Of a stretch of DNA of 64,000 nt, positions 1-64,000 are shown piece by piece. The stretch comes from a virus, in the IMG/VR virus record IMGVR_UViG_3300042445_001170, positions 32,001-96,000 of that record. One strand, 5' to 3'. Position numbers and translations under genes: made by a program. The number at the start of each line of letters is the position of its first letter. Positions within the stretch are counted from its first letter, which is position 1. The notes beneath the pieces are model-generated. The model was not told the origin of the DNA and searched no databases. It was given only the letters and a program-made list of their open reading frames with translations.

Positions 1-202
1 GCCCCACAGGCACATTGTGGCCAGCCTTAATATGCTCTCTTATATGAGTGATCAAATGTCCATCATCATGTATCTCTTCAGACAATGAAAACAATGAGTA
101 CTCATCTGTACGTTCATTCAGCCAACATGCTTGACACTCTATCCATCCACCAACATGTGGATAAATATAGATATCGCTGTCAGAAAATCTGGCGTATGCC
201 AT
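1..202 (-). CDS. hypothetical phage protein, runs off window (MAYARFSDSDIYIYPHVGGWIECQAC...)
   Basis: Hand translation; ATG overlaps upstream TAA (TAATG); CxxC...HxxxH pattern; not in ORF track. Confidence 0.7.
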   Translation of the reverse strand, partial: MAYARFSDSDIYIYPHVGGWIECQACWLNERTDEYSLFSLSEEIHDDGHLITHIREHIKAGHNVPVG

Positions 203-303
203 TACATTGCTTTCTTTATCTTATTAATTGCTTTACGAAACTTGATATATCTAATTGGATTCTTCCAAAATTTAAGCGGAAGCTTTACTATCTTTTTTGC
301 CAT
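202..303 (-). CDS. 33-aa basic microprotein MAKKIVKLPLKFWKNPIRYIKFRKAINKIKKAM
   Basis: GGAGG SD upstream of ATG; stop overlaps next start. Confidence 0.65.
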   Translation of the reverse strand: MAKKIVKLPLKFWKNPIRYIKFRKAINKIKKAM

Positions 304-313
304 TGTATCCTCC

Positions 314-541
314 TTATAAATGTATCTTATTCACAGGCTCTTTGGACCAGTGTATGTATGATTTAATATAAACTACAGCATAAGCAATGGCTGAAAATAT
401 AAACCCGTATTGTTTAGTTATTAAAGCATATGTTATCCATAGACATTCATTAAATAGAAGAACAAACCATCCCCATTTATCTTTTCTGCCTACGAAATAT
501 ATACCCGCTACACCAATTACTGCCAATATCCATGACCACAT
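314..541 (-). CDS. PnuC-like / SemiSWEET-size small membrane protein (about 3 TM)
   Basis: W-rich hydrophobic helices, motifs KWGW and LWITYA..QYG resembling PnuC-like phage proteins. Confidence 0.55.
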   Translation of the reverse strand: MWSWILAVIGVAGIYFVGRKDKWGWFVLLFNECLWITYALITKQYGFIFSAIAYAVVYIKSYIHWSKEPVNKIHL

Positions 542-566
542 GTTATACCCTTATCGTTAGATATCT

Positions 567-598
567 ATTATAGCATTAAATATGTCAACGTAGTTGAC
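567..598 (-). promoter_or_regulatory. extended -10 promoter (TGcTATAAT) with upstream palindrome GTCAAC-N3-GTTGAC
   Basis: TATAAT at 572-567; perfect 6-bp inverted repeat at 584-598. Confidence 0.55.
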
Positions 599-666
599 TG
601 GGATCTCTCTACCGCCGCCGATTTCACTAATTGGGATCAATATTGTGTAATATAGTTAATTTACTA

Positions 667-897
667 TTAAGCTTCAGGTGAAGGAGTCGGACCTTCGTTA
701 TCAGGTTCGGAACCTGGAGTACTGCCGTTATACGAACCTGAAATATTCTTCGGAATAATTCGCTTAATCTCGTAGCAACAGTCTGGGCATTCGCCCTTAT
801 ACAACCAATTACCTGAATCTAAGACAACCATTTCGGTCAATCTGCCTGAAACATTTTTCTTGCATAGAACACAAAATGCGTCCAGCTTTATAGTCAT
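667..897 (-). CDS. zinc-ribbon protein (CxxC...CxxC, DUF5679-like)
   Basis: FCVLCKK...KGECPDC; C-terminal tail reads through the tRNA-like element. Confidence 0.6.
   Translation of the reverse strand: MTIKLDAFCVLCKKNVSGRLTEMVVLDSGNWLYKGECPDCCYEIKRIIPKNISGSYNGSTPGSEPDNEGPTPSPEA
672..742 (-). tRNA. aberrant tRNA: Gln-type body with CCG (Arg) anticodon, possibly pseudo-tRNA
   Basis: Cloverleaf TTCAGGT/ACCTGAA, D stem GTAT/GTAC, anticodon loop TTCCGAA, T arm GAAGG-TCCGACT-CCTTC, G73. Confidence 0.65.
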
Positions 898-1028
898 TCT
901 TCTAGAAGATGTTCATTTTCTTTAAAAGCTTTTAGAATAGCTTCTCTAAGCTTATCATTCTTTAGTGCATTATGTGTACCATTACATTCTGGATACGCAT
1001 CTGATAAGCCACATTTACATAGCGCCAT
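894..1028 (-). CDS. CDGSH iron-sulfur domain microprotein (44 aa)
   Basis: MALCKCGLSDAYPECNGTHN matches C-x-C-x2-S-x3-P-x-C-(D/N)-G-(S/T)-H; stop overlaps next ATG. Confidence 0.8.
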   Translation of the reverse strand: MALCKCGLSDAYPECNGTHNALKNDKLREAILKAFKENEHLLEE

Positions 1029-1296
1029 TTGTTTCAGCCTCTCTTAGCCACTGATCTTCCCATAACCCCATAAGCGATTCGTTACCAATATCATCAAAGT
1101 AGTAACGCTTATTTACAGGATTAAAGGTCCAGCCGTACCATCTATCACCTTCAGACCATGTTAGATTAGTTGGGCCTTCCTCTTTGTACTCTGACAGTCT
1201 ACGTAGCAATTCATCATTCTCATGAACAACAGCCTCAATTGCCTCTCTAAGGCGTTTAGGCCTCATGAGATATTTCTCTACAAAATTAAACAACAT
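1015..1296 (-). CDS. hypothetical protein
   Basis: ORF track; GGAG SD. Confidence 0.7.
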   Translation of the reverse strand: MLFNFVEKYLMRPKRLREAIEAVVHENDELLRRLSEYKEEGPTNLTWSEGDRWYGWTFNPVNKRYYFDDIGNESLMGLWEDQWLREAETNGAM

Positions 1297-1304
1297 ATTA
1301 TCTC

Positions 1305-1490
1305 CTAGTATGGCCCATATGCATTAAAATGAAGGTATGAATATACCTTATCCGTATTACCTGATTGTATCAGCTCCATAGGTATGCCGTCAAGGGCTGT
1401 GTTGTGTCCGTATAGCCATTTTAAAGCATTTCCTACGTTGTCTCCCACAATAGAAAATAGCATATCTACGATCTCATCTGTTTTATTCAT
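1305..1490 (-). CDS. MbcA/ParS/Xre-family antitoxin C-terminal domain protein (DUF2384-like), standalone
   Basis: A..WL...N.AL.G.P..L...G....V..YL signature. Confidence 0.7.
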   Translation of the reverse strand: MNKTDEIVDMLFSIVGDNVGNALKWLYGHNTALDGIPMELIQSGNTDKVYSYLHFNAYGPY

Positions 1491-1765
1491 TTTGGATCTT
1501 TAATTGGCGACTTATCTAAACTAAAATAATTAGTTTGATGTCCAAACTTCATCTTATTTAATCTTTTATTGATAGCCCGCCACATTCCCCATTCTGTGTA
1601 TGCAAGCCCGCCTTTACAAGCTGCTCCCCAGTAGCCGTCATTTGGCCCATCGCCCATTTGATACCATTTTTGAATATCCCAAAATCTAGCCCTTGGACCA
1701 TATTTCCAATCACGGTGAACTTTGATTATATATGCTGGACGATCTACAGATTTCTTTTTGCTCAT
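1487..1765 (-). CDS. hypothetical protein
   Basis: ORF track, overlapping start/stop with neighbours. Confidence 0.7.
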   Translation of the reverse strand: MSKKKSVDRPAYIIKVHRDWKYGPRARFWDIQKWYQMGDGPNDGYWGAACKGGLAYTEWGMWRAINKRLNKMKFGHQTNYFSLDKSPIKDPK

Positions 1766-1950
1766 CCTAACTCCTTCTCAATAGCCTGAATAACTTCTTT
1801 AACAGGAACACAGCAATGACCTTTTTTGTCTAAAAAATTACACAATTCCACTACTGCACGAAGGGCTCGCATAGATTGTGGGTCACCGTTGTAATAAGCA
1901 ACATCTAATCTGCGGTTAATTTCAATTAGCAATTCATCGTATGTCATCAT
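1762..1950 (-). CDS. hypothetical protein (start moved to ATG 1950)
   Basis: ATGA coupling with upstream gene. Confidence 0.65.
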   Translation of the reverse strand: MMTYDELLIEINRRLDVAYYNGDPQSMRALRAVVELCNFLDKKGHCCVPVKEVIQAIEKELG

Positions 1951-2162
1951 TGCTCCATCATAGCATTTATACCCTTGATTACACAAGTGTCTATGCCATC
2001 TCCATATCTATGGGTAAACTTTTTACCTACCCTCCATAGCTGATCGTCTTCTATGATTAAATAGTCATTGATTGAATCAGGATCTGTATCTCCTGCAACC
2101 CGCCCAATGTGGTATGTCTTAATTAGCCTATCGTTAACGTATATTGGAATGTGTATTGGCAT
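1947..2162 (-). CDS. hypothetical protein (start moved to ATG 2162, after tRNA-Gln)
   Basis: Longer ORF-track start lies inside tRNA-Gln. Confidence 0.65.
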   Translation of the reverse strand: MPIHIPIYVNDRLIKTYHIGRVAGDTDPDSINDYLIIEDDQLWRVGKKFTHRYGDGIDTCVIKGINAMMEQ

Positions 2163-2163
2163 G

Positions 2164-2234
2164 CTCTCCCCCAAGGATTCGAACCTCAATAGCCAGGACC
2201 AAAACCTGGAGTCCTACCGTTAGACGAGAGGAGA
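2164..2234 (-). tRNA. tRNA-Gln(UUG)
   Basis: Cloverleaf, CCAGG-TTTTGGT-CCTGG, GGTTCGAATCC, U1-A72. Confidence 0.92.
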
Positions 2235-2239
2235 CTATG

Positions 2240-2322
2240 CGGAAACAATAGGATTCGAACCTATGGATCTTTCAATCTACGATTTAGCAAACCGTTGCAT
2301 TCGACCACTCTGCCATATTTCC
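2240..2322 (-). tRNA. tRNA-Ser(GCU)
   Basis: Cloverleaf with long variable arm, loop TTGCTAA. Confidence 0.92.
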
Positions 2323-2483
2323 TTGTGTCGGGTCAGTTTATAGATTCCACACTGTAAGGCCTTTAACCGAGTCCCCCGACGAGACCGTACAGTAGACTCC
2401 TAGTTGCCCCTGTAGTTTGCGTAAACAGAAAGCTAACTTTTCGTAGCTACCGAAAGTTCCTACTGCCATACAAACGTTTCCCG
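2323..2483 (-). ncRNA. putative structured ncRNA C between tRNA-Trp and tRNA-Ser
   Basis: No ORF; multistem junction (GCAGUAGG/UCUACUGU) plus long 3' hairpin. Confidence 0.55.
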
Positions 2484-2554
2484 CACCGTCTCTAGGAGTC
2501 GAACCTAGGCTTGCCGCTTTGGAGACGGCAGTGCTACCATAACACTTAGACGAT
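2484..2554 (-). tRNA. tRNA-Trp(CCA)
   Basis: GCCGT-CTCCAAA-GCGGC, GGTTCGACTCC. Confidence 0.92.
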
Positions 2555-2685
2555 ATGTGATCAATAGGTCTACGAGCAGACTAACCTAATGATCGTGATA
2601 TATGAGGATTTACTATCGCTCGTTGTCCTCCAGTTGTCCCCGTCGGGAGTCAGTCTCAATTACCTGAAACTCAACTTTAATATCG
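2555..2685 (-). ncRNA. putative structured ncRNA B with 6-bp kissing loop, between tRNA-Leu and tRNA-Trp
   Basis: No ORF; nested stems; loop ACGAGC complementary to loop GCUCGU. Confidence 0.62.
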
Positions 2686-2759
2686 TACATCAGGTAGGAG
2701 TTGAACCTACAACAATTAGTTCCTAAGACTAACGCCTCTACCAGTTGGGCTACTGACGC
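2686..2759 (-). tRNA. tRNA-Leu(UAG), short variable loop
   Basis: TTAGT-CTTAGGA-ACTAA; 74 nt. Confidence 0.88.
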
Positions 2760-2929
2760 AAATGCTAGCCACGACTTGGGTTCTTAACCTAAACCATCTG
2801 CTAGCTGTTATACCTAGTTACGACCACAGAGCCTATCCATCAGCCTGAACGCCTTCATAAGATGCAGGTAACAGTGCTAAGTTCGGTATAACTATCTCCG
2901 TACAGGTTGTTCAGACCTTATACTTTGAG
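2760..2929 (-). ncRNA. putative pseudoknotted ncRNA A between tRNA-Met and tRNA-Leu
   Basis: No ORF; 9-bp GGUCUGAAC/GUUCAGGCU enclosing loops complementary to downstream GGUAUAACAG; 3' hairpin. Confidence 0.6.
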
Positions 2930-3004
2930 TGGCGGATATGGGATTTGAACCCATGACCTAAAGCTTATGAGGCTTTCGAGCTAACCGAACTGCTCTAATC
3001 CGCT
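2930..3004 (-). tRNA. tRNA-Met(CAU), initiator-like
   Basis: A1xC72 mismatch, A11:U24, T loop TTCAAAT; anticodon stem AAAGC/GCTTT. Confidence 0.88.
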
Positions 3005-3014
3005 GTGGAGATTA

Positions 3015-3043
3015 AGTATAGTACAGAACTAAATCCCTGTCAA
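3015..3043 (-). promoter_or_regulatory. SigA-type promoter of the tRNA/ncRNA array
   Basis: TTGACA-17-TATACT. Confidence 0.8.
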
Positions 3044-3340
3044 CTATATTTGAATTGCCATTACACTCTTGGCATTAAGTAATAGATACTTAGTGTTGTC
3101 ATCATCTTCAACTTCCGTCCCAGAATGCTCTGGATAAAGGATTACATCTCCCACATTGATTCCGCCAATCGGGATCAGGTCGCCCTTGTAGTTGTATTCA
3201 CCTTCGCCCATGCTAATTACTGTAGCTTTATTTGGGCCTTGATCTGAGAACGTGGCAGATAGCACTAAGCCTGTAGCCGTTGTCTTTTCGCCTGTTTCAA
3301 TCTTCTTGATAAGCAACATTCCACCTATAGGTTTAATCAT
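3044..3340 (-). CDS. groES: co-chaperonin GroES
   Basis: IKP.G...T.TG.VL...G.V...G.G...GD.I.Y...GTEV...YLLL. Confidence 0.9.
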   Translation of the reverse strand: MIKPIGGMLLIKKIETGEKTTATGLVLSATFSDQGPNKATVISMGEGEYNYKGDLIPIGGINVGDVILYPEHSGTEVEDDDNTKYLLLNAKSVMAIQI

Positions 3341-3553
3341 TGTCTATGCCTTTTCTTATTTCCATAACGAGCCTTGACTTCTGCCTTAGCTTTATCTACA
3401 ATAGATTGCGTTAAAACATCTACATTAAATTCATCATCAAACTGCTGTTCGTTCATCTGGATCCTTTTCCCATGTAAGTTTTCCATCTTTATATACAGGC
3501 CAATATCCTAATGAACGCCAGTCCATTTTCATAATCTTTGGCTCTCTTGGCAT
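3337..3553 (-). CDS. two coupled microproteins (3437-3553, 38 aa; 3337-3456, 39 aa)
   Basis: Hand translation MPREPKIMKMDWRSLGYW... and MNEQQFDDEF...; second overlaps groES ATG. Confidence 0.55.
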
Positions 3554-3563
3554 ACCACACACC

Positions 3564-4193
3564 TTAACCACGCATATATGGAAACAGTATGTAAGAGTAT
3601 AAATCATAGTTATCAAGAAGTGCTGGGTTGTCAGCCATATTACCTAAATTCATCTTCATAAGTGTCTTGTAATCAACCGTTATCATCATTGCTGGCTCTT
3701 TTTGATTTATATTTCCATACTGGTCTACTGATGGGAATGTTCCAGTAATGCATGCAGAGGCATTCTTATCCCACACTATTTCTTTATACTCAGTAAGGAT
3801 AGCAATCATATCTCTTTGACCACCACGAATTCTTGAGTCTTTGAATAAGTTATCAGAGATTGGAAACTTTACGAGTACGCAATCAGATTTACTATAACTT
3901 ACGTAGACATCTACATCTAACTCAGACTGAACATTTTTTCTAAATTCCTTAATGGGGTCTTTATTTTCATTCTTTGGATCTTCTAATACAGACTGAACTT
4001 CTTTTGCTGTTGTCTCAACAATCTTTTCTTTTTCTACTGTTGGTGGAAGTGTAGCACCAATTGCAATAAAAAGAATTGTGGGCAGAACTACTGCAAATGC
4101 CAGTAGTGATTTAGAGATAGTCTTTCTTTTAACAATTGCTACAACCATAGCAATTAAACTTAGTAGGTACAGAATAATAAATAAATCCGACAT
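3564..4193 (-). CDS. membrane-anchored protein (2 N-terminal TM, soluble C domain)
   Basis: Hydrophobic N-terminus; own promoter TTGACG-17-TATACT at 4272-4244. Confidence 0.75.
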   Translation of the reverse strand: MSDLFIILYLLSLIAMVVAIVKRKTISKSLLAFAVVLPTILFIAIGATLPPTVEKEKIVETTAKEVQSVLEDPKNENKDPIKEFRKNVQSELDVDVYVSYSKSDCVLVKFPISDNLFKDSRIRGGQRDMIAILTEYKEIVWDKNASACITGTFPSVDQYGNINQKEPAMMITVDYKTLMKMNLGNMADNPALLDNYDLYSYILFPYMRG

Positions 4194-4249
4194 TTTAATC
4201 CTTTGTTTAGATACATTGTCCGCCCGACCCTGTATATACCTAAAGTATA

Positions 4250-4399
4250 CTATATATGATGGGACCCGTCAATAGTCTTTTGGCCCGCCTGACTCTCATG
4301 ATACTGTAAATGAAAATCCATTAGCTGATACGTGACCGCACAGAAGCATATTGAACAATGTGTGAGCCATTGGGACTTATCTTCCCAGGCTTTAGCCAA
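4250..4399 (-). CDS. 49-aa C2H2-type zinc-finger microprotein
   Basis: TTG start; HCSICFC...FHLQYH. Confidence 0.5.
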   Translation of the reverse strand: MAKAWEDKSQWLTHCSICFCAVTYQLMDFHLQYHESQAGQKTIDGSHHI

Positions 4400-4488
4400 C
4401 TACTTGTTGCCCCTTAATTTCTTATACTCTTTAATAAAAGCAACTATGGTCACTATCAATACAAACACACACATAATAAAATAAAGGA

Positions 4489-5100
4489 TCATAGGAATTC
4501 ACCAGTAAAATTAACATTTGCGCTTAATCTAAATTGAGATGTATGGGGGTAGCTCCAACTATGAAACCTATCTGAGTAGAAAATGGCGCATGCTCCAGCT
4601 TTAGGGTGTATCTCTTTAATTATACTAAGATCTTCTACCGTTGTCTTTTTGCCATCGTACATCTTGTTGTAAAGGGTTGTAGGGCCTTCTGAGTCATTGA
4701 TATAGTACATGAAAGAGAACCCTCCGAACCTTCCATTAAGGTCTGTATGGATGGGAAGAGTCCTTTGATCGCTATTTTTTACTGTTAGGTTGACTCTTAC
4801 TCTTAAAAATTTATCAACACGAATCTTATACTTATCTGCAAAGGCATTCAATATCTCTGATAAGATAGGGGTAGATAGACTTGGCATTCCTAGAATTGAC
4901 TTATCTCCAAGAAGTATCAATCCATCCTGTGTTTGATCGGTATCTATACCAGATAGTCCATCAGTTTCTGCCCCAACAGTTTCCTGCATATAGTAGGGCA
5001 TATTCATAAATATTTTTTTATATTTCTCTATTTGTTCTTTGCTAAATATGTCTTCATCATAGATATACCCTGGGTCTACCAAAAGGTGTTCGTTGCTCAT
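4489..5100 (-). CDS. 2OG-Fe(II) oxygenase superfamily protein
   Basis: HTD...YYIN..EG.T...H...R.S.N; leaderless (TAGGAT-6-ATG). Confidence 0.75.
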   Translation of the reverse strand: MSNEHLLVDPGYIYDEDIFSKEQIEKYKKIFMNMPYYMQETVGAETDGLSGIDTDQTQDGLILLGDKSILGMPSLSTPILSEILNAFADKYKIRVDKFLRVRVNLTVKNSDQRTLPIHTDLNGRFGGFSFMYYINDSEGPTTLYNKMYDGKKTTVEDLSIIKEIHPKAGACAIFYSDRFHSWSYPHTSQFRLSANVNFTGEFL

Positions 5101-5137
5101 GTATATATCCTACTATTTCTATTAGTTTATTGCAATA

Positions 5138-5275
5138 CTAGCTGACGTAAAAGTTTCTCATATGAGTCTTACATACGGAAATTATTGTTGCCCCTAGCTG
5201 ATCCCAGTAAATACCTGGCTCACTACAAAAATGACATTTGTCATCGTATGGCTTATTAACATCAGTCGTGTTCAT
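5138..5275 (-). CDS. small Cys/His zinc-binding protein (start ATG 5275)
   Basis: KCHFC...VCKTH. Confidence 0.55.
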   Translation of the reverse strand: MNTTDVNKPYDDKCHFCSEPGIYWDQLGATIISVCKTHMRNFYVS

Positions 5276-5483
5276 ATCTATCTTTAATTCTCCTCCACCT
5301 TCCCCATTGGGTAGGTACATCGAGTCCAATATACTCCTGGCCAGTTTCTAAGTCAATAAGAAGCCATTTCCCAGGAGCTTTTGTATGAATTGTTAAGTTA
5401 ACAGCCTCTTCAAATTCGTGAACTTCTGCTCCTTGATACATTTTAGGTAAAAAGGTATAGACATTGTTAAGTAATTTTCTCAT
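5262..5483 (-). CDS. hypothetical protein
   Basis: ORF track; TATAAT upstream. Confidence 0.7.
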   Translation of the reverse strand: MRKLLNNVYTFLPKMYQGAEVHEFEEAVNLTIHTKAPGKWLLIDLETGQEYIGLDVPTQWGRWRRIKDRYEHD

Positions 5484-5504
5484 ACAGATACTATTATATC
5501 TTAT

Positions 5505-5648
5505 TTAAACTGCTAATTCCCTTGGTAACATTATTTCGCATTTGTCACAGTAATCATAAATAGATCCAGTGTACGGACATTGCCCAGCTTCAATTAAATT
5601 ATGCCCATTAAAATAACATTTAATTCTGTTAAAGTAATGACTAATCAT
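5505..5648 (-). CDS. small Cys/His protein (DUF1660-like; start ATG 5648)
   Basis: KC.F.GH......C.......C..C. Confidence 0.55.
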   Translation of the reverse strand: MISHYFNRIKCYFNGHNLIEAGQCPYTGSIYDYCDKCEIMLPRELAV

Positions 5649-5772
5649 CTTGCTTTTCTTTATCCCAAGGCGGAGGTTCAACTGGAGGTCTGCCGTGTGA
5701 CCCATCGCATACTGGATAGGACAAAGACCTACCGCATTGACACATTACTACTGCTGGATATTTGGTAGCCAT
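5641..5772 (-). CDS. CDGSH iron-sulfur domain microprotein (43 aa)
   Basis: MATKYPAVVMCQCGRSLSYPVCDGSHG is an exact CDGSH motif; ATG overlaps ahpD TAA. Confidence 0.88.
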   Translation of the reverse strand: MATKYPAVVMCQCGRSLSYPVCDGSHGRPPVEPPPWDKEKQDD

Positions 5773-6284
5773 TATGCTGAAAGTATCTTTGATAAAGCGT
5801 TAATTGTTGCAGATATTCTACCGATATCTCTTAACTGCTCCACTGTGTACCCCTCTTCTTTTAATGTCTCATAATGTGCTTTTACACAAAAATGACACTT
5901 TCCTATAATAGATGAGGCTAGCGAGTAGGCTTCAAACTTTGCCTTTGTAGTTCCGCCATGAGTTGCAATAGCATTCATTCTTAGCTGTGCTGGCAATCCT
6001 TTAAGATTTGCATCGTCTGCCATTTCTATAAATGGATACCAAACATTATTTTGTGCCATGATTGCGCCAGCAGTAAGGGCTGCATTTTTTTCAACTTCGT
6101 CCGTTGCATTTGCAACAATAAAAGTTAGCAACTTAGAATTGCCAGTAGAAAAAGCAGCAGCTATTGAAAGATACAATGCATGTTCTGGATCAATAGTTGA
6201 TCTGTTTATCACAGCATCAAGATTTAATCTAATATCTTTTGCATACTCTGGAAGATTTTCGTTTAGCTGTCCTACCCAAGACAT
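5772..6284 (-). CDS. ahpD: alkyl hydroperoxide reductase AhpD
   Basis: LPEYAKDIRLNL, MAQNN, CHFCVKAH (CxxC). Confidence 0.93.
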   Translation of the reverse strand: MSWVGQLNENLPEYAKDIRLNLDAVINRSTIDPEHALYLSIAAAFSTGNSKLLTFIVANATDEVEKNAALTAGAIMAQNNVWYPFIEMADDANLKGLPAQLRMNAIATHGGTTKAKFEAYSLASSIIGKCHFCVKAHYETLKEEGYTVEQLRDIGRISATINALSKILSA

Positions 6285-6820
6285 TATAGCGTTTCTCCGC
6301 CAAGAGGTCTATTGCATGCACAAAGCTCACCAGTTTGGAGGGCATCTAGAACACGCAATGCTTCTCCTGCATTACGACCTACATCTAAGTTGTTGCATGT
6401 TACATGCTGAATAATGTTATCTGGATCTATAATAAATGTTGCACGGTATGTGACGCCAGATGAGTGATGTACTCCTAGATCGTTTGCTAAAGCGTGTGAT
6501 GTGTCTGCAAAAGACCATGAGTTAGTTTTCTTAAGATCTTCATGGGCATTTCTCCATGCAATTTTGCAGAACTCATTGTCCACTGATCCAGTCATAAGCA
6601 CTGCATCTCTGTCATTAAAGTCATTTACTAATGCATCGTAGGCAACAATTTCTGTTGGGCAAACAAATGTAAAATCTTTTGGATAGAAAGCAATGATCTT
6701 CCATTTTCCTGGGAATGAGTCTTGTGTCAACACTTCAAATGAGCTATCTTCATAAGATAAAGCCCCTGGCTTAACTCCAGTTACTGCGAAGTTGCCTAAT
6801 TTCTCTCCTACTGTTTTCAT
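6284..6820 (-). CDS. ahpC: peroxiredoxin AhpC
   Basis: FYPKDFTFVCPTE, VGRN, GELCACN. Confidence 0.95.
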   Translation of the reverse strand: MKTVGEKLGNFAVTGVKPGALSYEDSSFEVLTQDSFPGKWKIIAFYPKDFTFVCPTEIVAYDALVNDFNDRDAVLMTGSVDNEFCKIAWRNAHEDLKKTNSWSFADTSHALANDLGVHHSSGVTYRATFIIDPDNIIQHVTCNNLDVGRNAGEALRVLDALQTGELCACNRPLGGETL

Positions 6821-6906
6821 ATTACTACCGAATCTAATACAATGTCTACAGCATCATCCAATGATGTAGTGTGTTCTTTGGAACAATTACCGCATTCTTT
6901 ACACAC
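6817..6906 (-). CDS. 29-aa Cys peptide MCKECGNCSKEH...
   Basis: GTG start; TGA overlaps ahpC ATG. Confidence 0.55.
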   Translation of the reverse strand: MCKECGNCSKEHTTSLDDAVDIVLDSVVI

Positions 6907-6908
6907 GG

Positions 6909-7115
6909 TTAAACTTTCTTTCTGCCGCTTTTCTTTGGAGGTCTAGGTACTAAGCTAGTCTCTCTTCGTATCCCATGTTTATTTGTATCAATCTTAACAC
7001 CTTGTCTTGGATACCTTTTAGGTGTACTTGTGCTTGTGACAGCACCAGCTGGTGCACCAGCATTTGCTGGTGGCACCATGCCAGTACCATCTTCTTTTTT
7101 TAAACTATCTGACAC
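6909..7115 (-). CDS. 68-aa low-complexity basic peptide
   Basis: ORF track; GTG overlaps upstream TAG. Confidence 0.65.
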   Translation of the reverse strand: MSDSLKKEDGTGMVPPANAGAPAGAVTSTSTPKRYPRQGVKIDTNKHGIRRETSLVPRPPKKSGRKKV

Positions 7116-7246
7116 TAATCTATGTCCTGTCCATTTGCGCCTTTTGGCTCTGACATTTCGTGTGTCGATGATTCTTCTATTTCCACAGACATCATTCCTG
7201 ACGCTGATCCAATAGAGTTAGACTGACAACCGCATTCAATACACAT
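7115..7246 (-). CDS. 43-aa peptide with N-terminal MCIECGC
   Basis: TAATG coupling upstream, TAGTG coupling downstream. Confidence 0.6.
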   Translation of the reverse strand: MCIECGCQSNSIGSASGMMSVEIEESSTHEMSEPKGANGQDID

Positions 7247-7425
7247 TAGTTGCAGTTCTCACAATCTTTTATTGCACATTCGGCATCGCCTCTTGTGTCT
7301 CTAGTGCATTCTGCTCCAGACTTAGCTGGGGCTGCAACTGGTGCAACTGCAGGTGTTGCTACTACTGCGGCTACTGCTGCTTCTACTGATGCAGCAACAA
7401 CTTCTTCTTTATCAAATAGACCCAT
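7246..7425 (-). CDS. 59-aa Ala/Val-rich peptide with C-terminal 4-Cys cluster
   Basis: MGLFDKEEV...ECTRDTRGDAECAIKDCENCN. Confidence 0.6.
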   Translation of the reverse strand: MGLFDKEEVVAASVEAAVAAVVATPAVAPVAAPAKSGAECTRDTRGDAECAIKDCENCN

Positions 7426-7427
7426 TT

Positions 7428-7577
7428 TTACTTTGGGCCCTGTGCTGATGCTTGGTTAGAAACATCTGTTGCTGGAAATGCGGCTGCTGGCGCCTCTGTG
7501 TAGTTCTCTGTTGCCCATGGTGATGATCCTGCTGGCTTTGTTTCATTAAATCCTTTTAAATCTTTTCCGTCTGACAT
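7428..7577 (-). CDS. 49-aa low-complexity peptide
   Basis: AGGAG SD; upstream TGcTATAAT promoter near 7634-7642 and 5' hairpin. Confidence 0.65.
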   Translation of the reverse strand: MSDGKDLKGFNETKPAGSSPWATENYTEAPAAAFPATDVSNQASAQGPK

Positions 7578-7658
7578 GTTGTGCTCCTATAGGTTATTTA
7601 TTTAAACGGGACTAGTATTCCGCTTATGGATCTATTATAGCATTTGGTTGATTAAAAC

Positions 7659-8477
7659 CTACTCGTTGCTATTTTCCCAGCCATACCATGGCTTTACTCC
7701 ACTATCAGATTTATTGTCCAAGACTATGCCCTTTGAGACAGATTCCTCTAGCATTTCTTTTGTTATTTCCACTTCTGTTTCATACATTGGCCTTACTCTA
7801 GGCCTCATCTTGTCCCGCTCATGATAAAGGAATGAAATCATATTAATTCTTTCGCCAGACTCAACTTTTTTTACTCCATGTGGTAGGCTGTAGTCGCCTT
7901 CAAAAAAGACTAAGGTTCCTGTTTTTGGCTTATATTCAAAATCTTGGAATGGGAAAAACAGCTCCCCACCAGTATACTCTTCATTTAAATATAAAAGTGC
8001 CGCTCTATCTTCGTATTCATGCTCTCTTATTTTAAGCCCGCCTTCTGAATCAACATAGTGGTTGTCCATGTGAAGCTTATTTTCTGCTCCTGGCTTCATG
8101 TGACTATAAAACATGCTTTTTGCAACAAATGGAGTTCCATAGAAATCTGAAACCGCTTTAACCATTGAAACCGATATCAATTGAAATAGATCTAGGCTTA
8201 AATCATATGCTGGGTCACCAGTATATTTAGAAACATATTCGTATGGGGTAACGGCATTTCCAGACAATCCGCCAGATATATATTGATTATGCGGTGTCAC
8301 TGTAAGGTATTGATTTTGTATTGCTGTTAGCATTTTTGCTGTATGTGGTGATATAAAGTTTTCAACAACATGTATTTTATCAAAATAAGTTTTTACTTCT
8401 TTAAAGTAATATCTATCTGGGTCCTCAAGAAAAGGTCTATCTTGATCTAACATATTTATTCCTCTATCTGTGCCCAT
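7659..8477 (-). CDS. prolyl-4-hydroxylase-like 2OG-Fe(II) oxygenase
   Basis: HMD...LYLN.EYTGGEL.F...HGV..V.SG.R. Confidence 0.85.
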   Translation of the reverse strand: MGTDRGINMLDQDRPFLEDPDRYYFKEVKTYFDKIHVVENFISPHTAKMLTAIQNQYLTVTPHNQYISGGLSGNAVTPYEYVSKYTGDPAYDLSLDLFQLISVSMVKAVSDFYGTPFVAKSMFYSHMKPGAENKLHMDNHYVDSEGGLKIREHEYEDRAALLYLNEEYTGGELFFPFQDFEYKPKTGTLVFFEGDYSLPHGVKKVESGERINMISFLYHERDKMRPRVRPMYETEVEITKEMLEESVSKGIVLDNKSDSGVKPWYGWENSNE

Positions 8478-8704
8478 GGCGTTGCTCTATGCATGCCAGA
8501 ATATTTACAAGGGCAAGCAATTCTGAATGGCCCTTCGAACTTAAGTCTTGTTTTAATATCAATTTGAGTTAAGCAGTCTGGACATATAAAAGTTGCAGAT
8601 ATCCAGTGCCCAGCTATCGGGTTATTTTCTTCTGTTTCTTTTTTATACTTTTCGTTTAGTTCAACTGCTAGCTTAACTTGACTTTCAAGACTATCTTTTT
8701 TCAA
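8456..8704 (-). CDS. zinc-ribbon protein
   Basis: CPDC...CPC. Confidence 0.6.
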   Translation of the reverse strand: MKKDSLESQVKLAVELNEKYKKETEENNPIAGHWISATFICPDCLTQIDIKTRLKFEGPFRIACPCKYSGMHRATPWAQIEE

Positions 8705-8823
8705 TTTTTATACTTTTCGTTATAATGTTCCTTACAGATCTCTATCATTTTAGAATCTGTCGTGGTTATATACTTAGGCTCTTGTTCACAATCTTTAATC
8801 TCACAAGTGTTGCTAATCATTAA

Positions 8824-8964
8824 TTACTTTGAACCTTGTGCTTTCTGTCCACGGTAACCAGTTTTTTTAATATTCATTGATCCTGGCTTTTTTTGACCGC
8901 TGGCGTATGTGGCAGCCTGTCTTTGTGCTAATGCACGTTGCATTTTTTCTAAATGTTTTCCCAT
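8824..8964 (-). CDS. 46-aa basic peptide MGKHLEKMQRALAQRQ...KKPGSMNIKKTGY
   Basis: ATG overlaps upstream TAA. Confidence 0.6.
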   Translation of the reverse strand: MGKHLEKMQRALAQRQAATYASGQKKPGSMNIKKTGYRGQKAQGSK

Positions 8965-9182
8965 TATTTAACCTTATGTCCAAACTTTGACCAAAGTCTT
9001 TCATGTAAAAAATAACCGATCATTTCGCATGCCGTGTAAATAATAGCAAATGTACCAGCATACTCCCAATGAGCTTCGCCAGTTATAGCCTTTTCAAAGA
9101 AATAGACCATCGTGCCAACAAATCCAATATGAACTGCTGGCCAAGTAATTGACTTATATAAACTTCTTTTGTTTGATTCCAT
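8964..9182 (-). CDS. DUF2061-like small membrane protein
   Basis: MES.KRSL.K.ITW...Y..HER.W; leaderless. Confidence 0.75.
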   Translation of the reverse strand: MESNKRSLYKSITWPAVHIGFVGTMVYFFEKAITGEAHWEYAGTFAIIYTACEMIGYFLHERLWSKFGHKVK

Positions 9183-9204
9183 AATCCAATTCTATCATTT
9201 AAGT

Positions 9205-9240
9205 ATTAAAGGGGCAAGACCTAAGTCCTGCCCCTTTAAT
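9205..9240 (-). terminator. intrinsic terminator after surface-protein gene
   Basis: ATTAAAGGGGCA(G/A)GAC inverted repeat. Confidence 0.75.
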
Positions 9241-9249
9241 TGAAGCTAT

Positions 9250-10350
9250 TTACTTCTTTAATGCTACCTTCAACTTAGGGAACTTCTTGTTCCACTTAGT
9301 TGCAAGCGCATTGTATTCCGCCTTGTACTTTGCTGCTGCTGTTGCAGTAGCAAGATCCGATGCAACCTTTGCGGTTACTGTTGCTGAGTCAGATGCTGCC
9401 TTTGCGTCTGCAAGTGCCTTATCTGCTGCAACCTTATCGGCTGCACGTCCAGCCTTTTCTGCTGCAAGAACATTAGCTGCTGCTTGTGCATCAAGTGCAC
9501 GTCCAGCCTTTTCTGCTGCAAGCTGTGCAGTAAGAGTTGCAACTGTTCCATTAAGATCAGATACTGTGAATGCAGCCTGTGCTGCCTTAACTGGTGCTGT
9601 AAGACCAGTTACTGTTGCTGCTGATGAAGCACCTGTTACTACTACTGTAACTGTTCCTGCTACGCCAACTGCTAATGAGGCTGTCTTAGAGCCTGCTACT
9701 AGTGTTGTGTCTGCAGTTGCTTCTGCTGTTGTTGATGTAACGAGTGTCTTTGTAACTGTTCCATCAGAGAATGTTGAACCAATTACTGTTGCTGTAATTG
9801 TTTCTCCTGTCAGAATTGCGTTACCAAAAACGTCTGATGCTGACACTGTGATTGTAGGGATTGTTCCAACTGCTGATGCTGCTGGCACTGCAACTGCAAC
9901 ATTTGATGCTGCTCCTGCTGTTCCCTTGATGTATACGACTGTTGAATATCCGCCGTTAGTAATTGTAACTGTTCCAACCTTTACGCTTGTTGTATAAGCG
10001 TAAACTGTTAGCGCTGAGCCAGCAGAAGTTACTGAGAGTGTTGATACACCTGACGCAATTGTCTTTGGTGCATCTGTTGTGTGTAGAGCAGTTACAAGCT
10101 TAATTGTATCTGATGCTACAAAAGATACTACTGTTCCAGTATCTGCTGTTGCTGCTAATGCCACAGATGTTCCAGATGTGATCTGGTTAGCTGAAGGTAC
10201 CGCCACTGTTGCAGGCGCTGCAGATGTTGTTGCGTTAGTTACTGTTGCTACTGTAACGGCTAAAGGTGCTGCCGAAACTGGTGCTACAGAAACGCTGATG
10301 ATTGCTAGAGCTGCAGCAGTAACAATCGATAGTTTCTTAAATGACTTCAT
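9250..10350 (-). CDS. secreted Ala/Thr/Val-rich S-layer-like surface protein
   Basis: Signal peptide MKSFKKLSIVTAAALA, Ig-like beta region, coiled coil, C-terminal YNALATKWNKKFPKLKVALKK. Confidence 0.7.
   Translation of the reverse strand: MKSFKKLSIVTAAALAIISVSVAPVSAAPLAVTVATVTNATTSAAPATVAVPSANQITSGTSVALAATADTGTVVSFVASDTIKLVTALHTTDAPKTIASGVSTLSVTSAGSALTVYAYTTSVKVGTVTITNGGYSTVVYIKGTAGAASNVAVAVPAASAVGTIPTITVSASDVFGNAILTGETITATVIGSTFSDGTVTKTLVTSTTAEATADTTLVAGSKTASLAVGVAGTVTVVVTGASSAATVTGLTAPVKAAQAAFTVSDLNGTVATLTAQLAAEKAGRALDAQAAANVLAAEKAGRAADKVAADKALADAKAASDSATVTAKVASDLATATAAAKYKAEYNALATKWNKKFPKLKVALKK
9442..9522. repeat. 27-bp exact direct repeat (9442-9468, 9496-9522) encoding LAAEKAGRA
   Basis: tgcacgtccagccttttctgctgcaag twice, 54 bp apart. 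Confidence 0.85.
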
Positions 10351-10397
10351 TTAATTTATTCTCCTTATTTCCTCTGCCTCTTGATGAGAACAGAAAT

Positions 10398-10598
10398 TTA
10401 GTTTAGTTCTATTACTTTTACTTGGAATGAGCACGGATCTCCGCCTTCATCCCATTCTTGCATTTCTTCTTCTGTCATTGGCGGACCATCATGTGTATTA
10501 CAAAATACATCTGATATCCAGCCTCTGTCATAACCATTCTTGAGCCATATTTCAAACTCTACATGATTAATGTATCCTTCATCAGGGTCTAGATCCAT
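10398..10598 (-). CDS. hypothetical protein
   Basis: ORF track; C.THDG...GGDPC. Confidence 0.7.
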   Translation of the reverse strand: MDLDPDEGYINHVEFEIWLKNGYDRGWISDVFCNTHDGPPMTEEEMQEWDEGGDPCSFQVKVIELN

Positions 10599-10891
10599 TC
10601 TGAAAGCTCCTCTAAAATGAGATGCTTAGGCTTGGCGCCAACAATAGTTTTAATTGGCTTCCCAGACTTAAATAGTACCATATACGGGATAGTGGTTACA
10701 GAGTATTCTGCTGACTTGATGGGATTCTCATCAACATTTAACTTTCCAATCCATAATCCACGCTCATTTGATATCTCGTCTAGTATTGGAGATACCTTTT
10801 TGCATGGACCACACCATGGGGCCCAAAAGTCGATAAGAACTAAGTTGTGTGACTCAAGAACTTTATCAAAACTTTCATCTGTAACGATCAA
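10589..10891 (-). CDS. trxA: thioredoxin
   Basis: DFWAPWCGPCK. Confidence 0.95.
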   Translation of the reverse strand: MIVTDESFDKVLESHNLVLIDFWAPWCGPCKKVSPILDEISNERGLWIGKLNVDENPIKSAEYSVTTIPYMVLFKSGKPIKTIVGAKPKHLILEELSEWI

Positions 10892-10892
10892 C

Positions 10893-11102
10893 TTACTCTC
10901 CCTTTAATTCATCCGCTGCTTTATTAAATTTATTCATAAATGTTTGGATTACCCAAACTGCGGTTTCTCCTGCATTAACTGACATCGCTTTTGAAGCATC
11001 TTCAGTTCTATCTTCGATAGCAAGGGCGTTGTACCATTTCTGGTACAACTCCTCACCAATCTCTTTAATAATTTCTTCAAGTACGGTTAGCTTGTTATCC
11101 AT
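10893..11102 (-). CDS. hypothetical protein
   Basis: ORF track. Confidence 0.7.
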   Translation of the reverse strand: MDNKLTVLEEIIKEIGEELYQKWYNALAIEDRTEDASKAMSVNAGETAVWVIQTFMNKFNKAADELKGE

Positions 11103-12240
11103 TTAGTCGTGCTAACTGCGCTGATTTATATGCAGCAAGTTTATCTGCTGCTGCTTTTACTGTAGCATCATATTCTGCTTGTGCTACTGCAATCGCTTTG
11201 TCAATCTCAGCCTTTAAAGCTGTCTGTGCTGCAGCTTTTGCTGCTGCATCTGCTGCTGCTTTTTGTGCAGCAAGTTCTGCTGGTGTGGGGCCAACTGCAA
11301 CAGGCTTGTATGCAAGTGCTCCGTTGATATTGATCAGTTTATTAAACTTACCCTGTCTTCCAACTGTAGAAGATGTAGTTGAACGAAAAGCATTTAGCAA
11401 TTGATCATATGTATATGAAGGATTTGCTGACTTTAGCTGAATCCATTGGGCTCCCGCTACTTGAATTGAAGCAGATGATCCTGAGATATTTTTTGCAACG
11501 TTACCAACTCCAGGAACTGTAAAGAAGCCTGGTGCAAAGAAATCTAGCTTTTCAGTGTCATTATTGCTATTAACTGAAATTTCATTTTGCTGGTCTACAT
11601 AACCGACAGAAATTGATTCATCTAAACATGCTGGCCAATCGATGCGCTTGTAGTCACGGCCATTTCCTGAAGGGAAAAAGGTTGGAATACCAATAGAAAT
11701 CAAATCTTTAACCGACTGCTGTGTTGTTGGAGTTTTTGGACAGTAGTCAGTTCCTACTGGACCAAGATTATGCATTCCTTGAGACATTGTGACGGCTTGA
11801 ATATTGTACTTAGAAGCATTGGCCTTTACCCAGTTAAGTGCATTGTACACTGCTGCTTCGCCAGCATTTTGTCTCATTCCAGTTGCTGTGTTACCAATAA
11901 TCTTAATAAAAACAATATTTACGTTTGGGTTTGTTTTTACAAAAACAGATGTCATGAGTGTTCCGTGATCAAATCCGCCAAGAGCTATTAGGTTTGCAGG
12001 CATTGAAGCCGCACCCTTGCCCTCCATAAATGATTGTCCATTTGGACATGTTGTCCACTCTAGAATACAAACTTCTTGAATAATTTTACCTTGAAATGCT
12101 GGTAGCGATGTGTCAATTGCTGTATCTAGAACAGCAACTGCTGGTGTTGAACCTGTACGGTTCTGTAGTCCCGCTGCATGAGCGGTTGTAGGTACTGCTA
12201 GTGTGATTGCGATTAACGCAGCTATTAGTTTTTTATTCAT
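11095..12240 (-). CDS. secreted subtilisin-like S8 peptidase
   Basis: Signal peptide, VAVLDT, HGT, SGN, SGSS; Ala-rich C-terminal helix. Confidence 0.85.
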   Translation of the reverse strand: MNKKLIAALIAITLAVPTTAHAAGLQNRTGSTPAVAVLDTAIDTSLPAFQGKIIQEVCILEWTTCPNGQSFMEGKGAASMPANLIALGGFDHGTLMTSVFVKTNPNVNIVFIKIIGNTATGMRQNAGEAAVYNALNWVKANASKYNIQAVTMSQGMHNLGPVGTDYCPKTPTTQQSVKDLISIGIPTFFPSGNGRDYKRIDWPACLDESISVGYVDQQNEISVNSNNDTEKLDFFAPGFFTVPGVGNVAKNISGSSASIQVAGAQWIQLKSANPSYTYDQLLNAFRSTTSSTVGRQGKFNKLININGALAYKPVAVGPTPAELAAQKAAADAAAKAAAQTALKAEIDKAIAVAQAEYDATVKAAADKLAAYKSAQLARLNG

Positions 12241-12246
12241 GCCTTA

Positions 12247-12274
12247 ATTCTACTAAATATCAGCAGGATGTCAA
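12247..12274 (-). promoter_or_regulatory. SigA-type promoter, leaderless
   Basis: TTGACA-16-TAGAAT-6-ATG. Confidence 0.75.
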
Positions 12275-12450
12275 GGGGTTTCTGTGGTTCTTTTATACCA
12301 TTTTCCGCTATCTAGCGATTCTGTAGGCTGCATTGGAGCCATTCCTTGTGTTTCTAATAAATTAGATATACTTAAAGTAAGCAACTCAATATGCATTTCC
12401 ATTCTAACAACAGTCAGTTCAAGCTGCCTTAATCTTTCCGACTTTCTCAT
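12271..12450 (-). CDS. 59-aa hypothetical protein MRKSERLRQLEL...
   Basis: ATGA coupling with upstream gene. Confidence 0.6.
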   Translation of the reverse strand: MRKSERLRQLELTVVRMEMHIELLTLSISNLLETQGMAPMQPTESLDSGKWYKRTTETP

Positions 12451-12803
12451 TCCTGTATCTCTCTATCTAGTAGTGTTGGTGCTGTTGCCATGCTTCCGCA
12501 GTTGGCACATTCCATATCAAGAAAGTATGTTGCTATTTCAAACTCTTCAAATATAACCTTTACGTTCCAGATGTTACATCCGCATGGACATAAATGTGTT
12601 GGAGCCCCTCTTAAATCCATTGCATGATCATAGTTTTCTGGCTTAAGATCCATAATGTCTATAGGGTATTTTCTTTGTTGGGACTGCTCTTCTATCTCTT
12701 CTAATTTATTTATATAATAAATTCCAACACTGTACCTAGCTTTTACCCACTTAATTGCAGATATGATTGAAAAAGCTATAAGTATGTACGCAACAGTCTT
12801 CAT
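12447..12803 (-). CDS. TM plus zinc-ribbon protein
   Basis: HLCPCGC...ECANCG. Confidence 0.7.
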   Translation of the reverse strand: MKTVAYILIAFSIISAIKWVKARYSVGIYYINKLEEIEEQSQQRKYPIDIMDLKPENYDHAMDLRGAPTHLCPCGCNIWNVKVIFEEFEIATYFLDMECANCGSMATAPTLLDREIQE

Positions 12804-12817
12804 GAATCAATTATACA

Positions 12818-13375
12818 CTAAACTTGAATATATGTATAGGGTGCTGCCACGCTCATATTAAACTCAGTTGCTGCTTCTAATGCCGCCTTTAGGCGTAAGC
12901 GTGGATTCTTCTGATTCTTAGTAGCGTATAAAGCTCCTAGGGCTATCATTCCACCGCTACCTTCTGCCATATAGTTTACAACATTTTCTCCAACATGAAA
13001 GTCTTCATCTATAGTAAAGATTCTTCCGCATACACCGACAATAAAAATTCCACCAGTATCTTCTTCTGATGAGGAGCCAATGCTTCCATATCCATTATCC
13101 TTAAACGCAGCTTTAACTGAATCAATAAATTTAGTTCTCATAAATTTATCTAGGCCAGAATTTGTTTTTGTTGGAGTATACTTTGGTGGTGTCCAAGAAT
13201 ACTGTAGTATTTGTCCCATGCGAAACGAGTCTGTAAAAGCAACTCCGTATTGCCCAACTTTAAAAACCTTTGGTTCTTTTCGTGACAGGATCCACCCAGT
13301 TTTATCATCTGATGCGGCATGGTCTGATCCCATGTAGACGACACCATTTTGGGCAATAGCAACAATACAAGTCAT
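12818..13375 (-). CDS. HslV/proteasome-like Ntn-hydrolase
   Basis: MTCIVAI..G.D......K...A.GSGG..ALGAL. Confidence 0.75.
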   Translation of the reverse strand: MTCIVAIAQNGVVYMGSDHAASDDKTGWILSRKEPKVFKVGQYGVAFTDSFRMGQILQYSWTPPKYTPTKTNSGLDKFMRTKFIDSVKAAFKDNGYGSIGSSSEEDTGGIFIVGVCGRIFTIDEDFHVGENVVNYMAEGSGGMIALGALYATKNQKNPRLRLKAALEAATEFNMSVAAPYTYIQV

Positions 13376-13407
13376 GCTATTAGTATACTATTTCTATATT
13401 TGTAGGG

Positions 13408-13716
13408 CTAGTCCTCATTGGAATGAATTTCTATATGTGTCAATTTAAGCATAGTTCCCTCTAGCTCTGCCTTTACCTGAATTAATTCCTGCAAGGCTTC
13501 AAAATATTTATCTTTCCATTCATTCAGATCTTTCTCTAATTTATAGAGCTTAATCTGAAGGTCCTTAATTTCTAATAAGAGCTGATCGTGTGCTTTGTCT
13601 GCTAATTGTGCAATTTTATCTTTTTTTACTCGCCTAGAGTTCACCCACGCAGTAAATACACCACTTATAGATGCAGCGAACAGAGTTATTAATATCTGAA
13701 TTATAGAGATCTTCAT
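13408..13716 (-). CDS. TM plus coiled-coil membrane protein
   Basis: N-terminal TM, heptad repeats. Confidence 0.7.
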   Translation of the reverse strand: MKISIIQILITLFAASISGVFTAWVNSRRVKKDKIAQLADKAHDQLLLEIKDLQIKLYKLEKDLNEWKDKYFEALQELIQVKAELEGTMLKLTHIEIHSNED

Positions 13717-13746
13717 TATACCTATAATTATACCTTATTATTTATG

Positions 13747-13983
13747 TTAAATTAATAACTCAGATGCCGTTATGTCTAGTCCGATATACTTCTTTTTTGC
13801 AATATATTCTTTAACATGCTCAGCGCCATATTGTCTGCCAGCCAAAATAATTATCCATCTTGGCTCAATTTTATTTTCCGTACAGGATTTGCAAAGAAGT
13901 AAATTAATTGGCATAAGCAATGATTTTTTTGCAGCGAGCTCATTCTTGCTCTTATTACATGAGTAACATAAAACTTTATCCAT
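13747..13983 (-). CDS. zinc-finger protein (start ATG 13983)
   Basis: CYSC...CKSC. Confidence 0.7.
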   Translation of the reverse strand: MDKVLCYSCNKSKNELAAKKSLLMPINLLLCKSCTENKIEPRWIIILAGRQYGAEHVKEYIAKKKYIGLDITASELLI

Positions 13984-14296
13984 TATTTTTTCCCCCAGGC
14001 TTTCCTTCAAGCTCTACTCTAACACCATATGATTCCAAAATATTTTTTACCATTTCTACATACTCTATAACTCTGACTCTCATTGAGCCGTCGTATTGTG
14101 CAAAATTATCTTCGTAAAGCCTTATTGCTAGGAACTCTGGATACTTTACAATGTCCATCTGCAAGTTGCCGTCTGGCTTTTTCAGCTCCCTTATTTTAAG
14201 TGCCATGTCCTTATTATAAAATGTTGGCTTATTTGGTTCACCAGTCCACTCATTGACACCGTATTTAAAATGATCTTTATTCTTATCAATAAACAT
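13976..14296 (-). CDS. hypothetical protein
   Basis: ORF track. Confidence 0.75.
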   Translation of the reverse strand: MFIDKNKDHFKYGVNEWTGEPNKPTFYNKDMALKIRELKKPDGNLQMDIVKYPEFLAIRLYEDNFAQYDGSMRVRVIEYVEMVKNILESYGVRVELEGKPGGKNNG

Positions 14297-14597
14297 GCTT
14301 TTCCTTTATTCTTTTCCATACTTCTTTTGTCTTATGTGCATTTCTAACTTTGTCATGAGACCCAGAATTTAAATAAACTCCACCCCATACTCCATAATCA
14401 CTATTTGATACCCCGCTGTCATAGCATAACTTAATGACTGGGCACGATAGGCATGCCTCGTCTATGCTTTTTGCTATATTGACATCTGCTTCATACTTAT
14501 CAAAAAAAAGATTAGTGTCCATTCCCAAGCAAAGGGCTAGCTTGTACCAATCTAAATTATCTTCATCTACATTTAAACTATTTAAAATATTTGACAT
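14286..14597 (-). CDS. whiB: WhiB-family Fe-S transcription factor (start ATG 14597)
   Basis: W...A.C......FF...C..CPV...C......GVWGG. Confidence 0.92.
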   Translation of the reverse strand: MSNILNSLNVDEDNLDWYKLALCLGMDTNLFFDKYEADVNIAKSIDEACLSCPVIKLCYDSGVSNSDYGVWGGVYLNSGSHDKVRNAHKTKEVWKRIKEKHVY

Positions 14598-14811
14598 ATC
14601 GTTTTGGCAGTTCCCAGATTCCTTCACGGCTGACAGAAATCTTTTCTGCCTTACCCCAAGCATCTTTCCTATACATGCCTTTTACATCAGTATAGCCGCC
14701 ACTATCTTTTTTCCAAATTACAAGATCATAGTTATTCCAAAACGATTCTTGTAACTTTGTTTGAGATCTTTTAATAAAAACCTCAACACCTTTCTCCGTT
14801 AGATGTAACAA
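14578..14811 (-). CDS. hypothetical protein (TTG start 14811)
   Basis: Longer ORF-track N-terminus overlaps tRNAs. Confidence 0.65.
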   Translation of the reverse strand: MLHLTEKGVEVFIKRSQTKLQESFWNNYDLVIWKKDSGGYTDVKGMYRKDAWGKAEKISVSREGIWELPKRYVKYFK

Positions 14812-14831
14812 ATTACTTTTACCTTTTCTAG

Positions 14832-14913
14832 TACCCGAAGTCGGACTTGAACCGACATGCGATGAAGCAACAAATTTTAAGTCTGTCGTGTATACCGATT
14901 CCACCATTCGGGC
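14832..14913 (-). tRNA. tRNA-Leu(UAA)
   Basis: ACAGA-CTTAAAA-TTTGT, long variable arm. Confidence 0.92.
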
Positions 14914-14918
14914 GTACG

Positions 14919-14991
14919 CTGGTCCACCAGGTCTCGATCCTGGGACATCCAAATTAACAGTTTGGCGCTCTACCAACTGAGCTATGGACCA
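14919..14991 (-). tRNA. tRNA-Asn(GUU), T loop ATCGAGA
   Basis: CCAAA-CTGTTAA-TTTGG, U1-A72. Confidence 0.9.
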
Positions 14992-14997
14992 CTACGC

Positions 14998-15048
14998 ACA
15001 AAACCGCTGTACTATGTAAGTATACACGGGAAACAGCGGGTTTGTCAA
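14998..15048 (-). promoter_or_regulatory. tRNA promoter with -10 inside a 13-bp inverted repeat
   Basis: TTGACA-18-TATACT; ACAAACCCGCTGT...ACAGCGGTTTTGT. Confidence 0.7.
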
Positions 15049-15051
15049 CGA

Positions 15052-15195
15052 CTATTTAGTTGTTATTTTAACGATATTAACTTTTTTAATTTCGTCATCT
15101 ATATTAAAAATATCATGAATATATTCTGATGCATCTTCGGTATTAAAGGCTTCTACTTCAACCTCAACATCTAATTTAATGCGATATTTATTCAT
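15052..15195 (-). CDS. 47-aa microprotein MNKYRIKLDVEVEVEAF...
   Basis: Leaderless TGaTATAAT-6-ATG. Confidence 0.65.
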   Translation of the reverse strand: MNKYRIKLDVEVEVEAFNTEDASEYIHDIFNIDDEIKKVNIVKITTK

Positions 15196-15210
15196 AGTAT
15201 AATTATATCA

Positions 15211-15501
15211 TTACTTAGTAGCTTTTTTATCTACTGCTGAAAATGCTGCATTAATTTCTGCTACAGTTAATTTGCCATCATCTAGGAAACCTCGTGCAAG
15301 CCTTTCAACTACGGTGGCAACGCCAAGAGTCCCAGCTAATATTACTGCTTTAGCTGTGCTAATTCCTACTACTGCACCTGCTCCAATTACTGATAATCCA
15401 GATGCTGCAAATACTGCAATTATTCGCATAATAATATTATTAATGCTTGCAATTGCTCCTGATCCTACCTGTGTTGGCTCTTCAATATATGCCTTTGCCA
15501 T
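15211..15501 (-). CDS. small membrane protein, holin-like
   Basis: Two hydrophobic segments, LDDGKLT..EIN. Confidence 0.65.
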   Translation of the reverse strand: MAKAYIEEPTQVGSGAIASINNIIMRIIAVFAASGLSVIGAGAVVGISTAKAVILAGTLGVATVVERLARGFLDDGKLTVAEINAAFSAVDKKATK

Positions 15502-15503
15502 TT

Positions 15504-15683
15504 TTAATCCTCTCTATTTCTGATCGGACTTGTAATTATCCAAAGAGCAGTAGTTGCCATGATTCCATAACCAACTACAGTCTTTGCACTTCCGTCCAGA
15601 ACTACCCAAGCAATAAACATACCGAGAAGCGTCCATGCTTGGTCTACCATATCTTTTAGGATATTCTTTATTATTCTTACCAT
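15504..15683 (-). CDS. 59-aa two-TM membrane protein MVRIIKNILKDMVDQAWTLLGMFIAWVVLDG...
   Basis: Hand translation; start overlaps end of upstream gene. Confidence 0.75.
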   Translation of the reverse strand: MVRIIKNILKDMVDQAWTLLGMFIAWVVLDGSAKTVVGYGIMATTALWIITSPIRNRED

Positions 15684-18133
15684 CTTCTTCCTCCTCGTGA
15701 ACCTGGTGAATTGGCTCCTGAGCCTCCACCAGAACTTCCTCCGCCTCCTGTGCCACCCCCTGTGGCTCCTCCTGTGGCAACTGCTGCTGCGTTAATTGCA
15801 GCACCTGCTGCAACTACTGTTGCTACAACCATATCGGTTGCCTCTTCTCTTTCTTCATCTGACATATCTGCGCCCACGCTACCTAATGCCTGTAATGCTG
15901 CACCTGGATCTGAAAAAGCTGTCTCTAATAATGCTCCTGGGTCCTGAAGCAACTCAACCTTTGCTGCCGTTTCCGCTGTAATCACAACGGCATTTCCATT
16001 TTCATCCTGTCTAGTTTCTACTGGTGTAGCAGGTGGTAAATCTTTATATTCAATTCCAGATGATTGGATTTGTTGTGCAGTAACAGCCTGTCCTGACTCT
16101 AATGCCTTTTCAATTAATACTGCCGCAACTTCTGTCTTTTGATCTTTTGTTAATTCTTTTCCCGATTCGGTAGCTTTTTTAGCATCTTCAATTGCTTTAT
16201 CTTTAGCTGCCTGCTCTGCTTCTTTAGCTGCTTTTTCTGCTGCTATCTTGTCCTCAGCTGCCTGCTTTTTATCTGCTTCTGCTTTAGCGTTAGCTTCTTC
16301 TTGTGCTTTCTTTTCTGCTTCTGCCTTTGCTATTGCTTCTTCATTAGCCTTCTTTTCCGCTTCTAGCTTAGCATCAGCCTCTGCTTTTTCTTTTGCAGCC
16401 TGCTCTGCAGCTAATTTTTCTGCTTCTGCTTTCTCAGCATCAGCTTTTGCTTGAGCATCTTTTTCTGCTTGAATTCTTGCTTCTTCTTCTGCTTTAGCTT
16501 TTGCAGCTTCTGCTTCTTTTGCAGCTTGCTCTGCAGCTATACGTGCATCTTCTGCAGCTTTAGCTTCTGCTGCTGCCTTTTCTTGTGCAGCTTTTTGTGC
16601 AGCAATTGCTGCTTCTGCTGCAATTCTATTTGCTTCAGCTTGTGCTGCTAACTCTGCTGCTCTTGCTGCTCTTGCTTCTGCTGCTGCAGCTTCTTGAGCT
16701 GCTTGGGCTGCTGCTTCTTCTGCAGCTCTTTGTGCAGCTAACGCTGCTGCTGCAGCTGCTGCTTGCGCTGCTGCTTGTTGCTCTGCATAATAATTTGTAG
16801 TAACCTGAGCAGCATTTGTCATTGCAGTTACTGCTTCATCAACCTTTGTTGCTGCTGTATTTGCAAGAGTATTTGCCGCTTGAACTGTTGCTGTTGCAGT
16901 TTCTGTTAGCTGAGTTAATGTAACCACCTCAACTGCTTTAACTTCAGTCTTATCAACAACTACTGCCTCTGCTGCAGTTTTTTGAGTAGTTAACGTATTA
17001 AGAACTGTAGTGTCATTATTAAGAGTTGTTTGTGCTGTAGCAACCGCTGCAACCAACACTGGATCTTTTGTTATTATTGTAGTTGCAAATGCTCCCTGTG
17101 TTGGGGTTGTGAAATATCCAGTTCCATCTGCTCTTGTTATTCCATAACCAAGTATGACCTGTGATCCTCCACCGTTTTCGTAATACCAGATTACAAAGTC
17201 CTGCTGCTTATCTGTAGTTGTATTGTAAGTTGGAGAATACTGACTCCAGCCACCACCCTTATCAATCCACTCATTTATTGCAAGCTGTCCATCTATATAC
17301 ATCTTTGCGCCATCGTCTGAATGTATGGCATACTTTACTGCCACGGCTTCTTCTGGAACAGTAATAGTTCCTTCAAATTTAACAATTACATTATCTACCC
17401 GTCCAGAGTTAAGAACTTGTCCACTGCCAAAAGTATGAGCAACATATGGAACTGTAGTAGTTGAAAGCGGTGTAGCATTTTCTGCTGGGATAGCTGGAGA
17501 TGCACCTCCAGGTGAGGCATAAGTTGTTGCATTAACCCCATTGGTTGTTGTCTCTACAGCTGAATTATCTGCAGCAGTTTGAGCTGCAGTTAAATTAACC
17601 ACGTCTGTGGCAACCACAGCAGTTTGCGATTCAACCTGTTGAGTAACTGTATTTAAATTAGTTTGAGCAGTATTAAGATTTGTTGTCGCCTGTGCAACTA
17701 CTGCAGTTTGTGATTCAACTGCTACCTGAGCTGTTGCTGCAACTGTTACAGCTGTTGTGGCAGACTCTATTGCTGTTGTGGCTTCTTGAACCTTGACTGT
17801 AGCATCTGCAACTGCTGTTGCAATAGGTTCTTGTGTTGTAGCAATTGTTGCTGCCTGTTGAGGTGTTGTGTCAGGAACATTTGCTTGAACTGTTGCTATG
17901 ATCGCATTGCCTTGAGTCTGAGCTGCTGCCTGCAATGTATCTGCTGCTGCTTCAACCTTATCTGCAACTATCTCAACTGTAATAGGAGTGGTTGCTGTGG
18001 CGGTATCTGAAGAAGGATTTGCTGGAGTTACTTGAACTGTTGGCTCATCAGCATTTGCTATACTGGGCCCAAAAAGGAAAAGCCAGCCGATAATAAAAAG
18101 GCTGGTTAAAAAATACTGTAACTTTCTAGTCAA
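15677..18133 (-). CDS. large secreted PA14-domain protein with long Ala/Glu/Lys coiled coil and C-terminal hydrophobic anchor
   Basis: Signal peptide; SDDG..MYIDG...W.D.GG...YYENGGG; AEK-rich repeats. Confidence 0.8.
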   Translation of the reverse strand: MTRKLQYFLTSLFIIGWLFLFGPSIANADEPTVQVTPANPSSDTATATTPITVEIVADKVEAAADTLQAAAQTQGNAIIATVQANVPDTTPQQAATIATTQEPIATAVADATVKVQEATTAIESATTAVTVAATAQVAVESQTAVVAQATTNLNTAQTNLNTVTQQVESQTAVVATDVVNLTAAQTAADNSAVETTTNGVNATTYASPGGASPAIPAENATPLSTTTVPYVAHTFGSGQVLNSGRVDNVIVKFEGTITVPEEAVAVKYAIHSDDGAKMYIDGQLAINEWIDKGGGWSQYSPTYNTTTDKQQDFVIWYYENGGGSQVILGYGITRADGTGYFTTPTQGAFATTIITKDPVLVAAVATAQTTLNNDTTVLNTLTTQKTAAEAVVVDKTEVKAVEVVTLTQLTETATATVQAANTLANTAATKVDEAVTAMTNAAQVTTNYYAEQQAAAQAAAAAAALAAQRAAEEAAAQAAQEAAAAEARAARAAELAAQAEANRIAAEAAIAAQKAAQEKAAAEAKAAEDARIAAEQAAKEAEAAKAKAEEEARIQAEKDAQAKADAEKAEAEKLAAEQAAKEKAEADAKLEAEKKANEEAIAKAEAEKKAQEEANAKAEADKKQAAEDKIAAEKAAKEAEQAAKDKAIEDAKKATESGKELTKDQKTEVAAVLIEKALESGQAVTAQQIQSSGIEYKDLPPATPVETRQDENGNAVVITAETAAKVELLQDPGALLETAFSDPGAALQALGSVGADMSDEEREEATDMVVATVVAAGAAINAAAVATGGATGGGTGGGGSSGGGSGANSPGSRGGRRW

Positions 18134-18199
18134 TTAGGATCTCCTAAGTAATGCAATATTTTTGCTTACTTAGTAATTATAGCAGAATGTTAGTTTAAA

Positions 18200-18388
18200 C
18201 TACTTAGGATTATCTGTTTTATAAAATCCATTACCTTTAAACTGTATGCCAAATGGTGTAAAGTGTCTAGTCATTTCAGACTCGCATTCTACACATGTAT
18301 ATCCTGGATCGTCATCAACAATAGACCTATGCACTGACATTGTTGCATGTGCATCGTCGTATGAGCATTTGTATTCGTATACTGGCAT
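18200..18388 (-). CDS. FmdB-family zinc-ribbon protein
   Basis: MPVYEYKC...C..C...FKG.GFYKTD. Confidence 0.85.
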   Translation of the reverse strand: MPVYEYKCSYDDAHATMSVHRSIVDDDPGYTCVECESEMTRHFTPFGIQFKGNGFYKTDNPK

Positions 18389-18442
18389 AAGATAATCCCT
18401 TAATTTTAGTAGGCAGTTTTTGGACGTACCCAGGTCTCAATG

Positions 18443-18859
18443 TTATTTGATCTTTAGTATTTTGGGTTGTTTTTCTTTAGGTAGATTTCTGATTACACGG
18501 ATATGTAGCATACCGTCTTTTAGCTCTACACTTGAAACTTCCATGTATTCACTGAGTTCAAAGATCCTTGTAAACTTACGTGCAGCAATTCCTTTATGGA
18601 CAACTTCTCCATCTGTTACTGACGTAATTTCTCCTGTTATCCATAGACTTCCGTCCTCAATTGATACAGTTAGATCTTCTCTTGTGAATCCAGCAACTGC
18701 CAGCGATAGCTGGTAGTTGTCATCGTCTAGTTTTAATAAATCATACGGCGGAAAAGCTGTATTGTTTACCTTGCTTAGACTGTTAAAACGTTCCAACTCT
18801 CGGTTGAAACCAATAAAAAATGGATCCTTGAAAAGATCCATGGCGAATTGTGTTACCAT
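18443..18859 (-). CDS. small heat shock protein Hsp20 (IbpA-like)
   Basis: FPPYD...LAVAGF...HKGIA.R.F.R.F.L...L.DGML. Confidence 0.95.
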   Translation of the reverse strand: MVTQFAMDLFKDPFFIGFNRELERFNSLSKVNNTAFPPYDLLKLDDDNYQLSLAVAGFTREDLTVSIEDGSLWITGEITSVTDGEVVHKGIAARKFTRIFELSEYMEVSSVELKDGMLHIRVIRNLPKEKQPKILKIK

Positions 18860-18864
18860 TTTTG

Positions 18865-18909
18865 CTCCTTTTAAGCGAGTTAAATTAGTACCCCCTATAG
18901 GCAGGTACT
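18865..18909 (-). promoter_or_regulatory. ROSE-like RNA thermometer in hsp20 leader
   Basis: 5' hairpin then CUCGCUU-AA-AAGGAG: UCGCU opposite SD. Confidence 0.55.
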
Positions 18910-18945
18910 GATCTATTATATCATTTAGACAACCAAGATTGCAAG

Positions 18946-19353
18946 TTATTTTTTAGACTTTGCTCTTGCTTTGGCAAGTGCTTCAAAGTCCTTTACTTTA
19001 GTGTCTCCCAAGTATCCCCAAGCATATCCATCTGCAATCATTTGTTCGTTTACTGATACTGTCTGGTCGTCAATAAATAGCCAACCTAAGATTCTTCCAT
19101 ACTTCTCGGAAGAGTCCATCTTTTCAGTTTTTATTTTTACAGACTTGGAATCCTTTAATTTATACTTTAAGTATTCCTTTGCTTCAAGCCCTAGCTTTTT
19201 TTCTGCCAGATCTTTTGTTCTTGATTCTGGCGTATCGATTCCAGCAAGTCTTACTCTAGATGCAAATAGTATGTCAAAGCCTAGATCGATGAGGACATCA
19301 ATTGTATCCCCATCGACTACACCTTCTACTTTTCTAACATAATATTCGTACAT
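18946..19353 (-). CDS. staphylococcal-nuclease (SNase) family nuclease
   Basis: VVDGDT, VRLAGIDTPE, KYGRIL. Confidence 0.92.
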   Translation of the reverse strand: MYEYYVRKVEGVVDGDTIDVLIDLGFDILFASRVRLAGIDTPESRTKDLAEKKLGLEAKEYLKYKLKDSKSVKIKTEKMDSSEKYGRILGWLFIDDQTVSVNEQMIADGYAWGYLGDTKVKDFEALAKARAKSKK

Positions 19354-19964
19354 TACTTAATCTTCTTAGGTGCTACTTTTTTTGCAGCTGGCTTAACTGT
19401 TGCTGCTTTCTTTACTGGTGCGGGTGCCAACTTATTTAAAAGAGGTGCATTTTCTTCTCCAGCATATACTGGTCTACCCCAACCAACAACTGCATTAAGT
19501 AGTTTCTTCTTGTTGTCCTTCACATACGCACGAGTTTTTTCAACACACATTCCGCCATTGCGCTGATCTCCTTTTGCTGTTCCAGAAGTATTTCCTTCAA
19601 TAACCTGAATTGTTCCGTCTCCATTATTTTTAATGCATAGACCAACATGCGAAATTCGATTTACGCCATCATCTGGAAAATCAAAATAGATCCAGTCACC
19701 CGCCTGTGGGTCATCATTACGTGCATCTGACCAACGTCCTTCTTTCTTAAACTGATCAGAAGCTGCTACTGTTGATGCTGACTTTGGAAACTTTGCTACA
19801 CCAGCTGTGAAAGCGCACCAAGAAACGAACGATTGACACCATGGCTGGAAGTTAACCTTCATCCATGCACCATACTTTGTTTCATTGTCTTTTGGACCTT
19901 CAATTGTTCCAATTTCTTTTTTTGCAACTTCGATGATTGCCTCTAAACTTCCTTTTGCTGCCAT
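19353..19964 (-). CDS. CHAP-domain endolysin
   Basis: PWCQSFVSW...GD...F...HVG...IEGNT. Confidence 0.88.
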   Translation of the reverse strand: MAAKGSLEAIIEVAKKEIGTIEGPKDNETKYGAWMKVNFQPWCQSFVSWCAFTAGVAKFPKSASTVAASDQFKKEGRWSDARNDDPQAGDWIYFDFPDDGVNRISHVGLCIKNNGDGTIQVIEGNTSGTAKGDQRNGGMCVEKTRAYVKDNKKKLLNAVVGWGRPVYAGEENAPLLNKLAPAPVKKAATVKPAAKKVAPKKIK

Positions 19965-19977
19965 TTTATTTCTCCTA

Positions 19978-20661
19978 TTATCTACTTAGATTATTTACAT
20001 GTAAAATTGATAGTGTTTCTATATTTACATGCTCTGGTACCATTAAAGCCCATCTAATTGCATCTGCTACATCTTCTGGGTTTAAACAATTATTCCTATC
20101 ACGATCACCACGGCTATTTACATTGCCTGGTGCTATCTCTGTTACTCTAATATTCTTGTCAAACAATTCAAATCTCAATATCTCTGCAAGCGCTACTTCT
20201 GCATGCTTTGCAACTGTGTAGCTGCTTCCTCCACGATAAACAAAGTGGCCTGCCATTGATGTAATTAATACAACATTGCCTCCACCATTTTTTATCATTG
20301 ATGGCGCTACAGTTTTTGTCATATTCATTGCGCCAACAACATTTAAATCATAAGCTTTTTTCCAGTTGTCAACATCATCATTTAATATGTTGTTAGGCAA
20401 ATTAAATCCACCACCTGCGTTATTAACCAATGCATCTATTTTTTTGTCGTAGATATATTTACTAAACTTTGCTACTTCTATATTATTAGTAATGTCCATT
20501 TGATAGACCTCTATATTGTCTGACTCTATGGACTTAAGCTCATCTATACTTCTTGCAATTGCTATAACATGAAAATTATTTTCTGCAAGCAGCCTTGCTG
20601 TTGCCTTGCCTATGCCAAAGGAGGCTCCAGTCACTACTACGGTCTTCTTTAAATTTTCCAT
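19978..20661 (-). CDS. short-chain dehydrogenase/reductase
   Basis: TGASFGIG, NNAG, YTVAK. Confidence 0.92.
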   Translation of the reverse strand: MENLKKTVVVTGASFGIGKATARLLAENNFHVIAIARSIDELKSIESDNIEVYQMDITNNIEVAKFSKYIYDKKIDALVNNAGGGFNLPNNILNDDVDNWKKAYDLNVVGAMNMTKTVAPSMIKNGGGNVVLITSMAGHFVYRGGSSYTVAKHAEVALAEILRFELFDKNIRVTEIAPGNVNSRGDRDRNNCLNPEDVADAIRWALMVPEHVNIETLSILHVNNLSR

Positions 20662-20690
20662 AAATCCCAGTATACCATTTCTATTAATTA

Positions 20691-21437
20691 TTATATAGTC
20701 TTTGCTATATGCTTGACTATCTTTTCATAGTACTTTTGAGTCATATGGTCATTTAATAAAATCTTTAAAGGTTTTTTAGGCTGCATGTATGGCTCAATCA
20801 TGTCTGTACCTAGTATTTCGTCTACCCTTATAGGGGCCTCCAGCCCTCTTTCTAAGCATTGTTTTCTAAGCTCCTCTACAAACACTAGGTGCTGTTCATA
20901 TCTCCGCTCAAACTCAATGTCTGGGTCACTTGAATTTATTCTCCACCCATTAGTTATGATGCATATAAACTGTGGCAGTGGTTCCATAAATACTATACGG
21001 CATTTATCAAACTTATTTAAAACATTATCCATGTATTGAGATACTACATCTGCAGCAGATTTATAATTATTTAGATGTGTTTGTGGTAGCCAATTTCTAA
21101 TGTCTATGTATCCAAGCCAAGGTATAACAACATTTCCATCCTGATTCCAATTATCAAGAATATATTTCTGTGTTCCGCTTGCAAAGTTTTCAAAATCATA
21201 ATTAAGGGCAGATCGTCCTGGATGTGAGGACATCCATATTTTTATATCTGAGTCTTCATACATTCTTAATGAGTCTCTAAGCCAAACTTCGTTACCGTTT
21301 TCTATGTATCTGGTTACGTAATTCTGATCGGAGTCTTTAAACTCCAACGCAACGTTCTCTCTAAGAAAAACATCTGGCACACAGTTGCCAAGCTTTGCTG
21401 TGTGTGAGTCTCCAACTATTAATATATTTCTCATCAT
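20691..21437 (-). CDS. SGNH/GDSL-like protein
   Basis: ILIVGDSH at N-terminus, DH near C-terminus. Confidence 0.55.
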   Translation of the reverse strand: MMRNILIVGDSHTAKLGNCVPDVFLRENVALEFKDSDQNYVTRYIENGNEVWLRDSLRMYEDSDIKIWMSSHPGRSALNYDFENFASGTQKYILDNWNQDGNVVIPWLGYIDIRNWLPQTHLNNYKSAADVVSQYMDNVLNKFDKCRIVFMEPLPQFICIITNGWRINSSDPDIEFERRYEQHLVFVEELRKQCLERGLEAPIRVDEILGTDMIEPYMQPKKPLKILLNDHMTQKYYEKIVKHIAKTI

Positions 21438-21457
21438 ATCTCCATTATACTATTTTG

Positions 21458-21530
21458 TGTCCCCAGATGGTATCGAACCATCGACCCGCAGATTAAAAGT
21501 CTGCTGCTCTACCAGCTGAGCTATAGGAAC
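21458..21530 (-). tRNA. tRNA-Lys(UUU)
   Basis: GCAGA-CTTTTAA-TCTGC. Confidence 0.92.
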
Positions 21531-21531
21531 G

Positions 21532-21603
21532 TACCCCTGGCTGGGATCGAACCAGCGACCTACAGATTAGAAGTCTGTTGCTCTTCCGCTGAGCTACAAA
21601 GGT
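21532..21603 (-). tRNA. tRNA-Arg(UCU)
   Basis: ACAGA-CTTCTAA-TCTGT. Confidence 0.92.
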
Positions 21604-21604
21604 G

Positions 21605-21678
21605 TGCAACAGGTAGGACTTGAACCTACGATTACCGAATTATGAGTTCGGGGCTTTAACCAACTAAGCTACTGTTGC
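21605..21678 (-). tRNA. tRNA-CAU (elongator Met or lysidine-modified Ile2)
   Basis: CCGAA-CTCATAA-TTCGG; promoter TTGACA-18-TATACT at 21717-21688. Confidence 0.88.
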
Positions 21679-21703
21679 CTAGTTGAAAGTATACCTAATA
21701 TAC

Positions 21704-21937
21704 TTAATTTTTGTCAATAGATTGTTCGACTATTTGCTGCACATACTCAGAAAAATGTTTTCTAATTGATCCCATTGGTCTTGACCCAAAAGACTCCCAG
21801 AGTCTTTTATACTCAACAATATTTGAAAATGTTGTTGGGCACACTACAGTTCCATTATACTCCCTAAGTACGGTTGGTAGCGGAACATGCTTGCTGCAGC
21901 ACTTACACTCTTTTGCTTTTTCTTGGTATTCGCTCAT
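21704..21937 (-). CDS. small Cys-containing hypothetical protein
   Basis: CKCC..H...CPT. Confidence 0.7.
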   Translation of the reverse strand: MSEYQEKAKECKCCSKHVPLPTVLREYNGTVVCPTTFSNIVEYKRLWESFGSRPMGSIRKHFSEYVQQIVEQSIDKN

Positions 21938-23736
21938 ATTATTTGCATCCTGTCCATTGCTTCTCTTAAGTCTTCAGGCATTCTTGGCGCCCTAATCATA
22001 TTATAACTTGTTGTTTCAGGATCATCTTTTGATCCAAAATCATTATCGTAACTCATTGATTCATATGTATGTATATTTATCTCTTGGTTATTATCAAACT
22101 TTGTTCTGCTTATTGAATTAAATATAGCGCCACATGTAGCATCTGCTAAGTCCTTAGAGCCTTTTCTTGGGTGGTCCACCCTGTCTCTCATAATTCTAAG
22201 CTGGCAGAGTTCGTCAATAAGCAAAGGTATATGTGGGCCAATCAATCTTTCTTCCGCAACGATCATAGCCATATCATCATAATGTTTTTTAGCGACAGAC
22301 AGAATCTCTGTATTGATGCCATATTGTTTTAGTTGTTGCATCATATCATGAGAGTTCCATCTGTCAAAGGTACATACTGCTATATTGAATCCCCTTGTTT
22401 TAAGAGACAGAATATAGTCTTTTACTTCAGTAAAATCTACAGATTTATCTGGGGTCGGGGTCCAGTATCTAACAGCGTCAATCTCCACAATTGGAGCAGG
22501 CTGTGAATATGTGTCTGTTACTTTAACATTGACCCACCTATTAACGTGTGCCATAGTAACGGCACAATGGTCATGCTTCTGCGCTAAGTCTACATGGATA
22601 TAATATTTTTTATCTGGGTCTGGAAGAAACCACTCCTCCAGTCTTCCAAATGTATCTACTGCTATTTGTCCTACGCTAAAAGCTTTTTCTACTTTTTCTC
22701 TTGATTTAAAAAATGCATCAACTGCGTCAGGTGGCATGCAAGCAAATCTTGATAAAGCGTCTGTTGGGTTTGTATAGAAGGCTGTCTTAAAGTCATCAAT
22801 TTTTCTAACTGGGTTGATCTCCCAAGTCGGGCGCTTAATAGCATATACTTTAGGTATCTTGTAAGATATGATATGGTCTTCTTCCCACTGTATTTCAAAC
22901 TCATTGCCATCCGTCCCATCAGGAATCTCTTCATACATTTTAAACTTATGTTCCCTGATTACCGTTTCCTTTTCGCCAATTACAGCATCATATCTTTGCT
23001 GAATATAATCATTCTTAAATCTAGGAAATGAAAGCAATATAACTTTGCCAAAATCTGGGAAACGTGAGTCAACGGATGCCCTGTACATGTCATAAACTGC
23101 ACTACCAGTTTTTGCTTGATCATGGCCAGTTGTATTTTCAATTGCAAATCCAGATATCTCGTCAAGAATAACAACTATAACGTTGTATCCTTCCCACGCC
23201 TCTCTTTCCGAGTGCCCAGAGTGAACTGTGATTGCCTTGTCAAACTGTATTTCAGATGCCTTTGCATAGTATTTACCAACAAACCATGGAGACTTGTCTA
23301 TTCGGCTTCTAAAGCCTTTAAAAAACACATTGCTTGCTTGCTGCGAGTTTATAGCAATATTAATTATATCAATTGAGTCACCAGGAGGCTTGCCATAATA
23401 TGTTGCTGGGTCTTTTAAACATAGTAGTAAATAAACTATGTAGGCTACAGCAATTGTTGAGCAATAATCTTTTCCAGAGCCTTTACCTAATTGTGCTACA
23501 ACTTCATTAGCGGTTTGTTTAAATCTAATAGCACCTTCTTCTTCACCAAATAATTTTTTTAGCGTAGACTCTTTATAAATCTGAGAGCTTTTTTCAATTA
23601 AAGTATACTGATACTCTGATAGGGGCGGCAAGCCCAAGTAGTTTGGATCATTTACAAATGTCCTTAAATCTACTGGCTTTTCTTCAAACTCTTCACCGTC
23701 CAGAATATCTATTAAGTCAGAAAAATCAAAGGTCAT
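21934..23736 (-). CDS. terL: terminase large subunit
   Basis: Walker A GKGSGKD, Walker B VVILDE, nuclease HVDLA...FDRW...SKDLADA. Confidence 0.92.
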   Translation of the reverse strand: MTFDFSDLIDILDGEEFEEKPVDLRTFVNDPNYLGLPPLSEYQYTLIEKSSQIYKESTLKKLFGEEEGAIRFKQTANEVVAQLGKGSGKDYCSTIAVAYIVYLLLCLKDPATYYGKPPGDSIDIINIAINSQQASNVFFKGFRSRIDKSPWFVGKYYAKASEIQFDKAITVHSGHSEREAWEGYNVIVVILDEISGFAIENTTGHDQAKTGSAVYDMYRASVDSRFPDFGKVILLSFPRFKNDYIQQRYDAVIGEKETVIREHKFKMYEEIPDGTDGNEFEIQWEEDHIISYKIPKVYAIKRPTWEINPVRKIDDFKTAFYTNPTDALSRFACMPPDAVDAFFKSREKVEKAFSVGQIAVDTFGRLEEWFLPDPDKKYYIHVDLAQKHDHCAVTMAHVNRWVNVKVTDTYSQPAPIVEIDAVRYWTPTPDKSVDFTEVKDYILSLKTRGFNIAVCTFDRWNSHDMMQQLKQYGINTEILSVAKKHYDDMAMIVAEERLIGPHIPLLIDELCQLRIMRDRVDHPRKGSKDLADATCGAIFNSISRTKFDNNQEINIHTYESMSYDNDFGSKDDPETTSYNMIRAPRMPEDLREAMDRMQII

Positions 23737-24326
23737 TTTACACCCAATGGGACATCAATATATACAAAAATTTTATTAGAGTGTGTATATCTTATATCAC
23801 TCTCTAAGGCCAGCACCTCATGAGATATGTCTGATCTATGAATTAGCATATCACCCTTTTCTGGTTTGTATTGCATTCCAATCTCTGGGTACGATATCTC
23901 TGCGCCATCATAATCATTAAAATAAAATATAACGCCATGGGTAGTATATTCAGCTGGGTATACGGTATCGCCCTCTTTTACACTTAAGTTAGCTTCAAGC
24001 AAATGAATTGAGTCATGGTTATCTTTATGAAGATTCCATGTCTGGCCTTTTATAAATTTTACAAGGCTAAGGTTTTCTCCAAGATAAAAATCTTTTTTTA
24101 AAATAGATTTTAAATGGTTGTGCACTGGGAGTAAATGGCTTATTTGTTTCTTGGTAGATTTATACCAATCTCTTTCAAACCACATGTTGTCTGGGACGCT
24201 ACTTGCAACACCAGTAATAGAATCACAATCCTGATCAGAAATAAATTTTTTATACACCCATATGCCATCACTTAATTTTTTAAAATTGTCTACGCTTGCA
24301 GAAAATGGAAATGTATTAGACAGCAT
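23733..24326 (-). CDS. 2OG-Fe(II) oxygenase
   Basis: HKD...YFNDYDG.EI...H.V.....R. Confidence 0.8.
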   Translation of the reverse strand: MLSNTFPFSASVDNFKKLSDGIWVYKKFISDQDCDSITGVASSVPDNMWFERDWYKSTKKQISHLLPVHNHLKSILKKDFYLGENLSLVKFIKGQTWNLHKDNHDSIHLLEANLSVKEGDTVYPAEYTTHGVIFYFNDYDGAEISYPEIGMQYKPEKGDMLIHRSDISHEVLALESDIRYTHSNKIFVYIDVPLGVK

Positions 24327-24852
24327 CTGACTCGTGAATCAGAACGCTCTCAACAATACCTGTTATTTGAGATAATCTTTTTGCAACATCTAGTTTGCAT
24401 TTAGGGCACCCAGCAGTCACTTCTTTTAGGATTCCAACAAGGATGTCTTGCTTCCTTTCAGTTTCGGCAATTTGAGATGCAATCTGAGTATTCTCAAGAA
24501 CTCCGACTGACTGTAGCATTGCTATTCTTTTTGTTTCAATGTCTGCAATTAATTTAAGGGCGCCAGCCTTTACACTAAGCTGTCCCTGTGTATCAGCATC
24601 TTCTACTGTTTTCCAGGCTTCTTTAATTAACATTGCATAATGCTCATCCGCACCAGATATTGCCTCTCTTGCACGGTCTCTTAAGTTGGTATCATTATGG
24701 ACCACGGACTTCCATTCATCAACATACTCAAGAACCTCTTTTCTAGAGAATCCAGTAAGTGTTGCTATTTGTGTTGCCGAGTTACCCTTTAATAATTCCT
24801 GAACAACCTTGTTCATTCTGTCAAAGTGTACGGCAGGCTCTAATTCGCTCAT
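24316..24852 (-). CDS. HTH protein, probable terminase small subunit
   Basis: N-terminal HTH, helical oligomerisation region, position upstream of terL. Confidence 0.6.
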   Translation of the reverse strand: MSELEPAVHFDRMNKVVQELLKGNSATQIATLTGFSRKEVLEYVDEWKSVVHNDTNLRDRAREAISGADEHYAMLIKEAWKTVEDADTQGQLSVKAGALKLIADIETKRIAMLQSVGVLENTQIASQIAETERKQDILVGILKEVTAGCPKCKLDVAKRLSQITGIVESVLIHESDAV

Positions 24853-24879
24853 ATATAAATTATACCATGTTTTAGTTGA

Positions 24880-25206
24880 CTAAGACTTATTGGCAATTTT
24901 AAGAAGAATCAGATACCCAATTAAATCATCTATGTCATTATCTCCTGGAAAAGCTTGATCATTTTGAATCCTATTTAGCTTATCATCAATACGAACTCTA
25001 ATCTGCTCTGTTGAATCCGCCTTTGAAAATATACGGATTGGATCAAGAGCAGAGTTGCCATAGGACACATTTTTTTTAATTAGCATTTCTGCCATCTCTA
25101 AGCACTCTACAATTATCTTATGTCCAGAAGGAGCATCTGTTGCTATTAGCTGTAGGTCTGTTATCCAAGCCTGGTATCCGCCAGCCTTGTTTGGATAATC
25201 TGTCAT
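24880..25206 (-). CDS. nucleotide-modification-associated domain (DUF1599/Nmad1-like) protein
   Basis: KKN..YG....R..DK..R......DL.GY. Confidence 0.7.
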   Translation of the reverse strand: MTDYPNKAGGYQAWITDLQLIATDAPSGHKIIVECLEMAEMLIKKNVSYGNSALDPIRIFSKADSTEQIRVRIDDKLNRIQNDQAFPGDNDIDDLIGYLILLKIANKS

Positions 25207-25207
25207 T

Positions 25208-25741
25208 TTATTCCTTTGGCTTTAATACTGCAATGAACTGCTCATTATTGTTTAGATCAGTATTTGTAGTTAGTATGTCAATGATAAAATATCTTTCGAG
25301 AATTGTCAAGATGTCTTTATTTCCATCATCCATGAGTCTGCGTCCGTGAACCACAAATCTGTTTGACATATTAACAATATCTTCTAGGTATGGAACTAGG
25401 TACTCTTCTTCAATATGGTCTAGTACAGAAAGAGCAAGTATCGCATCAAACTTTTTTGTCTTTAAGCTATCCCAGTCAGATGTGTATTTTACCCTAGATT
25501 TATCAAATAGTCCATCAAAGTTGTCTACAAGATCTACAACATTGGGTATATCGTATGCTGTTACATGGTTGAATGTCTGAAGAATAGAGTCTAGGTTTCT
25601 TCCAACTCCCGCACCAAATTCAAGAGCAGATTTTCCTTCTCTCATTGCATCAATAACTTCATTGTATACAGAGGTTTTGTTTAGCTCAGTAAAATAATCT
25701 ATGCCATTTTGCCCAACAAGAGCATCCCAAAAATCTTTCAT
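25208..25741 (-). CDS. class I SAM-dependent methyltransferase
   Basis: ALEFGAGVGRN, FDAI....VL.HI. Confidence 0.8.
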   Translation of the reverse strand: MKDFWDALVGQNGIDYFTELNKTSVYNEVIDAMREGKSALEFGAGVGRNLDSILQTFNHVTAYDIPNVVDLVDNFDGLFDKSRVKYTSDWDSLKTKKFDAILALSVLDHIEEEYLVPYLEDIVNMSNRFVVHGRRLMDDGNKDILTILERYFIIDILTTNTDLNNNEQFIAVLKPKE

Positions 25742-25884
25742 TTTTTTCTAACCAACCCGAATTCCTGTAAATATCTCTGTATAGTCATAGCAGAGACCCC
25801 GCATTCTTTTCCTATTTCAGTAACAGTTTTCTTTTGAACAATATATTTTCTATACAGCCAATCTTTACTTTGATATAATTTCAT
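25738..25884 (-). CDS. 48-aa HTH DNA-binding microprotein
   Basis: MKLYQSKDWLYRKY...TEIGKECGVSAMTIQRYL; ATGA overlaps at both ends. Confidence 0.8.
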   Translation of the reverse strand: MKLYQSKDWLYRKYIVQKKTVTEIGKECGVSAMTIQRYLQEFGLVRKK

Positions 25885-26447
25885 CTTTTTGTAAGCACCT
25901 GGTTGCTGTAGTGTGCTATGCCAAAACTATCTGCAACATCAAAATCTGAAATCTGTAGGGAATACTTTTTATTAAAGTAGTCTACAGTTCTTTGCTTACG
26001 CATATTCCTTAATTGATTCTTGTACCATGAGTCTGCATACCCTGGGTTTGCCAACCTTATTGCAGACTTTTCATCTTTTGTAGGATTTTTGTTGCCAATG
26101 TAGGCCTGCCATGCGGATGGGCTAATGGTGATAACCTTAGCGCCAGTAGACATTAGCTCAGCAATAACAACTCCATAGACATATGATAATTTTATCACAG
26201 CATCAGGTGATCTGACAAGTATGGCACCTTCAACTACTATATAATCACTCTTAAGCTCATCTAACATCATTGCCATTTTATTTTTTGCATCGTAAATTTT
26301 TTCATATATGTCTTCACCGACTAGGTTGATCTTACCCCACTTAAGAGGTACATCGCCTTCCATTAAACAAAAGGCTATAGAGTTTGTTGAAGCATCTATG
26401 CCCAAAACCCTATTTGCTTTTGTTTTTACAAGGCTAGCTAATTTCAT
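25881..26447 (-). CDS. RuvC-like Holliday junction resolvase
   Basis: VLGIDAST, VVEG, D.AD. Confidence 0.85.
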   Translation of the reverse strand: MKLASLVKTKANRVLGIDASTNSIAFCLMEGDVPLKWGKINLVGEDIYEKIYDAKNKMAMMLDELKSDYIVVEGAILVRSPDAVIKLSYVYGVVIAELMSTGAKVITISPSAWQAYIGNKNPTKDEKSAIRLANPGYADSWYKNQLRNMRKQRTVDYFNKKYSLQISDFDVADSFGIAHYSNQVLTKR

Positions 26448-26712
26448 CGAGGATGTCCTGCAATAACTTTCTGGCCTTGGAGTTAGTCTCTTTTAGACAT
26501 GAAGAGCAAATGTCGTCTGAATTATATCTGCTTAGCTGCGATTTACATTTTTTGCAAAGTCTTACTGCGCCCTTTTTGATAGCCTTTTTCTCATAATACT
26601 TTTGCATAATTCTTTTATTAGTTGCAACTCGGCAACATTCGTCAGAACAATACTTTTGATTATGTGTTTTTGAATCAAACTCTTTGGCACATTCGGTATT
26701 AGCGCAAATCAT
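26434..26712 (-). CDS. Cys-rich zinc-binding protein
   Basis: C...C...YCS..C...CKKC...CSSC. Confidence 0.75.
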   Translation of the reverse strand: MICANTECAKEFDSKTHNQKYCSDECCRVATNKRIMQKYYEKKAIKKGAVRLCKKCKSQLSRYNSDDICSSCLKETNSKARKLLQDILDEIS

Positions 26713-27500
26713 ATTTTGGGCACCTTATATAAATCTATTTCAACTGTACCGACTGGACCAGACTTGTCATAGCAAGCTTTTTTAACTGGGCAATACGTGC
26801 AAGGCATCTTAGACTTTGTAGATCCTGCTGGCCTTACTGGAAGTTCTCCATTTTTAAAGTTATCCCAGACTTGCTCCATCCATGCGAAAGCTTCTTCAAT
26901 TATTGCCTTGTTCTTTTCATTCATTGAAATTGGAATAATTAATATCTCTTGGGTGTTCTTGTTTTCATATAGAAAGAACCCCTCTTTAGCATTCTTTAGC
27001 TTCATATAGGTTAACAGCTGAAGCATGTGGTTAGCTGATGACTTCATCTCCGACTGTCTGGTATCCCAAACCTCTTGCTTTGCCGTTTTAATTTCACCAA
27101 TTACAGTTTCGCCATCATACTCCATAATTAGATCGATAAACCCTCTGATAGGTGGATATTCGTTAACAATCTCTTCTTCCTCAGCTTTCCACTCAGGCAT
27201 TGTGCTGATGAGCTTCTGGAGTCTTTCGTGGGCCTGTGTGCCTTGAGCCATGTTTGCAACTGCTACGGCGTCATTATCATCAATAAATACAGCACCAGAA
27301 AAAGCCATGTACCAATATCTTGGGCATGTGCCATGACCGTATCCAAGGGAGCTTGGGCTAAATGACTTCTTGGTCATCTCTCCATCTGCTCTTTTGGTAT
27401 TGCGATAAGACTCATCAAGTAATGCAGCAAATTTTTCTGGGTCGAAGAATTTTCCAGTGTGCTTTTTAAACTTAAGGTTCTTTACAATATCTCTAGCCAT
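26709..27500 (-). CDS. Cas4-like PD-(D/E)xK exonuclease
   Basis: CPR, G...H, G.ID, EIKT, Q...Y, C..CP....C. Confidence 0.85.
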   Translation of the reverse strand: MARDIVKNLKFKKHTGKFFDPEKFAALLDESYRNTKRADGEMTKKSFSPSSLGYGHGTCPRYWYMAFSGAVFIDDNDAVAVANMAQGTQAHERLQKLISTMPEWKAEEEEIVNEYPPIRGFIDLIMEYDGETVIGEIKTAKQEVWDTRQSEMKSSANHMLQLLTYMKLKNAKEGFFLYENKNTQEILIIPISMNEKNKAIIEEAFAWMEQVWDNFKNGELPVRPAGSTKSKMPCTYCPVKKACYDKSGPVGTVEIDLYKVPKI

Positions 27501-27839
27501 TTATGAGTTATACCTAACGACATACTTAAGTGCATCTACAAGTTTGTCTATGGACTCCTTTACTGAGTAATATACATTTTTCTTATTGTTATTTACGGTT
27601 CCTGCTTTGTCCTTAGCAATTGTTGAATATACTGAAGACATCACTGCAAACTTAGTAGACATAGCCTGAAGCTCCATTATAAGCATTGGGGCCTTTGCTG
27701 ATGGTACATCTGGAGTCATTAGTAGCTTAACAACAATAGCAAGTGCCTTATCAAGATGCTCATCTTGCATATATTCATGCAGATCATTGAACTCAGTGAT
27801 ATCACTAATTAGTTGAAGTGTATTTTTATCTTCCGCCAT
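27501..27839 (-). CDS. conserved hypothetical protein (start ATG 27839)
   Basis: Helical; core replication-region gene. Confidence 0.7.
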   Translation of the reverse strand: MAEDKNTLQLISDITEFNDLHEYMQDEHLDKALAIVVKLLMTPDVPSAKAPMLIMELQAMSTKFAVMSSVYSTIAKDKAGTVNNNKKNVYYSVKESIDKLVDALKYVVRYNS

Positions 27840-27930
27840 CTTTAATCCTTTTGTCCCACTTGTCAATGAATAGCCCAATTGGGTACCCTAATGTAAATCC
27901 TACCATTAATCCTAAAAGAAAGATAGTCAT
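27826..27930 (-). CDS. 34-aa single-TM microprotein
   Basis: MTIFLLGLMVGFTLGYPIGLFID...; ATGA overlap. Confidence 0.55.
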   Translation of the reverse strand: MTIFLLGLMVGFTLGYPIGLFIDKWDKRIKDGGR

Positions 27931-28898
27931 CTTAATCTTCCGTCAACATATATATGATTTTCTTTTGCAACTTCAACTTTAATTGAAGGGTTTACATCTT
28001 GCCACACGGTTCCTTCAATACGAACTTCACGGTCATATATTCCAGTAGAAACCTTTGCCTGCACATCTTCATCTACTAAACGCAGCCATTCTTCTTCACC
28101 ATACTTGGCAATACCATCTGCCCATTCTTGTGATCCTGGGTAGTCCCACTGTGCAAAAACTCTTACAAAAACTTTTTTGTTTCCTTCGGTTACTGCTTTT
28201 GCTGAATGGAAATATGGTATTCCTGATGGGAATACTGTGACGTCGCCTACACCTGGCTTATATGTAACAACATTTGGGATCTCATCAATTTCATTTAAGA
28301 ATTCCACTTCTCCACCAGTATAGTCATCATTCACGTATATCGTGATTGTGATAATCTGCTGGGCTCTTGGCTGACCAACTCTGTGCTTATGTGCGTCAGT
28401 GTGAAACGTAATTGCAAGATTTTTCTCTGCATGTATGTCGTGCTTTAAAACCTCAATGACTGAGTAGTGCATTCTTGTTGAGCCAGGTCCATTAAGCTCC
28501 CAATTATCAATATACTCTGGCCAGTATCCAGACTCTGACCACTCATTAATATAGTCATCAAAAACTATTTTAAATATAGAATACAGCTTTTCTCTGAAGT
28601 CATATAGAAACTTAATGTTTTCATCTTCAATTACATTTGGTCTATGCTTAAAATTAAAAAATGTCTTTTTGCCAAATGTATGCCATGGGACCCATTTATT
28701 TATAGGCGAATTATCTCTTTGCTCTATCGGTAGAGTTCCATGATTGTCTCCTCTTGTCGAGTCTTCCTCATGCACAATCTCAAACTCACTAGTATCATTT
28801 TCATATAAGTCCATTAAGTCATAAAACCTCTTTAGCTCATTTTTATCAAAAAGATCTCTATATATAACAACCTGCGGCATAACCTGATATTTATTCAT
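27927..28898 (-). CDS. 2OG-Fe(II) oxygenase
   Basis: HTD...YVNDDYTGGE...FPS..PYFH...V..G.K. Confidence 0.85.
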   Translation of the reverse strand: MNKYQVMPQVVIYRDLFDKNELKRFYDLMDLYENDTSEFEIVHEEDSTRGDNHGTLPIEQRDNSPINKWVPWHTFGKKTFFNFKHRPNVIEDENIKFLYDFREKLYSIFKIVFDDYINEWSESGYWPEYIDNWELNGPGSTRMHYSVIEVLKHDIHAEKNLAITFHTDAHKHRVGQPRAQQIITITIYVNDDYTGGEVEFLNEIDEIPNVVTYKPGVGDVTVFPSGIPYFHSAKAVTEGNKKVFVRVFAQWDYPGSQEWADGIAKYGEEEWLRLVDEDVQAKVSTGIYDREVRIEGTVWQDVNPSIKVEVAKENHIYVDGRLR

Positions 28899-29196
28899 TG
28901 TGTTCCTCCCAGAACTGTATTAACTCTTCTAAAACCGACCACTCTATTATTCCCAGCCTAACCTTAGACTCAGAACCAATAATAATTTTTAGCGCTGGGT
29001 GCATGTCCCTGTTTACCTTAAAGGTATCTGTGCATATCTTTGCCCAGTTATCTTTATTCAAAGTAAAAGAAACGCCAGCTTCTTTATAGTCTACAAGGAA
29101 TTGCTTCCACTGTGCATCACCCTTTTGATAGTCACCTCTACCAGAATTTTTTTGTGCTTTTGCGCCATCTCTTTTAACTTCAGCTCTCTCAGACAT
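28891..29196 (-). CDS. Holliday junction resolvase-like PD-(D/E)xK nuclease
   Basis: E......NSG....KGD......D.KE. Confidence 0.7.
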   Translation of the reverse strand: MSERAEVKRDGAKAQKNSGRGDYQKGDAQWKQFLVDYKEAGVSFTLNKDNWAKICTDTFKVNRDMHPALKIIIGSESKVRLGIIEWSVLEELIQFWEEHNE

Positions 29197-29405
29197 TATC
29201 CAACCGAATACCTTGTCTCATGTCCATCTTTACATTTCCAATACATTTCCATTGTTTGATTATTAAATTGATATGTATCAACATATAAATCACACTTAGA
29301 ACAGGGTCTCATTTGTTCTATAACTTCAACCCTTTCATCAAGAGGCACTGTTTCAATAGTAGATTTGCTTAAAAACTCATCAAGATTTGGCACTGATATC
29401 CTCAA
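29196..29405 (-). CDS. small zinc-ribbon protein
   Basis: CSKC...WKC..GH. Confidence 0.7.
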   Translation of the reverse strand: MRISVPNLDEFLSKSTIETVPLDERVEVIEQMRPCSKCDLYVDTYQFNNQTMEMYWKCKDGHETRYSVG

Positions 29406-30384
29406 TTAGACTGTCAACAACCTCTGGGTTATCACGTAAATATTGAACTGCCTTTGCACGTCCTTGAAGTCTTTCTCCATTAACAGTATACCAAGCGCCG
29501 CCCTTTTCAATTGCTCCGACCATTTCTGCAACATCAAGAGTTTCCCCAACTAAGTCTACTCCTAGTGAGTCTCCTTGGTAGTAGAAATCGTATTGTCCAG
29601 ATAAGTTAGGGGGGCCGAGCTTGTTGTAATCAATAATCCAATTGACTGGTCTGCCAACCCTTTGTTCAATAATTTTGTCACCGACCCTAATGCCAGCTTT
29701 GATAGCATTAGCCTCAGCCTCAGAAGACCAAAGCTTAATGACGGTGGAAGAGAAGAACTTGACTGCCATTCCTCCTGTCGGTATATGGGAGGCATGCATA
29801 GATCCAAACTGATTTCTCTGTTGTGAGATGAGTACCAATAATGTGTTCTTGTTTGCATAGTTTAACATTTTGACTGCGTGAGTCATATCCTTTGCTTCAG
29901 CGCCGATTTGCTTTGTGTCTTGCAAATCTTTCATTTCATTTCCATCTTTTTCAAAATAAATAGCTGGCAAGAGTGCTGAAATAGAATCAACAACAATAAT
30001 ATCTACACCAGCATCCATTAGCTTTGTTGCTACATCGACCATATCGTTAACGGTTTTTGCTGGTGAGTAAATAAGGGAAGAAGAATCTACTCCAAGCATT
30101 TCTGCCCATGACTGATCGTACGATGCCTCTGCATCAATCCACGCACAAGTTTTACCTTCTTTTTGTGCGAGGGCAATCATCTGCAAACAAAATGAAGACT
30201 TTCCTGCAGATTTGTTTCCCCAAACAAGAACTTGTCTACCATAGCCTAATCCACCTTTGAGGGCCATGTTTAAGCCAATGCTAGGTGTCTTTTGCTTTTC
30301 AACTTTTACATCTTGTGCTGCTTTTACTCTTGCTCTTGTTTTTGGATCTAATCCCGCTAGGATGTCATCAATCGCTATAGTCAT
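29380..30384 (-). CDS. recA: RecA/UvsX-like recombinase
   Basis: GNKSAGKS, IDAE, VVDSI, TGG.A.KF. Confidence 0.92.
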   Translation of the reverse strand: MTIAIDDILAGLDPKTRARVKAAQDVKVEKQKTPSIGLNMALKGGLGYGRQVLVWGNKSAGKSSFCLQMIALAQKEGKTCAWIDAEASYDQSWAEMLGVDSSSLIYSPAKTVNDMVDVATKLMDAGVDIIVVDSISALLPAIYFEKDGNEMKDLQDTKQIGAEAKDMTHAVKMLNYANKNTLLVLISQQRNQFGSMHASHIPTGGMAVKFFSSTVIKLWSSEAEANAIKAGIRVGDKIIEQRVGRPVNWIIDYNKLGPPNLSGQYDFYYQGDSLGVDLVGETLDVAEMVGAIEKGGAWYTVNGERLQGRAKAVQYLRDNPEVVDSLIEDISAKS

Positions 30385-30416
30385 TTATTGTCTCTCTCTT
30401 TGATACAATTATATCA

Positions 30417-30806
30417 TTAAAATAAATTGCCGTGAAGCTTTGGTCTAGCCTTATTTTTTTCCATTTTTTTAAACAAAACTTCGTCAAGGCTGTGTTCTAC
30501 GAATCCGCCATTTCTCATTGATGCATAAAGATCAAGAGTTCTAATTAAGATGTCAACCATCTCTTCTACAATTTCTTCCGACCCTTTATTTTTTCTAATA
30601 GCCTCCAGCACCTCTGTTACTTCAGAATGCACTAATGCCAACTTATTCCCAAACACATCAAAGTTTTTTGGTTGATCCCAAAAACCTTTTTCAATTGCAG
30701 TTTCATGAAGCAGCGCAGAAAGAACATCAAGTCCATAATCTGTTGCTAGCTCTATTTCTTTATTCGAAACTTTCAATGAGCTGGTTGTTATTAAACCCTG
30801 ATCCAT
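30417..30806 (-). CDS. MazG-like NTP pyrophosphohydrolase
   Basis: LVHSEVTE..E...EEMVD...N..R. Confidence 0.85.
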   Translation of the reverse strand: MDQGLITTSSLKVSNKEIELATDYGLDVLSALLHETAIEKGFWDQPKNFDVFGNKLALVHSEVTEVLEAIRKNKGSEEIVEEMVDILIRTLDLYASMRNGGFVEHSLDEVLFKKMEKNKARPKLHGNLF

Positions 30807-30993
30807 CTTTATCCTTTAGTTTAAATTTAAAAGATTGACTATCTGAATCGTAATCAACCTGCAACTCCTTATCTTCTGTTGCTGCATCAATAAATGATGC
30901 TGAGGGAATAGATATTTCTTTTTGAACTTCTAAAATTGCCACTAAAATCTTTGAAACATTTAGAGATGCAAAAATATCCTGCTCTTCTGTCAT
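30760..30993 (-). CDS. hypothetical protein, LN(A/V)S family copy 3
   Basis: LNVSKILVAIL. Confidence 0.7.
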   Translation of the reverse strand: MTEEQDIFASLNVSKILVAILEVQKEISIPSASFIDAATEDKELQVDYDSDSQSFKFKLKDKDGSGFNNNQLIESFE

Positions 30994-31418
30994 TTAATTT
31001 CTCCTTGAACTGGCTTAATGCTATGGACGTTCCATGGCCTTCTAATTGAAAAGAAACCCATTGTTTCTCTTTTTTTCTGAGCCTCGATGCCATCTTCATG
31101 GCTGACTAGGTTCATTGAAACTTTATCTGTTTGGGGGTCAAACTTAACAACAACGTGTCCGCCTAGATCTTTGATGTAATCAAAAAAATCTGGGTCGTAT
31201 GGGTTTACTGCTGTGTCATTAGGAGGCAAGTCATACTTATTTAAATGAGTAACCTGATCTCTATCAAAAACAACCTCTCCAAAATTTTGAAATATCAAGG
31301 TTAGCAATGAAGATGCGTTCAGTCTATGAAAGAAATCTTCAACCTCATTGCTTCTTCTTTCGCATTCTTCTCTGCTTACTGTTACTCCGTCATCCATAAA
31401 GACATCATGAGTGTGCAT
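30990..31418 (-). CDS. hypothetical protein, LN(A/V)S family copy 2 (start ATG 31418)
   Basis: RLNASSLLTLIF...DYIKDLGG. Confidence 0.7.
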   Translation of the reverse strand: MHTHDVFMDDGVTVSREECERRSNEVEDFFHRLNASSLLTLIFQNFGEVVFDRDQVTHLNKYDLPPNDTAVNPYDPDFFDYIKDLGGHVVVKFDPQTDKVSMNLVSHEDGIEAQKKRETMGFFSIRRPWNVHSIKPVQGEIK

Positions 31419-31764
31419 ATTGGTTCCACCTAGCTCTCGTACAAACATAACCCATGTCACCTATTTGACCAAGGGTTCTTTCTCCTTCTTCTTTTGACAC
31501 TAACTTTAATTTAAATTTATCTCCATCAACAATAGTTACATTTACGTAACCACCATTTTCTTTAATGTAGTCCATAAATGTATCTACATAAGTTGACTCT
31601 GCATTTAGATCCATTAGATCTTCTGGCTTTTGATACTTTAGAATTCCTTCAAGCTCTGCAATTGGGATCTCTACTGGACCAGCGGTTTTTAAAATTGCAG
31701 TAAGCATGTTAGAGGCATTAAGCCTACCCATTACTTGCTGCAGTAAATTTTGTTCTTCTACCAT
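31405..31764 (-). CDS. hypothetical protein, LN(A/V)S family copy 1
   Basis: RLNASNMLTAIL...DYIKENGG. Confidence 0.7.
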   Translation of the reverse strand: MVEEQNLLQQVMGRLNASNMLTAILKTAGPVEIPIAELEGILKYQKPEDLMDLNAESTYVDTFMDYIKENGGYVNVTIVDGDKFKLKLVSKEEGERTLGQIGDMGYVCTRARWNQYAHS

Positions 31765-32126
31765 TTTTTTATAACACCTTCATCTTGAACCCATTTTTCA
31801 TTTGGATCGTTTCTTATAAAATATTGCAATACATCGTTTGTAATGCAAGCATGACAACTGCACTTATCGCTATGCGAACCAATATGTGGAATTATTCTAG
31901 ATAGCACATCCTTGATTAAAATTTCAGAAGTATATTCATGAAAATTAGTATCCATTCTTCCAGCAAGTACAAATTTTAATGCAGAAATATAACCATCTAA
32001 ATAATGCCATTCTGCTATTTGAGAATCTTCAAGCGGCATGTGATCAAGATAATTCATCTCCATATTTTTTTTATTTTCAATTGCTTTTAATAATTGATCT
32101 TCTATAAAATACTTTGTACTTGTCAT
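31758..32126 (-). CDS. hypothetical protein
   Basis: ATGA coupling to dnaE; H...C.C..C. Confidence 0.65.
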   Translation of the reverse strand: MTSTKYFIEDQLLKAIENKKNMEMNYLDHMPLEDSQIAEWHYLDGYISALKFVLAGRMDTNFHEYTSEILIKDVLSRIIPHIGSHSDKCSCHACITNDVLQYFIRNDPNEKWVQDEGVIKKW

Positions 32127-35100
32127 AGCACTTCCTTAATATTCAAGGTCCCATCATCAAGTTTTGCTAATGTAACCCTGCATTTCATTCCTTCACGCAT
32201 TTTGGCCAATGTCATTTTATACATAGCTGGGAATGCGATGGCTCTAGTTAAATTCTTATCTTTATCTGAGAGAACGATGTGACTCATTTGCTTGCCAGCC
32301 TTTGTTGTGTATGGAGTAAAGTTTACCACAATGTACTCGTCTTCTTCAAGGTCATACTTCTTCCTATACAGGTAGTCTACAAATAGGTCGCTAGAGTCTG
32401 GATTGATATCTGAAACCTTAATATACCTTGCAATTCTATTATCTCCGACAAGAATAAAATACATTTGACCTGTTTCAATCTGTGTCTGCTCTGTATGGAA
32501 TAAGCCTATCGATCCAGTCTCATCTACTAGTTCTACTCTGGCCCACCCATTTCCACGCTTAATAGACTTAACCATTCCAAACATTACAAATGAGCCCAAG
32601 TCATCAAACTCTTCAATTGGTCTCGCCTGAGCTTTAATTCTTGGAGGAATTCCTTCAAGATTAAATGTCGGTATACCTAGGTATTCGTAGTAATTGTCTT
32701 TTTCATTTCCTTGCCTTTTGTTATCAGTAAACGCAGCACCGCCGATGGAGTTAAGAGCAGCAATAGCACGGCTATTAATGCCAGAACCCTTTTTCGATGC
32801 CTTATCAATAAAGTCAGCATAGTCACTGAACGGTCTTCTTTCTATGATCTTGTTTGCAATACTATCTGAAATAAATTTTACTTCAGCTAGACCAAATCTA
32901 ATTGCATTTTCTTGTAATGAAAAATATACCTGAGACTCATTAATGTGTGGTAGCAGCACCTTTAGACCAAGTCTCTTAGACTCAATTAAATATTCTGTTC
33001 TCGCATCTTTATCATTTTCATTTTTAAGAATTGAAAACATGAACTCAAGTGGGTAATAGAACTTAAGCCAAGCAGTATAATAACTAAGCATAGAGTAAGC
33101 AACAGCATGGGAGCGGTTAAAAGAATAACCAGCATGCGCTTCAAAATCATGCCATAGTGCTTCTGCCTTTTTCTTAGTAATGTGTTCTGAAGCCCCAGCA
33201 ATAAACTTATCCTTGAACTGGTCAAATTCTTTTGCATCTTTTTTCTTTCCAATAATCTTGCGGACCTTATCAGCCTCTGCCCAAGTCATACCGCCCAAGT
33301 GTACACATGCCTGCATAACCTGCTCTTGATATATAATAACACCGTATGTGTTCTCGGTAAACGGCTTCATGATTGTATGCATATAGTCTACCGCCTCATT
33401 ACCATTTTTACGATTAATGTAAGCTGCACCGACTGTATTCATTGCTCCAGGACGAACAAGGGCATTGGATGCAGCAAGATCTTCAAACTTGTCTATACCC
33501 ATTTTAATCAAAAGGTTTGTATAAGGCGTTGCTTCTGCCTGGAACACACCCTTTGTATACCCGTCGTTCAACATCTTGTAAACATTGGCATCGTCCAGGG
33601 TCATTTCAGAAAGATTAATTGTCTTTCCATGCCTATCTTTAATAGACCTTATAGTGTCAGAGATCACAGATAAAGTCTTAAGACCTAGTGCATCTAGCTT
33701 AATAAGACCTATATCTGCAACCGTATCCATGTCGTATGCGACGACTGGAATTCTTCCTGAAACTTTATCTTGAGAATCTTCACGAGATTCAACTGGCGCA
33801 AATTTTCTTAAATCATCTTTTGCGACAACCACGCCAGCGGCGTGTACGCCAACTGATCTTATTCTTCCACGAAGCCTGTCGGCAAGCCAAACAACTTCTG
33901 GATAGCGCATTCTAAATTCTTTTGTATTTGGTGAATCAATAAAGTCCTCAAAAGTATCTACGGATTTTAGTGCACGGTTAACTTCTTGCAGAGGAACCAT
34001 GAAAACACGAGAAGCATCTCTAACTACACCCTTGTCTTTAAAGTATGTATATGTTGAAATGGATGCAACGTGCTTAAACTTCTTCTTCAAATAATCTTTA
34101 ACTTCTTTTCTACGGCGGTCTTCAAAGTCGGTATCGATATCTGGAAAGTCGTTGCGCTCTTCATTAATAAATCTAAAGAACAGAAGATCGTATTTAATAG
34201 GGTCAACATCAGTAATTCCTAATGTATAACAAACTAAAGATCCAGCAGCCGAACCACGGCCTGGACCAACCATAATATTATTTTCTTTAGCCCAATTAAT
34301 CATGTCTCCAACAACAAGGAAGTATGAGGCAAAATTTTTCTTGGCAATAATCCCAAGCTCTTCGTTAAGCCTATCGATATAAATAGGGTCTGAAGCCTTC
34401 TGAAGCCTCTCTAAGCCCTTTTCAGCCAACTCCCTTAGTCTTTCATCAGCATCGGTCTTTGGAACTGGCAGGAGGTCTAGGCCCTGATAGAAGTCATATT
34501 CCCCAACCTTATCAGCAATTTCCATTGTATTCTCATAGATGTCTGTTCGATTAATGCCAGCCTTATTAAAGTCTGCTTCTATTTCGGAACGGCTCTGAAT
34601 AAATAAATTCATATCTTGAAATGATATTCTTCTATCAGGATAAAGATAGTTAAATCTATCTAACATATCCTTCATGTTTCTAGACATATCAAAATCCATA
34701 TCCTTATCAGCCTTTGGAGATGTTGATAGGATTAGCAATGCTTCTTCTAGTATTCTATCTTCTTCTTTAGCAAAGTGAGCATCTCCTGTTGCCACCGCCT
34801 TAATTTTAAGTTCATCTGCAAGCCTTAGTAGCGCTGAGTTAATTTCCATAGGGTTATGTGATTGGACTTCCACATAAAAATCATCCCCAAACATTTGCTT
34901 AAAGCTTTTGAGCAAAATCTTAGCCTCATCATCATTGCCCTTTTCAATAGCCTTACTAATAAGACCGTTAAGACATCCACTGAGTACGATAATGCCTTCT
35001 TTATAATCATTAAGAATTTCCCTATCAATACGTGGCTTATGATAAAAACCTTCATTCCAAGCAAGCTCTTGCAAAGCATTAATATTTTCCAACCCCTTTT

Positions 35101-35392
35101 TATTTTTCGCTAGCAAAATAATATGGTTATAGGCCTGAATAGATTTGTCTGTTTTAGATGATCTGTCAAACCTATCGGTTGGAGAAATGTACGCCTCAAC
35201 ACCAAGAATTGGCTTAATGCCAGTTTCCTTTGCGGCAATCTGCATATCTCTGTGTGAAGAGAGAGTACCATGGTCTGTAATTGCAATCGCAGTTTGCCCA
35301 GCATCTAACGCTGCTTGGCATAATTCTTTAGGTGAATTTAGTCCATCCATTAATGAATAGTAGGAGTGAACATGTAGGTGTGTAAAGCTCAT
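32123..35392 (-). CDS. dnaE: DNA polymerase III alpha subunit (family C)
   Basis: PHP HLHVHS..SL.DG, GRGSAAGSLV, FPDIDTDF, GYSFNRSHA. Confidence 0.96.
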   Translation of the reverse strand: MSFTHLHVHSYYSLMDGLNSPKELCQAALDAGQTAIAITDHGTLSSHRDMQIAAKETGIKPILGVEAYISPTDRFDRSSKTDKSIQAYNHIILLAKNKKGLENINALQELAWNEGFYHKPRIDREILNDYKEGIIVLSGCLNGLISKAIEKGNDDEAKILLKSFKQMFGDDFYVEVQSHNPMEINSALLRLADELKIKAVATGDAHFAKEEDRILEEALLILSTSPKADKDMDFDMSRNMKDMLDRFNYLYPDRRISFQDMNLFIQSRSEIEADFNKAGINRTDIYENTMEIADKVGEYDFYQGLDLLPVPKTDADERLRELAEKGLERLQKASDPIYIDRLNEELGIIAKKNFASYFLVVGDMINWAKENNIMVGPGRGSAAGSLVCYTLGITDVDPIKYDLLFFRFINEERNDFPDIDTDFEDRRRKEVKDYLKKKFKHVASISTYTYFKDKGVVRDASRVFMVPLQEVNRALKSVDTFEDFIDSPNTKEFRMRYPEVVWLADRLRGRIRSVGVHAAGVVVAKDDLRKFAPVESREDSQDKVSGRIPVVAYDMDTVADIGLIKLDALGLKTLSVISDTIRSIKDRHGKTINLSEMTLDDANVYKMLNDGYTKGVFQAEATPYTNLLIKMGIDKFEDLAASNALVRPGAMNTVGAAYINRKNGNEAVDYMHTIMKPFTENTYGVIIYQEQVMQACVHLGGMTWAEADKVRKIIGKKKDAKEFDQFKDKFIAGASEHITKKKAEALWHDFEAHAGYSFNRSHAVAYSMLSYYTAWLKFYYPLEFMFSILKNENDKDARTEYLIESKRLGLKVLLPHINESQVYFSLQENAIRFGLAEVKFISDSIANKIIERRPFSDYADFIDKASKKGSGINSRAIAALNSIGGAAFTDNKRQGNEKDNYYEYLGIPTFNLEGIPPRIKAQARPIEEFDDLGSFVMFGMVKSIKRGNGWARVELVDETGSIGLFHTEQTQIETGQMYFILVGDNRIARYIKVSDINPDSSDLFVDYLYRKKYDLEEDEYIVVNFTPYTTKAGKQMSHIVLSDKDKNLTRAIAFPAMYKMTLAKMREGMKCRVTLAKLDDGTLNIKEVL

Positions 35393-35598
35393 TAGTATCC
35401 GCCTGTGCATTCATTTCTAGTATGATATAACCTAATTTTAGTTAATATCTTTTTTGTTGGTGCATATAAATCTTCTTCACAGCATCCACATTTCATATGC
35501 CATTCTCTAGCAAAGAAATCGTATACTGCACCTACATAATTTTTATACTTATTTGAAACAAATGTCTCAAATGGATCTGGTATCTCGTAGGTAATCAT
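35392..35598 (-). CDS. hypothetical protein
   Basis: Leaderless TTGACT-17-TAGAAT-6-ATG. Confidence 0.75.
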   Translation of the reverse strand: MITYEIPDPFETFVSNKYKNYVGAVYDFFAREWHMKCGCCEEDLYAPTKKILTKIRLYHTRNECTGGY

Positions 35599-35620
35599 GT
35601 TGTCATTCTACTAAATAACA

Positions 35621-35646
35621 CAGGGGCAGTCAATAGACTGCCCCTG
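35621..35646 (-). terminator. terminator hairpin after ssb, overlapping -35 of next promoter
   Basis: CAGGGGCAGTC-TATT-GACTGCCCCTG. Confidence 0.75.
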
Positions 35647-35658
35647 CTATTTAATTAT

Positions 35659-36330
35659 TTACCAGTCTAAGTTGCTGCTTGTGGCTGAAGGCTCATCTGC
35701 ATGAGTACTTTCTCCAGCAAAGAAAGCTTCTTGTTCCGTGTAAGGCATGTCACGAACTGCTGCAGTTTCAAGTTCAAACAGTTCTAACGCTGAGGCGTCG
35801 AATGGCGCTTCATCTTTTGCTAGTGGAATGATTGTATAGCTTGTATCTGTTTTTGTTCCAGAGCGCTTAACACGCCACATCAGATTAGTGATGCTTCCCA
35901 TTTCGCCAGCATATTCAATAAGTGTTGGTGTAATTGTCTTGCCGCTTGACCCCTGAGAAAGAATGGCCACATATGGATCTTCCTTGCCATCGTCAACAAG
36001 AACATTAATGTAAAGTCGTGAACGACCCTTCCATCCCGCCTTGTAATCCTTACGATGTTGCTCGCATCCGTAGCACTTGCCTTGATCTTCCATTGTGCAA
36101 AGACCCTTACGGCGATAATCTTTTGGATTTGTATGCTCTACAGCAATAAATCCAAGTCCAGCCTTTTCGCTGTATGTCGGTGAGTCTGGATCCAGTTCCT
36201 GCAAGAAACGAATCTTTACGCTCTCTGTATCCTCTAGCTTTACCCAGCGACCCTTTGTACCTTCGCCACCAGTTGACTGTGGCTTGTCCATAACTTTATT
36301 AAGATCTTTTAGACCTTTTACTATTCCCAT
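35659..36330 (-). CDS. gp32-like single-stranded DNA-binding protein
   Basis: IRFL, H..C....C..C zinc site, R.G...DT.Y, acidic tail ending LDW. Confidence 0.75.
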   Translation of the reverse strand: MGIVKGLKDLNKVMDKPQSTGGEGTKGRWVKLEDTESVKIRFLQELDPDSPTYSEKAGLGFIAVEHTNPKDYRRKGLCTMEDQGKCYGCEQHRKDYKAGWKGRSRLYINVLVDDGKEDPYVAILSQGSSGKTITPTLIEYAGEMGSITNLMWRVKRSGTKTDTSYTIIPLAKDEAPFDASALELFELETAAVRDMPYTEQEAFFAGESTHADEPSATSSNLDW

Positions 36331-36336
36331 ATATTT

Positions 36337-36366
36337 CTCCTTTATAGTTGATGGTATAAATCCATC
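36337..36366 (-). promoter_or_regulatory. H-type pseudoknot abutting the ssb SD
   Basis: GAUGG-A-UUUAUA-CCAUC-AAC-UAUAAA-GGAG. Confidence 0.65.
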
Positions 36367-36372
36367 TGTTTA

Positions 36373-37377
36373 TTATTTTTGATGGGTCCAAGATTGATAT
36401 TCAATATTGGAAACTGCGTTTTTAATACAGGCTTTAATTTCCTCTTCGGTCATGTCGCCAGCATCTTTTGCATCATGTGGATATATCTTACCATATTCGT
36501 ACGAAGCCCACAAGAGGTCTTTATTCTTTAGTCTAGAGGCTATGCTGTTAGCAAGCTCACGCCCAGCGTGGTCAGCGTCTGTCATTAAAGTGACTTTATT
36601 AAAATATCTATTTATTAGTGCTAGGTTTTCTGTAGATATATGTCCTCCAAGTGTTGCAATAACATTGGGGAATCCAGCCTGATGCACACGGATTGCATCA
36701 AAGCTAGACTCTACAATAATAACATTATCTCCTATTTTTTTAGCACGGTGAATGTTAAACATAGTTTTGCTTCTGGGAAGGTTGGTGCTATTCTTAAATT
36801 TCTTTTCCGATATTGATCTGCCAACAATTCCTACTGGTAGTCCATCTGGACTATGCACTGGAACCGTAACCATGTCCTGCTTAGGTGAATATCCTAGAGA
36901 AAAGTGTGCTATTGCAGACATATCGATTCCTCTAGATTTAAAATAGTTTTGTGCTTCTTGACTTGCAACTAGGTCATTATGTAAATTCTTTAGTATCTCT
37001 TCTGGAAACTCTACGAACTCTGGCTTATCTTCTAGCATATCGTTTAAAAGGTCGTCAAAGTTTTCTAGGGTCTCCGCTTCTTTTGAGTAAACATATCTCA
37101 TAGCTTCAAAGTCATTCTTATGTAAAACTCTTTTAACTAATTCTATTAGCGATCCAGTTTCGCCACATGATGGATTAAAGCATAGCCATGCCCCAGTTGT
37201 TTTACTTATGCTACAACTTGCGCTGTGTCTGTTGGAATGAAATGGGCAGTAGAAAGAGATCTCTATATCTGTTTCACCAGCTACCTGTAAGCCAAGGCTT
37301 TTTACTATTGCCTTTATATGTTGCTTAGAGTATTGCGTGGTATCAGCTTTCCTTGCGTAATTGCTTCGTGCCGCCAT
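36373..37377 (-). CDS. dnaG: DNA primase (start ATG 37377)
   Basis: CPFH...C....C zinc finger, TOPRIM VES.FD, DAD.AG. Confidence 0.92.
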   Translation of the reverse strand: MAARSNYARKADTTQYSKQHIKAIVKSLGLQVAGETDIEISFYCPFHSNRHSASCSISKTTGAWLCFNPSCGETGSLIELVKRVLHKNDFEAMRYVYSKEAETLENFDDLLNDMLEDKPEFVEFPEEILKNLHNDLVASQEAQNYFKSRGIDMSAIAHFSLGYSPKQDMVTVPVHSPDGLPVGIVGRSISEKKFKNSTNLPRSKTMFNIHRAKKIGDNVIIVESSFDAIRVHQAGFPNVIATLGGHISTENLALINRYFNKVTLMTDADHAGRELANSIASRLKNKDLLWASYEYGKIYPHDAKDAGDMTEEEIKACIKNAVSNIEYQSWTHQK

Positions 37378-37604
37378 GCCATCTTCTTTCCTACGTAAGT
37401 CCCATAGAGTGTCATTAGGAACATCCATGTTGTACCGTCAAATTCTACCGAAAAGTTAGTATCTATGTCAAGTACCCTAAGATAACCTTTGTCTCTCATC
37501 TGGTGAGTAAGCATACTTTCATATTGATGCTTAATGCGAACCATATCAGAGTCGTCTAAAAATTCAACTCTAACCTGAAATCTTTTTATCGGTTTGTGAT
37601 TCAT
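37314..37604 (-). CDS. hypothetical protein (start ATG 37604)
   Basis: Between dnaB and dnaG. Confidence 0.7.
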   Translation of the reverse strand: MNHKPIKRFQVRVEFLDDSDMVRIKHQYESMLTHQMRDKGYLRVLDIDTNFSVEFDGTTWMFLMTLYGTYVGKKMAWRHEAITQGKLIPRNTLSNI

Positions 37605-38832
37605 TATTCTGGAATGGATTCTCATAAATCTCTTTTACGATACCTCTGTTGATATCCCAATCTAAGTATAAACCAAATTCGTGTCCATGTCGATTCTTAC
37701 GTGAAACAATCTCAATCATATTAGTTCCTGGGTATCTGTGCACAGCCATAGCCATATCTGCATCGTACTCGATAGCCTTTGACCATGCCACCTGCGACAT
37801 CATTGGTGGGTTATCTTGGTCGGATACATCATCTGCGGTTGCTGCAGTGATATCAATAATAGGAATGTTGTTAGAGACCGCTAGCATTTTAAATTCACGA
37901 GAAACGTTTCTATTTCTTTCTACTTCAGAGTTGCTGCGCTTGTTATCATTAAACAACTGATGGTAGTCAAGGATAACTAGGTCTGGCTTATGCTGGTCAA
38001 TCTTACCCTGAATAGTTGCTGGTGTGACTTCTGTATTGCCCTCATTTGAAATAAGGATAAAGCTATTCTTGTCAGCAAACTTCTTTGTAGACCATGAACG
38101 GAAGTCGTCAATATTAATATCTCCCTTTGAAAAGTCAGAAGCCTTAAATAGTCCAGAGCCAAGCATTGTATAAATACGATCACGCATATTCTCTGGTGAC
38201 ATTTCAAGAGAAACAATCATTGGCTTAAACCCTTGCTCCCATGCCTTACATGCAAGGTAGGAAGTAAACCATGTCTTACCACGCCCTGGCCAGCCGATAG
38301 CAACGATAAGGTGTCCTGGAGCCATACCTGTTGGGTATGCCAAGTCTATGGCCTCAAAACCCGTCTTGATGCCTGGAGAACCGCCCATCTCGGCAGAGCG
38401 TACTCTCAACAACTCCATATGTCTAATTGCTGCTTCGGCATCTGTAATGTCTAGATCTCGAACATTGTTAGTAAATCTACTTAGGCCTGCTAGTTGTGAC
38501 TGCATGTTTTCAAGAACTCTAGATGCAGCATCTTCTTTAAGTGATGATCCTGCACGAAGAATAATAGTCTTAAGTTTATTTGAAATAAATTCATTCTTAA
38601 GTGTATCAAGGTAGTAACCAGTTTGACCCTTGACATCAACTGGCTCGAAGTCCTTAAACTTCTCCTGCAAGATTCCAGCCTCTGGCACAGCTTTAAATTT
38701 ATAGTAATAGGATTTTAGCCCATCCCAAATATCTTTATGTGATGTAAATAGGTCGTCTACGTTGTCTGCAAGTAGTGTGCTTATGTCCTTATTCTTACAT
38801 ACTGCTGAGATTAGTTCCGCTTCTGTATTCAC
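37570..38832 (-). CDS. dnaB: DnaB-like replicative helicase
   Basis: GWPGRGKT, SLEMS, LDY, KNRHG. Confidence 0.93.
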   Translation of the reverse strand: MNTEAELISAVCKNKDISTLLADNVDDLFTSHKDIWDGLKSYYYKFKAVPEAGILQEKFKDFEPVDVKGQTGYYLDTLKNEFISNKLKTIILRAGSSLKEDAASRVLENMQSQLAGLSRFTNNVRDLDITDAEAAIRHMELLRVRSAEMGGSPGIKTGFEAIDLAYPTGMAPGHLIVAIGWPGRGKTWFTSYLACKAWEQGFKPMIVSLEMSPENMRDRIYTMLGSGLFKASDFSKGDINIDDFRSWSTKKFADKNSFILISNEGNTEVTPATIQGKIDQHKPDLVILDYHQLFNDNKRSNSEVERNRNVSREFKMLAVSNNIPIIDITAATADDVSDQDNPPMMSQVAWSKAIEYDADMAMAVHRYPGTNMIEIVSRKNRHGHEFGLYLDWDINRGIVKEIYENPFQNNESQTDKKISG

Positions 38833-39152
38833 TCTACTCCGCCTTGCTCTACCATCTTCTTCGTTTCTTCTAGTAACAAACGACGCTTCTCTTTATCTTT
38901 TTCAATCTCAGTCCTTACTGTATCCATTTTATCAAAGTTATATAGGAAGAACTGTATCGTGTGGCCGTGTTTTGTTAAATGGAAATAGTATTCCAGCAAC
39001 TCTTTTGCACGGTTAAATCCTACACTATCAATGACGTCTTGCATAGCCCACTTCTCACGGAATTTATTAATCGATGCCTCTTTGCCATATTTCTCTTTAT
39101 ACAAATTTTGAAATAGGCTAAGAAGGATGTAGGGCTCTTTATTATTTGCCAC
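38829..39152 (-). CDS. hypothetical protein
   Basis: ORF track; coupled to dnaB. Confidence 0.7.
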   Translation of the reverse strand: MANNKEPYILLSLFQNLYKEKYGKEASINKFREKWAMQDVIDSVGFNRAKELLEYYFHLTKHGHTIQFFLYNFDKMDTVRTEIEKDKEKRRLLLEETKKMVEQGGVE

Positions 39153-39345
39153 GCTTTAGCTCTTCCTCGACCTCTTCTGTTTTTTGAATTAGCTTATTCT
39201 CAACAAAAGCATATACTCGTTCCGTGGCAGCATCTACTGTTTCGCCTTGCCTTACGTCATCTTCAATGCCCACGCCAATTTTAATACTCTCATAGTTACC
39301 AAGGTTTCTAGTAAATGAAAGATCTACCTTTACTCTCGTTGTCAT
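39142..39345 (-). CDS. hypothetical protein
   Basis: T.NLGNYES motif. Confidence 0.75.
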   Translation of the reverse strand: MTTRVKVDLSFTRNLGNYESIKIGVGIEDDVRQGETVDAATERVYAFVENKLIQKTEEVEEELKRGK

Positions 39346-39455
39346 TTATGTTCCGCCTTCTTGTGTCTACTCAATGTATCGCTGGCAAAAATGCCCCAAC
39401 GAACTTCTATGTCCCGCTTACAGATATCGCAAGTAACAACCCTACTTTTTTCCAT
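39342..39455 (-). CDS. 37-aa C2H2 zinc-finger microprotein
   Basis: CDIC...RHKKAEH; ATGA overlap. Confidence 0.65.
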   Translation of the reverse strand: MEKSRVVTCDICKRDIEVRWGIFASDTLSRHKKAEHK

Positions 39456-39572
39456 CTTCCACTCTTTTCACAGTCACGGGGCCGTTCTTAGAATTCCAAT
39501 TCTCAACTTCTTTTTCTCTTTTTCTTTTCTTTGCAGCGCCAGTTTCAAGTTTATATATTGCAATATAGCTCA

Positions 39573-40058
39573 TTACTCCGCCTTCCATACTGGTACAAAC
39601 TTTCCATCTTCTGTCTTAGTATACAATACTAAGTTGTTTTTGAGAAGGGCCTGGACCTCTGCTTTTGAAGGAATTTCTTTTGAGTGTCCTGAATCTAATA
39701 TATGTTGGTGTATATCCAATATGTTCTTTTGATTAAACATATACTGAGACCAATTTTCGCTATCTGGTTGTCCTATTGGATATATCTTTTGAGGGGTGGC
39801 AACCTTTTCATTTAATATATATTCTTGTATAGTTACCCTATGCTTGTTAAGCATAGAGGCAACTTCTACAACAGTATAGGCTGTTTCCATATTCTTTTTA
39901 ACTTGAGAATATGAATACATGACTCTCTTCTTGTCTGGGTAACACCAAGCAATCATTTCATCCTTTGATCTGGATGCCTTTAAAACTTTATGTATCTTAT
40001 CGTTTAAGAAGAAATACCGTAAGCTTTTTGATTTGCCGTCTCTTTTGATTCCAGCCAT
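39573..40058 (-). CDS. HTH DNA-binding protein
   Basis: YT..EVA..LN.H..TI. Confidence 0.7.
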   Translation of the reverse strand: MAGIKRDGKSKSLRYFFLNDKIHKVLKASRSKDEMIAWCYPDKKRVMYSYSQVKKNMETAYTVVEVASMLNKHRVTIQEYILNEKVATPQKIYPIGQPDSENWSQYMFNQKNILDIHQHILDSGHSKEIPSKAEVQALLKNNLVLYTKTEDGKFVPVWKAE

Positions 40059-40189
40059 TTTCCGAAAGCACTCGTTTCTTTATTGCACATCCAGCGTTTG
40101 CCGCACATGATACAGAATAATTCCATATGTAGTTTTTGAGAGAAAACTCTATCTACAAAAACTCGTCCATTACATTTTCCGCACCACAT
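40004..40189 (-). CDS. zinc-ribbon protein
   Basis: CGKC.G...CIMCG. Confidence 0.75.
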   Translation of the reverse strand: MWCGKCNGRVFVDRVFSQKLHMELFCIMCGKRWMCNKETSAFGKWLESKETANQKAYGISS

Positions 40190-40989
40190 TATAGTGTAAA
40201 CAACTTCCCGTCAACAACACATGAATAGTCAGGAGCCACATGGATCATCTGAATATGCGGGTAGTCGTTAACAATGTGAGCAATTGCAAATCCCTTTTGC
40301 CAGTCATGGTGTTGCATATATTTCATTCCTGGGCCCTTCTCATCACACATATGCCCAAGCTCGTAGCCACGAAGTGTTTCTCCCTCACCATTATTTCTTA
40401 GTTCATAAGTAACTAGGTGTGAGGCAATTCTATGAGAGTGTCCTCTAATCAATGAAATCTGAAGGTCTTCCATGTCTTTACGAACAGATCCAGTTGCTGC
40501 AATAGAGAGTCCATGGTGTACGTGAATATCTCCAAAGCGACGCTTTGGCAATTCGTTATAGTGAATATATTCATATCCTAGTGAGTCAAGTCCCCATAAA
40601 GCTTCTGGTGTTACTTCATTTATGTAGTCTGGAAGTTTTGCATCGACATAATTGAAGATTCTTACATCATGATTACCAAGCGCTGAAAATAATTGAGCCT
40701 CTGGTAGCATGTCTCTTGTCTTTGCATAAAAATCTCTTGCGCCTTTTGCTTCGTGACGCATCATTGGAACAATAAGATCCCTGCTATCTGTTTTATGAAG
40801 GTTTAAAAACTCTGCTGATCGACCTTCTGTGTACTTGCTGTAGCAAGCCTGATCGTCTGTGTCACCAAGGTAGTCAACGACATCTGGCTTAAACCACTTC
40901 ATTACCTTAAACCAAAGTGCAATCATTTTATCATCCTGATATGGGAACTGCTGGTCGGATGAAATCATCCACTTTAAATCGTTACTCAT
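40189..40989 (-). CDS. calcineurin-like metallophosphoesterase
   Basis: SD.Q, LGD..D, GNHD, HHG, GHSHR. Confidence 0.88.
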   Translation of the reverse strand: MSNDLKWMISSDQQFPYQDDKMIALWFKVMKWFKPDVVDYLGDTDDQACYSKYTEGRSAEFLNLHKTDSRDLIVPMMRHEAKGARDFYAKTRDMLPEAQLFSALGNHDVRIFNYVDAKLPDYINEVTPEALWGLDSLGYEYIHYNELPKRRFGDIHVHHGLSIAATGSVRKDMEDLQISLIRGHSHRIASHLVTYELRNNGEGETLRGYELGHMCDEKGPGMKYMQHHDWQKGFAIAHIVNDYPHIQMIHVAPDYSCVVDGKLFTL

Positions 40990-41006
40990 TGTCTACCTTA
41001 ATATGT

Positions 41007-41071
41007 AAAAAAGTCACGGGTACGTGACTTTGATGTTACAGTAATTGTAACATATTGATATGGCTTGTCAA
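41007..41071 (-). promoter_or_regulatory. promoter, palindromic operator and terminator hairpin at the structural/replication junction
   Basis: TTGACA-16-TACAAT; ATGTTACA-N5-TGTAACAT; AAAGTCACG-TACC-CGTGACTTTTTT. Confidence 0.7.
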
Positions 41072-41079
41072 TAGGCTAT

Positions 41080-41526
41080 TTAAGCCTGTGTGTTGTTATC
41101 TACGTTTCCTACTGCTATCCATCTTATAACCAGTCCGTCGGTTCCTGTTGCAATCGACGATGGGATCAGCAAGCACTTAAAACCAAGCTTTGTTGATTCT
41201 GTCAAACATACTGTATGCAAAGCCTTTACGCCAGCATTAGGATTTTCAATTTGTAGCGATACTGAAGGAATGTCGGTGAATGTAACATTACCGTATTCGA
41301 CTGTATATGGGACAGCTTTCTTTGGCTCTGCCTTTGCTGGAAATGAGCTATGTATTGTAGTATTTGCAGACCTCAGACTAGGAGCTCCAGTTGTATTTGT
41401 AATATTAATTACAGTAATTTTTTCACCAAGAGCAACCTTAGCAATATTTGAATTCATTCTTTGGATGACTTCAGCAGATACTGGGTCTCCATCATTTATT
41501 ACTACTGGGTCTATGTTGATAGCCAT
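41080..41526 (-). CDS. minor tail / fibre-associated protein
   Basis: F...P.V......F.......WIAVG C-terminal fold. Confidence 0.65.
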   Translation of the reverse strand: MAINIDPVVINDGDPVSAEVIQRMNSNIAKVALGEKITVINITNTTGAPSLRSANTTIHSSFPAKAEPKKAVPYTVEYGNVTFTDIPSVSLQIENPNAGVKALHTVCLTESTKLGFKCLLIPSSIATGTDGLVIRWIAVGNVDNNTQA

Positions 41527-41528
41527 TA

Positions 41529-41672
41529 TTACTCCTTAGCGTCTTCCGCATTCTTTGTATCTGTTAGCGTAGTCATTTCTGCACGTAGTATAGCGATATG
41601 TGTCTCATATTGTGAGACAATTTCTCCAATGCGCTGTTGTAGTGCTTGAACTACAAGTTCTAATTTTTCCAT
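41529..41672 (-). CDS. 47-aa coiled-coil microprotein
   Basis: MEKLELVVQALQQRIGEIVSQYE... Confidence 0.65.
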   Translation of the reverse strand: MEKLELVVQALQQRIGEIVSQYETHIAILRAEMTTLTDTKNAEDAKE

Positions 41673-41705
41673 TATTTTTCCATTCTATTCATATAAAGAA
41701 TACCA

Positions 41706-44489
41706 TTAAGCCTGGATTCCGTCAAGTCTTTCCTTAAGTGTATCTACTTCATCTTTTAATTCTTGTATTGCTAATACCAATAGGGCAGACATTCTGTCAT
41801 AGCCTATGCTTATTGGATCCCCCTGTAAATTGTAGTTTACAACTCCCCTAAATTCTGGAATTAGGGCGAGATCTTCTGCTATAAGTCCAGATTGTATTGG
41901 CTCAATGGCAAGCACATCATCGTTTATATAATTAAAGTTAACTGGCTTAACTCTTAAAGTCGCATCCAAATATCCAGACTTAGGTATTTCAACTATATTT
42001 TCCTTAAGGGTTCTGCTAGAACCCAGTACTTTTAGGTAGCCGCTTGAATTTTGAACAACAGATGTTCCAGAAGTATTTCCAGATCCAGTTGCTGAGTTCA
42101 ATGAATTGGCAAATATTCTTCCGTCTGACCAGATTTTGGTAAGATCACCAGCATTAAATGAAAGAGTGCTTGTGCTTGCATATCCAAGAAAAACTGATCT
42201 ATTTGCGTAGATAGTTCCGCTTCCCTGATTTTGCATATATAAATGTATTTGACCTGTGTCTGTTGATAAAACTAAAGAGCCATCATTTATTCCACCCGCA
42301 GAGCTTCCAGAATAGATATATGATGTTCCGCCTCCAGTGCTCATTGTCAAGCTTCCAGCGTACAGATAAGATTTTTGCATTTGATTGAATAGGTTGGAAG
42401 ACTCTATCTTTACTCCTGGGCTATTAAACCAATCATTTCCGCTTGAGACTAGCTCAACATTTCCTTTAAATGTTCCGCTTGCTCCTGTTATATTACCCTT
42501 AAAATAACCATTATCTGCATACACATCGCCTCTAAATATTGCAGTTCCAGTAGATGCATCTAGTAGTATTGAGTATAGTCCAGTAGATGGATTTGTCATG
42601 TATAAACCAGTGTCATCTAAATAGACTGGCCTGGTTCCGCCAGAACTTATTTTCATATTGTTGCTTGCTTGCAAAGCATTAATAACTCTTGTAGTTGGAT
42701 CTACGCTTAGCCCATTACCAGATTGAACTGCTGTCGCACCTTTAGCAGCATTTCCTCTTACAGTTGATGCTGCAACTCCGTCTACAGTTCCGCTAACATT
42801 ACCAGTCAATGTTCCATTTGGCTGTAGCGCATTATCGGCAGCAGTTTTTGCTGCAATAGTGTCATCTAAAATTTGTTGTGCTGTTTTTGATGTACCGAAT
42901 GTACTTCCAAGGCCAATGCTTCCACTAATAATCGCATTGGTTGCTCTTAGTACTCCAGAGGAGTCAACGCTGAAAGATGCATTTGCTGGATTATTGTTTC
43001 CAGACCATAGCTTATAATATGTTCCAGGCATTCCAGCAACACCCCAAGTTGTAGTTCCATCTATATAAACACTTGTAGCTAAAGAAGATCCAGCACGAAT
43101 TTGTCCAGCGCTATCTAGGGATATATTATTTTTTGAAAGGGTTGTAGGCGACAGGGTCCATCCGCCAATAGTTCCTGCATTTGCAGTTATTGTTCCGTCT
43201 GCTGCATTTAATGTCACAGAGTTGGTGCCATTAGCAATTTTGAGTCCTGTTGAGTTTAAAGCAAAACCGTTCCCAGTTAATGTTCCTGCCGTATTGATTG
43301 TTCCATTATAAATAGATGCGCCAGATGTAGAAAGATTTATATTTCCGCCAATTGTTGCAGTTCCTGTTGCACCGATATTTCCATCTATGTTTAAGGTTGA
43401 GCCATCCCATTTAATGTAATTGCTGGTTGGTCCACCTACTTTAAATTCTGCTGTGCTGCCTGAGTTTATATACCAGTAGTTGCTTGAGTTAAAAAGTAAA
43501 CCACGTTTTCCAGAAACAACTCCATCCCCAAATTTAAACGCTCCAGCAGATATATATCCATTCATGACTGGTGTTCCTGGTATTGCTAATGTGCCACCAG
43601 AGACATATCCAGAAGTTGTATTGTTGTATTGATCATATGTCGCTACTGCAAACTCGTATGTTACTCCAACGCCAAGCCCTTCTAATTTGTATGATGTACC
43701 AGAACCAGGAGAATCGGCATATGAATATACAGAGTCTCCAACAGGCTTAAACCTTATCCTGTATCCTCGAATGTCTCCAGATGTTACTGCGCTCCATTGT
43801 ATTGTGGCATAGCCATTAAATCCAAGATAGGCAGATGGATCAATTCCACCACTTACTGTTGCTGAGCCAACCGCAGGTGGCCCATCAATATCAACAATAA
43901 CTGGGTCTGTGGGTTTTATAACTCCACTTATGTAGTATTTGTTTGCACTTGTTGTATCGGCATGAAAAAATTTATCTCTGTGTAAAACCTTTATATATCT
44001 ATCTGCTGTAGTTGATGTAAGAATATTTGCCTGTGTGGAATTTCCAACCCACACAACTGGCTCTGATCCAGTAAATGTTGAGGAGGTTCCTTCCCATATG
44101 ATTGTATCTACATAGTTTTCCCAGGTTGGCTTATCCCATTTAACTTGATAAGAAAGGAGGCCAGAGGTAACAACAACATTTGCTGGCGGCTGTGTGTAAT
44201 CTGGAACAGCTGCGGCAATCTGCTGTCTAGTTACAATAAATCTTGGTGATGGTGGACCAAATACAACAGTTTTATCTGCTGGGTCGTCGTTAGTTAATAT
44301 GTATGAAAATATAAATGCGTAGTCTTTAAATAAGTTTAAGTCTATATTTTCTATGACTAAATCATAGGAGCTCTGGCTAGTAGATGATACAGCTTTAGCA
44401 GCAGCTGCTGCATCGGAAGATAGGTCTGGTGCTGCATCTTGTGGTGAAGGTTGATACCCACCAGAATCTAGGTAGTCAGCTTTTGCCAT
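41706..44489 (-). CDS. tail fibre/spike with FN3 domain and C-terminal intramolecular chaperone (S74)
   Basis: Y...GL..G.TYEF.V; IGGW repeats; SS..LKENI...GLIAE...AIQEL. Confidence 0.85.
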   Translation of the reverse strand: MAKADYLDSGGYQPSPQDAAPDLSSDAAAAAKAVSSTSQSSYDLVIENIDLNLFKDYAFIFSYILTNDDPADKTVVFGPPSPRFIVTRQQIAAAVPDYTQPPANVVVTSGLLSYQVKWDKPTWENYVDTIIWEGTSSTFTGSEPVVWVGNSTQANILTSTTADRYIKVLHRDKFFHADTTSANKYYISGVIKPTDPVIVDIDGPPAVGSATVSGGIDPSAYLGFNGYATIQWSAVTSGDIRGYRIRFKPVGDSVYSYADSPGSGTSYKLEGLGVGVTYEFAVATYDQYNNTTSGYVSGGTLAIPGTPVMNGYISAGAFKFGDGVVSGKRGLLFNSSNYWYINSGSTAEFKVGGPTSNYIKWDGSTLNIDGNIGATGTATIGGNINLSTSGASIYNGTINTAGTLTGNGFALNSTGLKIANGTNSVTLNAADGTITANAGTIGGWTLSPTTLSKNNISLDSAGQIRAGSSLATSVYIDGTTTWGVAGMPGTYYKLWSGNNNPANASFSVDSSGVLRATNAIISGSIGLGSTFGTSKTAQQILDDTIAAKTAADNALQPNGTLTGNVSGTVDGVAASTVRGNAAKGATAVQSGNGLSVDPTTRVINALQASNNMKISSGGTRPVYLDDTGLYMTNPSTGLYSILLDASTGTAIFRGDVYADNGYFKGNITGASGTFKGNVELVSSGNDWFNSPGVKIESSNLFNQMQKSYLYAGSLTMSTGGGTSYIYSGSSAGGINDGSLVLSTDTGQIHLYMQNQGSGTIYANRSVFLGYASTSTLSFNAGDLTKIWSDGRIFANSLNSATGSGNTSGTSVVQNSSGYLKVLGSSRTLKENIVEIPKSGYLDATLRVKPVNFNYINDDVLAIEPIQSGLIAEDLALIPEFRGVVNYNLQGDPISIGYDRMSALLVLAIQELKDEVDTLKERLDGIQA

Positions 44490-45467
44490 TTAAAAACTAA
44501 GTCCTAGTCTATATTCTATATCCATTTGCTTACCAGCAACCTTAACAATTTCAGAAGACAAAACAGATCGACTTATCAATCCGTATATTGGATCAAATGA
44601 ATCCTCATCATTAATTCTTAAACCATCCATATATACTGTTGTGCCAGATGTTGTTTTTGACTTAGCCCCAACAAGTATTTTATTTATTGAGCTAGCGTCT
44701 GGCGTTCCAGATTTATACGAAGACCCTAGAAGCTCAGAAAGCGTTTTACTTTTAATTTTATCTGGTGTCTGCGGTGATGTTATTGATACGTCACCTGTAA
44801 TTCTAGTTTCAAAATAATCAGTATCTCCGCTATAGAACCTTATGTACACATAGTCAAGATTAGTGTCTGCCTGTCTGAACGCAAGTGTTAGGCTGTCGTA
44901 TATGCTGTAGCCAGACAAATCAAATGTGGCATTAAACCAATATTCTTTTGTAGAGTAAGTCGCTGGTGATGTTACTGCTGGTGCAGTTACTTGAAATAAG
45001 TATGATCCAAGCCTTGGTGTTGGAGTAGAAACAAGTGTTGGATTATTGCCAGATGAGTCTACCCATGGCAAAGCATTTTCAAAAGAGCTTATGTATCTAT
45101 TAGAATAGTCTGACTTGCTTGTTGATTGTGATGGAAACAGTCCAACTTCCTTTATTGATCCAGCCACGTCATTAGGTAGTGAAGTCTTGTATATGACAGA
45201 GTATGTTGATATTCCAGTAACTGGGTCTGTTTCAATATTAGGCGAGTTCAGATCAACTGGGACTTTATAAAATTCAAAACCAAGTCTTGTATCATCGACT
45301 GTTGGGGTTTCAGACCCTATGCCAATAGCTATCGCCTTGCTGCTAAAACCTAGGGTGCCAGCTAAATAGTTTGTTAAGAATCTTTTTCCAAACTTAGTTA
45401 AAATATTATCCTGTCTATGAAGCTCTACGCCATCTTGATAAAAGATATAAGTGCCTTTCATCTCCAT
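44490..45467 (-). CDS. minor tail protein
   Basis: Position in tail module; I.EVGLF motif. Confidence 0.7.
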   Translation of the reverse strand: MEMKGTYIFYQDGVELHRQDNILTKFGKRFLTNYLAGTLGFSSKAIAIGIGSETPTVDDTRLGFEFYKVPVDLNSPNIETDPVTGISTYSVIYKTSLPNDVAGSIKEVGLFPSQSTSKSDYSNRYISSFENALPWVDSSGNNPTLVSTPTPRLGSYLFQVTAPAVTSPATYSTKEYWFNATFDLSGYSIYDSLTLAFRQADTNLDYVYIRFYSGDTDYFETRITGDVSITSPQTPDKIKSKTLSELLGSSYKSGTPDASSINKILVGAKSKTTSGTTVYMDGLRINDEDSFDPIYGLISRSVLSSEIVKVAGKQMDIEYRLGLSF

Positions 45468-45847
45468 TATCCACCACCCCCTTGTACGCCACGAACGGCA
45501 TCTCCTGAATTATTTTTTACATTAAAATTAAATTTTAATTTAGCATTTCCATTAATATCATTAACTACATCTATTTTCTTTAATGTTATATCTGCTAATG
45601 TTGGAAATGGCTTCTGACCAGTTCCATCATCTGGTATTGTGTACTCTTCGCCTTTTTTATAATTGCTGGTTGGTGGCTTTGAGTTTGGCAGTGTTAGTAT
45701 TACACTTCCATCTAGTTGTGCTGTCACAACCAGGTCGTAATATTGACTTTTAAGAATGTCTACAAGCGGATCATCTGCTGGTAGCTGAATTTTCTGCTTA
45801 GTAGTAAAACCACTAAACTTTATCTTATTATTATCTACAGTTGCCAT
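45467..45847 (-). CDS. hypothetical tail-module protein
   Basis: Position; leaderless TAGAAT-6-ATG. Confidence 0.6.
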   Translation of the reverse strand: MATVDNNKIKFSGFTTKQKIQLPADDPLVDILKSQYYDLVVTAQLDGSVILTLPNSKPPTSNYKKGEEYTIPDDGTGQKPFPTLADITLKKIDVVNDINGNAKLKFNFNVKNNSGDAVRGVQGGGG

Positions 45848-45864
45848 TTTATCATTCTACCATT

Positions 45865-48800
45865 TTATCCAGTATAAATCGACCTGCATTTTACTGAGGT
45901 TGATAGCCCATTGTCCCAGGAATGACCTATATCTAATACAACATATTTGCTTGCAGATTTGCCAGATGGAATTGTATCGTCTGAAGCATATACTGAGTTT
46001 AGGGGATATGATATCTCAACCATATCTCCTACTTGAATTAGAGGGTTTGGAAAGCATTGTATATCTATTGATGTCTGTTGTCTAGACCATTGGTCTTTCA
46101 TCCATGTAGATAGCTCTTTTGCTTCCCGCTCTTTTTGTATCCAGGTTGAATCAAATCCAATAATTTCAATATCTTTTAACTTTGCTATTTCTGGGTCTAT
46201 GTATTCAAATGGATCCGTTGCAACTATTTGATCTCCTACTACTTGAAAGCTTCTTGTCTGACCATCGGCAAGTGGAACAAAGGTTCCAGCATTATTTAAA
46301 ACATATGCCTCTATGCCAAAAGAATTTACCGATGATCCAATAAGTGTAACAAATGGATTTAAAGTTATTTGTGCAAATCTTGGCTGGCCTGGTCTTTGTG
46401 CATACTTAGCACTTATATATTTTAGCTCTCTGGCTACTGGACCAAACTCTTTAAAGAAGGTTGGAGATGAAACCTTCGACCCCTTTGTTAAAACAAAGTC
46501 TCCAAAAGATTGAGATAGGTATGACTGTGAACCAAGCATTCCGCTATACGGATTATAAGGTGTAGTAGAAGCAAACTGAGATTCTGAAATTGCATTACTG
46601 TACAGGTAGTCGTAGCTAATTGAGCCCTTCTGTGAAAATAGGCCAACTTTTTCTGTTATAGGCAACACATAGCTAGCGCCGTTGTCTGTGGCTACAATTG
46701 TAGTGTTATCAAATTTAATTTTAAAGGTTCTTCTTGTTGTATCATAATTAACCTTAACGTCTAGGTTATATAGCTGACCACCAGAAACACCAGTTACAGT
46801 TGTTGTGTCTCCCTTTTGAGAATCTGTTATTGCAACTTGATAGGGCTTGGAGCCCTTTTTAAATCTCCACAATCTTATATTCTTGTCAGTCAATTTACCC
46901 GTGGCGGTTGTCTGTTCTGTTTTAATTTCAATGTAGTAACCAGTAGCTCCATTGTCCGATAGGCATATTGCAAGTCCACCTATTACCTGATCTGCGCCAG
47001 TTAATCGTCCAGCAGAGTCTTTCATTAGTGGAAAGTAGAAGCTCGTTCCAACAGAAAAGTTTTTTGTAGTTGAATCTATAAATTTTGCATCTATAGTTGC
47101 AACTGTATAGTTTTTATTTAATGACACGGTGCCTGGCTGTGATACTGTAAGCATAGATCTTGGCACACTTTTGCCAAAGCTATCAGAAGCCTCTATAGAT
47201 ATTTTAGAGTTGTCTATAGAAGGAGTGCCAGTAGACTGTGTGGCCTCTGTTAACAACCTTACCTCAAAGTCATCTTTGTAGTCCGCTATATCTACACTGT
47301 GTGAAGATACGGGAGTGCCGAATGCTCCTCTAGTTTTAATTCTATATTCTCCAGTTGGCTTAAAACTATTTACTTGACCTAGAGCCTGATACTTTTGAAG
47401 GTCTATGTCTGACTCTATCCATTGGCTCTGAGGGGAGCCAGCAAGGTCTGTATACGAATACCTGATTGCATCATACTCTATAACTTCATCATTTAAAACT
47501 AGGTACCCAGTTTTATTTAAAGCTCTTAGATCAAGCCCGTCCATTGTTGTTATTAAATTTATCCACAGAGAGGATCCAGCCAAAGAAGATGCTGCTAAAT
47601 TCTTTACCAATGCGCCTGCTCCAAGAGAATACACTGGTGATTGCCATAGTAGATCAGCACCAGCATTATAAGAAGAACTCATTTGTGGTCTATAAAGAAT
47701 TTTAACTCCCTGCACTGACGGCAAATCTTCTTTAGACATTGATATAATATTTGCTTCTTCTTGAGTAACTCCACTAGAAACAAGCGGGTTGTATCTAAAA
47801 GTAAAAGATTTAGTTTTATTTTTGTTATAAATCCATTCTCTTGTATAGAACTGAAGGATATTATTCTCATCAAATGTAGCTACCATTTGTGTGTCTTTAC
47901 ATAAGTCCTGTATACACTCCCAAACAGTTTTTGTATCGTCTGTATACCAGTAGTACGGAGTTATTGCAGATTTATCATTACCGTCTGGCGATAGGTTAAA
48001 GTTATAATTTGTAAACCCTATCCCATCCAGCAGTCTTTTAATAATAGCAGGTGACGGGGCATCTTTTATCAAAATATCTGGCGCTACTATTTTTTGCAAT
48101 AACAAAGCCTGATCTAGTGCTTGCAAATCAACTTGACCAAATTCATCTACTGTCCAAGAATCTGCATAGAAGTATCCTTGCTGAATCTTTTCAATAGTGT
48201 TGTCTGATTTAGTTATATTGTAGTATGGTTTAAAAAGAACATTGTTATAAAAATATGACTTGGTTTTATCAAAAACAAATGTTTTGTCGTAAGAAATTCC
48301 AGACCTATCTTCAAAAAACAACCTAGCATTTAAAGAATTTGCAGTAACATTTCCTACTGGGGTTAGGCCGTTAGATGAATCAGATGCTTTTTTTTGTGTG
48401 CTAAATGACATTATCTTATCTGACATATCCTTTACATATCTAGCGGATATCTCAATTACACCCAAGTATGTGTCTGATACATTTATTGAATTGATCTCAA
48501 CTACAATAGAGTCTATGTCTACTGGCTCCGTAGGAGATGTTGTCCATTCTGTTGTGGACCAGGTTGTTCCACCCTGATAGTATAGGTTAACAACACCAGT
48601 TGAATCAACGCTACCATTTGTTAAAACAGTTGTTGTTGTTCCGCCTTTTGTAATTTTTACTGTCCACGTTACTGGCTTTACATATGTCATGTCAGACCAG
48701 ACTTTAGAAGTTCCATTGTCTGACACTAGGCTTCTTATTCCGTATGATGTTTCAAACTTAATAGATATCTTATTTGTAACTGTATTCTTGCCAGATGGAT

Positions 48801-49224
48801 AGGAAACTGTTAATTTACAATTTGATAGAGATGTACCGCTTGATTTTGGCGTTACCCAATACTGATACTTATTCTTTGATCCAGCGTAATACATTCTGTA
48901 TGGCTCTTTAATTAGTGTGTTGTACGGCAACAAAGCGTTATAAGTTATACCAGAATTACTTGTACTATTAGATATAAAGTATTTAATTCCAGCAGAAGAT
49001 GGTCTCTTGGGGCTTATAATACTTGCAAGCGGGAATAGCTTTAAAAATGGTTTGTACTCTACGCCAGCAGAGTCTTTTAGCGTTACTGTTTCCCCACCAA
49101 GATTTTCAACAGTCACTCCAGCAATAAGGTCGTTCATGTTATATTCAGCCCACAGCCCTGGTGACATTGATAAAGTTGAAGACTTTTTAATTTGATTTAA
49201 AATGTCTGTTGATGAGCTTAACAT
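45865..49224 (-). CDS. large minor tail / baseplate hub protein
   Basis: 1119 aa after Dit; NP.IQ.GD.V C-terminal motif. Confidence 0.75.
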   Translation of the reverse strand: MLSSSTDILNQIKKSSTLSMSPGLWAEYNMNDLIAGVTVENLGGETVTLKDSAGVEYKPFLKLFPLASIISPKRPSSAGIKYFISNSTSNSGITYNALLPYNTLIKEPYRMYYAGSKNKYQYWVTPKSSGTSLSNCKLTVSYPSGKNTVTNKISIKFETSYGIRSLVSDNGTSKVWSDMTYVKPVTWTVKITKGGTTTTVLTNGSVDSTGVVNLYYQGGTTWSTTEWTTSPTEPVDIDSIVVEINSINVSDTYLGVIEISARYVKDMSDKIMSFSTQKKASDSSNGLTPVGNVTANSLNARLFFEDRSGISYDKTFVFDKTKSYFYNNVLFKPYYNITKSDNTIEKIQQGYFYADSWTVDEFGQVDLQALDQALLLQKIVAPDILIKDAPSPAIIKRLLDGIGFTNYNFNLSPDGNDKSAITPYYWYTDDTKTVWECIQDLCKDTQMVATFDENNILQFYTREWIYNKNKTKSFTFRYNPLVSSGVTQEEANIISMSKEDLPSVQGVKILYRPQMSSSYNAGADLLWQSPVYSLGAGALVKNLAASSLAGSSLWINLITTMDGLDLRALNKTGYLVLNDEVIEYDAIRYSYTDLAGSPQSQWIESDIDLQKYQALGQVNSFKPTGEYRIKTRGAFGTPVSSHSVDIADYKDDFEVRLLTEATQSTGTPSIDNSKISIEASDSFGKSVPRSMLTVSQPGTVSLNKNYTVATIDAKFIDSTTKNFSVGTSFYFPLMKDSAGRLTGADQVIGGLAICLSDNGATGYYIEIKTEQTTATGKLTDKNIRLWRFKKGSKPYQVAITDSQKGDTTTVTGVSGGQLYNLDVKVNYDTTRRTFKIKFDNTTIVATDNGASYVLPITEKVGLFSQKGSISYDYLYSNAISESQFASTTPYNPYSGMLGSQSYLSQSFGDFVLTKGSKVSSPTFFKEFGPVARELKYISAKYAQRPGQPRFAQITLNPFVTLIGSSVNSFGIEAYVLNNAGTFVPLADGQTRSFQVVGDQIVATDPFEYIDPEIAKLKDIEIIGFDSTWIQKEREAKELSTWMKDQWSRQQTSIDIQCFPNPLIQVGDMVEISYPLNSVYASDDTIPSGKSASKYVVLDIGHSWDNGLSTSVKCRSIYTG

Positions 49225-49685
49225 TATACTTGTTCCAGTGTTAGGCTAACATCCCAAAATTCTTGTGGATCTACTCCGCTTACCATTTTGACATTTCTTT
49301 TATTTAGGCTAAAGCTGCAATTGGTAAACATGACTGTTATTATTTCATCTCTTGCTGAGACTCCGTTGTAAGATATTTTTAATTTAAATGAGCCTATTCC
49401 TTTTGCTTTATAGAATGCTCTAATTTGTTCTGCGCCGTAGCCGCCATCGACAGTCATTGTGCTTGTTGAAGGCAATGTATTCCATGAGCACTGAATAGAA
49501 TACTTATCCGCAATAAATATTTTACGCATAGTTCCATTAGCCATACGCTCTGCTCTTTCAATTCTATTTGTATCTAAGGATACTGGCTGCCTATTGTGCT
49601 CGGACAGCTTAGTCCAGGTAGGGGTAGTTGCATCTGTTCCAGTGTCAATAAACAGTAGTGATCCTACAGGTAAAGTTAGCGCCAT
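49224..49685 (-). CDS. distal tail (Dit-like) protein
   Basis: Follows tape measure; RMANGTMR. Confidence 0.7.
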   Translation of the reverse strand: MALTLPVGSLLFIDTGTDATTPTWTKLSEHNRQPVSLDTNRIERAERMANGTMRKIFIADKYSIQCSWNTLPSTSTMTVDGGYGAEQIRAFYKAKGIGSFKLKISYNGVSARDEIITVMFTNCSFSLNKRNVKMVSGVDPQEFWDVSLTLEQV

Positions 49686-52600
49686 TATGTCCTCTTTGTT
49701 CCTACCATTTTAGCATTAAGCTTTGCATCTTGTCCAATAGCTTGCTTTGTCATTGTTACAACCTGTCTTACAAACGATTCCGTATTCATTCCATCAGATG
49801 GATAAATGTTTTGTGTTAAATTAATTGTGCTTCCTGATCCAACATTGAATGCCGCTGCTTGGAAATTAGACTGTGGAACAGAATACTGCATGTTGTTAAT
49901 TCTTTCAAGAAGTGGAAGTATTCCTGGTTGTCTTACAGCTTGGGCGTTTACAACAAACTCTCCATTTGAAACATATGCTCCAGAAGCATACTTGCCTTTT
50001 GGCATCATTGGCATATAAATAGAATCAGATGTACCAGTTCCTGGTCCAGAAAGTAGACCGCCATCTTTATAGGACTTAACCCTTCCACTCTGATCTCCCA
50101 TGGCTGCAAGCCATGAACCAATTATTTTTCCATCTTGCATTACCATTCCATTAGAAGTATAAGTAGTGTCACCCTGTAGCCAGGAAGATTTATGAGCCTT
50201 ATAAAATGCTCTCATTGCTGCATCTCTGCTTGCGAACTCTTTACCGCTTAGCTTAGAATCTGGGATTATATATGACTGGGTCTGGGACGGAGATCCTACT
50301 GGCATAGATTCATATTCTTTTTTAGTGACCTTCTTGCCAGACTGTGTAAAGTATTGGATAGGGTCTCCAGTTGCTCCTGTACCAGTTTTCTTTCCAGCAA
50401 TTTTTCCAGGATCTGCCAGTGTTGCTGTCTTTGAGCCAGCGTTACCAAGATCTATTTTCTTGCCATTAATAATTACATCACCGTTTACAACAATTCCTTG
50501 TTCTTTTAGCGATGCCTCAAGGCCAGATGATACTGAATCGAATAGAGCCTGCCCTGCAGCAATTCCAACATTTCCATCTTTATCTTTTGGAAGCCCAGAC
50601 ATATCTACCTTTGCATCTGTCGCTGCTTGAGTAATTGCTGCAAGCATTCCCTTAGCTTCATCTGTTGTCTTCCACTTCTTAAGGTCATCCTTATGAATCT
50701 CAATGGCCAGTCTATATGTAGTCATGGCTTTATTTAAGGCTTCAATTTTACCTTCATTAGTTTCAATTTCTTTAGTTACGTCGCCAAGCTTTTCTCCTGC
50801 GTATGCAGCTGCATCGCCAAGATCTTGCTGCTTTTTAGCCATGGCTTCTGCCGCTTTTTTAAGAGGGGCATTTGCTTTTTCTGTTGCTGCGTCGATGGCC
50901 TTAATCTGTGCGTCATACTGCTGTGTAGCAACCAGGCCTTCAAGATCAAGTCTTGCTTGCTGTGCACCAGCTGTGTTTCCAGTAGCCTCTGCATTTTGAA
51001 GCTCAAGTTTTTTAGCCTCAATTGCTCTTCCAGAATCTTGCTCATTCTTTTTATCCTGGAGTGCTTTCTTTCTTGCATCCGCTAATTTATTGTTGGCATC
51101 AATTTGCTTGTTAATTGCAGCAAGTCTATCTCTATCAGATATTTGTTGTGCTACTGACTGTCCCTTTAATGCCTTTTGATATTTTTCTTGCAATCCCTTA
51201 AGTTTATCTAATGCAACATATTGCGCCTTTAGTATTCCGCCTCTGTTTGTTGTTTCAACGCCCTTTGCAACGGCGCTTTGCAAAGCATACAGAGCATTTG
51301 TTTGTGCAGCAGAAAGTCCAGATAGATCTCCAATAAATCCTCTTGCTTCAATTCTAGTTTTTTTCCAAAGAGTTAGCGCAGTATCTTGCTCAGAGGCAAT
51401 CTTTCTTAATGCAGGATTTTGTTTTTCCATTTCATCAAGTGTTTCTTTGCTAAGTCTTTTCTGTCCTTCTAGCTTACTTGAGATCTGATCTAGTGCCTGT
51501 TTTTCTGCATCCCATTTAATCTTATCTGACTCGGCTGTACTAATAAATGAAGGCTTGCTCTTATCTTTTTTACGTGCCTTCATTGCATCAGACTCTTTAT
51601 CTGCAATTGCAGTATCAATTCCCATTGCTGCAGTGTTAAGAGCATTTGCTTGTTCAGTTGGGTCTAAATCTTTTCTAACTGCATCGCTGTACGTGTTAAG
51701 TGCTTCACGGGCTGCATCAACAGAAGTTTTAATATTCATAAAGGCTTTAGATGAAGTTGTAAAAGCTGATGTGTTATTTGATTGATTGGAGGCTTTATAC
51801 ATTGCATAAATTTTTGCTGTGGCGTCCTCTGCAGACATACCCATAGCCATAAGTTGCTCTTTTAATCTTATAGCAAGGTCTGCCTGATCATCATAGCTTG
51901 TCTTATTGATAAGCGCTATCTGATCTTTATATACAGAATTAACTTCTTTCTTTAATTTTTTGTATTGCTCTATAGTTAATTTTAGTGGCGTTCCAGATGT
52001 AGTCATGCTCTCATACATCATTTGATTTCTTTCTTTAACAGCTTGAGCATCCGCTACAGTTTCTTTTAATTTTTTATTAAAGTCGGTAAATCTAAGCCCA
52101 GCCTTCTTTGCTGCCTCCGCTGTCATTCCATAGCCTAGTGCATTTAATCTCATGCTTTCTTGATGATTTTTCCATAGTTTAATTCCAAGAGTTACCGCTG
52201 TAACAGCTCCGAAAGCGATTAGATTAAATCTAGTCATTGCAAGTCCAAGCTTTCCAATAACTGCCTGGAACTTCTTGCCGCTGGTTGCCATCTCTGTTAT
52301 TGCAGTTCCATACTTAGTTAGGCCACCAGTTTTTCCAGATATAACTCCTACTGGTGTCGTCATCGATGCAGGAACTTTTGACATTAGCTTGCCCTTACCT
52401 CCGCCGCCCATCATCGCAGCAGATTGCATCATCATGGGTAGCATAAAGCCAACTTGTTGAATTATCATAGATATGATTGGGTTTGCAACCTTGCTAGCAA
52501 TAAATTGTGCTCCTGCTGCGACTGCCATACCTCCAGCAATCTGTCCGCCAATTCCGTATTTATTATTTGGAACTATGCCACCAGAAACTCTAGGAACAAA

Positions 52601-55600
52601 AAGTTCAGGTCCTTTTTCTCCAACAATATAGGCCTGTCCTCCATTAACTGGGCCGCCCTTTTCTCTTCCCTCTAGACCAAATATGATCTTCTTTAAAGAT
52701 TCTGTAAGCGGGGTATCTTTTTTAGATTCCCAGTTTAAATACTTTTGTCTTAAAATATCTTTATCTATTGGCGATAGTTGTTTTAATACAGACCTATCTC
52801 CAATCAAATCTGATGCGGCTGATCTTACTACTGCGTCTAAAACGTCTGGTTCCAGTGCATTCTTTAAAGATCCTTTTGCATCCTTGACATATCCATAAGG
52901 CTTTTCTTTAGCAAGAGCTGCTGCAAATTTATCATAGAATAATTTTTGAGTATGCTTTCTTAATCCAGTATTTGCAAATAAGGTGTTAGCCATTTCAATA
53001 GATAATGAGTTTACGCCCCATGGCGCTGACTCATACATGCTTGGCTTTGGTGCACCTGTTGGTCCAAAGCCTGCACCGATTCTATGCATTGCTTTGCCTT
53101 TTAATACATTACCAATCATTCCGCCAATAGCAAATCCATTTGCTGAGGATTTAAATCCAGCATCCGATAGGCTAACAATATGTCCAGACTGTCTTCTCTT
53201 TAGTTCTTCTGCTGCTGCAATCTTAGCAAGTGCCGCTGGTGTAAGGTTAGTTTCTTTTGAAGGAACTACTGCAGAGTGTACTCCGTGAAGTTCTCTCCAC
53301 TTTACATCTCTTGCATCTTCAAGTCTTTTAATCATTTTTGCATAGACAACTTTTTCTTGCTGATTTAGATCAAAGCTTCCAATAGTTTTTTTCAGTCTTG
53401 GCAAAGTTGCTTCAATTTCTTCAAGCATTCTTGAATTATAAGCGTCTGGGGTCATACCCTTTGGAATGTCCATTGTAGACTCAGCAAAAAACTTCTTTGC
53501 TCCGCTTCCCTTAATTCCAAGCAAATTAACCATTGCCTGATCTCCAACTGAAGGCATGAATCCAGCATAATCTCTTAAGCCAGATGCTGTTGAGAATACT
53601 CCAGCAGTTCCTACATCTGATAATACATTTCCAGATAAGTTTCCTCTGCCTAAATCTTTATCTCCACGAAGAGATGACGCAAGAAGCTGTCTAAAATACT
53701 CATCTGTAGTAAATTTACCATCTTGCACAGTAAGGGCTTTATCGAATGGTGATTCGAGAACTAGTAGCTTTCTCAATCCCTTTGGATCGGTTGGATCACG
53801 CATTACATTAAGAGTTTGTTTTGGAGCCTTTAGTCCATGTGCTTCACGAGCAATTTGTGTTGCTCTCATTTCAGCAAGTGCTGCCTTTTCATCAAGCATT
53901 GGTTTAACAAAAACCTTTTCGCCGTTTCTTGTATATACGCCACCAATACCAGGAACTGGGAAGCTTCTTCCAGATGTTGGCTCTAGCAAATCTCCATATT
54001 CTGTTACTGGATGCTTTGCAAATCTAGAATCTTTAACTGCAATGTCTGCCTTTTCCATTGCTGCTTTCATTGCTCTTTGTTGTTCTACCTGCTTAATTGT
54101 TTTAGGCATACCAAGGAACATTGCTTTTCCTCCGCCAAATAATCTTTGTGCAAACTGTCCTGGAATTTCTCCGCCTGAATTTGCTGCAATTTCCTTTGTT
54201 AGCGGAAGAGCTCTGCCTCTTGTAAGGAGAAGTCTCATCATCTGAGTAATCATGTGACCTCTTTGAATTACAGGCATTCTCTTAATAAGGTTTTGTGCAT
54301 TTCCATACTTAAGCTCTTTTGCTAATAGATCTGCAGTTTCTCTTGCAGCGTTACCAGTCAATGGGACTCTGTCTACAAATTTACCCTGCGTCATAGAAGC
54401 CAGCCAGTTTGTAAAGTTATTAACCTTACTGCTTCCAGCCATAGCTAAGTATGCGTTTCCTCTTGTTCTGTTACTCTTTATGTTTCCATTCTCTTCAGTA
54501 AAGAAATTTCTATCTTGATCTAGGTGCTCTGATGCGTAGTCAAGCTTTCCATTTGCTGTAAATGTATTCATCACTCTCTGTAGAGAAACTTGGTCTATAT
54601 CTGCTCTAGCCATCAGCGCAGCAACTAGGCTTCTAGTTGGTTGAATTCTTGCATTAGCAGATGGTCTTCCTCCAGGCTTTAGCTCTTCGGCTTTGTCCTG
54701 CCATAATAGGTCTTTGTATTTTGCTTTTGAAGTTGACCCATCTTTATTTACTACTGTTCGCCCCATGCCTTGCATGTCAATATACTCTTGCATACGTCTG
54801 GACTGTTGTATTCTAAATCTATTAAAAGCTTTTCTATCTACCTGACCAGTTTTTGGATCTTTAGTTCTTTGCATAGCTTCTTCAAAATCTCTTTTTGCCA
54901 TAGAGACTGCTTCGTCTTCACTAAATCCTAAATGATTTAATACTGCTGCATCGTGTAATATGACTCTATTTTTTAAAGATGCGTCATAGCTAGGATCTGA
55001 ATTTCTTGTTAGCCAGCCCTTTAATCCAGTAAATAAGTTTTCTGAAAGCCCTCCTCCAAGATTTCTTCCAAGGCCAGATGTATTTCCAGGCCCACCATTT
55101 AATGCATGCATTAGTGGCATATTGTCCTGTGCAATATCTGCTGGAATGACTGCTTCGCCAGGTGTTAGAACTACTGGTACTTGCCCTCCATCTGCAAATG
55201 CTGGGGTTCCGCCAAGAAGATTGCTTATGATTGGCATATTTTCTTGTGTTGATTTTTTATTAATTACAAATGATCCAGCCTCAGCTGTTGTATGGTATGT
55301 ATCGCTATTTCCTGTTCCAGGGACTATTCCGCCATCTGCAAACTTAGGTTTTGTTGTTTGAATATTATATCCTGCGCCCGATGTTCTAACTCCACCAAGT
55401 GCTCTTGCAATCTTGTCAACAATATCTTTTGTTGTTCCTTTATGGAACATTTCCTTCATGTTTGATTTTCCAGTTAAAGGATCTACAACTGGTTGTGACG
55501 TCAATGGGACTGTAGTTAGATTTGCAACTCTTCCCATACCAGCTGCAGTTGCTGCTGCAGTTTCGGCAAGCATTGCCTCTACTGTCGCATTCATCTGCAT

Positions 55601-58045
55601 AACTTTTGCTCTCGCTTGATCTACAGTTATCTTGCTAGCCTGCAGCTGTGCAACTATTGCTTCTGTTTCGGCAGCAGCTAATTGTGTTATTTCAGAAAAT
55701 TGTGGTAGTAATGCTTGATAAGAATCTGCTAGGCTTGATGTAACTGTGCCAGTTGCCATTACTTCTGCCTTTAATATCTTTATTTCTGCTTCGGACTGCA
55801 TCGCTATTGCTGCTGTCATTGCATGCCATTTTGCTGCCTCTTGTGCAACGATACCAGTTGAAGTTCCGTTAACAGATGTAACTCCTGGAATCTTTGGCAT
55901 ATCTTGATTCATGTATGCTTGTGGATTTTTTCCAATTCTTACATTTACTGGACCAGCTCCAGGAACTGTTCCAAATATTGTTCCCATCTGCTGGCTCTGT
56001 GCTGGTATAAGGTGGGACATATCTCTTGAATATGGTGCTCCAATTAATGGATTATCTTTATCTACAATTCGTTGTCCTGCTCCGCCTGCAGCAATTACTC
56101 CACCTGCAATTGTTGATATAGCTGGCTGAACTGCAACTTTTGCTGCATTCGCTTTTAGCTCAAGGTTATTAAAAGACTGTGTTAATGTATTTACTGCATT
56201 TGATAAAACAATTGTTGCTTCTGAGTCTGAATAGAACGAAGTTGCTAATCCTTTTGCTGCTGCTTCTGCAGCCATGATTTCTGGGGTAAGTAGCTTGAAT
56301 CCTTGGCCACCTTTAGCAAGTTGTCTTAAATGGAATATACCCTTTACAACATATCCAATAAAGTTGCCCATCACACCAGCCATCATAATAAGAGGACCAG
56401 CAATTGCTGTTAGGCCTCCTAATGCATTCAAGAATGTTTTAACTGGGCCTGGAAGGTGCTGGAAGAACTTGATGATTGAATCTACAACTTTTAATACTTG
56501 TGTGCTTATTCTTAAGAACTGCTCACCTGTTTGTGCTAAATCTGCCTGTACTGATGCCCATGCTCTTTTAAATTGTCCAGATGCTGACTCTGTCATCATC
56601 TTTAATTCTCGCTCAGATATCTGTGCAAGATCTACTGCGCTTGCCTTCATTAAGTCCATGACTTGAAGTGTCTGCGATCCTTGCTTTCCTAGGTTTTCAA
56701 ATAGTGCAGACATTCTTGCAAACTGGAACTTACCAAATAGCTGCTCAATTGCTCTTGACTTATCTAATGGGTTTAGTTTGTCTAGCGCTGCCTGCAACGC
56801 CATAATAGTTCCTGTTAAGTCACCAGCGTTACTATTTACAATACCCTTTAAATCGATTCCAAATCCTGCAAACTGCTCGGTTGCAACTTTAGTTGGGTTA
56901 ATAAGAGAAGCCATTGCTGACTTAATTGCGTTAGCGCCTTCAGCAGCATTTACTCCACCTTCTTTCATGGCAGTAAGGTAAAGTGCTAAATCTTTTACAT
57001 CTCCGCCAAGCGATTTAATTACTGGTCCTGCTTTAGGGATTGCTTCAGTTAAATCTGCAAGGCTTGTTGATGTCTGGTTTTCAACTGCGTTGAGGAAGTC
57101 GATTGACTGTGTAAGCTCTTCTGTATTTTGCTTAAATGCATTTTGAATAGCAAGCGTTGCTTTCATAGCATCTTGTCTATCTACTTCACCAAGAACTGCA
57201 AGTCTTGTTGTTTGCTGGGTAGCTTGAATTAAATCATTTCCCTGCTGACCAGTTGCTGCAAGGTCAGCTGCTAATGCAATTGTTTCTTTGTATGCAACTC
57301 CGTATGAGCTAGCAATCTCTTTTGCTGTAGCCTTTACGTCTTTTCTAACCTGAGCTAAGTCTGCTGAAGATGTCGCTGCAAGACCGCCATAAACTTTTGT
57401 AAGTCTTACTAGCTCTGCATCTGCTTCTCTAAATGCTTTTTGTGCAGCCATTCCAAATGCTGCAAGAGGTACAGTTAAACCAACAGTTAACTGACGACCA
57501 GCCCACTGTGTATTCTTACCCCAGTTAATAAGCTGATTAGATCCATCAAGCATAACCTTGTTCATGATTGCTGCTTCTTGGCGAGCAAGTGCCATCTTGT
57601 TCTTTACTTCATCTAAGCCTTTTGCAACCATTACGTTGTACTGCATTAGGCCTTGTGCATTTTTACCAACTGGCTGAACTATTGCTTGCTGAAGCATTAC
57701 TTGCTGCTTTGCAAGATCTCTAATTAAGTTGCTAGTTTTCTTTGTGTGGCCGTTCCAAGCATTATAGTAATCGTTGAGCTTTAAACGGCCTCTATCTAAG
57801 TTCTTGCCGAACTTGTCTACGTCTGAAGATAGTGATACAAAGTGTGAAGAGAACTGGCCAGTTGAACGCATCGTTTCTGCAAACGACTTGTTCATCACTG
57901 CAATTTGATTTGCAAGCTTGGCGTTAGTTCCCGCTGTTGTTTCTTGTAATTTTACGAGTTGGGCAGTAACCGCAGCTAGTTGAGTTCTTAAACTCGTGAA
58001 GTCTGCGTGGGCGGTAATATTGGTCGTGATTAAATTATCTGCCAT
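49685..58045 (-). CDS. tape measure protein (2786 aa) with internal cargo domains
   Basis: TP901-type core in N-terminal third; position after tail chaperones; internal kinase-like domain. Confidence 0.92.
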   Translation of the reverse strand: MADNLITTNITAHADFTSLRTQLAAVTAQLVKLQETTAGTNAKLANQIAVMNKSFAETMRSTGQFSSHFVSLSSDVDKFGKNLDRGRLKLNDYYNAWNGHTKKTSNLIRDLAKQQVMLQQAIVQPVGKNAQGLMQYNVMVAKGLDEVKNKMALARQEAAIMNKVMLDGSNQLINWGKNTQWAGRQLTVGLTVPLAAFGMAAQKAFREADAELVRLTKVYGGLAATSSADLAQVRKDVKATAKEIASSYGVAYKETIALAADLAATGQQGNDLIQATQQTTRLAVLGEVDRQDAMKATLAIQNAFKQNTEELTQSIDFLNAVENQTSTSLADLTEAIPKAGPVIKSLGGDVKDLALYLTAMKEGGVNAAEGANAIKSAMASLINPTKVATEQFAGFGIDLKGIVNSNAGDLTGTIMALQAALDKLNPLDKSRAIEQLFGKFQFARMSALFENLGKQGSQTLQVMDLMKASAVDLAQISERELKMMTESASGQFKRAWASVQADLAQTGEQFLRISTQVLKVVDSIIKFFQHLPGPVKTFLNALGGLTAIAGPLIMMAGVMGNFIGYVVKGIFHLRQLAKGGQGFKLLTPEIMAAEAAAKGLATSFYSDSEATIVLSNAVNTLTQSFNNLELKANAAKVAVQPAISTIAGGVIAAGGAGQRIVDKDNPLIGAPYSRDMSHLIPAQSQQMGTIFGTVPGAGPVNVRIGKNPQAYMNQDMPKIPGVTSVNGTSTGIVAQEAAKWHAMTAAIAMQSEAEIKILKAEVMATGTVTSSLADSYQALLPQFSEITQLAAAETEAIVAQLQASKITVDQARAKVMQMNATVEAMLAETAAATAAGMGRVANLTTVPLTSQPVVDPLTGKSNMKEMFHKGTTKDIVDKIARALGGVRTSGAGYNIQTTKPKFADGGIVPGTGNSDTYHTTAEAGSFVINKKSTQENMPIISNLLGGTPAFADGGQVPVVLTPGEAVIPADIAQDNMPLMHALNGGPGNTSGLGRNLGGGLSENLFTGLKGWLTRNSDPSYDASLKNRVILHDAAVLNHLGFSEDEAVSMAKRDFEEAMQRTKDPKTGQVDRKAFNRFRIQQSRRMQEYIDMQGMGRTVVNKDGSTSKAKYKDLLWQDKAEELKPGGRPSANARIQPTRSLVAALMARADIDQVSLQRVMNTFTANGKLDYASEHLDQDRNFFTEENGNIKSNRTRGNAYLAMAGSSKVNNFTNWLASMTQGKFVDRVPLTGNAARETADLLAKELKYGNAQNLIKRMPVIQRGHMITQMMRLLLTRGRALPLTKEIAANSGGEIPGQFAQRLFGGGKAMFLGMPKTIKQVEQQRAMKAAMEKADIAVKDSRFAKHPVTEYGDLLEPTSGRSFPVPGIGGVYTRNGEKVFVKPMLDEKAALAEMRATQIAREAHGLKAPKQTLNVMRDPTDPKGLRKLLVLESPFDKALTVQDGKFTTDEYFRQLLASSLRGDKDLGRGNLSGNVLSDVGTAGVFSTASGLRDYAGFMPSVGDQAMVNLLGIKGSGAKKFFAESTMDIPKGMTPDAYNSRMLEEIEATLPRLKKTIGSFDLNQQEKVVYAKMIKRLEDARDVKWRELHGVHSAVVPSKETNLTPAALAKIAAAEELKRRQSGHIVSLSDAGFKSSANGFAIGGMIGNVLKGKAMHRIGAGFGPTGAPKPSMYESAPWGVNSLSIEMANTLFANTGLRKHTQKLFYDKFAAALAKEKPYGYVKDAKGSLKNALEPDVLDAVVRSAASDLIGDRSVLKQLSPIDKDILRQKYLNWESKKDTPLTESLKKIIFGLEGREKGGPVNGGQAYIVGEKGPELFVPRVSGGIVPNNKYGIGGQIAGGMAVAAGAQFIASKVANPIISMIIQQVGFMLPMMMQSAAMMGGGGKGKLMSKVPASMTTPVGVISGKTGGLTKYGTAITEMATSGKKFQAVIGKLGLAMTRFNLIAFGAVTAVTLGIKLWKNHQESMRLNALGYGMTAEAAKKAGLRFTDFNKKLKETVADAQAVKERNQMMYESMTTSGTPLKLTIEQYKKLKKEVNSVYKDQIALINKTSYDDQADLAIRLKEQLMAMGMSAEDATAKIYAMYKASNQSNNTSAFTTSSKAFMNIKTSVDAAREALNTYSDAVRKDLDPTEQANALNTAAMGIDTAIADKESDAMKARKKDKSKPSFISTAESDKIKWDAEKQALDQISSKLEGQKRLSKETLDEMEKQNPALRKIASEQDTALTLWKKTRIEARGFIGDLSGLSAAQTNALYALQSAVAKGVETTNRGGILKAQYVALDKLKGLQEKYQKALKGQSVAQQISDRDRLAAINKQIDANNKLADARKKALQDKKNEQDSGRAIEAKKLELQNAEATGNTAGAQQARLDLEGLVATQQYDAQIKAIDAATEKANAPLKKAAEAMAKKQQDLGDAAAYAGEKLGDVTKEIETNEGKIEALNKAMTTYRLAIEIHKDDLKKWKTTDEAKGMLAAITQAATDAKVDMSGLPKDKDGNVGIAAGQALFDSVSSGLEASLKEQGIVVNGDVIINGKKIDLGNAGSKTATLADPGKIAGKKTGTGATGDPIQYFTQSGKKVTKKEYESMPVGSPSQTQSYIIPDSKLSGKEFASRDAAMRAFYKAHKSSWLQGDTTYTSNGMVMQDGKIIGSWLAAMGDQSGRVKSYKDGGLLSGPGTGTSDSIYMPMMPKGKYASGAYVSNGEFVVNAQAVRQPGILPLLERINNMQYSVPQSNFQAAAFNVGSGSTINLTQNIYPSDGMNTESFVRQVVTMTKQAIGQDAKLNAKMVGTKRT

Positions 58046-58054
58046 ATACTTATA

Positions 58055-58719
58055 TTACTCTATTCGGTATCCTAATCCTGCTCCGACGCCAAAACCAGCT
58101 TCGCTGGCAAAAGATCCTTGTAATGAAACAACATCATCTGCTGCTGCATTTATACCAAGCGCTCTTCTTCTAACATCTTCGAAGGAGGAACCCTCCTCAT
58201 TTTCATTACTGCTTTCATTTAAATCTACTCCCTGAATTGAAGCTAAGAATCTTCTTTTCTCCGATTCAGTCTTTTGCATTGATTTAAAAGTCTGGATTAA
58301 CTCTGGCATTGAAAGATTATCTTCTAATTGTTCGTAATTTATCCAATTACCAAGAAGAAAAACTTCCCCTTCTAAAGCGGCTAGATCTAGTTCTGACCAG
58401 CCAGTACTGCTGCCGCTAGTAGGTTTGGGTCGTCCATCTTAATTCCTCCGCAAACTTCTAGAATGCGATTGATAGTTGGAACGTCAAGTGTGTCTTCAAA
58501 TGCGTCTTTATCTGCTACTAGGTCTGGGAGTTGCTTTTGTAGTGCCACTCCGCATGCCTCAATAAGAATTGTCAATGTCTCATCTTCTGATGTTACTTCT
58601 TGTGTTCTCTGAATGACTTTCATAAACTCACGAAGCTCTTTAATTGTTAAAGGCTTGAGTTTAACTGTTGCGCCATTTTGTAGTTGAATTTCTTCAACAT
58701 CATATACTGTAGTTGCCAA
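58055..58719 (-). CDS. tail assembly chaperone G (58387-58719) and -1 frameshift product GT (to 58055)
   Basis: Slippery C CCA AAC at 58429-58423; -1 frame open (PTSGSSTGWSELDL...) into 58055..58309. Confidence 0.82.
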
Positions 58720-58780
58720 TTTAATCCTCCTAGGATTTCGTCTTAATTATTGTATCATATCGGAAATATCATAGCAATAG

Positions 58781-58806
58781 AAAACCCCCTAATTTCTTAG
58801 GGGGCA
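58781..58806 (-). terminator. terminator after major tail gene
   Basis: GCCCCCTAAG-AAA-TTAGGGGGTTTT. Confidence 0.75.
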
Positions 58807-58828
58807 ATCTATTAATTAATTATATTAA

Positions 58829-59542
58829 TTAGGCTGTCTTGTTAAGAACACGGTCTACGATGAAACCATATTCCTGACCTGACTTTGAGCCGTCTGGAAG
58901 CAAACGGAATGTAACTGGGAATGTTGATGCTGCGTTACGAGCCAAAGAGAACTGTGACTGTTGTACAGAAAGAACACGACGTGCATAGTATACACGCTCT
59001 GCCTTTGATACACCTGCTCCAGAAGTTGGAGCCTGACCTACTGCAACAAGCTGACGCTCTGTTGGAGCCTCGCCGAGAGCACCACCAGCAAGACCAAGCT
59101 TGTCTACTGTTGCTCCTTCTGTGAGTGTGCTTGAGCTCTGGCCGAATACTGTAAGAACATTCTCTAGAGTACCTTCTGCCATTTCTGTAGCGATCATAAC
59201 TTCCATTGACTCCTTGAAAAGCTTTGCTGTATCAAGAAGCTGATCTACTGTAACTGAACCGTATGAAGGGTTGTATGTTACCTGAAGACCATTGTTTGTG
59301 TAACCAACGTTTCTGTAATAGAATGCTGGTGTAGTTGTGCTAGTTACCTCATTCAAGGTATCTGTGTAAGACTTTCCGTCTGCTGATGCTGTTGGTGCTG
59401 AAAATGCTGGTGCTGTTGAACCAACTTCTCCAGGTGCAAAATTCTCGACGTATCCTGATGTTGTAACGTCTAAGTTTGTGATAAATAGTGGTGAAGCACC
59501 AACTAGAATATTCTTAGCATTACCTGCAATTTGATTTGCCAT
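58829..59542 (-). CDS. major tail protein
   Basis: VGYT..G, VDQ, E.TLEN; strong AGGAGG SD. Confidence 0.85.
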   Translation of the reverse strand: MANQIAGNAKNILVGASPLFITNLDVTTSGYVENFAPGEVGSTAPAFSAPTASADGKSYTDTLNEVTSTTTPAFYYRNVGYTNNGLQVTYNPSYGSVTVDQLLDTAKLFKESMEVMIATEMAEGTLENVLTVFGQSSSTLTEGATVDKLGLAGGALGEAPTERQLVAVGQAPTSGAGVSKAERVYYARRVLSVQQSQFSLARNAASTFPVTFRLLPDGSKSGQEYGFIVDRVLNKTA

Positions 59543-59665
59543 TTGTAAAACCTCCTGTTAAATAAACATATATATATATTGACTTACATTTTAAATCTAA
59601 TCAAAGCTGGCTAGGCTCTCTTTTTCCTCTTAGCTAATTTTACTGGATAACTAGACTAAAAGCAA

Positions 59666-60175
59666 CTAGTTGAATCTGCCCTTGGAATCGGTGGTCCTTG
59701 AATACTTGACCTCTAGGATGACATCTGTGGATATAAAACCCTGAAGTTCTGCTGAAGGCTCTATGGGTGATGTCTCGACCACATGAATGCTGTGGAATAT
59801 TAATTTATCTGTATCTCTGGCATTATTGGCATCCCTGGCTGACTCATCCATTCTGCGGAATAGGTCCATCATGAGGTTTCTTATTTCATATACCTCTGTG
59901 ATATCTGTAGAGTAAATTGTAAATAGGACCTTTTCGCAGGCTATTAGCCAGATGTCCTCAAATGACATTCCGATCTTATCGTACACAATATGTTTTTTGC
60001 CATTTAGGAATTGATCCATTTCTGGTGACTGCTGAACGGGGATAATAGGAATTATTTCTCTTCCTAGATTATCTGAATAGTAGTCATACGGATCAAATAT
60101 TCCAGCGTCTTTTAATTCTTTCCACAAAAATTTACGAAGCTCAAACATTGCGTCTATTTTATAGTCTACCGTCAT
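59666..60175 (-). CDS. tail terminator-like protein
   Basis: Synteny. Confidence 0.6.
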   Translation of the reverse strand: MTVDYKIDAMFELRKFLWKELKDAGIFDPYDYYSDNLGREIIPIIPVQQSPEMDQFLNGKKHIVYDKIGMSFEDIWLIACEKVLFTIYSTDITEVYEIRNLMMDLFRRMDESARDANNARDTDKLIFHSIHVVETSPIEPSAELQGFISTDVILEVKYSRTTDSKGRFN

Positions 60176-60960
60176 AGTGAGCCTCCAAATGCTGCCTGTA
60201 GTGATGCGTCCGCCTGTGTTCTTATTTTACCAGGACTGAAGCTATATTGCACCTTCTTTATACTAATTGGAATATTTAATGCTTTTGTCATTTTTGAGTT
60301 AAATATTCTTTGTAGTCCTGATGACTTTATGGATGAATTTACTAGCTGCCCGCCAAAAAATCTTCCGTAAGATAATGCGAATTGATTTGTTACCTGTGCT
60401 CCTCCTGGCCTCTTGACGGTCACTGACGTGCCTTTAGGCATAAACACTGTTTCACCATCTAGTTCAAATACTAGGCGCTCAGCGGACCTTGGGCGGATTA
60501 CTACGGGCATCCCAGTCTCCATCACAAGAGCTTTATTTGCAAATATGTATTTCTTCTTTTGTTTTTTATTTTTAGATGGGACTGAAGATTTAGATAATTT
60601 AAAATCATAATTGATTCTAAAAGAAAGTCCGTCAGTATCAAATCTAGATAGCCTAAATAGTCTCGATGTTGGAACGCCAACCTTGTTCCATTCATAAACG
60701 TGATGCAATGATCTTGGTCTTACCCTTGCCTGTGAATCAATATATTCGCCAAAATCTTTTTCTATTTGATTAAATATTGTTGTTTTAAATAAATTCTTAA
60801 ACTCAGCATTTGTTGTTAGCTTTGAAAGCACCGCTGCTTCATAATACAAGAATGCAGATACTTGTGCCACTGTACTATCCCTAAGAACTCCTGGGGCTGA
60901 ACCTGCCATTAATCTTTCAAGTCCGCTGGCAGTTTGAATTAAGGCTACGCTAGAATCCAA
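60172..60960 (-). CDS. neck/tail completion protein (TTG start 60960)
   Basis: Synteny; LHHVYEW motif. Confidence 0.6.
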   Translation of the reverse strand: MDSSVALIQTASGLERLMAGSAPGVLRDSTVAQVSAFLYYEAAVLSKLTTNAEFKNLFKTTIFNQIEKDFGEYIDSQARVRPRSLHHVYEWNKVGVPTSRLFRLSRFDTDGLSFRINYDFKLSKSSVPSKNKKQKKKYIFANKALVMETGMPVVIRPRSAERLVFELDGETVFMPKGTSVTVKRPGGAQVTNQFALSYGRFFGGQLVNSSIKSSGLQRIFNSKMTKALNIPISIKKVQYSFSPGKIRTQADASLQAAFGGSL

Positions 60961-61375
60961 TTTCCTGGTTCTCCGATCTCTTTGCAACAGAGTTGTATGC
61001 AAGAACATTACCAAATGGATCGGTAATCGGGGTAGAGCTTATTACCTCAAATACTGTTGGTGTATTGTTTGGATAATTTATTTCTTTCCATATTACATTG
61101 CCAGACATATCTCTAACATTAGTAATCTTTTCTCTATATGTTATCTGGTCTGGTGTTCTGATTTCAAGCATTTGTTCATTTATGTATCTATTGTTAAATA
61201 TCTGTTTATCTCCGCCTCGACCAGAACCAGAATTTGAAATTATTCCTTTTGCCGCACATGGCACGGACCTAGTAAATATCCATTCCTTTTTAATAGCCCC
61301 AGTATTCTCATCCTGAGTGTCTAATTGAAGATAGATGTCTAGCTTCATTGGCATTAATGAAGTTGCTAGGCTCAT
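60950..61375 (-). CDS. head-to-tail stopper
   Basis: Synteny; Q...TG..K.W. Confidence 0.65.
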   Translation of the reverse strand: MSLATSLMPMKLDIYLQLDTQDENTGAIKKEWIFTRSVPCAAKGIISNSGSGRGGDKQIFNNRYINEQMLEIRTPDQITYREKITNVRDMSGNVIWKEINYPNNTPTVFEVISSTPITDPFGNVLAYNSVAKRSENQEIGF

Positions 61376-62353
61376 TTAAATTATAACCATGCCGTTTGTG
61401 ACATATGGTGCAAGTAATTGATCTGCATATAGACTTCCAGTTCCTTTATGTGCACTATCCATAAATTCAAACTTCCAGTCAAATGTACTTATGTTTTTTA
61501 CGTATCTATCTTTCCAAGTACGATCTTTTTCAAAGTACTGCTGCATTAATGTCAGGCAAGCTTCAGACACATTATCTGGCACACGCTCCCAACCGTACCA
61601 TCCAGTAACAACATATTTATAATCTTTTTTAAAAGCTCCAAAGTAGGATCTATCATTAATGCTTGGAGGAACTAGCCCATTAGCTGTGTATACTAAATTG
61701 TCATACATATCTTGTTTATTTACTGCAAGACCATAATTTGATTCAGATATCTTTAAATCATAGGGCCAATTATTAATTTGTGACGGATAATCTTTTAGCA
61801 CAATGTCTTCTTCTTTAAGAACGGTAATCCCAATAATTCTTGTTTTTAATGGAAGTATGTCTGTTCCATTGCCATACTGCGTCTCTGTCATATATCTTTG
61901 TGAAAAGAATTGATTTGTATAAGCATCAATTAGTTTTCTTGCATATCGTTCTGCATTTTTTAATTCATTATATGACCTATAGTTTGGATCAGATACGTCT
62001 GTTCCAACATTTAGTCTATCAAGAGATTCAGAAATGCTGACGTATGGTCTAACAACATCTAGTATTTGCTTGTGTGTTGTTGGTGTTCCATTTACAGAAT
62101 AGCTCCATGTAATTTCTAATGTTGGCTCATTAAAATTAGATGCGGCTTGTGGAATTATAATTTCATAAGTTCCAAAATCTGAATCCAACTTTGTTGCAGT
62201 GTAGGAGGCTGACGGCAGGCTACCAAACGGTGCTCCGTCTGGGTTTGATCTTTTAACTAATGCAGTGACTGTTCCATCTGCATCGGTTATTTCACCTGCC
62301 CAGTAAATTTTAGTTATTACTCTTGAGGCTTGATCTTTATATATTTCTGCCAT
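61376..62353 (-). CDS. head-to-tail adaptor
   Basis: A...ID.YT, G.YGW..VP..V..A, TG...AD.LL..Y. Confidence 0.75.
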   Translation of the reverse strand: MAEIYKDQASRVITKIYWAGEITDADGTVTALVKRSNPDGAPFGSLPSASYTATKLDSDFGTYEIIIPQAASNFNEPTLEITWSYSVNGTPTTHKQILDVVRPYVSISESLDRLNVGTDVSDPNYRSYNELKNAERYARKLIDAYTNQFFSQRYMTETQYGNGTDILPLKTRIIGITVLKEEDIVLKDYPSQINNWPYDLKISESNYGLAVNKQDMYDNLVYTANGLVPPSINDRSYFGAFKKDYKYVVTGWYGWERVPDNVSEACLTLMQQYFEKDRTWKDRYVKNISTFDWKFEFMDSAHKGTGSLYADQLLAPYVTNGMVII

Positions 62354-62369
62354 TAACTTATGTTAACGT

Positions 62370-62762
62370 TTAGTTATAGAAGTCTTGAACTTCCTTTGGT
62401 GTCGCTAAACGAAAACCCTCCTCTGTATCAAAGATTTTTTGAGCATCTTCTTCTGACATAGCCACAAAAGGATGGTCCTTTGTAAAAGTTTTTCCATGAA
62501 TATCGTATCTCATGTTCTCTCTTGTCATTCTAACTAAGATTGTATCTTCAGCCTGTGCCTTTGGGTCAAACTTTGGAAGAATTTCAATTTCTTCTGTGTC
62601 CTTCTCAATTGCATCTAATGTGCTTTGATATACGCTCCAAGTAACGCCTTCTTCTGCTAGAGCAGCAATAATGTCTTTTTTATTCTTTAGGCCTTCTGTA
62701 TCAACCGCAAAATCTGTTGCAATTATTTTTAATTCAGCTACCTTTAATGTGTCAAACGACAT
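62370..62762 (-). CDS. hypothetical head-module protein with Rho-N-like N-terminus
   Basis: LKVAELK.IA.......K.DII. Confidence 0.65.
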   Translation of the reverse strand: MSFDTLKVAELKIIATDFAVDTEGLKNKKDIIAALAEEGVTWSVYQSTLDAIEKDTEEIEILPKFDPKAQAEDTILVRMTRENMRYDIHGKTFTKDHPFVAMSEEDAQKIFDTEEGFRLATPKEVQDFYN

Positions 62763-62817
62763 ATTCTATTTCTCCTTTTTCTAGGTCCTTTAATTATAGC
62801 ATTGTTAAATTTAAATG

Positions 62818-62848
62818 AAAAGCCCCCAAAATTAATTGGGGGCCTTTC
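62818..62848 (-). terminator. terminator after capsid gene
   Basis: GGCCCCCAA-TTAATT-TTGGGGGCTTTT. Confidence 0.78.
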
Positions 62849-62869
62849 GGTAGTTTAATTCTTAATTAA

Positions 62870-63919
62870 TTAAGAAGCAACCTTAACGTTCTTTACAACT
62901 ACCCAAGCGTCTGCCTGCTCGATTTGAACGCCAACACGAGTATACATTGTGTACTCGATTGAGTCCTTACGTGGCCAGAAGAAGCGGTAAACAGTAACAT
63001 CACGCTTGATACCAATAACAACGTTATTTGGGAATGTCAAGTGGATATCTCCGTGTGAACCTGATGGGCTTGCGTATGTACCTGTCTGTGTCTCAGGAAG
63101 CAATGGAACTTCAACGATTGGAATACCAAATGCGTATGGAGCGACATAACCTGCTGGACCACCAAGAACTGGAACATCTCCACGGATGATGCCTGAAGCA
63201 ATGTCCTGTGGGTTAACATTCTGAATGTTTGTTGATGTTGAGTATAGGTAATCTTGGATCAAGTTTGATCCTGCAAGGAAGCGAAGGTCTGTACGACGTT
63301 GCTTGTACTTACGTGGAAGAGCCTTAAGAGCTGAGTTAAATACTGCACGAGAAACTGCAGCACCTGCAGCATCGACAACGTGACCGCTTGTCTTTGCCTT
63401 CTTAACTACACCGTCAAAAGACTTGTATAGTGCATCGCTTGAAAGTGATGTATCACCGTTAAGAATAACATCTTCGATGTCATTTCCTGCCTGTGTTGCC
63501 ATCATACGTGCAATGTGATCTTCTAGATCTGCACCTTCAATGTTGTCTTCTAGAGACTCTGTTGAAAGCTCCCAGTCCATGCGAAGCTTCTTAGTTGTGA
63601 GAGAAATTTTTGAGAAAGTAACACCTGAGTTAGCTCCTGTGTTTTCGCCTTCAGATGCAAGCTTTACAAGCTTCTCTCCTACGGACATACGATCAATTTC
63701 TGTTGTGTCAGCTTTCATGCGGACTGTACGTGCAACCTTACCAATTACGGTAGCATCGAACATATAGTCCAAGAATCGTGCTGATTGTTCTGGGTTTAGA
63801 AGTCCACCGTTGCCATTTTCTGAAGCAACATGAACGCCTGAACCACCTGTTGAAGAACCGAACCCAGTTGATACTGTTGCACCAGCTGCTGCGGCCTTTT
63901 CTAATAATTCATTACTCAT
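62870..63919 (-). CDS. major capsid protein (HK97 fold)
   Basis: GG.L.PEQ..RF, LEDNIEG, NGD; highly biased codons. Confidence 0.92.
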   Translation of the reverse strand: MSNELLEKAAAAGATVSTGFGSSTGGSGVHVASENGNGGLLNPEQSARFLDYMFDATVIGKVARTVRMKADTTEIDRMSVGEKLVKLASEGENTGANSGVTFSKISLTTKKLRMDWELSTESLEDNIEGADLEDHIARMMATQAGNDIEDVILNGDTSLSSDALYKSFDGVVKKAKTSGHVVDAAGAAVSRAVFNSALKALPRKYKQRRTDLRFLAGSNLIQDYLYSTSTNIQNVNPQDIASGIIRGDVPVLGGPAGYVAPYAFGIPIVEVPLLPETQTGTYASPSGSHGDIHLTFPNNVVIGIKRDVTVYRFFWPRKDSIEYTMYTRVGVQIEQADAWVVVKNVKVAS

Positions 63920-63941
63920 TTTTATTTCACCTACCTTATTT

Positions 63942-64000
63942 TAGTTAAAGATTTCATTTACGGAACCGAGGAAAGCTCCAGACCATTTTGATTTTGATTT
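63942..64000 (-). CDS. 3' end of scaffold/maturation protein (...SKSKWSGAFLGSVNEIFN)
   Basis: Open frame ending TAA just upstream of capsid gene. Confidence 0.55.

What the first reader, a model, noticed from the sequence alone, without database searches (positions are those of the whole stretch)
52540..55345. Tape measure protein built as a GG-motif-punctuated polyprotein with cargo cassettes
Seen: recurring motifs FADGG (about aa 902 and 950), RNLGG (about 996), ANSGG (about 1290), RLFGG, FAIGG (about 1638), REKGG (about 1795), YGIGG and YKDGG (about 2659). Three sit in modules continuing to GE(A/F)V or GEKGPE. Between them lie non-repetitive, globular-looking blocks of about 290, 330 and 155 aa. 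Known: a FAxGG...GEFV module lies near the processed C-terminus of lambda gpH-type tape measures, and tape measures are ejected into the host. Inference: this protein is cut at several sites to deliver interchangeable effectors with the DNA, a polymorphic virion-delivered effector system.
Basis: partly seen in the sequence, partly recalled or inferred. Interest (0 to 1): 0.82.

Follow-up and report, generated by a model that had tools for sequence, protein, structure and literature searches.

The report
Tape measure protein carrying swappable cargo domains
The tail-length ruler protein of an uncultured freshwater phage has three folded domains in its middle, one of them kinase-like; related phages swap or delete two of them exactly at glycine-rich joints, so the ruler probably also delivers enzymes into the host.

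Summary
Window 49685-58045 (minus strand) is one 2786-aa tape measure protein (TMP) of a 112-kb uncultured freshwater siphophage.

Residues 900-1840 are not ruler coiled coil. They hold three folded blocks joined by disordered Gly-rich linkers:
- Block 1 (aa 1000-1288) is an orphan alpha+beta domain with no fold or family match.
- Block 2 (aa 1310-1636) has a protein-kinase-like fold (CotH Z 11.9; CtkA, PI4KII-alpha and HipA Z 9.4-9.8). Its Lys, Glu, Asp, Asn and Asp catalytic set is 99-100% conserved in 134 relatives.
- Block 3 is a small helical domain.

Relatives replace block 1 with at least three unrelated cassette families. Some lack block 2 precisely. Breakpoints fall on the named GG motifs. 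Synonymous divergence shows recombination, and the cassettes are under purifying selection.

The FAxGG...GE(A/F)V module occurs three times here and once in lambda gpH. The GEKGPE module aligns with the mapped T5 pb2 cleavage site (R1127|AEGG).

Multi-site cleavage is not shown, and no phage protease of two GG-cutting families was found.

Verdict: a new variant of known kinds (enzyme-bearing TMPs, injected polyvalent proteins). Other first readers of this scan noted the kinase and the xxGG linkers on this same stretch.

The parts
49685..58045 (-). Tape measure protein gene, 2786 aa (P0001)
   Evidence: A single ORF. PF10145 matches aa 239-438 at E 3e-26. PHROG TMP families cover aa 20-850. More than 100 metagenomic relatives of 2650-2790 aa are also single ORFs.
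55406..58045 (-). N-terminal TMP core, aa 1-880, including a hydrophobic segment at aa 537-571
   Evidence: PHROG and Pfam matches. Mean identity to relatives is 80-95%. Hydrophobic segment.
55178..55351 (-). Module copy 1, aa 899-956 (KFADGGIVPGTGNSD...GSFVI)
   Evidence: Profile hit with i-E 3.8e-11. The left recombination breakpoint lies at aa 899/900.
55073..55189 (-). Module copy 2, aa 953-991 (FADGGQVPVVLTPGEAVIP...)
   Evidence: Profile hit with i-E 9.7e-10.
55049..55096 (-). Gly-rich linker 1, aa 984-999 (NGGPGNTSGLGRNLGGG)
   Evidence: Invariant GPGNT.G..GG in alignments A2 and A3. pLDDT is below 50. Unrelated cassettes join at aa 999.
54182..55048 (-). Block 1, aa 1000-1288: replaceable orphan alpha+beta domain
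   Evidence: pTM 0.79. No fold match: best Z 4.4, Foldseek E above 0.1. Mean identity to relatives is 21-39% against 80-95% in the flanks. Three cassette families unrelated at profile level occupy this slot. Invariant R1014, R1027, D1032, E1173, H1174, N1197, N1209, T1212 and D1225. dN/dS is 0.03-0.22 between relatives that share the same cassette type.
54119..54181 (-). Linker 2, aa 1289-1309 (NSGGEIPGQFAQRLFGGGKAM)
   Evidence: N.GG.(I/V)PG.FA is conserved behind every cassette type. The right breakpoint lies at aa 1289-1299. pLDDT is below 50.
53138..54118 (-). Block 2, aa 1310-1636: protein-kinase-like domain with K1381, E1392, D1464, N1469 and D1477
   Evidence: pLDDT 84-97. All top 50 structural matches are kinases: CotH Z 11.9, CtkA 9.8, MavQ 9.6, PI4KII-alpha 9.4, HipA 9.4. 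The catalytic set is 99-100% conserved in 134 sequences. The domain is cleanly absent in L060, L062 and L049.
52988..53137 (-). Linker 3 plus the most conserved stretch, aa 1637-1686 (FAIGG MIGNVLKGKAMHRIGAGFGPTGAPKPSMYESAPWGV)
   Evidence: 97% mean identity over aa 1641-1680, yet pLDDT is below 40. This is the junction used by kinase-less and L050-type variants.
52694..52987 (-). Block 3, aa 1687-1784: conserved small helical domain
   Evidence: Helices with pLDDT 62-80. Identity is 73-75% even where the flanks are at 42-63%. No family match.
52538..52693 (-). GExGPE module, aa 1785-1836 (EGR|EKGGPVNGGQAYIVGEKGPELFVPRVSGG)
   Evidence: Matches phrog_30701 and phrog_1538. Shared with TMPs of Roseobacter, cyanobacterial, Ralstonia and Vibrio phages. 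A profile aligns aa 1794-1827 with T5 pb2 1127-1160 at E 2.9e-4.
52172..52249 (-). Second hydrophobic segment, aa 1933-1958
   Evidence: Kyte-Doolittle scan.
50090..50449 (-). Second variable slot, aa 2533-2652
   Evidence: Mean identity drops to about 20%. The region is replaced in many relatives, and some carry C-terminal extensions reaching 3051-3729 aa.
49883..50089 (-). Module copy 3, aa 2653-2721 (YKDGGLLSGPGTGTSDS...NGEFVV), in the same position as in lambda
   Evidence: Profile hit with i-E 2.1e-11.

Best explanation
This gene encodes a cargo-carrying ('polyvalent') tape measure protein.

Its ends do the usual TMP jobs: assembly and ruler at the N-terminus, and hydrophobic segments, coiled coil and a lambda-like module at the C-terminus. 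Its centre is a string of three independently folding domains joined by disordered Gly-rich linkers:
- a fast-turnover orphan domain;
- an apparently active atypical kinase;
- a conserved helical domain.

The linkers and the repeated FAxGG...GE(A/F)V module act as joints. Recombination exchanges, inserts or deletes cassettes at these joints without breaking the frame.

TMPs leave the tail ahead of the DNA. The cargo therefore most likely enters the host envelope or cytoplasm at the very start of infection and acts there. A kinase needs ATP, which points to the cytoplasm.

What is shown: the architecture, the folds, the conserved catalytic residues, the cassette exchange and the purifying selection.

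What is inferred: delivery, kinase activity and its target. Processing at the R|EKGG site next to the GExGPE module, as in T5, is possible but is not required by this reading.
For: TMP identity.

Folded blocks with disordered joints.

Kinase fold: all of the top 50 matches are kinases, with Z up to 11.9. K1381, E1392, D1464, N1469 and D1477 are 99-100% conserved in 134 sequences clustered at 50% identity.

The kinase domain is found in only 166 representatives out of 1.84 billion. Nearly all are 2000-4468-aa proteins, and the domain sits at varying positions. The six that were scanned carry the TMP Pfam domain, and some also carry M23 or CHAP+LysM.

Cassette swaps and deletions occur exactly at the joints.

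Mosaic history against L008: dS is 0.12, then 1.4, then 0.18 across the three segments, and nucleotide identity is 0.97-1.0, then 0.4-0.8, then 0.98, with breaks at aa 899 and 1299.

dN/dS is 0.03-0.22 in block 1 between relatives that share its cassette type.

In distant TMPs the module brackets the kinase on both sides.

Lambda gpH* forms the trans-envelope channel, and T5 pb2C is proposed to be released into the periplasm (PMC12617516, PMC10038345).
Against: There are no protein-level data: no virion proteomics, no activity assay and no host.

By my own estimate, a folded 35-kDa kinase domain (about 4 x 4.5 x 6.5 nm) in three or six copies fits poorly in a tail-tube lumen of about 4 nm. The cargo would have to be stacked or partly unfolded.

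The kinase assignment rests on a predicted fold and on motifs. No sequence family matches.

Blocks 1 and 3 have no known fold or function.

The domains could serve tail assembly or channel formation rather than act on host targets.
Confidence: 0.6

Rival explanations
1. The TMP is cut at several GG joints during tail maturation or after ejection, releasing each block as a free effector.
For: T5 pb2 is cut after R1127 in R|AEGG (PMC10038345), and that site aligns with R1794|EKGG here.

Lambda gpH is cut in its Gly-rich region, just before its copy of the module (PMC12617516).

R-x-x-GG occurs 5 times against 0.83 expected (P 0.0018). All five copies lie at aa 881-1823, at or beside linkers and modules, and most are conserved in 28 relatives.

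The linkers are disordered and therefore accessible.
Against: Only one TMP cleavage site has ever been mapped.

In 126 distant kinase-bearing TMPs, R..GG is 1.8-fold enriched, the same as the reversed control GG..R.

In distant TMPs the junction in front of the kinase has no R-x-x-GG.

The phage genome has no C39 or C48 peptidase, and the TMP contains no recognisable protease domain.

Embedded TMP enzymes in other phages are not known to need release.
Confidence: 0.2
2. The blocks are built-in parts of the tail or penetration machine. In this reading a kinase-like pseudoenzyme and scaffold domains help tail assembly, tip docking or channel formation. They stay tethered and have no host target.
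For: Block 3 and aa 1641-1680 are the most conserved part of the protein and sit next to hydrophobic segments.

The module is shared with lambda gpH, whose C-terminal fragment docks in the tail tip (PMC12617516).

The domains are found only in TMPs.
Against: A scaffold would not need a full K-E-D-N-D catalytic set kept at 99-100%.

Block 1 is replaced by unrelated cassettes and the kinase is dispensable in some lineages. That pattern is typical of accessory or conflict functions, not of core machinery.
Confidence: 0.17
3. The middle region is tolerated filler that only adds ruler length, and the GG motifs are chance or plain flexible spacers.
For: Plain GG is not enriched. TMP length sets tail length (general knowledge of lambda and TM4).
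Against: The domains are confidently folded. Polar residues are invariant. dN/dS is 0.01-0.22 outside segments exchanged for a divergent allele. The modules are significant repeats.
Confidence: 0.03

Closest known systems
Lambda gpH and T5 pb2 tape measure proteins, which are processed near the C-terminus
   Same: Same TMP role. The FAxGG...GEFV module is shared with gpH at aa 720-785 (profile E 5.6e-6). The GExGxE module is shared with pb2 at its mapped cut, R1127|AEGG (PMC10038345). All have Gly-rich regions and hydrophobic segments.
   Different: This protein is about three times longer. It has three FAxGG modules plus one GExGPE module instead of one. It carries about 840 aa of folded cargo in the middle. 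Its GEKGPE lacks the His of the T5 GEHGTE metallopeptidase-type motif. Processing has not been shown here.
TMPs with embedded cell-wall hydrolase domains, such as mycobacteriophage TM4 (Rpf/M23-type motifs), the T5 pb2 C-terminus, and M23 or CHAP-bearing TMPs
   Same: A catalytic domain is embedded in a ruler protein that is ejected first. Distant kinase-bearing relatives also carry Peptidase_M23 or CHAP+LysM.
   Different: The cargo here is a kinase-fold domain plus orphan domains, not peptidoglycan hydrolases. A kinase implies a target that needs ATP. The cargo slot is polymorphic. The TM4 comparison is from my own knowledge and was not checked here.
Polyvalent proteins of phages and conjugative elements (Iyer et al. 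2017, PMC5512222)
   Same: Both are very large multidomain proteins thought to be injected with the DNA. Both combine protein-modifying enzymes, including kinases, with cassette-like variability. The kinase-bearing examples in that paper come mainly from (pro)phages of Bacteroidetes and of the Verrucomicrobia-Chlamydia lineage.
   Different: Those proteins are head-packaged or linked to MuF or the N4 virion RNA polymerase. The paper never uses the word 'tape'. Their kinase is described as lacking the C-terminal subdomain. Here the match covers about 250 residues, including helices after the DFG-like Asp. No LPD or polyvalent Pfam model matches.
Polymorphic toxin systems (CdiA-CT, Rhs) with conserved junction motifs
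   Same: Unrelated cassettes are exchanged by recombination at a short conserved joint. Here the joints are GPGNTSG..GG upstream and N.GG.(I/V)PG.FA downstream.
   Different: The cassettes are internal, not C-terminal. No immunity gene, toxin domain or autoproteolytic junction was identified. The carrier is a virion ruler protein. The comparison rests on my own knowledge.
Atypical kinases of the CotH, HipA/CtkA and PI4K type II groups
   Same: Same fold (Z 9.4-11.9, 192-217 residues aligned). The beta-3 Lys, alpha-C Glu, catalytic Asp and Asn, and DFG-like Asp sit in the expected secondary-structure elements.
   Different: Sequence identity is 10-14%. No profile match to any of these families. 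The domain is found only inside giant TMPs. The substrate is unknown.

Membership tests
Phage tail tape measure protein | TMP sequence family match | tested here: met
   PF10145 at E 3e-26, above the cut-off. phrog_10030 TMP at E 3.6e-117.
Phage tail tape measure protein | Position in the tail module: after the tail tube and chaperone genes and before the distal tail, hub and minor tail genes | tested here: met
   On the same strand, an Ig-domain protein sits upstream at 58829-59542 in the position where a tail tube gene would be, which is my inference. A small ORF at 58387-58719 also lies upstream. Downstream lie the minor tail protein phrog_10359 (45865-49224) and tail proteins.
Phage tail tape measure protein | Sets tail length and lies in the tube lumen | not testable with these tools
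   This needs electron microscopy of particles or deletion mutants.
Protein-kinase-like superfamily | Bilobal kinase fold | tested here: met
   On the AlphaFold2 model (pLDDT 84-97), all top 50 VIA-align and Foldseek matches are kinases. Best match is 5jda CotH: Z 11.9, rmsd 3.8, 217 residues aligned. This is a predicted structure, not a solved one.
Protein-kinase-like superfamily | Catalytic set: beta-3 Lys, alpha-C Glu, catalytic-loop Asp and Asn, DFG-type Asp | tested here: met
   K1381 0.99, E1392 0.99, D1464 0.99, N1469 1.00 and D1477 1.00 in 134 sequences. The residues lie in strand 81-88, helix 91-106 and the loop after helix 152-165 of the model.
Protein-kinase-like superfamily | Phosphotransfer activity | not testable with these tools
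   This needs a biochemical assay.
HipA, CotH or PI3/PI4-kinase families specifically | Sequence-profile membership | tested here: not met
   No Pfam, NCBIfam or PDB-sequence hit at E up to 1-10. The likeness is at fold level only.
Virion polyprotein processed at defined sites | Mature fragments with defined termini in particles | not testable with these tools
   No proteomic data are available. There is only an alignment of R1794|EKGG with the T5 site R1127|AEGG.
Virion polyprotein processed at defined sites | A cognate protease | tested here: inconclusive
   PF03412 and PF02902 are absent from the 112-kb genome, and the TMP has no protease domain. Other protease families and host proteases were not excluded. 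T5 cleavage is reported to involve the host.
Polyvalent proteins (Iyer et al. 2017) | A large protein combining several effector-type catalytic domains, encoded among virion genes and injected with the DNA | tested here: inconclusive
   One catalytic-looking domain, two orphan domains and a late-gene context are shown. Injection is inferred. No LPD or polyvalent Pfam family matches. LPD38 appeared only as a sub-threshold Atlas lead.

The most novel reading that the evidence does not exclude
A family of freshwater siphophages uses the tape measure protein as a polymorphic injection vehicle. The TMP would be cut after Arg in R-x-x-GG joints, as T5 pb2 is cut at R1127|AEGG. That would free an active kinase and a rapidly exchanged orphan effector into the host cytoplasm ahead of the DNA, where they would disarm host defences or take over the cell. 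This would be a phage counterpart of polymorphic toxin delivery, and a first rule for how TMPs are processed.
Probability: 0.18. Interest if true: 0.88.

Novelty: new variant of a known kind. Interest (0 to 1): 0.68.

Why it matters
TMPs are usually treated as rulers and channel formers, and the only embedded enzymes known in them are cell-wall hydrolases.

Here a widespread group carries a kinase-fold domain with an intact active site inside the TMP. The domain was found in 166 sequence clusters, nearly all giant proteins. Near-identical DNA of this phage's TMP is held by lake, estuary and plankton metagenomes from at least eight studies. Beside the kinase lies a slot where unrelated domains are exchanged by recombination. 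This extends the idea of injected polyvalent proteins from the phage head to the tail lumen. It also suggests that some phages deliver enzymes before any gene is expressed, which bears on host takeover and on counter-defence.

The work also gives testable handles on an old open question, namely how and where TMPs are cleaved:
- a module shared with lambda gpH;
- a GExGPE module that aligns with the only mapped site, in T5;
- a candidate R|xxGG rule.

Finally, the family offers natural kinase-plus and kinase-less pairs for testing whether folded cargo counts toward tail length.

Tried and rejected
- **Sequence families.** Pfam, PHROGs and NCBIfam gave nothing for any block or alternative cassette beyond the TMP core and the GExGPE module.
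- **PDB by sequence.** Neither the single sequence nor a profile gave a hit.
- **Block 1 fold.** No match: Foldseek PDB best E 1.3, BFVD best E 0.19, VIA-align best Z 4.4. The ESM Atlas gave no usable hit.
- **Block 1 as a free-standing protein.** No homologue of 159-508 aa was found. That search depends on shared short words, so this is not proof of absence.
- **Block 3 in the ESM Atlas.** Only sub-0.9 leads appeared, one of them a cluster where 49% of members carry LPD38. Pfam does not support LPD38 on this protein, so I dropped it.
- **Cultured phages.** tblastn of aa 900-1840 against 50,697 deposited phage genomes hit only the GExGPE module. No listed isolate carries the kinase or block 1.
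- **Literature.** Three full-text searches found no paper describing a kinase inside a TMP. The Microcystis phage MinS1 hit concerns an unrelated small ORF.
- **R-x-x-GG as a general cleavage motif.** It is enriched in this protein. In 126 distant relatives it is 1.8-fold enriched, the same as the reversed control. I keep it only as a lead.
- **T5 pb2 against the FAxGG module profile.** No significant hit. T5 shares only the GExGxE module.
- **Peptidases.** Pfam models for C39 and C48 find nothing in the genome.
- **Host.** A search of reference genomes gave one 2.5-kb contig of a Bacteroidia MAG, which is too weak to name a host.
- **In situ positive selection on block 1.** Rejected, because synonymous divergence rises together with non-synonymous divergence. 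The pattern is allele and cassette exchange.

Full report
**What is there.** Window 49685-58045 on the minus strand is one ORF of 2786 aa.

It is a tape measure protein (TMP). PF10145 matches aa 239-438 at E 3e-26, and PHROG TMP families cover aa 20-850. It lies on the same strand between an Ig-domain protein in the tail-tube position plus a small upstream ORF on one side, and minor tail and tail proteins on the other.

The record is a 112,167-base virus genome rated complete by CheckV. Near-identical DNA is held by lake, estuary, plankton and freshwater metagenomes from at least eight studies. The finding's coordinates correspond to aa 901-1835.

Plain GG is not enriched, with 28 seen against about 22 expected. 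The real repeat is a module of about 55 aa, with consensus KFAxGGvvsvPGtGtsDtvPAmLSPGEfVIPa...yaPLLdaINsGklPGFakGG. A profile built from other TMPs finds it three times here, at aa 899-956, 953-991 and 2653-2721, with i-E between 1e-9 and 4e-11. The best of 200 shuffles scored 0.13. Some of the sequences used to build that profile are relatives of this protein, so these three hits are partly circular.

The hit on lambda gpH is independent: one copy at aa 720-785, E 5.6e-6. In gpH the sequence reads FATGG...GEFV and follows directly on the Gly-rich region. The literature places the gpH to gpH* cut in that region (PMC12617516).

A second module type, GExGPE at aa 1785-1836, is shared with TMPs of many cultured phages.

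**The blocks are folded domains.** AlphaFold2 with family alignments gives the following:
- Block 1 (aa 1000-1288) is a compact alpha+beta domain with pTM 0.79. Its two junctions are below pLDDT 50.
- Block 2 (aa about 1317-1605) has pLDDT 84-97.
- Block 3 (aa about 1687-1784) is helical with pLDDT 62-80.
- The linkers are low-confidence throughout.

The stretch at aa 1641-1680 is the most conserved part of the whole protein, at 97% mean identity. It is nevertheless predicted to be disordered.

**Block 2 is kinase-like.** All top 50 Foldseek hits and all top 50 VIA-align hits are kinases:

| Match | Z | rmsd | Residues aligned |
|---|---|---|---|
| CotH (5jda) | 11.9 | 3.8 | 217 |
| CtkA | 9.8 | 4.6 | 199 |
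| MavQ | 9.6 | 4.3 | 219 |
| PI4KII-alpha | 9.4 | 4.8 | 217 |
| HipA | 9.4 | 4.2 | 192 |

An exhaustive search of 1.84 billion representatives finds only 166 relatives. Nearly all lie inside proteins of 2000-4468 aa, at varying positions. The six I scanned carry the TMP Pfam domain. One also has Peptidase_M23 and one has CHAP+LysM.

In 134 aligned sequences the canonical catalytic set is 99-100% conserved: K1381, E1392, D1464, N1469 and D1477. These residues fall in the expected strands, helices and loops of the model.

No sequence family matches. This is a kinase-fold family restricted to TMPs and not a member of the HipA, CotH or PI4K families. Other first readers of this scan had flagged the same domain on this same stretch, and my tests agree with them.

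**Blocks 1 and 3.** Neither has a family or fold match. No free-standing homologue of block 1 was found. Block 1 keeps invariant polar residues across versions that are only about 30% identical: R1014, R1027, D1032, E1173, H1174, N1197, N1209, T1212 and D1225. That suggests an active or binding site.

- Against 27 full-length relatives, mean identity is 80-95% for aa 1-1000. It falls to 21-39% for aa 1001-1280 and returns to 64-97% for aa 1281-1840.
- Some relatives with flanks 92-94% identical carry a different cassette of 219 aa, about 236 aa or about 290 aa in the block 1 slot.
- Profile-profile comparison shows three mutually unrelated families in that slot. Types A and D are related at probability 97.8%. 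Types B and C are each below 1% to everything else.
- L060 and L062 lack the kinase cleanly. Their sequence reads NSGGEIPGYVGGG|AIGNVLKG. L049 lacks it too. L050-L059 replace blocks 1 and 2 with about 250 other residues and keep block 3 at 73-75% identity.
- In distant TMPs the kinase follows the module directly and is often followed by a second copy of it. The module therefore brackets the cargo.

The breakpoints sit on the named motifs: aa 899/900 (before FADGG), 999 (RNLGGG), 1289-1299 (NSGG-EIPG), 1306 (RLFGGG) and 1637 (FAIGG).

**Mechanism of variation.** The comparison with L008 shows a mosaic history:

| Region (aa) | dS |
|---|---|
| 1-880 | 0.12 |
| 881-999 | 1.15 |
| 1000-1289 | 1.43 |
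| 1290-1640 | 0.18 |

Nucleotide identity runs at 0.97-1.0 up to aa 899, falls to 0.4-0.8 between aa 900 and 1299, and returns to 0.98 afterwards. This is allele and cassette exchange by recombination, not in situ positive selection.

Between relatives that share the cassette type, block 1 has dN/dS of 0.03-0.22. It is therefore a working protein domain.

A second variable slot lies at aa 2533-2652. Some relatives also carry C-terminal extensions reaching 3729 aa.

**Is it cut?** This could not be tested directly. Two points favour some processing:
1. Lambda gpH is cut just before its copy of the module.
2. T5 pb2 is cut after R1127 (PMC10038345), in the sequence VPR|AEGGMMYPGVSYQMGEHGTEVVTP. 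A profile of the GExGPE module aligns T5 residues 1127-1160 with aa 1794-1827 here, which read R|EKGGPVNGGQAYIVGEKGPELFVP. The E-value is 2.9e-4, and the best of 300 shuffles scored 3.4.

R-x-x-GG occurs five times here, at aa 881, 994, 1301, 1794 and 1819, against 0.83 expected (P 0.0018). Most copies are conserved in close relatives.

Four points count against a general rule:
1. In 126 distant kinase-bearing TMPs, R..GG is enriched 1.8-fold, the same as the reversed control. By contrast [FY]..GG is enriched 3.2-fold.
2. The junction in front of the kinase in distant TMPs lacks the motif.
3. No C39 or C48 peptidase is encoded by the phage, and the TMP has no recognisable protease domain.
4. 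Only one TMP cleavage site has ever been mapped.

I put one T5-like cut near aa 1794 at about 0.4. I put release of each block by several cuts at about 0.2.

**Most likely function.** The protein is a TMP that also carries cargo. Lambda gpH* forms the trans-envelope channel, and T5 pb2C is proposed to be released into the periplasm (PMC12617516, PMC10038345). Domains embedded in a TMP should therefore reach the host before the DNA does.

A kinase with an intact active site needs ATP, which points to the cytoplasm. Its target is unknown. The fast turnover of block 1 fits a conflict-type function, but nothing identifies that function.

One physical caveat is my own estimate. Three to six folded 35-kDa domains fit poorly in a lumen of about 4 nm. 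The cargo is probably stacked or partly unfolded inside the tail.

**Comparison and novelty.**
- Embedded cell-wall hydrolases in TMPs are known.
- Injected polyvalent proteins with kinases and cassette variation are known (PMC5512222), but that paper never mentions tape measure proteins.
- Three literature searches found no kinase-bearing TMP.
- No deposited phage genome in the collection matches the kinase or block 1.

I class this as a new variant of known kinds. The multi-site cleavage claim remains open.

Noticed in passing
window 50090-50449 (aa 2533-2652), and relatives P0029, P0056, P0058, P0066, L042: There is a second variable slot near the C-terminus, where mean identity is about 20%. 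Some relatives carry C-terminal extensions that bring the TMP to 3051-3729 aa. No Pfam match was found in the two long relatives that I scanned.
   Followed up: partly
window 52988-53137 (aa 1637-1686): The most conserved stretch of the whole protein (97% identity over aa 1641-1680) is predicted to be disordered. It may be a binding or processing element.
   Followed up: partly
P0259 aa 2198-2291; P0141 aa 2674-2869: Distant kinase-bearing TMPs of about 4000-4500 aa also carry Peptidase_M23, or CHAP plus LysM. Classical wall hydrolases and the kinase can therefore share one TMP.
   Followed up: no
L106 (2548-base contig of a Bacteroidia MAG): This was the only hit in the reference-genome collection, at 87% identity to block 3 and the GExGPE module. 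It is a weak hint that the host is a Bacteroidia bacterium, consistent with about 39% G+C. A short binned contig could also be stray phage DNA.
   Followed up: no
window 1-64000: Almost all ORFs of 150 aa or more lie on the minus strand, and GC skew is negative throughout. The window looks like one long co-directional gene block.
   Followed up: no
L061 (3001-aa TMP): This relative keeps block 3 but lacks the GExGPE module. About 330 other residues follow before the hydrophobic region, so the module after block 3 is also dispensable or replaceable.
   Followed up: no
window 58387-58719 and 58829-59542: A small ORF (phrog_10504) and an Ig-domain protein (phrog_2175) lie upstream of the TMP, where the tail chaperone and tail tube genes would be expected. 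I did not look for a chaperone frameshift.
   Followed up: no
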